A stretch of DNA of 64,000 nucleotides from Zygnema circumcarinatum SAG 698-1b. Taxonomy: Eukaryota; Plantae; Zygnematophyceae. A program made the translations under genes and the position numbers. The DNA lies in the NCBI GenBank assembly GCA_037447605.1, contig CM074812.1, positions 2,728,001-2,792,000 on the forward strand, read 5' to 3'. This document shows, one piece after another, positions 1 through 64,000 of the stretch (within the stretch, counting starts at the first letter, position 1; every line of letters starts with the position of its first letter). The notes beneath the pieces are model-generated. The model saw only the letters and a program-made list of their open reading frames with translations, did not search any database and was not told the origin of the DNA.

Positions 1-1121
1 CTCTCCATTGCTCTCTTCCTCTCTCTCTTTGTCTCTCCCTCTCTTTTTCTCCTCTTTCTCTCTCCCTCTCTCACTGTCCGTCTCTCCCTCTCTTCTCTTT
101 CCCTCTCCCTCTCCCTCTCCCTCTCCCTCTCCCTCGCCCTCTCCCCTTCTTATCCTCCCACTCTCCCCCCCTCTATCTGCCTCTCTGGTCGGGCCTCCTT
201 TAAGCGTACGTCGAGGCGTCGTCCAATGGCGTCCCTCCACGTGTGCAGTATTACTCCAATGGTTGCATCCACTTATTGCCAACCATTGCCAATTCGGACA
301 ACCATTGGTCTGCCAACCATTGCCCTTCAAGGTTGGTCAACCAACTGTTGCCGATCCCAAGGTCCGTCACGTGCTTCAAGAACTTGTAACAGTACTCAAG
401 TGTTTTTCAAAACCAGTACAAATACATCCTCTGTTTCTTTGGGCATTGAGGTACTTAATTCGATTATGAACCCTTGGCGTTTCGATCCGCGCACCTCCCC
501 CTGTGCAGCGCTGCAAAAGCGCGGGCCTCTGATTGGTCACTTTGGTATACGTGGCATGGTCTGAGGGAATCCACGTCATTGACATGAATTGGACCTACCG
601 ACATTACCGGTATTACCGACATTATCCACGATGAATCTACGGAACACTTCCGGGTCAAGCGCAGTCAAACTGATTCAAACTGATTTGGAAAGCTACGGGG
701 GAAGGATCCGACGGTTGCTAATGGTCGGTCCTTAGGGTGGTTGTTTGTACAAACTGAAAATCTTTTGAAGAATTAATGTTGTCCGAACGTCAAGATCTTA
801 TCAAGATCGGATTCTATTAGATGTTTCTGATACGATGGCGTCATCAGTTGATTGGATGGCGTCGTTTTCTGGCGTATGACGGCATCCATGTGCTCGCTGC
901 CAAGGGGCGTATCTTTAGAGATTCGAAGATTTATTTTGAAAGATTCGGACTGCACTGATGAGGGGAGCTCAATCTTGAAAAAATCTTTCTTTAAGCGATA
1001 GTGACCGACTTCGACTTGACTTGACTTGACTTGACCAGTTGGAATTTGTCTACCAAATCTAGGGCGTCCACGTAGGACGGACACGGACGGACATACGGAC
1101 ATAGGGATGGCCGTAAAATTA

Positions 1122-1322
1122 GGAGAATGATAGACCTTCCCCCCTTTTTGAATATCCCGTCCCCCTATTTTCGAGAAGAGGTGAGGGGACCGGGGGGGAG
1201 GGAATATCTCCTCCCGAAATAATATCCGAATCAGGGGGAGTTGATAGCCAAAAATGGAAGTGCGAAACGTCCCGAAAAGGGGGGTGGGATATCGAAAAAG
1301 GGAGGAGGGTCTATCATTCTCC
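1122..1322. mobile_element. MITE, about 200 bp, TA-flanked
   Basis: Terminal inverted repeats GGAGAATGATAGACC ... GGTCTATCATTCTCC, with TA on both sides. Confidence 0.75.
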
Positions 1323-1333
1323 TAATATTAATA

Positions 1334-1532
1334 GGGGGAGTCAGACCTCGACCATCGCCAAATCAATTTCGTAAGCCTGTCGGGCGAATTAAGATTGGCT
1401 AGGTACGCATTTCGGAACGGCTGTGTACGGCGGAGCCGCGGATCCCGACCCGAAATTCGTACACGAAAGAAGTGACTTTCAGTATAAGGAATTCGGGAAT
1501 TTCGTAAGCGTTGGTCAAGGTTTGACTCCCCC
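1334..1532. mobile_element. MITE family A, about 200 bp, TA TSD
   Basis: TIR GGGGGAGTCAGACCTCGACCA ... TGGTCAAGGTTTGACTCCCCC, flanked by TA. The internal sequence is highly similar to the copies at 29328-29521 and 53421-53577. Confidence 0.8.
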
Positions 1533-2999
1533 TATTGTCTTCTTTTGAATTAACCAGAAAACAAAGAACAAAAAATTATGGTCGATTTAAAATTAGGGAA
1601 TTACTATTCACACACCTCTTTTGTCTATATACACACCTTTGAGACAAGGAAAGAGGGAGGAGTTTTTAGGGTTTTTTTGTGCATCTGCCCCGAGGTAATA
1701 GCGGAGGAGTTCTGCAAACTGAAACTGTGCATGGGACCGTTCAGATTTACAGATAGTTTTTTGCTTAACCTCAGGGCCACAAGAAAACCACGAGGAATTG
1801 ACTCGCTGCCCCAGACCTTAATAACCCTAAAACCTAGAACGCTAATACCCTAAACCCTTAAACCCTACTAAGTGAAGTCGACAAAACCGCACTAATCAGT
1901 AAGAAGAACAGAGAGAGAGAAACTAATAGACAGATAGATATCTTCTATTTCATTCTCTATCTCTATTCTATCTCTATTCATCTCTATAAAGATGTTTTTT
2001 TTTTAATGCTTCCAGCAAGCAAGCACGCAAGCACTCCCACATCCAAACCATCCAATAGTCAAACGAATCAAATCAATCCTTCATTCAAAGCTTTACAAGA
2101 CTCGCATTTTCCAATGAGTGTTCTTTACATGGACGGCTTCAAGAGAGCTGAAAAAAAAAAAAGGGGACAAAAAAAACATCAAACCCCCCATAATTTGCTT
2201 TTAGTCAAGGACTCCTGAATCCGATAAAAAGAGGACCTTAAAACCCCTCACCTTTCCGGGAAGTTCCAAAATAATGCCAAATCTAGCCCTCTCCCTCTCC
2301 CTCTCCCTCCCCTACTCTCTCTCTCTCTCCCCCTCTCCCTCTCCCTCTCCCTCTCCCTCTCCCTCTCCCTTTCCCTTTCCCTCTTTGTCTGTCTCCCTCG
2401 ACCTCTCGTTCTCCCTCTCCCTCTCCCTTTCCCTCTTTGTCGCTCTCTCTCTCCCCCCCTCTCCCTCTCCCTCTCCCTCTCCCTCTCCCTCTCACTCTCC
2501 CTCTCCCTCTCCCTCTCCCTTTCCCTCTTTGATAGAAACAACCACTCTCCCCCCTCTCCCTCTACACTCTCCTCTCCCTCTCCCTCTCCCTTTCCACTCC
2601 TTTTGTCTCTCTCCCTCGACATCTCTCTCACTCTCACTAGCTCTCCCTCTCTTTCCCCTCTCCTCCACTGCCCTCTCCCTCTCCTCTCCCTCTCCCTCTC
2701 CCTCTCCCTCTCCCTCTCCCTCTCCCTCTCCCTCTCCCTCTCCCTCTCCCTCTCCCTCTCCCTCTCCCTCTCCCTCTCCCTCTCCCTCTCCCTCTCCCTC
2801 TCCCTCCCTCTCCCTCTCCCTCTCCCTCCCTCTCCCTCTCCCTCTCCCTCTCCCTCTCCCTCTCCCTCTCCCTCTCCCTCTCCCTCTCCCTCTCCCTCTC
2901 CCTCTCCCTCTCTCCTCTCCCTCTCCCTCTCTCTCTCCCTCTCCCTCTCCCTCTCCCTCTCCCTCTCCCTCTCCCTCTCCCTCTCCCTCTCCCTCCCCC

Positions 3000-3147
3000 T
3001 CAAACCCCCTCTTTATGGAACTTAAAAATCGCATTTTCTACGGATTTCCGTCCAACTTTGCTTGGCCTCCGAGCCTTGGGGGTGAGCAGAACCCCCTTTT
3101 GTACCCCATCTCCATTATTCCCTTTTTCCCTCCTTAACTTGGTACTA

Positions 3148-3178
<31 letters not shown>

Positions 3179-3897
3179 TAATATTATTATTACTAATAAT
3201 AAAATTAGGGTTTGATTTACTCCGGGTCATCTCCTCCCTCCCTTCAATAAATAGATCCGGAGCTTCAGAATCTGTACCCCCCAAATCTTGCTCAAGAAAA
3301 GGAGATTTTCTACCCCCCCAAACGTCATTTGTACCCTCCGCGGACCCCCCCGAAAGCCCATTTATTTCCATGTTTGCGAGAACCCCATTCAATTGGGGTA
3401 CAAATGGGGTATAGCTGTCCCCTTCTCCCCTCTCCTTAGAAGCCTCCTTTCCAAATAGGCTCCAATTCTCGGATCCATTTGGGGAAACTTCCGCGAAGGA
3501 GCGGACGTACGGCGGTTCCATGGGGGCTGTTTCCTGTTCAGTTTTTAGTTCCGTAAAGCATTTCGGAGCATGGAAACTGTCCTCCGTTGAACGGAACTGA
3601 ACATGGGTTGAAAGCCTGCTCCACAAAGAAACTGACAATTTTAGGGTTCTTTTCACAGTCTAGGGTTTAAGGTTTTTTAGGGTTCAACTACTTGAGTTGC
3701 TGGGCTCGACTAGATTGGGGGGTAAGGGTATGGGTCTCTCTCCCCCTTTTCTCTCCCTCTCTCTCTCTCTCTCCCTTTCCCTCTTTGTCTCTCTCCCTCG
3801 ACCTCTCGTTCTCCCTCTCCACTCTTCACCTCTTCCCCACCACCTACCTCTCCCTCTGTCCCTCCCTCTCTCACCTCTCTCTCTTTCTCGCTCCTTT

Positions 3898-3940
<43 letters not shown>

Positions 3941-4276
3941 GGGGTTCAGGCTTATGCGAGGTAGCTCTTTTAGGGTAGGAGGGGCAGTTAGGGGATTTGG
4001 GGTTTAAAAAGGGCCATTTAGTTGAAACGAAAAACAAAAACAAAAAAACCAGCCGAAGACCTTTCGCCAAAGAGAACCAAATAAGTAAATAAATAACAAA
4101 CAGATAAATAAATAAGGGCTAAAAATGTCGATTTGTGTACTTAAATTAAAATTTGTAGAAAAAAAATAGAACCCACCGGCTGCTGAGGCCAATTTTGGGT
4201 CCTTCAAATGTTTGGAGTTCACGTGACGACAAATGGGTGTCCAGCGAGCGTTCGAGTCTCTTCGAGTTTGGGGTGT

Positions 4277-4320
<44 letters not shown>

Positions 4321-6270
4321 AGAGAGAGAGAGCGAGAGAGAGAGAGGGAGAGAGAGAGAGAGCGAGAGAGAGAGAGGGAGAGAGNNNNNNNNNNGGAGGG
4401 GATATAGCGAGGAGGGTGGAGAGGAGGGAGGGGATACAAAACAGGGAAAGGGAAATAAAGGGAAATATAGTGGGGAGAGAGAGGAAGGGACACAAAGAGA
4501 GGTGAAGAATGTGTGGACAGAGAGGAAACGGAGAGAGAAAAAGACAAGGGGGAAAGTGTGAACGGGAGAGGGGAGGGAGAGAGGGGGGGAAACAGCGAGA
4601 GAGGGAGAGCGAGGGATGAGTTAGAAAGTGCAAGAGGGAGAAGGAAACAGAAAGAGCAAGAACAGAGGGAGTGGGCAGGGAAAGTGGCAAGGGAGCGAGA
4701 GGGGTCGGAGAGAGGGGGGTGCGGTGAGAGGGCGAAAAGGGAGAGAATGTGAGAGGTGGGTGGAAAGTGATGAAAGTGAGAGAGACAGGAAGTTAGACGT
4801 GAGCGAAGAAGAGAAGAGAGAGGCCAAGGGATGGAAAAGATAGAGACAGGAAAAAACAGAGAGAGAGTGAGAGAGAGAGATTGGAAAGGAGTGTTGGGAA
4901 GGGAGGGAGAGCGAGAGAGTGGACGAGGGAGAGATCGGAAGGGAGACTTGGAAAGGGAGAGCGACAGAGAGAGGAGGAGAGAGAGAGAAACCGTAATTGA
5001 GAACAGATGGAGAGAAAGAAAGAGAGTGCGAGAGAGAGAGAGAGAGAGAGAGAGAGTGTGCATATACCTGGCGAACCTTCAAGCCTTATTTCGTGTCTCG
5101 GCTTTTTATCGTCCACTTGTCGCTCTGCCATTGGTGGAAATTGTACCCCAAAAGCTCTCTCACTAGACGACGAATTTTCACGAGTCGATGGGAGCGTGCC
5201 ACTTGTCGAACCCTCATTGGTCAAACGACCGAAATTTTCTTCCCCATTCTCGAACCCCTCTTCCTTTGAGACCGGCGAAATTTTTTTTTCCTGCCCGACT
5301 AAGGATTGGAGGGCTTTCGCACATTTGCTCAACTCTTTGGCGAGCTCCTCAAAACGTTCTTTTTCTTCTGTGGTAAATTTTTTATCGTCGAAATTTTCGG
5401 GCAGGGAAGAGGGAGTGAGTGGAATAGAAGCTTCTCGGAGCCCGCGGTGAAAGCTATATTTAAATCGAACTGTAAGGAAAAAAAAGGGAGAGAGAGAGGG
5501 AGGGAGAGGGGGAGGGAGAAGGAGGAGAGGGAGAGAAAAAGAGAGGGAGAGGGAGGAGGAGCGGGAGAAAGAGAGGGAGGGAGAGGGAGGAGGAGAGGGA
5601 GAGAGAGAGGGAGGGAAAGGGAGGAGAGGTAGGGAGAGGGAGGAGGAGAGGGAGAGAGAGGGGGAGGCTTTCATTGTTTGTGTCATCCCAGTCATGATTA
5701 AACTTATTACATGCTAAAAGTAAGGTTCTTTTCCCTTTTTGGTGCCATAACCTCCGTAATATGGTTAAATTGCGATAATAAAACACATGACATGCATTCC
5801 TAACTATCAAAGCTGTGACTATCTTTCTATACTCTCTCTCTCTCTTCCTCTCTCTCCCCTGCTCTCTCTCCCCCCATTTCTCTCTCCCGCTCTCTCTCCC
5901 TCTCCCTCTCACTCTCTCTTTCTCTCTCTCTCTTTTTCTCTCTCTCTCTCTCTCCCTCTCTCCCTCTCTCTCTCTCTCCCATACCTTGCTTGAGCTCCTC
6001 CTCCATCTTCACCAATCTTTGAGTGTCTCTGTCATCTCCGATTCCAAGCTCCGCATATCCTTGTCCATGCCCATCATCATGGTCATGGCCATTGGCCTCG
6101 GCATGGGTATGGGTATGGGTATGGGTGGGGACATGGGTATGGGTGGGGACATGGGTATGGATAGGACTATGGGCATGGGGATAGAAATGGCTGAAAGCAT
6201 GGGCATGAATGTGGTCATCAGGGTTGTCCAGTTCCATCTCTCTGCGTTTGGGTGATCGAAGGTTCGCGGG
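3000..6270 (-). CDS. Uncharacterised multi-exon protein, 5' end not located; His-rich tract, coiled-coil-like segment and poly-Asn
   Basis: Four exons with AG/GT boundaries and matching phases: 6270-5985 (PANLRSPKRREMELDNPDDHIHAH...EEELKQ), 5469-5068 (VRFKYSF...RFEELAKELSKCAKALQSL...LEGSP), 4276-4177 (DTPNSKRLERSLDTH...), 3615-3000 (LSTHVQFRS...KSVENAIFKFHKEGV*). No family recognised. Confidence 0.65.
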
Positions 6271-7749
6271 CTGTACAAGGCAACAGGAGGAGAGGAGAGA
6301 GTGGTGAGAGGGAGGGGGAGGGGGAGGCAGAGTGGAAGAGGGAGGAAAAGGAGAGAGAGGGGAGGGAGAGAGAGAGGGAGGAAGAGGGAGGAAGAGGGAG
6401 GAAGAGGGAGGAAGAGGGAGGGGGGAGAGGGAGAGGGGAAATAAGGGAGACAGAAAGAGAGGGCGAGAGGGAGAGAGGGAGGGAGATAGAGAGGGAGGGA
6501 TAGGGAGGGAGATGCAAGGAGAGGAAAAGGGAGAGGGAGAAAGAGGGAGGGAGAGAAAGAGAGGGAGGACGATAGAGGATGGGATAGAAAGGGAGAAACA
6601 AGGAGTGGGGATAGAGAGAGGGAGGAAGATGGGAGGAAGAGGAAGAAAGGTAGAAGAGAGGGAGAGGAAGATGAGTGAGAGAGAGAAATAGAGATAGAGA
6701 GAGAGATAGAGAGATAGAAGATAGAGCGAGATAGAGATAGAGAGAGATAGAGATAGAGAGAAAAGAGAGAGAGAGAGAGATTCTATGGAGTGTGGGGAAT
6801 CAACTATTACAAATGTAAATTCATTCCAAGCTTTCTCTTGAGACGGAAAATATGTTTACTGGCAATTCTTGATGTTGTTCAGCATGCAATATTTTCGTAC
6901 ATTTGATAAAGACATTGTACTTTTGATAAAGTGTATGTCAATTTGATAAAGTTACCATTCATGCATCACTTACAGGTGAAGAAAAAATGTGAAGATTCTC
7001 CGCTTGAAGCAGGCGGAGACTTCAATACTGCGATCCCAGAATCAGGGTTTAGAGTTTAGGGTTTAGGTTTTAGAATGTAGGGTTTAAAATTAACCATTTT
7101 GGGTTTTTAGGGTTTAAAGTTTATGGCTTGACGTTTTAGGCGTTAGGGTTACAATGTTCAAGTTTTTACGGTTTGCGGTTCCGAACATAGGGGTCTAGGG
7201 TTGGAGGGGTTTAGGGTTCAGCGATCAGGACTTTAGGGTTTGAGAACTTAGAGTCGAAGGGTTCAAGAATAGGTTTATTAAAATTTAAAACTGAGGGCTG
7301 AGGGCTTTTTAAACAAAAAATATTTTTTAAACCAAAATAAAAAGTAACGTGTTTAGGGTTTAAGGAGTATTAGGGTTAGGGTTCAGGGCTTGTACGTCGG
7401 CACTGAGGGCAAGAGGCGAGGGTTCAGCGCTGAGCTGGGACTGAGGATAGGAGATAGGAGGAGAGGAAAGAAGGGAGAGAGAGAGAGAGAGGCGAGAGAG
7501 AAGGGGAGAGAGAGGGAGAGAGAGAAGGGAGAGGGAGGGAGAGAGAGAAGGGAGAGAGAGAGAGTGGGAGAGAGAAAAGGGGGGAGAGAGAAGGGGAAAG
7601 GGAGGGAGGAGGAGAGAGGCAGAGAGAGAGTGGAGAGAGAGGCAGAGAGAGAGAGTGGAGAGAGACAGAGAGAGAGAGAGAAGGGGAAAGGGAGGGAGGG
7701 GGAGAGAGGCAGAGAGGAGGGAGAGAGAGGTGGGATAGAGAGCCTACTG

Positions 7750-8275
7750 GCAATATTAAACGATATATCGTGAATCCGTGGGGATACTGAACCGAGTATC
7801 GTCCCATATCGGAATGTACGGAGTGTACGAAGGCTCCAAGGGGGATATTTTGGCCACAGGCGACAGCTGGCGGGTCAAAGCCGAGCTCCGTCCGTACAGT
7901 CGATAACATACCGGTCGATATCGAGATATATGCGCTCCCTAAAGTTAACAGTCGTCTCCAAAGTGAAGATTATTGAAACAAAATGTCATGGTGACTTTAT
8001 AGAGGTTATCATTTTTTATCTGCCTCATTGTGATGAACCCAGTATTGTCAGTACGATACAATATTGTCCGACTCGATATAATCGATATATTTTGACGATA
8101 CGATACCGGTGATACGATATTATACGATACAATATAAATGCGATAAGCTATTAACGATACGATATTTCTCAAGACCTGAAGATATACGCGATATGATTTT
8201 CAACGATACCTGCGATACGATAATAGCGATACGTTTTCTGTCAATACGATACGGTAAGATACGATATTGTCCTGA
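7750..8275. mobile_element. CGATAC-rich dispersed repeat, probably a non-autonomous DNA transposon remnant
   Basis: Dense CGATA/CGATAC motifs. Similar motif-rich tracts occur at about 41245-41340, 47110-47150, 47800-47960 and 54070-54105. Termini not defined. Confidence 0.4.
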
Positions 8276-9049
8276 CGGAAAAGTAGGAGGCTACGATAGG
8301 CTGACGGGCAACGGCCCGAAACGCGCTTTTGGTTGTGTTGCTGATGTGGCGTAAATCAGCCAATATAAATACGCCACGTGGTACATATCTTACGTGACGT
8401 AAACCAGCCACGTGGCACAAATGCGTACGTGGCGTACCGCCATTGGAGGAGTTCTGGGTTAAATACCTCGCTATCGGCAACAGCTGGTCCCTCCTCGCAA
8501 CGCCCCTTTGGGAGAGGGGTGGGGGAGGAGAGGGAGAGGGAGAGGGGGAGGGGGAGAGGGAGAGGGAGAGGGAGAGGGAGAGAGGGAGAGAGATTGAGAG
8601 GGAGAGAGGGAGAGAGGGAGAGAGGGAGAGAGGGAGAGAGGGAGAGAGAGTGAGAGAGGGAGGGAGAGAGGGGAGGCGGAGAGGGAGATAGAGAGAGAAA
8701 AGGGGAGGGAGGGGGAGAGCGGGAGGGAGAAGGAGGTGGGCGAGAGAGAGAACGGGAGGGAGAGATTGAGGGAAAGGGAGAGACAGAAAGAGAGAGGGAG
8801 AGGGAGAAGGAAACCCCTTGCCATTCCCTTGACCCTACCCTCTCGAGCCCCGCTCCCATCATTTGCCTGCTCACCCTCCCTCCCCACAGAACCCACATTG
8901 CTAATCCTAACTCCCCTCCCTAAAAAAATAATTAAGGGAGGCCGTGGGGGAGGGAACATCAGGGATTACCCAATTGTAAAAACCACCAATGCAGTAAAAA
9001 CCCATATTGCTAAATACCCAAAGGACCCCTTTTTTGTGTCCGAAATTAA

Positions 9050-9245
9050 CCCCAAAAATAACTCCAAAGATAACCCCAAAAGTAGCCCCAACAAAGCCCC
9101 AAAATTAGTCCCAAAAATAGCCCCAAGGTCAGCCCCAAAATTAGCACCAAAATTAGCCCCAACTTCGACCCAAAAGCAGCCCCAATATTAGCCCCAAAAT
9201 TAGCCCCAAAATCAGCCCCGAAATTCGCCCCAAAATTAGTCCCAG
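9050..9245. repeat. Degenerate 12-bp minisatellite (GCCCCAAAATTA)n
   Basis: Repeated AGCCCCAAAATT-like units; these explain the periodic APKL / GANF ORF translations. Confidence 0.7.
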
Positions 9246-9284
9246 AATGCCCTTCTTCCCCCCGCTCGCCCCTTCCCAGGCCCT

Positions 9285-9474
9285 CTATTTGGGCCTCCTC
9301 AAGTGCGGCGGAGCGGCACTGCTCGACGCCGCCATAAACTTTGGGACCGCATGCGCCGCCTTTCGTGGAAAAGACAAAATTTCTGTTTGGAACATTTCGG
9401 CGAACTCGCTGGCAGGGGCGGCGGCGATTGTCGTCTTGCTGGAGGGGGTGCTGACGTGGCTCATTGACGGCGTG
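9285..9474 (-). CDS. Possible terminal exon of an unidentified gene
   Basis: A pyrimidine tract and CAG acceptor are followed by a complex, non-microsatellite open frame TPSMSHVSTPSSKTTIAAAPASEFAEMFQTEILSFPRKAAHAVPKFMAASSSAAPPHLRRPK*. Upstream exons are not established. Confidence 0.3.
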
Positions 9475-12438
9475 CTGACAAGGTGGGAGGGAGAGGGGGA
9501 GGGAGAGGGGGGAGGGAAGGANNNNNNNNNNGAGGGGGAGGAGGAGAGGGTAGGGGAATGGGGGGAAGGGAGGAGGGAGGAGGAGGGGAAGGGAGAGCGA
9601 AGAGGAGGGAGGGAAGGAAGGGGAGGGAGGGAGGGAGGGAAGAAAGGGGAGGGGGGAGAGAGAGGAGGGAGAGGAGGAGAGGGTAGGGGAGGAGGGGGAG
9701 GGGGGGGGAGTGGGAAAAGGAGGGAAGGGGGGAAGGGGAGTGGGGGAGGGAGGGAAGAACGGGGGCTGAGGGAAGGAGGCGAGCTGGGTATGGGAAGGGA
9801 GAAACGAGGGAGGAGGGACGGGGAGAGAGTGAGGAGGGGGGAAGGTAGAGGGAGGGAGGGTGGAAGGGGGGGGGTGTAGGCGGAGGGGGGGAGGAGGTGG
9901 TTGGAAATTGGGAGGGACGGAGGGAGATGAGTTGGGGTAGGAGAGGAATGTGAACAAACAGGGGTGGGAGAGCAGAGGAGTGGCTGGATAGGTTGTGGAG
10001 TGCGGGATGAAGTAGGCAGGGGAAGGCAGAATGGGGGGATTAGAAGACGGAAGGGTGTGGACAAGGTGAGGGTGGCAAAAGGGGTAGGAGGGGAGGGGAG
10101 AGAGGGAGAGGGAGGGAGAGAGGGAGAGGGAGAGGGGATGAAACTGGGAGTGGGAGTTTGCATTTGATTATTCAATCTTCTCGCCTCCTCTTGTCTATGT
10201 TGTCCAACTCCTCAAATTGTCTCCTTGCCTTACTTCATCCTCCCTCTCCCACCCTCTCCTTTTCTCCCACTGTCTTTCTGTTCCTTATACACTCTCGCAA
10301 TTTTTCTTTTCTACACCTCTCCGGCTCTCTCCTTTTCTCCCGTTCTTCTTTCCCCGGTTCCTCTCTTTTCTCTCACTATCTTTTCCTTTTTGTGCCTTTT
10401 CTGTCTGCTCCCCCTTCCCGCGCCTCCCTCCCCACCTCTCTCCTCCTCCCCCTCTCCTCTCCTCCCCCTCCCNNNNNNNNNNCTCTCCCTCTCCCTCTCC
10501 CTCCCTCTCCCTCTCCCTCTCCCAGGTCCGATGTTAGACGAGGCTTGCAAGAGCCCATCATAGGATGGGGCCCTCCCTCGTCAGGCCTCCTCGGTCTGTG
10601 GCTCTCCCATGGCGACTTCGACTTTTGGTTTACCTCCAAAAACCAAACCGCTCGAGTTTCTCTTTTTTTCTTCTCTTTACTTCGCGGTTTCGTGTTCTCC
10701 ATTTTCGCTTTTTGTATTTTTTGGCCTCTGTCGTTGGCGTATCTCCTCCCCACGTTTGGGAATTCAACGGTCGAGATTAAAGGGTGGGCCCCTGAGATTT
10801 TTTTAGCGATTTTTGGAGGGGTGGTTGGGGGGTGCCTCACCCCTCTAGTGACGCTTTTGGCGCTAAGTGAAGCGGGAAGAAGGAGAGAAGGGACCCCCGA
10901 AACTAGGGTTTTGGAGAGTCCAAACTTGGAGAGGGGGGGGGAGGGGAGGGAGGGAGGGGGATAGCCAGTTAAATAATTAAAATTCTGAAGTTGAACTTAG
11001 AATTGAATTCTTACATTGAACTTGAGCTTGAAATTGACATTGAGATTAAAATTTTAATCTTTCAGCGTTTTAAGGGTTTGTAGGGTTCAGAGTTTGTCAG
11101 GGTTCAGAAAGTGGTTGGGCTTGTTGATTAAGTACACATGTAAGGGACAAAGTTTATCTCTATCAAAAATATATGTGATCTGGCAATCTATCCTGGTTTT
11201 CGCCCTCTTTCTCCCCTCCCTCGTTCTCCTCTCTCCCTCTCTCTCCTCTTTCCCCCATCTCTCCTCACTCTCTCGTTTTCCCCCCCCCCCCTCTCCCTCT
11301 CCCATCTCCCTTACTCCCGCCTCTCCTTCTCTCAAAAAAGTTGTGTTAATAGTAAATTCCTTTTCGAAATCATGTGTGCCACTAAATCTCTCGTTCAGCG
11401 GAACATCTTCAAATGTTGCATTGAAGACACATCTCGCAATTTTCGTCGTCTTCGAACATCCTCTTCTTCGTCGTTACTCAAATGTTGTATTTCTAAAGCT
11501 TCTTCAAAACGAGCATTATTCATAGAACTGCGTTTCCAGTTCTCCAAACGCGTGCTCGAACTGGGCACGTTTCAGAGCATGGAGCGGCAGCCGCCTCTGA
11601 CGCAGGAACACGGGAAATCAGGGTTAGGGCTTGCCGGGCATCTCCTCTCCCTCCCTCCCTCCGTCCCACTGTACCTCTCTCTCTCTCGCCCTCCCTCCCT
11701 CTGCCACTCATTCCCACTCTCTCCCTCCCTCCCTTCCTCTCATTCCCTCCCTCTCTACCTCGCTCTCTCTCTCCCTCCCTCCCTCTCCCTCCCTCTTTCC
11801 CACTCTCCTCCATCCCTGCCGCCCTCTCTCCCTCTCTCTCTCTCACTTATCTTTTTAGTCACCTTTGAACCCAAAATGTCACTCTACACCAAGAAAGAAC
11901 GAGCGATTAAAAAACAAACAATCACTGCTTTACCTCCACTTCTGTTGAACAGCAAGGTATCAAATTTTCCATTTTGACAATTAAAGAGAGAGGAGAAGGA
12001 CTGCACTGAATTCCCCCTTGCACTGACACCCTCCATGTTGCCCGCAAAACAATTTATACCACCACATTCTGCGCTGTCGTCCTCTCTCTCTCTCTTCCTC
12101 CCTATCTCCCTCTCGTGTTCTCTCTCTCTCCCTTCCTCTCTCCCTCTGTCTCTCTATACCTCACTCTACCTTGCCCTACAAGCTCTCTCTTTCACCCAAA
12201 GACATGAGATTCCAAACTACGTGAACTCCCCCTCTCCCTGCTCCCTCCCTCCTCCCTCCCTCCCTCTCCCTTTCTTTCCTCACTTCTCCCTCTCCCTCCC
12301 ACCTCTCCCCAAACCTCCCCCCTCTGCCTCTTTCCTTTGTCCCCTTTCTCCCTCCTTCCATCTCCCCCCCTTTTTTTATTTTCTCCCTCCCCCTCTATTT
12401 TTCCCTGCTCTAACACCAATATAAAAAATTAGGGTTTC

Positions 12439-18377
<5,939 letters not shown>

Positions 18378-18581
18378 CGCTGGTGTAGGATTTAGGGTTC
18401 AGGGTTGAGGGTTTAGGGTTCAGGGTTCAATAGAGGTTCTGCCATTCCGTGCTATGAAGAAAGAAATCGACGGTTCAGGATCACAATTGAAATTGTTCAA
18501 ATTTATTGGCTTGAAAGTTCTCTGAAGTTTATTGAGGTTCGATCTTGGGCTTTTGCTTTTTCTCTATCTCCCACTCGCACA

Positions 18582-18643
<62 letters not shown>

Positions 18644-19866
18644 AAGTATTTTTCTCCGTTTCTTGAGACAGTAAGCACAAGGAGATGGAGGACAGGGAAG
18701 AGGCGAGAGGAGAAGGAGAGAGAGGGAGAGGGAGAAGGAGAGGGAGAGGAAGCAGAGGCAGAGGGAGAGGAGACAGAGAGGGCGAGGAGAGAGAGGGAGG
18801 AGGAGAGGGAGAGGGAGAGGAAGGAGAGGCAGAGGGAGAGGGAGAGGGAGAGAAAGAGAGGAGACAGAGAGTGCGGGGAGGGAGAGGGAGGGGGAGAGGG
18901 AGAGGAAGGAGAGGCAGAGGGAGAGGGAGAGGGAGAGGGCGAGGGAGAGGGCGAGGGAGAGGGAGCGGAGGGAGAGGGAGCGGAGGGAGAGGCAAAGGGA
19001 GAGAGGGAGAGAGGACAGCGAGGGCGAGGAGGGAGAGGGATGAAAAGGGGGAGATCGACAGGACGTCTGCCTTGTTACAAATTCCAAACGAAACTGGAGA
19101 TCCAGTTTTAGGGTTTGGCAACGGCCTCAAACTGGCCGCATGGAATGAAACGGGCGTTTCACATGGATACGGGAACGGAAGCTGTCACATGTAGCGCGAG
19201 AGGTTGAATAACCAACTGTCCGTACAGCGCCCTCTAGGACAGGGTCGCCTACTTTCTGTACAGTACCAAGTTATGTAACGGCTCGAAATCCCGCGAATGT
19301 GGCCTTGGGGCCTACCATGCATGCATGCATGTATAATGTATGCATGTACGATGTATGCATGTACAATGTATGCATGTCTGCATGGTACATGACGAGTAAG
19401 AGATGCATTTTCATACCCAAACCATGTTGAGTGCAAATTTGTTCTCATGCTCGCATTTGGAGTAAAGAACTCGTGGAAACACGGCCATGTTAAGAAGTGG
19501 AGTAGTCAAGGCGACACTCACACTTTGAAAAAAAAATATAATGTTGTGACAGGAGGAATGGGCATTGGTTTCACGCATGGCGATCACGCGTATGTTCAAC
19601 AACAACATGGATAACCACGAGGAACCAACCGCTCACAAAAGGCCTAAAGACCATGAATGGAACTTTGATTCTAGGCCCAACAACAACAACAACAACATGG
19701 CTCTTGTTATAGGCCCTCTCTCTCTTAATCACGGGCCCAAAGTTGTCCTAGAACGCCATATGAAAATTTGTTGAAACATCGAGGTACCGGTAACCCTAAA
19801 AACCCTAAAAACCCTAAAAACCCTAAAAACCCTAAAAACCTCATACAGATATTTTTCAGTACAGTA

Positions 19867-19999
19867 GGGGGTGTCAGACTTAAAAATTGTTCGTAAGTTT
19901 GAGACCAGAACGAGTACTTCGGTGAAATCGCAATCCTCGTACGGCGGAGTACTTACAAAACTTTTTTGTTCGTAAGATTTCGTTAAGTCTGACACCCCC
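19867..19999. mobile_element. Short MITE (133 bp) related to family A by TIR
   Basis: TIR GGGGGTGTCAGACTTA ... TAAGTCTGACACCCCC, with TA on both sides. Confidence 0.8.
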
Positions 20000-20766
20000 T
20001 AGTATACAGGAGACTTGATACGGGCCGTCTGCGTGTGCCTAACGAGCCCACGAGTCTTACGACTCATCGGCATGGCTATGTGCTTCTATGTGCCGAATAC
20101 GTTCCGTAACATGAGACATATCTCACATACGCAGTTACAGTGAAACTATCCTAGTTCCATGTGACCAGTTCCTCGTGGTTCCCCATGATGCTGATGTTGT
20201 CCATGTACATGTGATGGCATCATCGCCATCGTGAGATCAATGCCACATCCTCGCCCTAATTCTAGTTCCATGTGATGTCGCTGTAAATTATCTGACGCCA
20301 AAAAAAAATATCGTGATATATGTGACAGATTTTCCTTATTATTACTCCCGTTTTTTTTTTTATTATTATTTTTCTTTTTTAATTTTGGGGCAGCAGAACG
20401 CCGGCAATCCCCGCTGTAGGGGCAATTTATGTAAATTGTAACAATATGAATCGACGGTTCCGCGTGTGCCACGGCATTGTTTTCCAATAAATGTGTAGAC
20501 GTGGTGAAATATTTGCCGTCGATCGGAATCCACGTCCCGCCAAAAAGTCGTTCCACTTGTCCCGGAAGCGACAGTCGTCCGGTTTCGCACATGGTCCGTA
20601 CACATCCTTCGACCCGTACAAACTGTACGGCCATGTTATTTTGTCGTTTTTTGACAATACAAGAAAACTCGCTGTACCAACCTCGTCATACGGGCGACTT
20701 TGGGCTTCTCCTTCCGAAACTATGGTGGAAGAAACCAATGATACGACGTCACGTGTACACATGTAT

Positions 20767-20815
20767 CCACGTGGCGCTTTTTGATAAGCCCTTACATTCA
20801 GACTGTCCACGTGGC
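20767..20815 (+). promoter_or_regulatory. Paired G-box/ABRE motifs upstream of SnRK2
   Basis: TCCACGTGGCGC occurs twice, 40 bp apart (cores 20767-20775 and 20807-20815), about 630-675 bp before the ATG. Confidence 0.35.
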
Positions 20816-21441
20816 GCACTCCCATTGGTAGGTGCCTTCGGACTGTTCAGCTATGGGAAAGGCCCTTTGGGCCATCCGGGACCTTCCGGCTCGTCTGTCG
20901 TCCGCGATCCCTGGCGTCGCAGACCGCCGCATAAGGTCGCAGGAGGTCGCAGAGCGGTAATTTGAGGCGCGATCTAGTCGCAGGAAGTCGCATAGTCGCA
21001 GATCCGTCGCAGGATTTGGCGCCTGTTCTTGTTTACCTGCTCCTGCAAGGACGGAGGGGGACCCTTGGAGCTGTCCTGGCAGCCATGGCTGCCAGCTCTT
21101 GAAGCAACCTTGGACAGCGTTGTGAAGCCCGTGAACTTAAATCTTGGAGTCGGCGAAAATCTGCATGCGAGTGTTGACAGATAGAGCTTTTTTTCCTTCC
21201 ATTCAGGGAAAGTTCATTTCCTTCCAGGTGTTGCCAGCTGTGAGAGAGATAGAGGAGAGAGAGAGCGAACGAGAGAGAGAGAAGAGAGAGAGTGGAGGTG
21301 GAGAGAGGGATATTAGAGAGATACAAGTAGGGTTGAGAGGGGGAGAGAGTGAGAAAGGGAGAGAGGGAGAGAGATAGGAGGGAGAGACAGAGAGAGAGGG
21401 AGTAAGAGAAAGGTAGAGGGGGAGAGAGGGAGAGGGGAGCC

Positions 21442-24400
21442 ATGGAGCGGTATGAGCTTGTGAAGGATATTGGATCAGGGAACTTTGGAGTGGCTCGGTT
21501 GATGCGTGACAAGAAGACGAGAGAGCTCGTAGCTGTGAAGTATATTGAACGAGGAGATAAGGTAGGGCTGCTTTTGTTTTGTCCTTTTTTGTTTCGTTTC
21601 CTAGCATGTGTAGTCTATTGGTATAAAGGCATCAGATAGTCGCAGCATGATTCGTTCATGCAGAGCAATTCTATGTGGATGCATATTATCATAATATCTT
21701 TTCATTCCATGATTTTTTAGGTTTACCAATTGTTTCTCGGGTCCCTGTACTATGCAGGCATGCCGTTCTTGCAAGATCATGCATTATCTGCAGCATGATT
21801 TTGCTCACCTGCATTTTCTCCCCCTCTCTGTCACACTCCCTCTCTTCCACTCTCTCTTTCTCTATTCATTCGCTCTCTCTCCCTCTCTCTTTCTCTCTCC
21901 CCCCTCCCAGTCTCTGTCTGTCCCTCTCCTAAGCATTAATTTGATGTGTGGCTGCAAAATGCGTTGCATGGCATAGCATGATGTCAAAGACTGCACGCTG
22001 TCATTGTATGCAGCATAACATGACGAGAGGCCTCGCGAGAAAACATTTGTCTTCCTTCTCTTCATTGCAGGCAGCATTGCTTTGTCCTGTAGCGGCAGCA
22101 AGCATGCAGAGAGAGAGAGAGAGGAAGAGGACGAGGATGAGTGAGAGTGGAAGAGTGGGAGAGGGAGTGTGAGAGAGGGAGAGGGAGGGATTGGACGAGG
22201 GAGTGGGCGAGAGCGAGGGAGGTGAGAGTGAATGAGAGAGAAAGCAAGCATGCCTGCATGCATGGCTCGGTCTGAGCATCTATGTGCATGTACCTCAGTT
22301 GAACCAATAACAGGAGTTTCAGAAGGGCTTGGTCCTGCTTATTATCATTGTTTCTGGGACCATATTATGCATGCGCATGCATTATGTGGTTCCAAATACA
22401 TTTGAGTACATGAGCAGGGGCGGCTCCTCCGTACGGCATACTTTAAACCATCCTCCTGATGATGTATGAATTGCACCATACATACATGCATGTATGTATG
22501 CCATGATTGTCGATGCCATGGCATGCCTCCTCTGCGCTGCTCATGTGACGCTGCAGGAGTCTTGCGTAGCATGATTTCCTGCATCATGCCGACGTCAACA
22601 TGCAGCATACTGGCATCATCTAGTGGTAGCCATGCTGTATTCTTCATATTTTGTTTCGCCTGCGGCATAGTGGAAAGAAATGCCAATGCAAGTGACATTT
22701 AGGGTTGTTGAAAACGTAGAACTCAGATGTAACTGGAACTGTTACTGAAACTGGAACGTCAGTGGAGGCAGCAGTCTTAGTATATCTTTGTCACAAAGAA
22801 TACCAGTGTACGGAAACAAGCTTAGCGACTAATTTTCAAAATCAAAATCGTTGCGTATGGCGTTCTGGACTTGCTTGCGAGCAGATTGATGAAAATGTTC
22901 AAAGGGAGATCATCAATCACCGTTCTTTGCGGCACCCTAATATTGTCCGTTTTAAGGAAGTAAGATTTCACTAGCTCTGCTTCTTCTTCTCCCCCTCCCT
23001 CTCCCTCTCCCTTTCCCTTCCTCCTCCCTCCCTCCTCCCTTCTCCCTCCTCCCTCCCCCGTCCTCCCTCCTCCCTCCCCCGTCCTCCCTCCTCCCTCCGC
23101 CGTCCTCCCTCCCCCGTCCNNNNNNNNNNCCCCCCCCCCCCCTCCCCATTATTCCTCTTTCGCTTCCAATTCTGCCCTCTCCTCCTCTGCTGCTCCATCG
23201 TCGGCTTCCCTCCTCCCTCCCTTATCTTTATTTCTCGTAATTCCCTTTTCATCTTGCCGTTCGTCGACATCCACCCTCCTACCTCCCCTTCCCGCCTGCC
23301 CGCCTAACTCATTTCCTCCTCTTTTAAGGAGGGAACAAGCGGTAGGGGTAAGACTGCTTGCAGTTGTTTAAAGTGTTCTTCTGTCCAGCCATTAAGGGCG
23401 CCTATGTGCGGCAAAGATGAGTGCTCTCGGTCTACTGCCCTCATGTATGTATTTATGTTTGTATAATTGTATCTGTGTGTTTGCAGGTCCTTTTGACTCC
23501 TACCCATCTCGCTATTGTGATGGAGTATGCTGCTGGAGGGGAGCTTTTCGAACGTATCTGCAACGCCGGGCGCTTTAGTGAAGATGAGGTTAAACCATAC
23601 TCTGCACTTGCGTGTGAGGGGGAAGAGAGAGAGTGGTTGTGAGGGAGAACTCCATGTTAGTCTTAAAGTTGTCAACTAGTGTAGTGGAGGAAATAGGCAA
23701 CTGCTGTGTGTTCGTGAATGCGCAATTGAGAGAGAGCGAGCGAGAGAGAGAGCGAGAGAGAGGGAGAGAGAGAGAAAGGGGGAGAGAGAGGGAGATTTGC
23801 CTTTTGCATTCTCTGTTCCTTACCCTCCGTCATTGAAGCATACGTACTGCAGGAGAATGTGCGTGTTTGACACAGAGATCAATTCTTCTGCAGAAGCGTT
23901 TGTTAACCTTTCTCGGATGACACCGTTATGTGCATGCAGGCGCGGTTTTTCTTCCAGCAGCTAGTCTCAGGAATCAGCTACTGCCATTCCATGGTAAGAA
24001 AGAGGGAAGGAAAAAATCGCACATGCTTTTATCCCCATATGATGATGATGATGATCGTCATCATCATCATTATCTGTGATCTTTCTGGATTTATTTTGGC
24101 CCAAGTTACAAAACAGTTTGGGAAGTTGGGGAATTATCATACTTGTGAACTGGCTACTGTTTCCATCTTCATCATCTTTCATTCATATGCATTCGTGTGC
24201 CATTAGATCCATTCTGATGTTTTTGAGGCTGGTTCCTCAGACTGTGCTGTTTACGCATGCGTGGGAGGGAGAGGGGAGAGGCAATGAGAAGAAAGGGGAG
24301 AGGGACAGAGAGGGAGCGGGGGCGATAGTGAGTGAGAGCGTGAGAGCGAGGGGAGGGAGGGGCGAAGGGAGGGAGAGAGTGGGGAAGCGAATGAGAGAGA

Positions 24401-27400
24401 GCGTGGGGGAGAAGGGGGGAGGGAGGGAGAGAAAACGGGGGACAGAGACTGAGAGCGTGAGAGTGAGAGTGAGAGAGGTGGGGAGCGAGGGGGTGTGAGA
24501 GAGTGAGAGTGAACACTTGAGCTTTTCGACGTGTTGGAGATACCTCTCTCTATCTTTCTCTGCACGGCAATTTTTGAGTGTTAATCAGAGTCGATTGTAT
24601 GTGTATGAATAGATTTTTTGTACTCTTTTTTTCTGCCGTACATGCACATGCTATTTTTGGGATCGTCATTTTTGTCGGGGCGGGGGATTGGGAATTATTC
24701 AAGTTGTACAGGAGTAGGTTCAGTACGGCTGCATGCATGTATATTCAACTTGCTGATTGATCCGCTTTTTATTAATTCAACTTTAAATCGCCCACTTTTT
24801 TTTCAGCAAATTTGTCATCGTGATTTGAAGCTAGAAAATACTCTACTTGACGGAAGTCCAGCTCCCCGATTGAAGATTTGTGATTTTGGGTATTCTAAGG
24901 TATATCTTCCCTCTTGCACCCTTCTTGTTTCTCCTCGTAGATCAAGGGAGTCCGGTACTTTCCTGTAAGTCGGTTGTTCATTACAAGAAAGGACAGTCTT
25001 CTATGATACATAGAGCCTAGAAGTTGGCTATCATAGTTATTTGTCACTTTTTTTGTTTGTATATGTGTAAAAATCGTTTATGTATATGTTTATGTATTAT
25101 CTATATTGGAGGGTTCCAGAAAGCACCATCACACTAGCCTGATATCTGCTTGTATGGCTTTATGGATGGGCAGTCTTCTTTACTCCACTCGCAACCAAAA
25201 TCAACTGTCGGCACTCCCGCCTATATTGCTCCGGAGGTGCTTTCAAAGAAAGAATATGACGGGAAGGTGAGAACGATGATGAGATTTCAGGACTCCGCGG
25301 TGTTGCTTTGTTCACCTTTGGAGGATTGCTTCAGGAGTAAGGGAGAGAAGAAGAGAGCGCGAGAGAGAGGGAGACAGGGGAGGGAGAGAGGGGGAAAGTG
25401 AGAAAGAGAAAAAGGGGGACGAGAAGAGAGCGCGGGAAGCAAGAGAGAGATAGGGAGAGGAGAAGGAGATGGGGAGGAGGGGAGGGAGAGGGGGGGCAGA
25501 GCACGAGCGGGAGAGCGCGAGAGAAAAAGGGGGAAGAGGGAGAGATAGAGAAAGTGCCAAAGAGAGCGCAAGGGAGAGAGGAGAGAGAAAGAGGCAGAGA
25601 AAGGGACAACACTTGGGCTGTCAGAATCTTAGAATCAGACTTAACCTTTGCATTTCAATGATGTGAACATTTCTTTGACAGTTCGCCCTTTGGATTTTCA
25701 CGGTTTGCTAAGTGTCAAACTTCCAGGGCTCGTCCATGCCTAACAGTCTTGACCCTGTGGAGATATTCGCATTGATTTCATTTATCGAACTCTGTTTTTC
25801 TTCTTTTCCCTTGCCGCGTGTTTCTCTATGCAGACTGCGGATGTATGGTCGTGTGGAGTTACTCTCTATGTGATGTTGGTAGGAGCGTACCCATTTGAGG
25901 ATCCCGATGACCCTCGGAATTTCCGCAAGACCATTGGGGTATGATTTTATAAAAAGCCTTACACCCTTCTTGGCTTCCTGAGGGAGGGAGTGAGGGAGGG
26001 GGGAGGGAGGGGAGAGGAGGGGAGACGAAGGGCTGCTATACACGCCCATAAGGATATACAATGAACAAAATAGAGGAGGGAAAGGTCGGTGGCGGTGGTG
26101 CCCATAGTCAAAACTTTGCTTTCTGTCACTTTTGCTTGCTTCTGTGTGTTTGCACATCCTGCATGGAACATCCTTTATTTCTTTCCGAACTTTCCTGGGG
26201 TTTGTGCTGCACTCTATGTCTCTTCTGCTGTGTGCTCTCTCTCTCTCTCTCCTCTCTCTCTCTCCTCTCTCTCTCTGTGCTTGTTCTCTTTTTCTCTCAT
26301 TCTGCCCCAAACTTTAACCTAATACTCAAACACACGCCTTATGGTTTCTAGTGTCCCGGGTTGCCCCACAGACGCAGAGAATGCTGATGTGAATCCTTAG
26401 TGGTTTTCAGTGGTTTCTGGTGTCCGGGTTTTGGGCACACCTGACCCGTGTGGGCTCATGCTTGGCTCTGCTTGTTTCTTGTTTTGTGGGTGTGGCGTGG
26501 CATGTCTTCCTTTGATCGTCTCGGCGTCGTCTGCGTCTGCATGCTGCTGCTGTGGGGGGAGGGTTGGACACACAATTTATCCATATTTGTGCTCTCAGCG
26601 CATCTTCACTTCGCAATATTCGATCCCAGAAACAATACAACTATCTTCTGAATGCCGGCACCTTCTGTCCTGCATCTTTATTGTTGACCCTTCTAAGGTA
26701 TGACGGCAGGTTGGTTCGGCTTTGCCCTCTCTGTTGTGTGTGTTGTCTCACAGCGCATCATGAGCGTCCAGTACGTCATCCCACCATATGTCCGTTTATC
26801 GGCAGAGTGCAAACACCTCCTGTCCCGCATCTTTACTGCGAATCCTGCCAAGGTACGGATAGCAGAGGATCATCAAGCTTTCGTCCTTCTCACTCTCTCT
26901 CTCCCCCCCTTTTTCTCTCGCACGCCCTCCTTCCCGCTTTCCCTCCCTTGTGCACACCGCCCCACTCGCCTCTATCTCTCTGCCCACTTACTCGCTCTCA
27001 CTTTCTTCAGGGCTCTCGCCCCTCTCCCTCTCCCTCCCCTTTCTCTCCCCCCCCCCCCCGCCCCTTAGTACTATGCTACTGTCGAATAAAACTTAGTTTC
27101 CGCAGGTCCGTTTCTCTCTTGCTGTCCATTGCAGTCAGTTCGTCTCACTTTTGTCTTTTGTCTTTTGCATTTTCCTTCTTGGTTCAACCCAATGAGTCTG
27201 TCCTTCTTCCCTCAGTCCAATTGTAGAAAAGGATATCGAGTGTTGCCTTCATTGCTATGCGGCTGGATAATTTTTGTATATAGATGCTTAAATGGAAATA
27301 GATAAACAGACAACAAATAGTACGAGAAAGACATGACAGGTTCCATGTGTATGTAAAAGCTGCTTTTTTTATTCTGGCATCGTCTAGAGCTGCTGATGAA

Positions 27401-28126
27401 CATTATGCTGAAAGTTATGCTTGCTTGTTGTTGTTGCTTGTTTCACTGTTATATGCATTCCTGTCCTTCATGGAATCATTTACTGATGATTCACGGACAT
27501 CATCTTTTTGTCTTTTTATCCCCTGTCTTCTCTTCCCCTCTTCGCTTTCCATTGTTTCTTCCTCTTTCCTCCCCACCTTTGTTCCTTCAACTCTTCCCTC
27601 CTCTCTTCCCTCTTCCCTCCTTTCTTCCCTCATCCTTTCCCTCCTTCCATCTTTCCTTCCTTCCCTCCTTCCATCCCTCTTTCCCTCGGTCCTCCTTTCC
27701 CTCCTTACGTCCTTCCCACCTCCCTCCCTCCCTTTCCTCCTCCCTCCTTCATTCCCTCCTTCCCTCCTTCCATCCTTCCCTCCCTGCCTTCCTCTCTCCC
27801 TCCACCCTTCCCTCCCTCCCTCCGTCCCGCCGTCCCCCTTACAGCGAATTACCATGCCCGAGATCCGGCAGCATGACTGGTTCCGCAAGAACCTCCCTGC
27901 TGACCTCATGGCTGACAACGACCCCACCTACCAGTATGACGATCCCAACCACCCCCCCCAGAGCATAGAGGAGATCATGCGAATACTGCAGGAGGCTCGC
28001 GTGGCGGGAACGGGCGCCCCCGTGGGTCAGTACTTGGGAGACGGGGGGCGCGGAGAGGAGGACGAGGACATGGAGGCGGAGGGTGACGATTTGGAGAGCA
28101 GTGGGGAGTTTGTCTGCGCCATGTAG
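21442..28126 (+). CDS. SnRK2: SNF1-related protein kinase 2 (SnRK2, OST1/subclass III-like C-terminus), 340 aa
   Basis: Exons 21442-21561, 22885-22959, 23487-23588, 23940-23993, 24807-24899, 25174-25266, 25834-25938, exon 8 (26599-26697 or 26754-26852) and 27845-28126, all GT-AG and phase 0. Motifs [40 protein letters not shown] and an acidic tail ending [13 protein letters not shown]. Confidence 0.97.
26599..26697 (+). CDS. SnRK2: SnRK2 alternative exon 8a ([33 protein letters not shown])
   Basis: 99 nt, CTCAG acceptor, AAG|GTATGA donor, no stop codon, paralogous to exon 8b. Confidence 0.8.
26754..26852 (+). CDS. SnRK2: SnRK2 exon 8b, closer to the canonical sequence ([33 protein letters not shown])
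   Basis: 99 nt, CACAG acceptor, AAG|GTACGG donor; resembles the typical SnRK2 sequence [33 protein letters not shown]. Confidence 0.9.
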
Positions 28127-29327
28127 AGAGCTAATGAGGGGAGGGAGAGGAGGAAAACAATGGAGGTGCTGGGAGATCCACGCAGTGCAACGCAACGGAG
28201 AATTGGTAGAGGGACACGGGGAGTGGAGGAGGGAGGGGAGAGAAAGGGGAGGCCGGAAGGATGGAAGCATAGTATAGGGCTGTCTGGGAGGGTAGGTCTG
28301 CTGCTGCTTGTTCATAGAAAGGGCTGCTGTGGCTGTTGCTGCCTTTTATGTAGAAAGAAAGGAGATGAGGATGGTGCTGGGATGCGTGTCCTCCCCCCCC
28401 CCCCCCCCCCCCCCCCCCCCNNNNNNNNNNCCCCCCCCCCCCCCCCCAACACCCCCATTCCATGCTGTTACAGTTCAATTTCAGTTATGTTGTTGGTAGC
28501 AGTCAGCGCGTCGGCTGCCACGTGTATGTCTTACTCGTCTGCAGCAGCTGCATGTAAAGTGGAAGGTGAAGACAGGACGTGCTTTCTTGCTATATTGGGC
28601 GGGTCCCGCATGGAACAGACTGTTAAGCGGAGGAAATTTTGCTGTTTTCTCCTAAGGGAATCAATACAGGTTCCTAGAAGAGTTTCTGCCGGTCGACTTT
28701 TCCATCCCATGTATGCCATGGAGCGGACCTAGAAATGTTGACATGGGGCATGGGGTGTGGCCCAGCATTTCAGTCCAGCTTATAAGTTCCCATGGTATGT
28801 GCTAAGGAGATGAATTTCTACTCTTGAGGTTTTGCATCTTTCAACATTCTGTTTTCGTTTTTCTGTTGACGAAGAAGTGATTGCAAGTTTCAGGTGTGGC
28901 TCATCCGTAATGGTGTTTCCAAAGTTGAAGTGACTGCGAAGTAATATCTTTGGTTATGGGTCGCTTTTGAGAGGAAAAGGGGAAGGGGAGAGGGGGAGGT
29001 GGAGGGGAAGGGGGAGTGGGAGAGTGGCAGTGGGGGAGGGAGTGGGAGTGAGGCAGGCGGGGGGGGGAAAGGAGGGAGTGGAAGAGAGGCAGTGGGGGAG
29101 GGGAAGGAGGGAGTGGGAGTGAGGCAGTGGGGGAGGGGGAGGGAGTGGGAGAGAGGCAGAGGGAGAGGGGAAGAGCGGGACGGAAGGTTGCATCGCGTCG
29201 CGTCACGTTACGTCACGTTTCTTCATGTCACGTCATGGCATGGCACGTGACGTTCAGCCGCGGTCGTCCGCCGGCGTTTCAGCGAAGCTTCCAAGTTGTC
29301 TTTTTCTAGTCCGAGATTCCCCCATAA

Positions 29328-29521
29328 GGGGGTGTCAGACCTTGACCATCGCCAAATTTATTTCGTAAGCCTGTCGGGCGAATTAAGCATTGGCCAGGTA
29401 CGCATTTCGGTACGGTTGGTCTCGGCGGAGCCGCGGATCCCGACCCGGAATTCGTACACGAAAGAAGTGACTTTTAGTATAAGGAATTCGAGAATTTCGT
29501 AAGGGCTGGTCAAGGTCTGAC
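29328..29521. mobile_element. MITE family A copy, right TIR degraded
   Basis: Highly similar to 1334-1532 (GACCATCGCCAAAT...CGCGGATCCCGACCCGGAATTCGTACACGAAAGAAGTGAC). Confidence 0.8.
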
Positions 29522-30640
29522 TATAGAAGCGTCCCCTATAGAGCGTGCGACACGTTGCTCCAAACGTCAAATATCGCCCATGAATTCCGATATTTTGAGA
29601 TATATCGTGCGATACGGTTTTGCTCGGACCCAAAAAAACAAAAGAGGGAGAGGGCGTCGCTGCGAATTGCGTCCAAGGGGAATGTCAAGTGACGTCACTG
29701 CTTACGTCACTCATTATCTCACGTGTCACGATACATGTCACGGCACGTCACGTCACATCGGACGCAGCAGCTTCCTAGGAACCATCTCGAAGCGGCGGCC
29801 GCCGGGCTAGAGAAAAACGTATGTCGGCCAATCGGCATGCGCCACGTGGCGTCCTGCAAGTGCAGTTTTGCACCTGCCCAATATCTCTCCTTGATAACGT
29901 CAGGCCAATCTGCCCTTGCTAAAGTCATTTTTGATCAATTCTGTGGATCCCTTGATAACGTCAGTACCTGAAGACCTCGGTGAAGTCATTTTAAAGTTAG
30001 TTCGGCGAGACCCTCGATAAGTCACTTTCGTGAAGCCCTTGATTAGTCTTTTTAAAGTCAGTTTGGCGAATCCCTTGTTAAAGTCAGTTTAAAGTCGGTT
30101 CAGGGAAGGTTGGCGTTAGCGCAGATTCGACGGCGGACGTTGACGGGTCGTCACGTCACGCATGGAAGCTTCCAAATGGTACGGTCGGGCGCAGCCGTTG
30201 ACCAGAGAGAGGGCGACACGTGGCGGACTCGGACGTGAATCCAACGCGTTGCAGAGAGGGGAGGGAGAGAAGGGAGGGAGAGGGAAGGAGAGGGAGGGAG
30301 AGGGAAGGAGAGGGAGGGAGGTAAGACTGGCGAGGAAGGGGACGAGAGGGAGAACGGTGGAGAGAGGGTGTCGGAGAGGGGAGGAGAGAGGAGTGAGTGG
30401 GAGAGGTGTGAGGGAGAGGGAGGGGAGAGAGAGAAGACTGGAGTGGGAGAGAGGAAGGGGAGAAATAAGCATTTCCGAGCGGAAGGAGAGGGAGACGGAG
30501 AGAGAAAGAGAGGGAGTCCATATAGCACACAGAGAGAAAGTGAGAGTGAGAGTGGGAGGGAGAGAGCGAGTGAGAGGGAGAGGGAGAGGGAGAGAGAGAG
30601 AGAGGGAGAGAGACAAGGAGAGAAAGTGGGATAGGGAGAG

Positions 30641-31929
30641 ATGTCGCCTCTGGCGAAGCTGGACCTGCCGTGGGATGCCTCCGCGGCTCTGAGCGCGTTC
30701 TTGGAGACCGTCCGATTGGTGGGTGCCGCCTCTCCTGGCCCTCCGATTCACACGCGCGAAGTTCGTACGGAGGTGCAGATGTCAGCGGGGCTGGAATTGG
30801 GGTTCGGAGAGGGAGGGGGAGGGGGGAGGGGGGAGGGGGTCACACGTGTGGAACGGGTGGGTTGAGAGCCGGAGAGAGGGAGAGAGGGGATGGGTTAGAG
30901 GGAGGTGGCGGAGACGAGGGAGGGAGGGAGTAAGGGGGGAGGGAGAGAGGGGGGGAGGAGAGGGAATGGAGGGAGGGAGGGGAGGGGGGGGGGGGAATGG
31001 AGGGAGTGGAAGGGGGGATGGAGGGAGGGGAACTAAACCAAATTCTCAACTTTTCAAATCAAGTGAGCCCCCTGAAACCCAGTCTCAGCGCTCCCCGATG
31101 GAAGAGGTGAGGGGGAAATGGAGGGAGGGAGGGGAGTGGGGGATGGAGGGAGAGGAGGGAGGAAGGGAGGTAGGGAGACATGGAGGAGGCAGGGAGGGGA
31201 GAGAGGGTGGGAGCGGATCGTGAGGAGAGTTAGAACAGAGAGGAGTGGGAGTTGAGGGTATAGGGAGAGAGGGAATGGAGAAGAAATTGAGGCGAGGAAG
31301 GGCGGAGGAAGCGGAGAAAAAGAGGGGAGAAGGGAGAGGGGGGAGGAGAGAGATTTTGTGTGTGGGTGAGAGAGAGGGAGAGGGAGAACGAGAGACATGG
31401 TAGTGGAATGTAACCCAAACCCCAAAACCTAAACCTTGAACCCTAAACCCTGAAACCCTAAACCCTAATTTTTCCCTTCGTTTTCTTTCTCGTTGTGTGC
31501 CTCTAGCGGACCGCCCCCGTTTCCGGATTTTCCGAATTTTTTTTTACTGAAAGTTCCGACCAGAAGTCAAAGTCCACCGTCCAACCCGAACCCGACAGTG
31601 CGGAATTCGTTTCCGCATTGGCCGCCGGTACGGATTCCAAAACTATCATAGAAATCGACAGCACTTCGGAAACCAAAATTTTTGGGTTGGCTTTGGCTGC
31701 CCGACAAATCGGAGGGCGGATGGTGTCGATTGTGAGGGGCGAAAAAAGTACGGAAATCGCAGCGGGCAGGCGAAAAATTGCGGAAAGAATGGGGTTGGAA
31801 AAAAGTGTGGTATTTGAGGAGGGAGTGGACCGGCTGAAGGAGGTTGAAAATGTTCAGTTTGTAATGTGGGGTGGGGAGGGAGAGGAGGGGTTTCTGGGGG
31901 ACTTGCAGGTGAGGGCTCTGTCTCTCTTC

Positions 31930-32003
<74 letters not shown>

Positions 32004-32345
32004 CTCTTTCTCTCCTCCGAGAGACGTTAGTTAAGGACAGAGTCCTCTACAGAGTGAGAGAGAGGGGGTCTCAGAATGATACTAACTTTTTTTTTTTTTG
32101 GTCTCGGGCAGCTCGCAGAAAGCGGCGCTCTTTTGGTGAGAGACGATTATTTTTGTCGGAGAAAAACGGAAACTTTTTCCTCGTCCGATTTTTTTTCGAG
32201 TTCTAAAAATAAAAATTTCCGGTCAGCCGTTCTGCCAATCGGGAAGGGGCTGAAGGTCACGTGGGTCGCCGGATTTTCCGGGCAGCTCGAAAAAAAAGAA
32301 GAAGCGGCGTTTCCGCAAGCGGCTTTTGTACCGGTGGCGGCATAA
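30641..32345 (+). CDS. DUF1442-family protein (SAM-methyltransferase-like fold)
   Basis: Exons 30641-30718 (MSPLAKLDLPWDASAALSAFLETVRL), 31564-31908 (alternative in-frame acceptor 31507; AEFVSALAAG...GLALAARQIGGRMVSIV) and 32112-32345 (RSAVLPIGKGLKVTWV). These match the WSxxxAxxAYxxTV, ELISAMAAG and RSVFLPVGKGL motifs I recall for plant DUF1442. Confidence 0.78.
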
Positions 32346-33004
32346 CGACAAAAAGGGGAGCTGCCCGAGCGAGAAAAAAAGTTTTATATACATGATGTAT
32401 GATATATAGAAATGAAGAAATAAAAGAATGGGAGATTTTTTCTGCTGCCCGTTCTTCCAAGTGTACAGGTATTTGCCGAGAAACCGAGGAAAAAAAAAGG
32501 GGGATGTTGGTCAACCGAGGAGGATAGGAGTAATTATTGCAAGGAAGCTTCCAGGAAGGTTAGTGTCCTTTGTGACCATTTTTAGTCAACTTTTAGACGT
32601 TGAGTTCTTGCTTTGATTTTTTTATTTATTTCTCGTTCAAATTTCGTGTGTTTAAATACTAATTAAAATTAATTATTATTAATTTTTGTTCCGCTGATTG
32701 GGGATGATTTGTTCCTTCTATGTGAATGAGAGAGGGGGATAGGGCGCGAAAGTGAAGAGAATGAGGGAGAGGGGGGGGGGGGGAGAGAGAGAGAGAGAGA
32801 AAGAAAGAAATAGAGAGAGAGAGAGAGGGAGAGATAGAGAGGAAGAGAGAGACAGAGGGTGAAGAGAGGGAGGGAGACTGTACGAAGCGGAGAGAGCGCG
32901 AGAGGGAGAAAGAGAGAGAGGGAGATAGAGAGGAAGAGAGAGGGTGATGGAGAACGAGGGACGGAGACTGTGAGAGAGAGAATTGAGGCAGAGAGAGGGG
33001 AAGA

Positions 33005-33104
<100 letters not shown>

Positions 33105-33261
33105 GAGAGTTCAGGCTTGGAGGGTTTTGTGAGGAGCCTAACATTGCTATTAATTGTCTTTCACTTTTTGCAGAATTATTATTTCGACCTTTCTTCTATG
33201 AAGCGCGGTTTCTATCTAAGATTGGAAACAAAAAACTGTACCTCTTTCTTTGGCTGTAACG

Positions 33262-35985
33262 GTTTCCTTTACATAGAAACTGGAGGAGCATTTTTTTTTT
33301 TTTTTCCCGAGTTTTTTGCATGTCTTCAATGGTGAAGGGTTGCAGCTCGACAGCATGGAACGGGCACTCAGTTACGTTCCGTTAAACGGTAGTCGCTACG
33401 GTTCTATGTTTGTATGGAGCGTCGCTTTTTTTTTAGAGAGTGACCGTTCGTTGCAAGGAATCCAATTGGACCCTTTATAATGTATGATTGGGTGAATACA
33501 TGGATGGATGGGTTTTTCCAAACGGTTTTATAGAAAACTTTTGGCCACATTTTTACTTTTCGATCTTAACATTCGTGTACTCACAAACGTTGAAGAGTGA
33601 ATTATTTTTATAAATATAAAAATCTATCTTTTAGTTGTGGGGGGATGCTTCGGAGGATTTGGGTCTTTGGAAATTTTGGATTTTGGCATGCTGGATGTTT
33701 TAGGGTTTTAAAGGACCAAGGTCTAAGTAAAGAGGGTTTTACACTCACACTCCCTCTCCCTCTCCCTCTCCCTCTCTCTCTCCCTCCCCCTCTCCCTCTC
33801 CCATGCTTCTTGTAGAGCAACTTCAACTTCAACCTCTCCTGCAGGACCGGTTTCTTGTCACCAAAAGAAGGAAAAAAATGAAGAAAGGACTTATTATTGA
33901 CTTCCAAAAAAGGATACATTCACTTAAACGAGGGATTAGAAGTCAATCGAAAATATTTGACTTTGGCTTTCAATGTTAGCACATTATTTCTGCCAGGACT
34001 TTTTTTTTTCACTCCTGCCCGGACAGCTACCACTGCCCGCACTCCTAACAACTAAAACCATTCCTTCATCCATAAAACATTTTTTTCCCTGCCTGCAAGA
34101 AAACTGCTTCTCTACTTCACGAGCATCCTTTCGTCCTTCACCTTTTCGAACGATCAATAAAAAAAAAGGCGAAAAAAAAGGACCTTCTACTACTATAGCG
34201 CTTAACTATACAGTGCTCCCACCCCCCCGCCCGCCCCTCTCTCTCTCTTTGCCTCCCACCCTCTCACTCACTCTCTCTCTCTCTCTTTGTCTCTTCCCCC
34301 TCCTCCCTCTCTCTCTGTTTCTATTTACCCTTACCATACATTGTCTTCATCCCTTACTCTTCCTCTCCCTCAGTTTTCCACTCTCCCTCTCTACCTCCCC
34401 TCTCCATCTCGCTATCTCTATCCTCTCCCTGCCCTCAACATAGACCATGGACCTTCGCGCACCGTCGCCATGTACCATGCTTTTTACAAAATCAGTTCAA
34501 ACCCCTTTAATAGTAAGCCTTAACCGGTTGTCCTATATGTTCGTTTCCCTCCAATACAGCCAGTTCTATCCTCCCCCCTACTCTCTCTCTCTCCCTCTCT
34601 CCCTCTCCTTCTCCCTCCCCCTATCCCACTTCCTCCCCCTCCCCCTCTCCCTCTCCCTCNNNNNNNNNNGTTTCCTTTACATAGAAACTGGAGGAGCATT
34701 TTTTTTTTTTTTTCCCGAGTTTTTTGCATGTCTTCAATGGTGAAGGGTTGCAGCTCGACAGCATGGAACGGGCACTCAGTTACGTTCCGTTAAACGGTAG
34801 TCGCTACGGTTCTATGTTTGTATGGAGCGTCGCTTTTTTTTTAGAGAGTGACCGTTCGTTGCAAGGAATCCAATTGGACCCTTTATAATGTATGATTGGG
34901 TGAATACATGGATGGATGGGTTTTTCCAAACGGTTTTATAGAAAACTTTTGGCCACATTTTTACTTTTCGATCTTAACATTCGTGTACTCACAAACGTTG
35001 AAGAGTGAATTATTTTTATAAATATAAAAATCTATCTTTTAGTTGTGGGGGGATGCTTCGGAGGATTTGGGTCTTTGGAAATTTTGGATTTTGGCATGCT
35101 GGATGTTTTAGGGTTTTAAAGGACCAAGGTCTAAGTAAAGAGGGTTTTACACTCACACTCCCTCTCCCTCTCCCTCTCCCTCTCTCTCTCCCTCCCCCTC
35201 TCCCTCTCCCATGCTTCTTGTAGAGCAACTTCAACTTCAACCTCTCCTGCAGGACCGGTTTCTTGTCACCAAAAGAAGGAAAAAAATGAAGAAAGGACTT
35301 ATTATTGACTTCCAAAAAAGGATACATTCACTTAAACGAGGGATTAGAAGTCAATCGAAAATATTTGACTTTGGCTTTCAATGTTAGCACATTATTTCTG
35401 CCAGGACTTTTTTTTTTCACTCCTGCCCGGACAGCTACCACTGCCCGCACTCCTAACAACTAAAACCATTCCTTCATCCATAAAACATTTTTTTCCCTGC
35501 CTGCAAGAAAACTGCTTCTCTACTTCACGAGCATCCTTTCGTCCTTCACCTTTTCGAACGATCAATAAAAAAAAAGGCGAAAAAAAAGGACCTTCTACTA
35601 CTATAGCGCTTAACTATACAGTGCTCCCACCCCCCCGCCCGCCCCTCTCTCTCTCTTTGCCTCCCACCCTCTCACTCACTCTCTCTCTCTCTCTTTGTCT
35701 CTTCCCCCTCCTCCCTCTCTCTCTGTTTCTATTTACCCTTACCATACATTGTCTTCATCCCTTACTCTTCCTCTCCCTCAGTTTTCCACTCTCCCTCTCT
35801 ACCTCCCCTCTCCATCTCGCTATCTCTATCCTCTCCCTGCCCTCAACATAGACCATGGACCTTCGCGCACCGTCGCCATGTACCATGCTTTTTACAAAAT
35901 CAGTTCAAACCCCTTTAATAGTAAGCCTTAACCGGTTGTCCTATATGTTCGTTTCCCTCCAATACAGCCAGTTCTATCCTCCCCC
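33262..35985. repeat. Apparently identical direct duplication of about 1.3 kb (33262-34577 and 34670-35985, offset 1408) across a 10-N gap
   Basis: ORF translations are identical in both copies; the second copy starts immediately after the N gap at 34660-34669. Confidence 0.85.
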
Positions 35986-36224
35986 TCATTTCTCTTCTCC
36001 CTTCTCCCTCCCCTCCCTCCCTCTCCCTCCTCTCCCTCTCCCTCTCCCTCTCCCTCTCCCTCTCCCTCTCCCTCTCCCTCCTCTCCCTCTCCCTCTCCCT
36101 CTCCCTCTCTCTCCCTCCCCTCTCCCTCTCCCTCTCCCTCTCCCTCCTCTCCCTCTCCCTCCCTCTCCCTCCCCTCCCCCTCCCCTCCCTCCCTCCCTCC
36201 CTCCCCGCCAAAACAACTCCTACT

Positions 36225-39849
<3,625 letters not shown>

Positions 39850-41029
39850 CGGGGACGGGGAGGGGAGGGGAGGGGCCCTCTACCCTAAACCCTACGCTTC
39901 CCTCTCTCTCTCTCTCACTGCCTCTCTCTCCCTCTCCCTCTCCCTCTCCCTCTCCCTCTCCCTCTCTCCCTTTCCCTCTCTCACTCCCACTCTCCCTTTC
40001 TCTCTCTCCCTCTCTCCCTCTCCCCCTCTCTCACTCTCCCTCTCTCCCTCTCTCCCTCTCCCACTATCTCCCTCTCCCTCTCACTCTCTCTCCCTTCTCC
40101 CTCTCCCCCTCTCTCCCTCTCCCTCTCCCTCTCCCTCTCCCTGTCCGTCCTTCCAGCGTCTGAACCCTGACTCCAAAAGCCGTCTGACCAAACCAGAAAT
40201 TATTTCGGCCCAACCTGCCCAAACTCTTTCTATTTCCCGCAGGAAATTTTCCGCTGCCCAGCCCCTGAATGGCCCCTGAACCCTCCGGTCCACACGCCGG
40301 CGGGCAGTCGAAAACCCTCCGATTCCTCATTAAAATCTTTATTTTCCCCTGCCGCACCTGCCCGAAAAACATTTTCCCATTCCGGCGGTACTGCTCCGCG
40401 GGGGAAAGTGAGGAGTCGGAGCGACGCGTAGCTGTCAACGGCTTCTGAGAACGGTCTCCGCCAATCATGGAATGCCACGTGGGAGATTCGTGTCGGTAGA
40501 AACAATGAAATATTGATACGTAGAAAATTCGTGTTGATGTAGCCAATTATATGTTGCCACATGGCATATGAGATTGCCAGAATTTTTCACACGTGCGTTT
40601 TGGTACCGCCTTATCTGTCAGTTTACAGGTTCAGGTACAAAATGGTACGGGTGACCTGTGCGGAACGACAACCATTCGACTGGTTTGGAACCAGTGGATG
40701 CCACTGGTTGGCAACCAGTCGACTGGTTGCCAACCAGTGAACGTCCAACCATTGCCATCCAATGGTTGTCCAATGGTTGCCGATCCACTGGTCCAAACTG
40801 TGAAAAGAAGCATCACGGGGAACCACGAGGGACTGGTCGCAGAGGACCTAAGCACAACAGAAAGAAGCTAAGAGAGGGAAGCTACGCCTAGGCGCACCAA
40901 CGCAGCCCTCCCTAGAAGCAGCCGCGAAGGTCACCGATGTGCGGCAAATCGCGAGGGAGCGGCGGTAAGGCCACCGACACGGTCACCAACAACCGCAGCA
41001 CATTTGCCATTCGTACGGTTTGGACTTTT

Positions 41030-41236
41030 ATATGGATGCCACACGTGTTGAGAAACGCCTCCTGGCCGTTGGATGCTACATGTCTGAGAAACCCCTCCTG
41101 GCCGTTGGATGCCACATGCGTCAGAGACCCCTCCTGGCCGTTGGATGTTGCACGTGTGAGATACCCTCCTGGCCGTTGGATGCCACACTTGTGAGAAACC
41201 CCTCCTGACCGTTGGATGTCACAAGTGTGAGAAAAT
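41030..41236. repeat. 36-bp minisatellite, about 5.5 copies (TGAGAAACCCCTCCTGGCCGTTGGATGCCACATGTG-like)
   Basis: Units start at 41049, 41085, 41121, 41157, 41192 and 41228. Confidence 0.9.
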
Positions 41237-42353
41237 TTACCTTTATAGACGATATATCGCACAACAATATCGAAATCGATACTTCTTTATCGATATTGTA
41301 TTGGTTATTCGATATAATAGACGATCTATCCCGATATTTTTTAGGATTTGGCGGCCGCCATGTGCGGGCCACGTGGCATTTTCTTGCCCGTTTATTGGAT
41401 CCTCCCTCCCTCCCTCCCTCTCTTCCTCTCTCACTCCATCTCTCCCTCCTTCCCACTCTCACTCGCTCTGTGACACGTGGCGCTCCCCCTCGCCTGCGTT
41501 TGTCGTCTTGCGCAGTCTGTGAGTGGCTTTTTAGGGTTTGAGGGTTCAGAGGCAGAGACTTTACAATGTACTTTTCATTTCTTTTGTTCATTTTGACTCC
41601 CTGCATTGCCCCTGCGACCTCTCTCCTTCTCTCTCTGTGCTCTCTCTCTCTTTTTGCTCTCTCTCCCGCAATCTGTTCTCCCTCTCTCGGTGCTCCCTCT
41701 CTCTCCCGCTGTCCTCCCCCTCCCTCCCTCTATCCCTCTTCTCTCTCACAGTCTGCCTATCTCTCTCGCACGCTCTCTCACTCTCTTCCTTTCCCTCCCC
41801 TTATTTCTCCTCCTCTCTCTCCACCTGTCTCTCTCCACTTCCTTCCCCTCTTTCTCCTCCTCTCCCTCTCCCTCTTGGTCTTCCCTCTCCCTCTTGCTCT
41901 TCCCTCTCCCTTCCCTTCTCTCCCTCCTCTCGCTCCCCCTCTCTCTCTCTCCATTCCCTCCCCGTCTTCCTCCTCCTCTCCCTCCCCCTCCTTTCCCCAA
42001 GAAAGCCTGTAGACTCAAAACGCTGAAAATTTTGAACTTCAAGTTCAAATCTTTAACCATTAAGTCGATTACATGGAAAGGTTCAATGTTTTTTCAGAAT
42101 TATTTTCTTCTTAATCATTCCAACTGAAACCTTAAACTTTAAACCCTAACTCATAATCCCATACTCGAAATCTGAAACCCTTATTCTAAATCCTAAACCC
42201 TAAAAAGCTTAAAAAGTTTAAAACTTTGTCTTGAACTCTGAACCCTACACCGTCTTCAAATGAACTCAAAACCTGTCGTCGTGTTTTTTTTTTTGGGGGG
42301 GGGTGCCAGTGAGGTCCCACGTGGCAATCTGCAAGGCTGCCACGTCAGACGTA

Positions 42354-43238
42354 ATGACGTCTGCAGGCTACCACGTGGCAGTGCTGACATCATTTCCCGT
42401 CATTCAGACGCTTCCCACAGAGAGGAGAGCGGCATCGCTGACGTCAGCAAAGTGCTGTCCGTTGTCAAAATGTGGTCTTACTGCTGACGTGGCATGGATC
42501 TCGAGAGCTGTTCGGGGTGCCACGTGGCATTCGGGGATGGGTCGGAGATCCGGCAGCTCAGCTCTTTGTAAGTGGGAAGAGGGAGGGGAAGCGGAGAGGG
42601 AGAGGGAGAGGGAGAGGGAGCGGGAGACGGAGAGGGAGAGGGAGAGGACGAAGGAGAGGGAGAGGAAGAGGGAGAGGGAGAGGAAGAGGGAGAGGGAGGG
42701 GAAGCGGAGAGGGAGAGGGAGAGGGAGAGGGAAAGGGAGAGGGAGAGGGAGAGGGAGAGGACGAGGGAGAGGGAGATGAAGAGGGAGAGGGAGAGGAAGA
42801 GGGAGAGAGAGGNNNNNNNNNNAGAGGGAGAGGGAGAGGGAGGGGAGGGGGAGGGAGAAGGTAGGAGGGGGGAAGGGGGAGGGATGATAGAGAGGAGGGA
42901 GGTGGGACGGGGAAGTGAGGAGGGGGAGGGAGTGAGGGAGGGGGGGAGAGAGAGGGAGGGAGGAGGGAGGGGAGAGGGGGAAGGGTGAGGAGAGGAAGAG
43001 GGGCCGGCTGACATACCCACTGTAGTTTCGTTTTTCCCATTGTTACTATTTACGAAATGTTCTGTTGTTCAGTTTATCTCTCACCTTAATCATAATTTCA
43101 ACATTTTCATTTTTTTCTTTACATGCGTCTATTTCAGGCGTGAAAGCGATTTCCAGTAACGAATTTCGAACGGGAACGAACATAGAACTGGAGGATGCTC
43201 CATGGCGAGTGCAAGGTAACGTAAACATCTAAAACACG

Positions 43239-43298
<60 letters not shown>

Positions 43299-43425
43299 AC
43301 TCTTTCCCCCGCCTCTCTGCGAAACTATGCAATTCACACCTGCGCTCTCTCCCTTTCTCTTCCTATCTATCACCCTGTGTGACTACCTCTGGCCCCTCTC
43401 TCTCTGTGGCTCTCTCCCGCGCGCC

Positions 43426-43473
<48 letters not shown>

Positions 43474-43772
43474 CCCACCCCCCCCTTGTTATTTCCAGAA
43501 TTTCTTCACGTGAAGCCTGGCAAAGGAGCTGCTTTCGTTCGAACAAAGTTAAAAAATTACCTTACTGGAAACACTGTGGAGAAAACTTTTCGGGCAGGCG
43601 AATCGGTGCGTTTTTTGGCCCTCTATCAACCTATCATGGGTGTTGAGATAGAGGTATGAGTGAGGGAGAGAATGTGGGAGGGAGGGAGGGAGGGAGGGAG
43701 GGAGTGAGGGGGGGAGGGAGTGAGGGAGGGAGGGGGAGGCCATAGGGAGAGCGTGGGGGAGGGGTAGATTGA

Positions 43773-43804
<32 letters not shown>

Positions 43805-45523
43805 TCAAGGGAGGGTGGGATCGCTTCGGATCCATCTGAGGATTGGATCCACCAACGGAACCATTACCGGATCCAATATTGGATTCAACTCAGATTGGAT
43901 CCACCACTGGATCCACCCATCATGAGATCAACCTTTCCTTCGAGATCCACCAATCACCACTTCTTTCCAGATCCACCGCCGGTCGAAAGGCTTAACGTGC
44001 AATTGGTCAGTTCATATGTTCCATGGAATGCGTATGTAACGGATTCCGTTGTCGCTTACGGAACGGTGGCACATGGAACGGGACAGGTCGATGAGGCCTC
44101 TGTAGTGAAAGATGTGAAGCAGTACACATACATGGATGGAGACAGCTATGTTTTTATGGACATGGTAAGGACGCATACATCTCGCTCTAAAGTAAACTGG
44201 TGCGGAAGTTAAAGTTGAAGTTATAGTTAAATCTGAAGTTAAAGTTAAAGTTAAAGTAATAGTTTAATCTGAAGTGAAAGCTAAAGTTAAAGTTGAAGTT
44301 AAAGTTATAGTTAAATCTGAAGTTAAAGCTAAAGTTAAAGTTAAAGTTAAAGTAATAGTTTAATCTGAAGTTAAAGCTAAAGTTAAAGTTGAAGTTAAAG
44401 TTATAAAGCTAAAGTTAAAGTTAAAGTTAAAGTTAAAGTTATAGTTAAATCTGAAGTTAAAGCTAAAGTCAAAGTTATATTTAAATTTGAAGTTAACGCT
44501 AAAGTTAAAGTTAAATCTGAAGCTAAAGCTAAAGTTAAATCTGAAGCTAAAGCTAAAGTTAAAGTTATCTAGTTAAATCTGAAGTTAAAGCTAAAGTTAA
44601 AGTTACATCTGAAGCTAAAGCTAAAGTTAAAGTTATAGTTAAATCTGAAGTTAAAGCTAAAGTTAAAGTTATATTTAAATCTGAAGCTAACGTTATAGTT
44701 ATAGTTAAATCTGAAGTTGAATATCCAAGTAACGTCGTGTTTCTGAACCCTAAAAACCCCATTTCTTATGTTTACTGTCCTCCCTCCTCCCCTTCCCTCT
44801 CTGTTTCTCTCCACTCTTATCCACTCCTCCCTCCTTCCCTACCTCGCTTCTATGTGCTCCCGCCCCCTCCCTCTCTCTCTCTCCCTCACTCACTCTCAAC
44901 CCACTCCGATCCCTCCATCTCACTGTCTTTCTGGCTCGAGATCCCTTTCCCCGCTCTCTTTCCCTCTCTTTCCCTCTCCACCCCTCGCCCCTCTCGCTCT
45001 CTCTCTCTCTCTGCCCCCACTCTCTCTCACTCAACCCCTTTCCCCCCTCCCTTTCTTTTAGGTGACATTTGAGGAGGTCCAAATTAGCAGCACATCTTTG
45101 GGCGATAATTTGAAGTGGCTGAAGGAGGGGATGGAGTGCACAGTGCTGACGTGGAGGGACAAGGCAGGAGACCCTCCCTCTCCCACTCCCTCTCCCTCTC
45201 CCCCACCCACTCCCTCTCCCTCTCCCTCTCCTCGCCCCCCCACTCTTTCTACGTCCTTAGAGAGGTAGAGAGAGAGAGAGAAAGTGTGAGAGAGAGAGAG
45301 GACACCATCCTGTTCCCGTTCTCTTCCGTTTCGGTTTCCGTTTCCGTTCCGTTCTGAGGTGTTCCATGTGACGCAGGTGATCACCATCGAACTGCCGATC
45401 AATGTGCAGTTGAAGGTCACTCAGGCAGACCCCGGACTCAAGGGAGATACGGCTGGCAGCGGTACGTCTTCTCTCTCTCTCTCTCTCTCTCGCTCTCTCT
45501 CACTCACTCTCTGTCTCTCTCTC

Positions 45524-45568
<45 letters not shown>

Positions 45569-46277
45569 GTCGCCCACTCTCCTCTCTCTCTCTCGCTTTC
45601 CGTCCCAACCCCTGCCCCTTCGGGTTGTTTTACTGTCCGCCATTCCTCCTCCCTGTTCCTCTCCCACTTCCTCTCCCCCGTCCTCTCCCTCTTCCTCTCC
45701 CTCTCCTCCTCTTCCTCTCCCTCTCCCCTTCTCTCGCCCTCATCCTCGCGCTCCCCCTCTCCCCCTCCCTCTGTGTCTCTCTTCCTCTGCATTACTGTGT
45801 GCCTCAGCCTCTCCTTTCGTGTTTCCCTTTGCCTCTCCATCTTTGCCTCCCTCTCTCTCTACCCTTTCACTTCTCTCTCTGTTTGGGTCGTTTCCCTCCC
45901 TGTCCCTCTCACTCTCCATCTCCCTCTTCCTCTCCCTTTCCCTCTCCCTCTCCTACCTGCTGCTCCTCTCCTTCCATTCCTCCCTCCATCCCTCCCTCCC
46001 TCCCTCCCTCCCTCACTCCTCACACTCTCTCCCTCAGCCCTCCTTGACATTCCCTCCCGTCTTTCTTCCGATTATCCTTCTTCTCAGCAAACTGTAATTA
46101 TCTATTTATATTTTTGTAAAATTTTCGGGTACAAATGGGGTGTATGACGATCCTGCAGGCGCCACCAAGGCCTGCACTGTAGAGACCGGCGCGTCCGTAC
46201 AGGTTCCTCTTTTTGTGGAAGAAGGGGACACAATTCTTGTGGACACTCGCACGGGCAATTACATGAGCAGAGTTTAG
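42354..46277 (+). CDS. efp: Plastid-targeted translation elongation factor P, 260 aa
   Basis: Exons 42354-42567 (Ser/Thr/Arg-rich transit peptide), 43138-43215, 43499-43605, 44087-44164, 45062-45163, 45377-45461 and 46159-46277, all in phase. Motifs [57 protein letters not shown]. Intron 5 is GC-AG. Confidence 0.95.
44207..44718. repeat. AT-rich hexamer minisatellite (AAAGTT/AAAGCT/ATAGTT/TCTGAA) in EF-P intron 4
   Basis: About 500 bp with a 6-bp period and a recurring longer TCTGAAGTTAAAGCTAAAGTT unit. Confidence 0.9.
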
Positions 46278-46676
46278 TTACAGTTCCAGTGACAGTTACC
46301 GTTCCAGTTATCCCGTCCCCAGTTCCAGTCTGTATTCTTCTTCTTCATGTGACCCAAGATCCGGCCTCCATGTTCCATGTCGCTCCGTTCCGTTCCATTC
46401 CGGTCCGTTCTGTTCCGTTCTGTTCAAAGGAACAAGGAGACTCAGTTTTGAGATTTAGGCGTTAGAAATCGGCGTATTCTTGGACCCCACTTTGGATGAA
46501 AAGAATTTATTTCCAGTTTTGGCCCCAAAAGAAGAGAAGCGATTTAGTAAGCAAAGCCTCGATAATCTTTCGATTACTTTATCCAAAAAATGCCCTAAAG
46601 TTAACTACTCGATATAAAGTCACTTAGACCCGTACAGTACGAAACATGTGACTCAATGTTACGGCAATTGTCCCAC

Positions 46677-47723
46677 GGAAAATGATACAGGCGCCCCACT
46701 TTTTGGATATTCGCGCCCCTTTCGGGAAAAAACTGTACTTTCATGTTGGCTAATCACGCCCCCTCCTTGGATCTTTCGGGAGGAGAGATCTTGTAGACAA
46801 TCGGACCCCGCGCCTCGCGCGCAGGATCCGACCGTGCACCGACGTACGGCGCCGCGCATCGCGGCGCGGCCCGCGAGATGCGGCGAGCCTACGGAAACGT
46901 TGTCCTCACCTGACCCTTTTGGGTCAGAGGTTGCCACGTGGCAGTCTGCCATTGGACAGCCCTGCTGCCGGTCCCCCATGCCGATACAGTGGACCCCCAT
47001 AATATTTTCGCCATGGTTTCGGCAAATACTGAGCGAAAATATTGTAATTTGCAAAATATAAGGTCCGTGTTACCAATAGGCAAGCGGTATTATGTTAGAG
47101 TTCATGTCTGTTCGTACGTATCGTATCGTATCGTATTGTACCGTGCGTTAGATACACGAGCTCCTATTGGCGCCGTACCTATACCGTACGATTTAGAGAT
47201 TCTATTCGTACTTACCGTACAGCGCAAAAGCGTGACTCATGTTTGAAATCCGTTTCGATAAACAGATTTTGTATTGGAGAATAGGTCAGGTTAGGTTAAC
47301 ACCCCTAATACGACAACATTGAGTTACCGTACAAAAAGGTGGTTTCGGCAAAATCGGGGCGAATTTCTTGGGGACGCACTGTACAAGGTGGACAATATTA
47401 TGGGGGTCCACTGTATCGGCATGGGGGACCGGCAGCAGGGCTGTCCAATGGTAGACTGCCACGTCCCAACCTCTGACCCAAAAGGGTCAGGTGAGGACAA
47501 CGTTTCCGTAGGCTCGCCGCATCTCGCGGGCCGCGCCGCGATGCGCGGCGCCGTACGTCGGTGCACGGTCGGATCCTGCGCGCGAGGCGCGGGGTCCGAT
47601 TGTCTACAAGATCTCTCCTCCCGAAAGATCCAAGGAGGGGGCGTGATTAGCCAACATGAAAGTACAGTTTTTTCCCGAAAGGGGCGCGGATATCCAAAAA
47701 GTGGGGCGCCTGTATCATTTTCC
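46677..47723. mobile_element. Non-autonomous Mutator-like (MULE) foldback element with nested MITE
   Basis: 310-bp inverted arms (46677-46986 and 47414-47723) beginning GGAAAATGATAC; perfect 9-bp TSD TTGTCCCAC at 46668-46676 and 47724-47732. Confidence 0.88.
46987..47413. mobile_element. Tc1/mariner-like MITE (family B) inserted at a TA
   Basis: TIR CAGTGGACCCCCATAATATT ... AATATTATGGGGGTCCACTG, TA duplicated on both sides; related to 53573-54230 and 53728-53902. Confidence 0.82.
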
Positions 47724-49416
47724 TTGTCCCACCGACAGGCGACTTTACGGGAAAAAACTGCCTCTGAAACTGGAACTGAGACTTCAACTGGAACATAGGG
47801 AAATGCCAATGCGATATATTTGAATATGACGATATTACCAATGCTATATTTGACCCTTGCTTCAACCAATACGATACAGTTAAGATATCCAACGATACTG
47901 TACGATACGATTTGATACGCTTAAATATGATACGATACGTCACGATTCAGTCTGGTACCATACGTTTGTGTCCGTACGGTTTTTTCCAAAAAACGTCAGT
48001 TTTACAAAGTGCGCAGGATGACATCAGCTTCTGAGCGCGAGACACGTGGCGATCACTTAGCGGTCGGAACCGGCCCTAGAATAGCCTCTCCCCTGTCCCA
48101 CCTCCCTCCCCTTAGTCTCTCTGTCTCTCTCTCTCTCTTCCCTTCCCTGCCCTCTCTCTCTCTCCCTCCAGTCCCGCTCGTACTCTCTCCCTCTCCCGCC
48201 GTTTCCAACCCTCTCTCTCTCCCCCTTCTCTCTCTCTCTCCTCCTCTCTTTCAGTCCTGCTCCTTCCGCACTCGCCACGTAGCAGCTTCCGGACATAGAA
48301 GCGCGGTTCCCATTGTAGCTGCTCTGTGATCGCACAACCTGTAAGTGCGCTTTAAATCTCTCTCTCACTCTCTCTCTCTCCCTGTCTGTCTCTCTCCCTA
48401 ATTTCTCCCTCTCTCTCTTCTCCTGACTGTCTTGCTCTCTCCCTAAACTCGCTCTTCTTTCTCCCTCTCTCCCTGTCTCTCTGTCTCTCTCCCTATTCCC
48501 CCCTCCCCATTCCCCCTCTCTCTCCACCCTCTCTCCCCCCTCTATCACTCCCCCTCTCTCTCTTCACTCACTCTCGCCCCCTTCAATGTCTCTCTCTCCC
48601 CACCTCTCCCGTTCTCTCTCTCACTTTGCCTCCCTTTCCCCCACAACTCTCTCTCTCCCCCCTCTCTCTCACCACTCTTTCTCTCTCCTCTCTCCCTCTC
48701 TCACTCTCTTCCTCCCTCTCTGCTGCCTTCTCCCCCACCCCTCGCTCCCTCCCTCCCTCCCTCCCGCCTAGCAAAAAAAAAAAAAAAAAAAAAAAATCCT
48801 GAAATAGGATTTCAATTTCTGCAATGCCGAACTCTCTCGAACTCAAAATGAGAAAATGTGGAAATTTCTTAACCCAAAAACTCAAAAACCGCAAACCTTA
48901 AACTGCTCTGAACCCAAAACCCTAAACCACACAGTTTGGATTATGAGCTATACTAAATAATATCTGAACTTTAAAATTGAAAGAAAATTTCTTCTTGCTG
49001 ACGCGGTGACATGTATTTCCTGAAGACATTTTTATCAGTTTTTAGGGTCTTCGAAATTTTAGGGTTTCAGAATACTTGAATTCTCAGGTTTTTAGGCTTT
49101 TGGGATTCTATGGTTTTGGGGTTTTTAGGGTTTGAAGATTTGAGGATTTCAGGTCTCCGTTGTGAAGGCCTTTTTTGGGGGTTTCAGGAATTAGGGTTTG
49201 GATATTAAGGGTTACAACTTTTCATGGTTTAGGGTTCAGGGCGGCCTTCTATCTAAAATTGTTCGTTGTTTGTTTGGAGCTTTACGGAGTTAGGGGTATT
49301 TGGATTAAGGATTGGTTTTTAGATTAGAGGTTGTAGGGTGTTCCAGTTGGAGGATTTGGGGTTTTAGGCCGTTCGAAGGTTTTAGGTTGTAGGGTCTCCA
49401 TCCTGTCCCTCTCTCC

Positions 49417-49447
<31 letters not shown>

Positions 49448-49730
49448 GCTCTCTCTCTCTTTTCCTCTTCCCCCCCATTCCCCTCTCCCCATCCATAGCC
49501 TGATGCCCCCCCTCCCTCTCTCCCTCTCTCCCTCTCTCCATCTCTCCCTCTCTCCCTCTCTCCCTCTCTCCCTCTCTCCCTCTCTCCTTCTCTCCCTCTC
49601 TTCCTCTCTCCCTCTCTTCCTCCCCCCTCCCCCCTCCCCCCCTCCCCCCTGCCCCCTTCCACCATCCCATCCCACAACACCCACCCCTTCCCCCCCCCCC
49701 TTCCGTTCCATGTGCAGCCTCCGTTCCGTC

Positions 49731-50579
49731 ATGGACAACGACGACGAGGATATCCACATGGAGCTCGAGACCGTTCTCAAAACCCTAACGGCGTACTGCA
49801 CACAGCGAACGACCCTCTTCCTTTACTCAATGCAGGACGAACAAAACCGCTGCGTTTCCGGAACATCCGAAGCCGAAAAACAAACTTTCGATGCCTTCCA
49901 ACAATGTGTTTCCGCGGGCCATTTCAGAAAGCAGAGAAGACAATGTTGGGAAATCGTGCTGCCCCGACCAATCCCGGAAGAGTTTCAGCTGCCCGTCTAC
50001 GACGACGAGACGTTCCAAAAAACTTTTCGGCTGCCCAGACCCTCCTTCCAACGGCTGCTTGAGTCAGTCAAAGGCCATTTGGCGACTAACCCACCGGCGG
50101 GATTGGCCAATATTCCCAATAGGAGACTTTCCCCAGAGAGACAACTAATGGCGGGAGTTTACCGGCTTGCACAGGGAGGATATCTCACGCTGCCCGCGAA
50201 AATTTTTGGGATTGCAAGGCCGACGATAAGTAAAGTTCAAGCTCGAGTTTTGAAAGCTATTATTGAAGTGGAGGGCCCCAAAAGGCAGCTTTGGCCGCAA
50301 GGGGAAGCTTTAGAGAGTCTTGTGAAGGCAGTGAGAAGCAAACATGTTGTCCCAAATTTCGCTATGGAATGTGTAGACCATCATTTCCATCTTTTGCCGT
50401 TACAAAAGCAGTGGAAAGGGTTGGTGGGAGTGATAGACCAACCGGACCCATCACGACTGCAGGCTTTAGTGATGACTTGCTGCATTCTGCAGAACATTTT
50501 ATTGGACGATGGGTATGACTTTGAGGCGGAGGTGGAGGAGGTGGTGGAGGTGGAGCAGATGAAGGAGGAGGAGGGGTGA
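49731..50579 (+). CDS. Harbinger transposase-derived protein (HARBI1/ALP1/ALP2-like), catalytic core deleted, 282 aa
   Basis: Intact frame with Harbinger motifs DDETFQKTFRLPRPSF, LSPERQLMAGVYRLAQG, FGIARPTISK, WP...VPN..CVD, joined almost directly to C-terminal QKQWKGL...TCCILQNIL. A possible 5'UTR intron runs from 48341 (GTAAGT) to 49717 (TGCAG). Confidence 0.72.
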   Translation: MDNDDEDIHMELETVLKTLTAYCTQRTTLFLYSMQDEQNRCVSGTSEAEKQTFDAFQQCVSAGHFRKQRRQCWEIVLPRPIPEEFQLPVYDDETFQKTFRLPRPSFQRLLESVKGHLATNPPAGLANIPNRRLSPERQLMAGVYRLAQGGYLTLPAKIFGIARPTISKVQARVLKAIIEVEGPKRQLWPQGEALESLVKAVRSKHVVPNFAMECVDHHFHLLPLQKQWKGLVGVIDQPDPSRLQALVMTCCILQNILLDDGYDFEAEVEEVVEVEQMKEEEG

Positions 50580-51399
50580 GAGGAGGGGGAGGGAGGGGGC
50601 GATGGGAGAGAGGAGGGGTGAGAGGAGAGGGAGGGAGGGGGGTGGAGGGGGAGGGAGGGGGGGAGGGGAGAGAGGAGGGGGAGGGAGGGGGGAGGGAGGG
50701 GGGAGGGGTGAGAGGAGGGGGAGGGAGGGGGAGGGAGGGGGGAGGGAGGGGGGAGGGGTGAGAGGAGGGGGAGAGAGGGGGGTGGAGGGGGAGGGAGGGA
50801 GGCAAGGGGGGAGGGGTGAGACGAGGGGGAGGGAGGGAGGGTGGAGGGGGAGGAAGGGGGGGAGGGGTGGAGGGGTGAGAGGAGGGGGAAGGAGGGAGGA
50901 AGGGGGGGAGGGGGGAGGGAGGAGGAGAGGGAGGGAGACGGAAAGGGGAGGAAACGGAGACATTTGAGGGGAAGAACGATGGGGAGAGGAGGGGGGGTGG
51001 GGAGGAGAGTGAGAGGAGGGGTGAAGCGGAGGAGAAGGTAGAGGAAAGAGAGGAAAGGTCAGTTGGGAGAGGAAGAGAGAGAGAGAGGGGGAGGGAGACA
51101 GAGAGAGACGGACGAAGAGAGAGGAGAGAAAAGGACAAGAGCGATGGAACAAGTGTTATTCGAGGGATCTTTAGGCTGAAGAAAGTTCATGATTTAGGGT
51201 TTCAATACTTCGGAGATTTTTAGGGTTTTCTGGGTTCAGATGTGATGTAGCTCAAATGTGATGTTGGGAGTGAGTGATGTTGGGAAAACAATATGTTGGT
51301 TAGGGCAAATGTGATGTAGGTTTGGCTCCTTGGATGATGTAGGAAGTGACTTGAAGGTGGAATTATGTTCGGCTTAGCACCAAAAATTGGACTGATTGG

Positions 51400-52030
51400 A
51401 AGGTTTAGGGTTTAGGGTTTAAGGGCTTTGTGGTTTCGAGCTGTACAGATAGTGTAGCGTGACGTGACATGACGTGACGTGATGTGACAGTGTGATGTTG
51501 CAAGACAAAATGTGATATGAGGACGCAGCCACTCACTGCTTTGGAAAGAAAAGTATGTGATGTTGAACATGAGGGAAAGTGATGTTGCGAATGAGCGGGA
51601 TGCGTGACATGATGTCGTGGGGAGGTGGAAGTATGCAAGGCTTGAAGGGGAGGGTTTAGTTATGTTCAGGTTTTAGGGTTCAAGGGTGAAGGGTTTGGGG
51701 TTAAGGGTTAGGGTTAGGGTTCAGGGTGCAAAGGGTTTCAGGTTCAGGGTTTAAGGGTAAGGTTTAGGGTTCAGGGTGCAAAGGGTTAAGGTTCAGGGTT
51801 TAAGGGTAAGGTTTGGGGTTCAGGGTGCAAAGGGTTAAGGTTCAGGGTTTAAGGGTAAGGTATAGGGTTCAGGGTGTGAAGGGTTAAGGTTTAGGGTTTT
51901 AGGGTTGGGGTTCAGGATTCAGGGCTATGGTTAGACTGAGGGTTTAGGGTATGGGGTGCGGGGTGCGGGGTGCGGGGTTTGGAATGTATGGTCTAGGTTC
52001 TAGGTCCTAGGGTTTAGGGTTTAACGGGTT
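51400..52030. repeat. Degenerate telomere-like (TTTAGGG/TTCAGGG) tract including a 39-bp unit repeated about 4 times
   Basis: AGGGTTTAGGG-like motifs and a tandem GGTTCAGGGTTTAAGGGTAAGGTTTAGGGTTCAGGGTGCAAAG-like unit at about 51710-51890. Confidence 0.75.
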
Positions 52031-52037
52031 TTTACTT

Positions 52038-52736
52038 GGGGGCGACTATTTACAGTGTACTTTTTTTGAATGTAGTGTACGTTTTCGCCGGGCAGCAAAA
52101 AAAAGGATTTTTTTGTTGCCCGGCGCTGTTTCATACTTTTCAGAATAGATACAGACCTTTTTTCGTCGGATGTACGGATAGTGATTTGAAATGTACGAAG
52201 CGCGCGCGTCTACAAGGTATAAGGGCGCAACACGTGGAGCGACATGATTGGTCACGGCAACATATGACGTGACAAGTATGTTTGGGACCGTGACGTGACG
52301 AAACGAGACGCGACAAAAGTGGAGTCCGCGGACGGCAGTCGGAAATGGCGGGAATTAAAACTGACAGAAAAAGATAGGGCACATAACGTAGCGTGTTTCA
52401 GGAAAAGTCTGTCCGTTTTAATTCCCGCCATTTCCTACTGCCGTCCGCGGACTCCACTTTTGTCGCGTCTCGTTTCGTCACGTCACGGTCCCAAACATAC
52501 TTGTCACGTCATATGTTGCCGCACCAATCATGTCGCTCCACGTGTTGCGCCCTTATACCTTGTAGACGCGCGCGCTTCGTACATTTCAAATCACTATCCG
52601 TACATCCGACGAAAAAAGGTCTGTATCTATTCTGAAAAGTATGAAACAGCGCCGGGCAGAAAAAAAATCCTTTTTTTGCTGCCCGGCGAAAACGTACACT
52701 ACATTCAGAAAAAGTACACTGTAAATAGTCGCCCCC
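52038..52736. mobile_element. Non-autonomous Mutator-like foldback element, 699 bp
   Basis: About 323-bp TIRs starting GGGGGCGACTATTTACAGTG, about 55-bp spacer; flanks TTTTTACTT (52029-52037) and TTTTTACTC (52737-52745) give a 9-bp TSD with one mismatch. Confidence 0.85.
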
Positions 52737-53572
52737 TTTTTACTCATGGATAACTGGATAGCCCTACACATGTCAAGAACACGCAACGCGACAACAATAA
52801 AGTACGGTAGTCGTAATGCGGACAGCCTTTTTTTGTCGCATACGTCAGAGGCAGCCGGAAATAGACAGCTGATGTACGGACTGTGGATTTTTGTTTAACG
52901 ACCAGTTAAGCGTTCTCACCAACAGCAAACAGCAAATACAGCATAGACACGCGCATAGAAACCAGCAGGACCCAAAAACGGAACTGCACTGAGGGCTGTC
53001 GATTCTCCATGTAGTCGTGGTGTCTACCAATGACGATTGGCATTGACGTATGCAGCATTGTCCACGTGGCGTGTTGCCATTCGACATGCTCGCTTAAAGT
53101 TGACAGCCCAGATGATGGCGAACTTGGCCTCTCTTGACTTAATTGACCCGGGTGGACTTTCTTGACTCGGTTGACTTTCATGTGTCCATTCATGCACCCC
53201 ATCATGAGAAACCATCCATGTATACATCGACAAAATTGAGGTACTAAGACTTGCTCGTGTTGTTGCATTGACAAGTGGATGTCGTAAATGCAATTTAGCA
53301 TCCAATTGATTATTTAGGGTTTAAGGAACTCATGGGATTTCGGGTTTCGCCATATTTCAGTGTACTTAGGTTTGTTAAGGGTTTGACGGCTTTAGGGTTT
53401 TAGGATTCGCCTTCACATTAGGGGGAGTCGGACATTGACCATCGCCAAATCAATTTCGTAGGCCTGTCGGTCGAATTAAGCATTGGCTACAGTAGGTACG
53501 CATTTCGGTACGGCTGGGCTCGGCGGATCCGCGGATCCCGACCCGGAATTCGTACACAAAAGAAGTGACTTT

Positions 53573-54230
53573 TAGTACCCCCAATATTTTCGCCCCTCTT
53601 ATTTTCGCTACCCAATATTTTCGCCCTGATTTTGCCAAAACCACTTTTTTGTACGGTAAACCAGTGTTAGCCTACTGACCGTACTGACCGTACTAGTCAA
53701 ACTGTACTAGGCTTACGATTCGTACTACAGTAGACCCCCCCAATATTTTCGCCATGGTTTCGGCAAATATTGGGCGAAAATATAAGGGTGCGTGTTAACA
53801 ATAGGCGGACAGTATTATATTAAAAAGTGGTTTTGGCTAATTCAGGGCGAAAATATTGGGGAGCGAAAATAAGAGGGGCGAAAATATTGGGGGGGTCTAC
53901 TGTAGCCGTATTGACCGTACTGTACTAGGCTTAAGAGCCGTACTAGCCGTATTAGCCGTACTGTACTAACCTTACTAGCCGTACTAGCTGTACTAGCCGT
54001 TACGGGCTCAACGACTCTTCCGCACTTGCCGCCGTAAGAGGCGCTCGCTCCTCTCCTCTTCTTCTGGACTTCGATACGGTACGATACGATACGATACGTA
54101 CGAACAAACAGTAACTTAAACCTAATACCGCCCGCCTATTGTTAACACGGACACCCTTATATTTTCGCTACCCAATATTTTCGCCCAATATTTGCCGAAA
54201 CCATGGCGAAAATATTGGGGGGGTCTACTG
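53573..54230. mobile_element. Family B mariner-like MITE, long form, inverted relative to 46987-47413
   Basis: Right TIR AATATTGGGGGGGTCTACTG followed by TA; internal segments are reverse-complement similar to 47007-47150 and 47323-47365. Confidence 0.68.
53728..53902. mobile_element. Family B mariner-like MITE, short form (175 bp)
   Basis: TA|CAGTAGACCCCCCCAATATTTTCGC ... GCGAAAATATTGGGGGGGGTCTACTG|TA. Confidence 0.88.
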
Positions 54231-54672
54231 TATACTAAAGTCGGAAATTTAGTACGGGGGTAAGTCTGACCCCCCCTAATGGATTCGGTTGCAAGTTCGA
54301 CACGGATCCTTTGAAATTTTGTGGGACTGAACATTGCATGGCTTCTATGTGTGCATTGCAAACTGAGAGAGAACGGAGATAGAGGCACATGGAACAGGCA
54401 TCAATGCTGAACTGTGACTGACTGCCTAAGAAAGAAAGAGGAAACGAGCGGGCGAAGATAAAAAGAGAGATTGGACGAAGGAGAGAGGGAAGGAGGGAGG
54501 GAGTGAGAGACGAGAGAGGAAGCGAGAGGGAGGGAGAGAGGGAGAAGAGAGAGAGGGAGAGCGAGGGAGGGAGAGAGAGGAAGGGAGAGTGAGTGACAAG
54601 AGAGAGAGAGAGCGAGAGAGATAGAGGGAGGGAGAGAAGAGACATAGGGAATGAGGGAGGGAGAGGAGAGAT

Positions 54673-54732
<60 letters not shown>

Positions 54733-54852
54733 AGAGAGACAGAGATAAAAACTAAAGAAAACGGTATGAATTAAATCCCCCCAAAAGAATACTGTACAAC
54801 ACTCCACCTGCTCTCACATACAACACCAAAAAAAAAAAAAAAAAATGTTACT

Positions 54853-57066
54853 TCAACTCCCCTCTCTCTTTCGGAAGGAAACCACGAGCGGAAATCCGTC
54901 CGAGGTTTCGTTCTGCGGATACTGCGGCTCGTTCCATGCTGTGCAGTTCAGTTCCGTTGAGGCCAACACATAGCCAGCTCCGGGGTCCCTGCTGTCAGTT
55001 CCAGGATACGGACCCATAACTGAAACCCTAGTGTCATATAACCCCGTTGACAACAAAGCGTTGTACGGAACGCTTAACGGAGCCACATTGAAATCGCCCC
55101 CAAAGACTAGGGGCACCCCCCTCCCTTCATATACCCCATTTTCCCCATTTTCCCCAAAACTCGAAGTTTGAACTTCGCTCGAATTGTTGGGTTTTTGGTA
55201 GGAAACCAGGTTTGCCACTATGGTCGATACTCGTTTTGCTTGTTGCGATATATCGCTTTCGAGGTCCCCAAAATGAGCATTCATGAGATGAACTTCGACC
55301 CCCATCGCAAGAACAACCGCATGCTGAAAACATGAATTTTCTCCGAATTCCGAAGGCAGAATTTCGGAAACTGAAGATTTGAAGGGGAATACGGAAAGCA
55401 TGGAACAGCCCCACGTGTCCGCCCGGGTGGGGGGGATGTGCAGGCCATACATACTGTGCCACGTGGCCAAAAAGTCGACCTGTTACAAGCAGGAAATAGA
55501 GGTTCAGTTGGAGGAAGGGAGAGAGTGGGGAGGGGTGGGGAGGGAAGGGGGGAAGAGTGGGAGAGGGAGAGGGAAAGAGGGAGAGGGAGAGGGAGAGAGA
55601 AAGAGGGAGCGGGAGAGGGAGAGGGAGAGGGAGAGGNNNNNNNNNNGAGAGGGAGGGGGGAAGGGAGAGGGAGAGGGAGATGGAGAGGGAGAGGAAGAGG
55701 GAGAGGGAGAGGGGCAAGGGAGGGGGGGAGGTGGGAGGGGAGGGCAACGGGGAGGGAGAGGGGAATAGAGGAGAAGGAGAGGTAGAGGGGGAGGGATGGA
55801 AAAGGAAGTGGGGAAGACAGAGGGAGAAGGAGAGGGATGAGGGTGAGGGAGGAGGAGAGGGGAGGGGAAGGGGCAGAGGGGGAGAGGTAAAGGGGGAAAG
55901 GTCGGAAGTGAAGTAGGGGAGAGATAGAAGGGAGAGGGGTGGGGGAGAGGGAGCGCAGAAGGGGGAGGGAGTGGGAGAGGCGAGGGGGGAGGGGGGAGGA
56001 GAAGAGTGGGAAAGGGAGAGGGAGAAGGAGAGGGAGAGGGGGAGAGAGAAGAGGGGAGTAAGGAATACTGACGAGGTCCTGATTTCCGTGAACGATGTGA
56101 AGGAGATCGGATTCCTGAAGCCTGGTCACCCCCAGACATGAAGAGTGAGAGAGGGAGAGAGTGAGAGAGAGGGGCGGGGAGAGGGAGAGGTGGGGAGAGC
56201 AGGAGAGGGGGAGAGTGTGAGAGGGAAGTGCAAGGAAGAGAGAGGAAGAGGGTGGGAGGGAGAGAGAGGCGGAGTGGGGGAGTTGGAGAGAGAAAGTGGG
56301 AGCGAGAGAGGGAGAGGGAGAGAGAGATGGAGAGAGGCAGAGAGAGGGCGAGGAGAGAGAGTGGAAGAGAGATTGAGAGAGAGGGAGAGGAAGAGTGGGA
56401 GAGAGAGGGATGGAGGCAGAGGGAAGGAGAGGGACAGAGGAGAGGGAAAGAGAGGGAACGAGGGAGAGAGACGTAGGGAGAGATAGGAGGGAAAGAGTGG
56501 GAGCGGTAGTGTGGGAGGGAAGGGGTGGGGGAGAGAGGGGGGAGAGGGTGAGGGGCCAGAGTGCGAGAAAGAGAGAGATAAGGGGAAGAGTGATAGAGAA
56601 AAAGGGGGGAAGATAGACAGAGAGGGAGAGATAGTGGAGGAGATTAAGGATGAAGGACGAAAGAATAATAGAGAGGAGGGGGAGAGCGAGAGTGGGGGGG
56701 TGAGTGTGAGAGGGGGGAAGTGGGGGGAAAAAAGTGAGAGAGGGAGAGAGACAATGATGGGAGAGAGTGAGGGGAGAGAGACAGAGAGAGTGAGAAAGAG
56801 GAATAATCTTCAGTTCCATACACTCACATCACTACATGTGGCTTTTGCTCCCTCAAAATTTTCCGAAGTGCGTCGAAATTTTCGCCTCCTGCCCGGGTGA
56901 ACCCCTGCTGCACATTGAAGCTCAAAACACGAAAAATTTCGTCTCCGGGCAGCCGGGAACCTTCCGGAAGCTTCCAAAATCCATACGCTCCGCGCAGCCC
57001 GAAACCGACCAATAAGATGAAAGCAACCATTGCGAAAAGGGCTCCTATTGCCTGTAATTCCAACAT

Positions 57067-57126
<60 letters not shown>

Positions 57127-60100
57127 NNNNNNNNNNNNNNNNNNNNNNNNNNNNNNNNNNNNNNNNNNNNNNNNNNNNNNNNNNNNNNNNNNNNNNNNNN
57201 NNNNNNNNNNNNNNNNNNNNNNNNNNAGGGACTCCTAGATGAGTTCCATGATGGGTCGTTCCGACCGTGGACGGATTCTACGGAGAGACCCATTTCCATG
57301 CGTAGACCGTTCCGTACATCGATGGAGGTGATGAAGTAGACTCCAACTAAAGCGGCGATCCATGCAAGGAGACCGTTGATCCGTTTGGGGAGAATTTTCC
57401 TGGCAACTTCCGCGCAAAACGCCAAGCCTAGGGCTAGGAAGAGGATGCATAGGAGCCCCCAGGTGGGGCCCACTCCCAACCAGCGGGAGAGGATGGAGGG
57501 AGAGGAGAGGAGGTAGTGGGAGAGGAAGAGGAGACTCCCAAAGCCGGTCCCCATTTGGAGGCTACGGAGACAACCGGCACGTGTGAATCGGGGTTGACGT
57601 TGACTGTGGAGGGAGGGAGGGAGGGAGGGAGGGAGGGAGGGAGGGAGGGAGGAGGGGGAGGAGGAGGAAGGAGGGAGGGGAGGGGGAGGGAGGGGAGGGG
57701 GGGAGGGAGGGAGGGAGAGAGGGGGAGGAAGGAGGGAGGGAGGGAGGGAGGGGAGGGGGGGAGGGAGGGAGGGAGGGAGGGAGGGAGGGAGGGAGGGAGG
57801 GAGGGAGGGAGGGAGGGAGGGAGGGAGGGAGGGAGGGAGGGAGGGAGGGAGGGAGGGAGGGAGGGAGGGAGGGAGGGAGGGAGGGAGGGAGGAGGGAGGG
57901 GGAGGGAGGAGGGAGGGAGGAGGAGAGAGGGAGGGGAGGGGGAGGGAGGGAGGGAGGGAGGGAGGGCAGGGAGGGGAGGGAGGGAGGGAGGGAGGGAGGG
58001 AGGAGGAGGGAGGGAGGGAGGGAGGGAGGAGGGGGGAGGGGGAGGGAGGGAGGGAGGGCAGGGAGGGAGGGAGGGCAGGGAGGGGAGGGAGGGAGGGGAG
58101 GGAAGGAGGGAGGGAGGGAGGGAGGGAGGGAGGGAGGGAGGGAGGGAGGGAGGGAGGGAGGGAGGGAGGGGGAGGGAGGGAGGGAGGGAGGGAGGGAGGA
58201 GGGGAGGGAGGGAGGGAGGGAGGGAGGGGAGGGGGAGGGAGGGAGGAGGGAGGGAGGGAGGGAGGGAGGGAGGGAGGGAGGGAGGGAGGGAGGGAGGGGA
58301 GGAAGGGAGGGAGGGAGGGGAGGGGGGGAGGGAGGGAGGGAGGGAGGGAGGGAGGAGGGCAGGAGGGCAGGAGGGAGGGAGGGAGGGAGGGAGGGAGGGA
58401 GGGAGGAGGAAGGGAGGGAGGTAGGTAGGCAGGGAGGAAGGAGGAAGGGGGGCAGGGAGAGATTATGAAGGAGAGGGGGAAGAGGGAGATGGAGAGGCAG
58501 AGAGAGACGGAGAAGGATAGGAGAAAAACGGAAAGAGAGAGGGCGGGAGAGAGTCAGAATAAGGGGAGGCCCAGAGAGAGACGGACGACGAGGGGTAGAC
58601 AGAGAGCGGGAGAGTGAGAGAGATTACAACAACTTAATGAATGCTCAAGTAATAACTAAGACAAAACAAAAAGGAATGGTAATCAAAATGTAAGAGAGAG
58701 ATGGCCCTCCCTCTCTCTCTCTCTAACTCCCCCTCCCACCCCCTTCCCACTCTTCTACACCTTCGCCTCTTACTCCTTCACATTCAACAATCAATTTTCG
58801 ATTCTTCCTTTGTTCACTCCTATTTTTTACTCTTCTTTATTTTTAACTCTTTCATATCATACATAAAGCATATGATAAAAGGAAAAGAAAACAACTGCAA
58901 AAACCCAATCAAACCAAAACAACCGATAAGAAGAAAATTGAGGGAAATTAATTATAGTAAAAAATAAAAGTGAAGTCAAACGTACGTGAATGGTGCCACG
59001 TCCGAATCATCCGACTCCTCTCCTCCTCCCTCTCTCCCTCCCCCTCTCCCTTCTTCATCCTTCTCCTCTCTCCACGGAACTTCCTCTCCCTCTCCCCATT
59101 TCTTCCCTGACAGCGAAGCTTGCAGCTTATGTACATGTCGTTCCCTTCCATTCACAGTTCCGTTTTCCGTTCCCCGTTCTATGTCTCCCACAAACTCCGT
59201 TCCTTTGTGGGCAATTCCGTTACTGTTTGCAAACCCCCTCCGTTTCCTCTCTCTCTCCTCTCCCTCCCTCCCTCCTCCTACCTCTCCCTCCCTCCCTCCT
59301 CCCTCCTCTCCCTCCCTCCCTCCTCCCGCCTCTCCCTCCCTCCCTCCTCCCTCCTCTCCCTCCCTCCCTCCTCCATCCTCTCCCTCCCTCCCTCCTCCCG
59401 CCTCTCTCTCCCTCCCTTCACTCCCTCTTCTAAACCGAATATAAGCCCAAGGGCCTTTCACTTTTGGGCCCCCAAATCCCCATACAAAAAAGTCTTCTTT
59501 TTTCTTTTCTTCATCGCTTCTCCCTCTCTCACCCTCCCTCTCCCTCTCTCTCTCCTCCTTAGCTCCATTTTCTCGTACCCCAATACCCGAAAATCCCCCA
59601 TTTACTGGACTTGCTCTGTTGTCGATTGACTCCTCACGACTTTTTTTATTTCCGGATTTAGGGCTTACACCCCATTTGTACCCATTTTCAGAAAATTCAC
59701 GATCGGTTAATATTTCTCCATTTTCCATTTTCTGAAGGGAAATTTCAGAATTCGTTTTTTTTCTCCCTTCCCCTTTAACCACCAACTCCAACACTCTACT
59801 AAGCAGCCCTTTCACTCCCCTTTGTCTCTCTCCTCTCTCACTCTTCCCTCCATCCTCTCTCCCCTCTTCCTTTGATCTAGACTCCCTTCTCTCTCTCCTC
59901 TCTCTCCTCTCCCTCTTTCGTCTCTCTCCCCCACTCACATCATCGTCGAAGCTGTTACTCGTGCTCTCCCTACTTCCCTCTTTCTCTTCCTCCTCCCTCT
60001 CTCTGCTTGCCAATCCTTCCTCTCCCTCCCTCCTTTCCAGTTTCACCCCCCATTCTCTCTCTGTCCCCTCTCTCTCCCTCCTCACCTCACCATCAACACT

Positions 60101-61500
60101 GCTACAATCACTATCGTTGACGCATTTGCTCCTCTCCCTTTCCTCCTCATTTTCTCCCTCTCCCTCCTCCCTTCCAACTTCTCTCTCTCCCACCTCTCTC
60201 TCTCCCACCTCTCTCCCACCATCCAAGCTCCCTCTAAAGCTCTTTTCGACGCTATCCTCTCTCTCTGTGTGCTCCATATCATCACTCATAAGAGCCGCCA
60301 CTTCTAAGTCTCCCTCCACCTCTCCCTCCTCTATCTCCTCTCCCTCCCACTCAATCAAATCCTCCAACAATACCACCAAAGCAACACAAATTCCGGGAAT
60401 TATTCCCAAAAAAATTGTTCCCCATAGACTTGCGATTATTGGGTTCCGTCCGGCAGCAGTGAATTCCAAGGCCTGAAAAAGAAAAAAAAAATCAATCAAT
60501 AAAAAAAAAAAAACAAAAAATAACGTGTAATGGTGAGACTTGAAGGGGAGTAAGGAGAGGGGAAGGGAGGGAGCAGCAAAGAATGGGCCTGTCTTGTGGA
60601 AAACAGTACTCCCTCCCCTCTTCCTCCCTCTCTATCCTTCCCTTAGCACCTCCTGCCTCCCGCCCTCCCTCTCATTCCTCCCTCCTCTCCCCTCCGCCTC
60701 CCTCCTCTCCCTTCCCCTTCCTCCTCCCGACCTCCTCACTCCCCCTCTCCTTCCTCTTCTTGTTCCCTCTCTCCCTCCCCTCTCCTCACACCTCCCCTCC
60801 CTTTCTTTCATTCTCCCCTGCCTAATCCGTTCCCTTTCCCACTCCTCTTCCTCCCTCTCCCTCCCCTCTCCCTTCCCTCTCCATCCCGTCTTTCTTCCGT
60901 CACCCTCCCCACTTCCTTCCTCTCCCGTTCCACCCCCTTTCCACTCCCTCCCCTCTCCCTCCCTCCCTCCCTCATTCCCTCCCTGAAGTGGGAATGAGGG
61001 AAGGAGAGGGAGAGAGGGAGGGAGGGAAGGGGGGAGGGGAGAGGGAGGAAGGGAGGAAGGGAGGTAGGGAGGGAGGGAGGGAGGTAGGGAGGGAGGGAGG
61101 GAAGGACGGAGAGAGGGAGGGGGGGAGGGAGGGAGGGAGGGAGAGAGGGAGAGAGGGAGGTAAAGAGGGAGGGAGGGAGGGAGGGAGGCAGGCAGCCATG
61201 AGTCACCTGAAGCAGCAGCAACCCTCCCATAAGTCCGAAGCAAGTCCTCCTTCTCCTTGCTGCCGCCCCCACCCATATTCCCTGGAACACATAGAGCGCG
61301 AGCATGGAACACCCGCTTCCGTTCAGCGTTAAACGGAGAACGGAGTTCTGTGCTGTCCGTTGGCCGGCGAGTCCCACAAGGCCGCCGGCGATGAGGAGGG
61401 CCCGGGAGAGGGGTCGCTCTGACAGAATCTGTCGGAGGTAACTGTGACCGAGGACGATGCCTGCATGGACAGGGAAGGGGGAGAGTGAGAGAGAGAGAGA

Positions 61501-61589
<89 letters not shown>

Positions 61590-62245
61590 AGAGGGAGAGG
61601 GGGGTTGGGAGTGGAGAGAGGGAGTTAGGGGGGGGCGCATAGGGAGGCAGAGAGTGAGAGAGCGAGGGGGGAGGGAGAGGTCGAGCGTCGAGCTGACTGA
61701 TAATGAGAGATGGGGAGGGGGAGAGGGAGAGCTAGAGTAAGAGAAGGAGAGAGAGAGAGAGGGTAAGGGGAGAGAGGGGTGGGAGTGGAGAGAGGGGGAT
61801 AGGAGAGGCATAGGTGACAGAGAGAGAGAGAGAGAGTGAGAGAGAGAGAGAGAGAGAGGGAGAGAGAAAGAGAGAGAAAAAGAGAACGAGAGAGAGAGAG
61901 AAGCGGGAGGGTTCGAGAGGGGAGCTGACTAGTAACGAGAGTTGGGGAGAGCGAGAGGGAGAGGGAGAGCGAGAGAGAGGGGAGAGCGAGAGAGAGAGGA
62001 GAGAGAGTGAGGGGGGGGGAGACTGACCTGGCACAAAGAGATAGAGCAGAAATACAGCCTGCCACGCTCCCCCCTGATTGGCCAGCATGAACCAGTAAAC
62101 ATTGCGCTGTAGCCCAAGCAGGAGGGTCCAAAAGTAGAGCGCTACAGCCGCCTCAGCCGGCAGCTGTAGCAGAGGCCTCAGGGCAGGTCGGCGCAGCCAC
62201 TGCCACTGTGAGCGCTGTAGCACGGAGAGCATGCGGGAGAGGGGC
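54853..62245 (-). CDS. CWH43: CWH43/PGAP2IP-like multi-pass membrane protein with C-terminal endonuclease/exonuclease/phosphatase (EEP) domain; 5' end unresolved
   Basis: In-phase exons 62245-62028, 61460-61207, 60472-58986, 57561 to the N gap (57127-57226), 57051-56828, 56121-56073 and 55479-54853. TM motif [22 protein letters not shown]; EEP motifs [48 protein letters not shown]. Confidence 0.72.
57610..58440. repeat. (GGGA)n-rich purine tract in CWH43-like intron; similar tract at 14200-14790
   Basis: Long runs of GGGA/GGA tetramer repeats. Confidence 0.9.
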
Positions 62246-62901
62246 CTGCAGGGAGGGGGAGGAGTGGGGAGCAGGGGGGGGGAGGGAGAGGGAGGAGAGA
62301 GGAAGTGGAGGGAGGGAGAGGAGGGAAGGGGAGGGGAGGAGGGGGGGGGAGGGGAAGAGGGGGGGGAGGGAGAGGGAGGAGAGAGGAAGAGGAGGGAAGG
62401 AGAGGAGGGAAGGAGAGGGGGGGAGGAAGGGGGAGGGAGGGGGAGGAGAGAGGAAGAGTAGGAAGGGAGAGGAGGGAAGGAGAGGGGGGGGGGAAGGGAA
62501 AGGGAGGAAGACAGAGGGTGGAGGGAATGGAGGGAGTGGAGGGAGAGGGAGGAGGGATGGGGAATGGGAGAGGAGGGTTGGAGAGGGGGGAGGGAGAGGA
62601 GGGATCAAGGGAGAGAGCGGAGCGCAAGGGAGGAGGACAAGGAGGGGTAGGACGGAGAAAGGAGAGAGAGGAACGAGGAGGAAGAGCGGGAGAGAATTAG
62701 AACGAAAAAGTGAGGGAGAAAGTATGAAATTTCTTTTCGAAATTGGCAAAAAAAAAGGGTCCCTCTGTCTCTCTATCTGTCTTCCTCGCCCTCTCCCTCC
62801 TACTCTCTGCTTTTCTTTGTCACTCTCTCTCTCGCTTTCACTGTCCCTCTACCTTTCCCTCTCTCTCCCTCTCCCTGTCTCTCCCTCTCTCGCTCCCTCT
62901 C

Positions 62902-62932
<31 letters not shown>

Positions 62933-63352
62933 AACCTGCGAAAGGTGTGGTTTAATCTCCCTGTGATCGATCAATTCTCTCCATTCTCTCCTCTCTCTAT
63001 TTTCTATATGTATATTCTTATAAAATATTTAGCAGACAGAAAAAGATTTCAAATGGATTCTCATTGGCTTAAGTTTAGTTAACTACTCAAAACATTAAAT
63101 GACTAAACTTTCTCTTCTTTGACCAAATTTAACTTTTTCCTATGGAGTCCAGAATAAAGAATGCTTATTTTTCCGTTCTTTATTTTTTCGTTTGTTATAT
63201 ATTTTTTTTTTTGCCATGTTTGGAACCACATCACCACATAGGGTTTGGATCGTCCTCTTTTTTGATGATCTAAAGTTGATCCGATAAGTTTGGATAGGTG
63301 GAACCGAATCAAGTCTTTACCCTCAAATGCAATACAAAAAGAGAGAGGGAGC

Positions 63353-63408
<56 letters not shown>

Positions 63409-64000
63409 GAGACAGAGAGAGGGGGAGAGAGAGGGGGGGCAGAGAGGGAGGGGGGAAAAGAGAGAGCGGGGGAGGGAGAGATAGAGGGAAAAAGAGGGAG
63501 GGGGAGAGAGCGAGAGGGAAAGAGAGATATGGAGAGAGAGAGAGGGAGAGAGAGATGGGGGTAGAGAGAGAGGGGGGGGGGAAGAGAGAGCGGGGGAGGG
63601 AGAGATAGAAGGAAAAAGAGAGAGGGGGAGAGAAAGAGGGAAAGTGAGAGTGGGGGAGAGAGAGCACACCTCTGCGAAGGGTTTCCCGAGTAGCATGGCG
63701 GACTTTCGCCTTGCGAGGGAAAGTGTGGAGAGCGCGGCAGCGGGATGTCAAAGCGGTAGAGCGAAGCCCAGCGGGGGAGGCGGGGAGAGGGAGAGGGGGA
63801 GGGACAGGGAGAGGGAGAGGAGGGAGGGAGGAGGGGGACAGAGGGAGAGGGGGAGGGAGAGGCGAAGGGAGAGAAAGGGGCACGTGGGGAGGGAGAAGAG
63901 AAGGGAGAGGGAGGGGCATGTGGGGAGGGAGAGGGAGAGGGAGAAGGAGAAGGAGAAGGAGAGGGAGGGGGAGGGGTTGAGGGAGGGGGAGGGGGTGAGG

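What the first reader, a model, noticed from the sequence alone, without database searches (positions are those of the whole stretch)
26599..26852. Tandemly duplicated exon 8 in SnRK2: candidate mutually exclusive splicing of the ABA/osmostress kinase
Seen: two paralogous 99-nt, phase-0 exons (8a 26599-26697, 8b 26754-26852). Each has a YAG acceptor, an AAG|GTA donor and an open frame, and they are 56 nt apart (26698-26753). The two exons keep the same length and shared motifs (RI..QY.IP...LS.EC.HLLS.IF...P.K) despite many nucleotide changes, which suggests purifying selection. Established: this exon encodes part of the kinase C-lobe, and a very short donor-to-branch distance can sterically force either/or exon choice. 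Mutually exclusive exons are generally regarded as rare in plants. Inference: one locus makes two SnRK2 isoforms. Exon 8a swaps the conserved SRIF Arg for Cys and changes nearby Ser/Thr content, which could alter redox or phospho-regulation or partner binding. Retaining the 56-nt intron gives an immediate stop (GTA TGA).
Basis: partly seen in the sequence, partly recalled or inferred. Interest (0 to 1): 0.88.

Follow-up and report, generated by a model that had tools for sequence, protein, structure and literature searches.

The report
Twin alternative exon in algal SnRK2
A stress-signalling kinase gene (SnRK2) of a streptophyte alga holds two intact look-alike copies of one exon that cannot both be spliced in. 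The spare copy is old, strongly conserved and used in mRNA of related algae, but the RNA data available for this alga show only the other copy in use.

Summary
A ten-exon SnRK2 gene (21442-28126, + strand) has two 99-nt, phase-0 exons, 8a (26599-26697) and 8b (26754-26852). Both are open, both have AG/GT splice sites, and they lie 56 nt apart.

For it:
- An 8a-type exon (26/33 residues identical, including the Arg-to-Cys change) is the only exon 8 in full-length spliced mRNAs. These come from two related algae and five RNA runs.
- 8a is as constrained as 8b (dN about 0.10 each, synonymous sites saturated).
- Trees made without exon 8 place the 8a-type and 8b-type genes of those algae as sisters. 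Their exon 8 groups with our 8a and 8b respectively. This implies one ancestral gene carrying both exons.
- The spacer has adenines only within 11 nt of the 8a donor or within 4 nt of the 8b acceptor, so 8a cannot be spliced to 8b.

Against it:
- In four RNA assemblies of this alga, only the exon 7 to 8b joint is seen (depth 517-923).
- 8a lies at intron-level depth, inside an unbroken unspliced contig.
- Contigs drop rare forms, so minor or conditional use of 8a is untested.

Most likely this is an ancient sterically enforced mutually exclusive pair, with 8b as the default. No paper in the library describes this for SnRK2.

The parts
21442..28126 (+). SnRK2 (subclass III-like) kinase gene: ten coding exons counting both copies of exon 8. 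Exon coordinates: e1 21442-21561, e2 22885-22959, e3 23487-23588, e4 23940-23993, e5 24807-24899, e6 25174-25266, e7 25834-25938, 8a, 8b, e9 27845-28126 (includes the stop).
   Evidence: Gene model: all borders AG/GT, all exons phase 0, 340-aa product. E 1e-174 to SRK2E/OST1 structures for the close homologue P0004. The e6-e7, e7-8b and 8b-e9 joins are seen in RNA contigs.
25834..25938 (+). Exon 7. Its donor (25938|gtatgatt) is the shared upstream donor for 8a or 8b.
   Evidence: Joint 25937/8 to 26753/4 at depth 517-923 in all four runs.
26599..26697 (+). Exon 8a, the alternative copy. 33 codons: [33 protein letters not shown].
   Evidence: Open frame with AG and GT sites. 26/33 residues identical to the sole exon 8 of P0004 and P0177, which come from spliced mRNAs of related algae. 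dN 0.099 with saturated dS. Groups with those exons at 96/95 support. Only intron-level RNA depth in this alga.
26698..26753 (+). 56-nt spacer. It starts with an in-frame stop (GTA TGA). Adenines occur only at +3, +6, +11 and at -4, -2. In between is a 41-nt A-free stretch, rich in T, G and C, running up to 8b.
   Evidence: The gene's other eight introns are 274-1323 nt long. Any branch adenine for the 8b acceptor lies 11 nt or less from the 8a donor.
26754..26852 (+). Exon 8b, the default copy. 33 codons: [33 protein letters not shown].
   Evidence: Depth about 800-1060, and joined to exon 7 and exon 9 in RNA contigs. This type occurs in Mesotaenium, Closterium, Netrium and other zygnematophyte SnRK2s.
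27845..28126 (+). Exon 9: kinase end, SnRK2 box and acidic C-terminal tail (…SSGEFVCAM) plus stop. It is the common acceptor for either exon 8.
   Evidence: X4 contig 26 joins 26850 to 27843, which is the same join as 26852 to 27845.

Best explanation
Exons 8a and 8b are an ancient pair of homologous exons in one SnRK2 gene, spliced in a mutually exclusive way.

- Choice of exon: exon 7 joins either 8a or 8b, and the chosen exon joins exon 9. 8b is the default and gives the main kinase.
- Why not both: the only usable branch adenines for the 8b acceptor lie within 11 nt of the 8a donor. U1 on the 8a donor and U2 on the 8b branch site therefore exclude each other, and the 56-nt spacer cannot be removed as an intron. 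This steric block is the only safeguard, because including both exons or skipping both would stay in frame.
- What changes in the protein: the swap replaces the end of helix alphaG, the alphaG-alphaH loop and helix alphaH (OST1 residues 232-264). That surface lies next to the PP2C-contact region. The 8a form would probably differ in docking of phosphatase, substrate or regulator.

Shown here: the anatomy, the age and constraint of 8a, its use in mRNA of related algae, and 8b being the dominant form in this alga.

Inferred: that this alga still splices 8a in, at a low level or under particular conditions, and the functional effect of the swap.
For: - Anatomy.
- Use in relatives: an 8a-type exon is the only exon 8 in complete mRNAs from run ERR2041114 (P0004, L001) and runs ERR12684107-110 (P0177, L006-L009).
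- Constraint: window 8a against L001 or L006 gives dN 0.099, with dS 1.79 or saturated. Window 8b against L002 gives dN 0.100, so the two exons are equally constrained. L001 against L006 shows 13 nt differences in exon 8, all synonymous.
- Time depth: four-fold sites between the window and L001 differ at 72%.
- Neutral-drift simulation: the chance of no stop and at most 7 residue changes is 0.04 at 0.2 substitutions per site and 0.0016 at 0.3.
- Conflicting histories: trees without exon 8 put P0005 (b-type) with P0004 and P0177 (A-type) at 94-96/90-93 support. AU tests reject a clade of all b-type genes (p 0.0075 and 0.0099). The exon-8 tree joins window 8a to the A-type exons (96/95) and window 8b to the b-type exons (91/95). 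Together these point to a common ancestral gene with both exons.
- Position in the protein: exon 8 maps to OST1 232-264. AlphaG is one of three regions of SnRK2.6 that bind HAB1 (PMC4333806).
Against: - In four RNA-like assemblies of this organism (three studies), the only joint from exon 7 goes to 8b.
- The contig 26283-26782 runs unbroken through both 8a borders in X1, X2 and X3, and no loose end is listed at 26599 or 26697.
- No protein carrying this alga's 8a was found among 5.8 billion proteins, either full length or as short fragments. Neither blank is strong, because this gene's own 8b protein is also missing from that collection.
- Closterium NIES-68 has only 87 nt between exons 7 and 8 and no 8a, so the pair is not universal.
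- No genomic locus of a close relative could be read to see the pair in tandem elsewhere.
Confidence: 0.6

Rival explanations
1. 8a is a recently retired alternative exon. It was used for most of the lineage's history, which explains its conservation, but this alga no longer splices it in, and 8b is now constitutive.
For: No 8a junction appears in four RNA assemblies, and 8a sits at intron-level depth. The 8a acceptor has a shorter, adenine-interrupted pyrimidine tract than the 8b acceptor. Closterium shows that the exon can be lost.
Against: 8a has an intact frame, an AG acceptor and a GTATGA donor. Only 7 mostly conservative residue changes separate it from the expressed 8a-type exon, despite saturated synonymous divergence. 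The simulation allows no more than about 0.2 substitutions per site of neutral drift. Assembled contigs cannot show absence of a minor form (notes).
Confidence: 0.22
2. 8a did not arise in place. It was copied into intron 7 from a separate paralogous SnRK2 gene that carries an 8a-type exon, by gene conversion or ectopic recombination. Its conservation would then be borrowed from that paralogue.
For: Related algae do have a separate gene whose only exon 8 is of the 8a type. Exon 8b shows unusually low divergence from the P0001 transcript (8/99 nt against 120/642 nt, p 0.0095), which hints that exon-scale sequence exchange may occur in this family.
Against: It requires precise insertion of one exon with both splice sites, in phase, 56 nt upstream of its homologue. 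8a against 8b has dS about 1.7, and window 8a against the A-type exons is saturated, so no recent donor is visible. The backbone trees and AU tests place the A-type genes inside the b-type group rather than as an old separate lineage. No 8a-type paralogue close to this alga was found.
Confidence: 0.07
3. 8a is a non-coding splicing element, such as a decoy or poison exon. It would modulate 8b use or yield a stop-containing RNA through the GTA TGA read-through, rather than encode a protein variant.
For: Retention of the spacer gives an immediate stop. The contig around 8a has about twice the depth of the gene's other intron contigs in all four runs.
Against: The substitution pattern is that of a coding exon: mostly synonymous or conservative changes and dN/dS about 0.06. 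In related algae the same exon type is plainly translated as part of a complete kinase.
Confidence: 0.06
4. Both exons are included together, or 8a is constitutive, giving a kinase with a duplicated 33-residue segment.
For: Joint inclusion would stay in frame (374 aa).
Against: The exon 7 to 8b joint skips 8a at depth 517-923 in all four runs. The 56-nt spacer has no usable branch adenine. All homologues have a single copy of the segment.
Confidence: 0.01

Closest known systems
Sterically enforced mutually exclusive exons, with alpha-tropomyosin exons 2/3 as the classic case (branch point too close to the upstream donor; from my own knowledge of the literature)
   Same: Two adjacent homologous exons of equal length and phase. 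The spacer is too short, and the branch site of the downstream exon lies next to the upstream exon's donor, so the two exons cannot be joined to each other.
   Different: This is a streptophyte alga rather than an animal. The branch point has not been mapped. Use of the upstream exon is not yet shown in this organism.
Splice isoform separation after gene duplication (Abascal, Tress and Valencia 2015, PMC4494069; Lambert et al. 2015, PMC4417111)
   Same: In the related algae, two sister paralogues each carry one of the two ancestral homologous exons (P0004 and P0177 the 8a type, P0005 the 8b type). The window's gene keeps both. This is the pattern reported for 11 vertebrate gene duplications.
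   Different: It is seen here in green algae and inferred from transcripts only. The paralogues' genomic loci were not available, so each may still hold the other exon silently.
SnRK2.6/OST1-type (subclass III) SnRK2 kinases and their regulation by clade A PP2C phosphatases (PDB 3UJG)
   Same: The kinase domain is nearly identical (E 1e-174), with an SnRK2 box and an acidic C-terminal tail ending SSGEFVCAM. Exon 8 covers OST1 232-264, next to the alphaG region that contacts HAB1 (PMC4333806).
   Different: No land-plant SnRK2 in the searches carries a tandem exon 8 or an 8a-type segment. The alternative splicing reported for SnRK2 in the papers read is alternative 3' site use and intron retention, not exon swapping.
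Other candidate mutually exclusive exon pairs noted in this same genome (earlier scan notes: ferroportin, RGLG, B3 factor)
   Same: Tandem homologous exons of equal length. Follow-up agents reported either/or use for three of them.
   Different: Those are AI notes that I did not check. For the SnRK2 pair, the either/or use is not yet seen in RNA.

Membership tests
SnRK2 protein kinase (subclass III-like) | Full Ser/Thr kinase domain with closest similarity to SRK2E/OST1 | tested here: met
   P0004, at 86-91% identity to this gene family's members, hits 3UJG, 3ZUT and 3UC4 at E about 1e-174. Pfam PF00069 is precomputed on all homologues. The window protein is 98% identical to P0001 over the columns compared without exon 8.
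SnRK2 protein kinase (subclass III-like) | SnRK2 box and acidic C-terminal (ABA-box-like) tail | tested here: met
   Exon 9 encodes ...[13 protein letters not shown]... followed by an Asp/Glu-rich tail ending SSGEFVCAM. This aligns to the OST1 tail ending SSGEIVYAM.
Mutually exclusive homologous exons | Adjacent exons of the same length and phase with detectable sequence homology | tested here: met
   99 nt each, phase 0, 18/33 residues and 61/99 nt shared, tblastn E about 1e-9.
Mutually exclusive homologous exons | Each exon is found in mature mRNA joined to the common flanking exons | tested here: inconclusive
   8b: met (exon 7-8b and 8b-9 joins). 8a: not seen in four assembled RNA runs of this alga, but contigs drop rare forms. 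An 8a-type exon is joined to both flanks in mRNAs of two related algae.
Mutually exclusive homologous exons | The two exons are never, or rarely, included together | tested here: met
   The dominant joint skips 8a, and no 8a-8b joint is listed. The spacer lacks a usable branch adenine.
Mutually exclusive homologous exons | Both exons are conserved under purifying selection across species | tested here: met
   dN 0.099 for 8a and 0.100 for 8b against their counterparts, with saturated dS. There are 0 nonsynonymous changes among 13 differences between the two A-type exons.
Steric-hindrance mechanism of exclusivity | The branch point of the downstream exon lies too close to the upstream exon's donor | tested here: inconclusive
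   Sequence only: adenines at +3, +6 and +11 from the donor, then none until -4. The branch point was not mapped experimentally, and the minimum workable intron length in this alga is unknown. The gene's other introns are at least 274 nt, and the Closterium introns are 87 and 93 nt.
RNA-structure (docking/selector) mechanism of exclusivity | Competing conserved base-pairing around the exon cluster | tested here: not met
   Folding 26570-26880 is no more stable than shuffled sequence (z -0.43). Only the local region was tested.

The most novel reading that the evidence does not exclude
The core osmostress/ABA-pathway kinase of a close algal relative of land plants is regulated by an ancient, sterically enforced exon swap. 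This swap has persisted since before these zygnematophyte lineages split. The rare 8a isoform would be switched on under particular stress or life-stage conditions and would change the alphaG/alphaH surface (Arg to Cys, plus five Ser/Thr positions kept as hydroxyl residues across lineages). That would alter control by PP2C phosphatases or partner choice. In a sister lineage the same two isoforms were later split into two separate genes.
Probability: 0.35. Interest if true: 0.8.

Novelty: new member of a known kind. Interest (0 to 1): 0.6.

Why it matters
SnRK2 kinases are the hub of osmotic-stress and ABA signalling. Their regulation in zygnematophyte algae bears on how plants adapted to land. 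Verified mutually exclusive homologous exons are scarce in the plant lineage, and the searchable literature reports none for SnRK2.

This locus offers a compact, testable case with three useful properties:
- One gene carries both exons, while sister algae have the two versions in separate paralogues. That is a natural experiment on the interchange of alternative splicing and gene duplication.
- The swapped segment lies beside the phosphatase-docking surface.
- Because both exons are in frame, exclusivity must be enforced by the splicing machinery itself.

If 8a turns out to be unused in this alga, the locus still records how an alternative exon is retired.

Tried and rejected
- Full-length search for proteins carrying 8a: using the words of the 8a-type region, only P0004 (and its cluster mate P0177) truly carry it. 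Spirogloea P0025 and an Oxalis protein are ordinary types.
- Short-fragment search for this alga's own 8a: no candidate. This is uninformative, because the gene's own 8b protein is also absent from that collection.
- Profile of the two 8a-type peptides against 1.84 billion representatives: 180 hits, all ordinary SnRK2 exon 8. A few carry LLSCIF, but none has the FTSQY...SCIF.VDP signature.
- Metagenome scan: one land-plant SnRK2 contig (L005) with SCIF but no tandem exon.
- Genomic loci of relatives: only Closterium was reachable (L003, no 8a). Mesotaenium endlicherianum P0002 is not on record as a gene position. P0003 is an environmental transcript.
- Local RNA fold: no excess structure.
- AlphaFold2 on a 14-sequence alignment failed (mean pLDDT 37), so helix assignments rest on the alignment to 3UJG and on general kinase knowledge.
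- Run accessions were not found in any paper, so the related algae remain unnamed.
- Joint inclusion of both exons was considered and rejected.

Full report
**What is in the sequence**

The window carries a SnRK2 kinase gene on the + strand. I assembled ten coding exons, counting both copies of exon 8: e1 21442-21561, e2 22885-22959, e3 23487-23588, e4 23940-23993, e5 24807-24899, e6 25174-25266, e7 25834-25938, 8a 26599-26697, 8b 26754-26852 and e9 27845-28126. All are phase 0 and all have AG/GT borders.

With either exon 8 the product is 340 aa. With both it is 373 aa and with neither 307 aa. All four versions stay in frame.

8a and 8b are each 99 nt. 8a translates to [33 protein letters not shown] and 8b to [33 protein letters not shown]. 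They share 18/33 residues and 61/99 nt. The spacer 26698-26753 is 56 nt and opens with GTA TGA.

**RNA evidence in this alga**

Nine runs of the same organism were found. I laid four of them (X1, X2, X3, X4, from three studies, Logan contigs) on 25780-28180.

- Depth is RNA-like: exons at about 500-1060, introns at about 10-90.
- The only joint leaving exon 7 is 25937/8 to 26753/4, that is exon 7 to 8b. It is present in all four runs at depth 517-923.
- 8b is joined onward to exon 9 (X4 record 26).
- 8a lies within one contig (26283-26782) that runs unbroken from intron through 8a and the spacer into 8b in X1, X2 and X3. Its depth is 25-88.
- No joint or loose end is listed at 26599 or 26697.

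8b is therefore the dominant exon in all the data I could see. Contigs drop rare variants, so these data show presence and not absence.

Two oddities remain. The contig holding 8a has about twice the depth of the gene's other intron contigs in every run. In X4 that contig stops at 26709.

**8a-type exons in related algae**

I used the open frame 27302-28123 as a length carrier and scored only its exon 9 part. This retrieved full-length SnRK2s. The closest are:
- P0001, from a transcript in SRR8128906;
- Mesotaenium endlicherianum ME000293S04937 (P0002);
- an environmental transcript (P0003);
- P0004 and P0005, both from RNA assembly ERR2041114.

All carry an 8b-type exon except P0004. Its only exon 8 reads [33 protein letters not shown], which matches our 8a at 26/33 residues, including FTSQY, IPE, SCIF and VDP.

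Its cluster mate P0177 has the identical peptide in a different backbone. P0177 was assembled independently in four runs, ERR12684107-110. The 8a type is therefore a real, translated exon in at least two related organisms.

**Constraint on 8a**

- Window 8a against the A-type exons gives dN 0.099, with dS 1.79 or saturated.
- Window 8b against the b-type exon of P0005 gives dN 0.100 and dS 1.13.
- The two A-type exons differ at 13 nt, all synonymous.
- Four-fold sites between the window and L001 differ at 72% in exons 1-7, which is saturation.
- In a neutral-drift simulation of the exon, the chance of keeping an open frame with at most 7 residue changes is 0.50 at 0.1 substitutions per site. 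It falls to 0.04 at 0.2, 0.0016 at 0.3 and zero at 0.5.

So 8a has been kept as coding sequence for nearly all the time since these lineages split.

Five hydroxyl positions (4, 5, 8, 12 and 16) are Ser or Thr in both 8a-type lineages, with Ser/Thr exchanges at positions 8 and 12.

**History of the pair**

Trees built without the exon 8 columns place P0005 (b-type) as sister to P0004 plus P0177 (A-type), at 94-96/90-93 support. They place the window with P0001. AU tests reject trees that hold the b-type genes together to the exclusion of the A-type genes (p 0.0075 and 0.0099).

The exon-8-only tree does the opposite. Window 8a groups with the A-type exons (96/95), and window 8b with all b-type exons (91/95).

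The simplest reading is that the common ancestor had one gene with both exons. The window's lineage kept that arrangement. The other lineage duplicated the gene, and each copy now expresses one exon. This matches the splice isoform separation described for vertebrates (PMC4494069).

8a-type exons keep Arg20 and Asp30, as in OST1, where all b-type exons have Lys and Asn. This includes Closterium and Netrium. It hints that the exon duplication is older than those groups, but it rests on two easily changed sites.

Closterium NIES-68 has only 87 nt between exons 7 and 8 and no 8a, so 8a was lost there or never present.

**Mechanism**

The spacer has adenines only at +3, +6 and +11 from the 8a donor and at -4 and -2 from the 8b acceptor. 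Between them lies a 41-nt A-free stretch, rich in T, G and C.

Any branch adenine serving the 8b acceptor is therefore within 11 nt of the 8a donor, or inside 8a itself. Splicing 8a to 8b is not feasible, and recognition of the 8a donor should block the 8b branch site. This is the steric scheme known from alpha-tropomyosin (my own knowledge).

The gene's other eight introns are 274-1323 nt. Because both double inclusion and double skipping stay in frame, nonsense-mediated decay cannot police mistakes. No excess local RNA structure was found (z -0.43).

The 8a acceptor has a shorter, adenine-interrupted pyrimidine tract, which fits 8b being the default. That last point is inference.

**Likely effect on the protein**

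Exon 8 aligns to OST1 residues 232-264. By homology with other kinases (my own knowledge), this covers the end of helix alphaG, the alphaG-alphaH loop and helix alphaH.

The alphaG helix is one of three SnRK2.6 regions that bind the PP2C phosphatase HAB1 (PMC4333806; also PMC10380758). Altered docking of phosphatase, substrate or regulator is therefore a reasonable but untested guess.

The Arg-to-Cys change is not unique to 8a. LLSCIF also occurs in a few other SnRK2 sequences. My structure prediction failed (pLDDT 37).

**Verdict**

The exon pair is ancient, homologous, constrained and built so that only one copy can be used, and the 8a type is expressed in related algae.
- In this alga, only the 8b isoform has been seen so far.
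- I put about 0.6 on a live mutually exclusive pair with 8a as a minor or conditional form. I put about 0.2 on a recently retired exon, and small odds on insertion from a paralogue or a non-coding role.
- No paper in the searchable library describes exon swapping in SnRK2 or mutually exclusive exons in Zygnematophyceae.
- Earlier notes of this scan report other either/or exon pairs in the same genome. I did not check them.

Noticed in passing
window 26283-26782: The unspliced contig that contains 8a has about twice the depth of the other intron contigs of the same gene in all four runs: X1 25.6 against 11 and 12.5; X2 88 against 42 and 33; X3 49.6 against 27 and 14; X4 44 against 19 (no contig of X4 was laid on the intron after 8b). 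This runs against the usual 5'-to-3' decline inside an intron. It could hide low-level 8a-containing RNA.
   Followed up: partly
window 26709/26710: In run X4 the contig covering 8a ends at 26709 (ggcag|gttggt), 12 nt past the 8a donor. No contig covers 26710-26752. This may be a coverage gap or a cryptic splice site.
   Followed up: no
window 26754-26852 versus L004: Exon 8b differs from the closest transcript (P0001, L004) at only 8/99 nt, against 120/642 nt in exons 1-7 (Fisher p 0.0095). At four-fold sites the figures are 4/15 against 58/92 (p 0.011). This could be exon-scale gene conversion, or synonymous constraint from splicing signals in an alternatively used exon.
   Followed up: partly
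window 21240-21430, 22090-22250, 22980-23290, 23640-23800, 24260-24530, 25330-25610, 25990-26050, 26230-26290, 26880-27070, 27500-27840: Nearly every intron of this gene, and the 5' leader, holds long GA-rich or CT-rich low-complexity tracts. An assembly gap of 10 N lies at 23121-23130 inside one of them.
   Followed up: no
L005 1732-1830 (metagenome contig Ga0182155_1003310); P0046, P0048, P0118: Other SnRK2 sequences, including one that looks like a land-plant gene, also have Cys in place of the SRIF arginine (HLLSCIF). The Arg-to-Cys change is therefore recurrent in the family and is not specific to 8a.
   Followed up: partly
P0025 (Spirogloea muscicola SM000002S05533): The exon 8 segment of this divergent Spirogloea SnRK2 ([33 protein letters not shown]) groups with the 8a-type exons at 88/89 support in the 33-residue tree. 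This is probably through shared ancestral states.
   Followed up: partly
window 49731-50579: Another first-reader note on this window reports an intact Harbinger-derived ORF with its DDE core deleted. I did not examine it.
   Followed up: no
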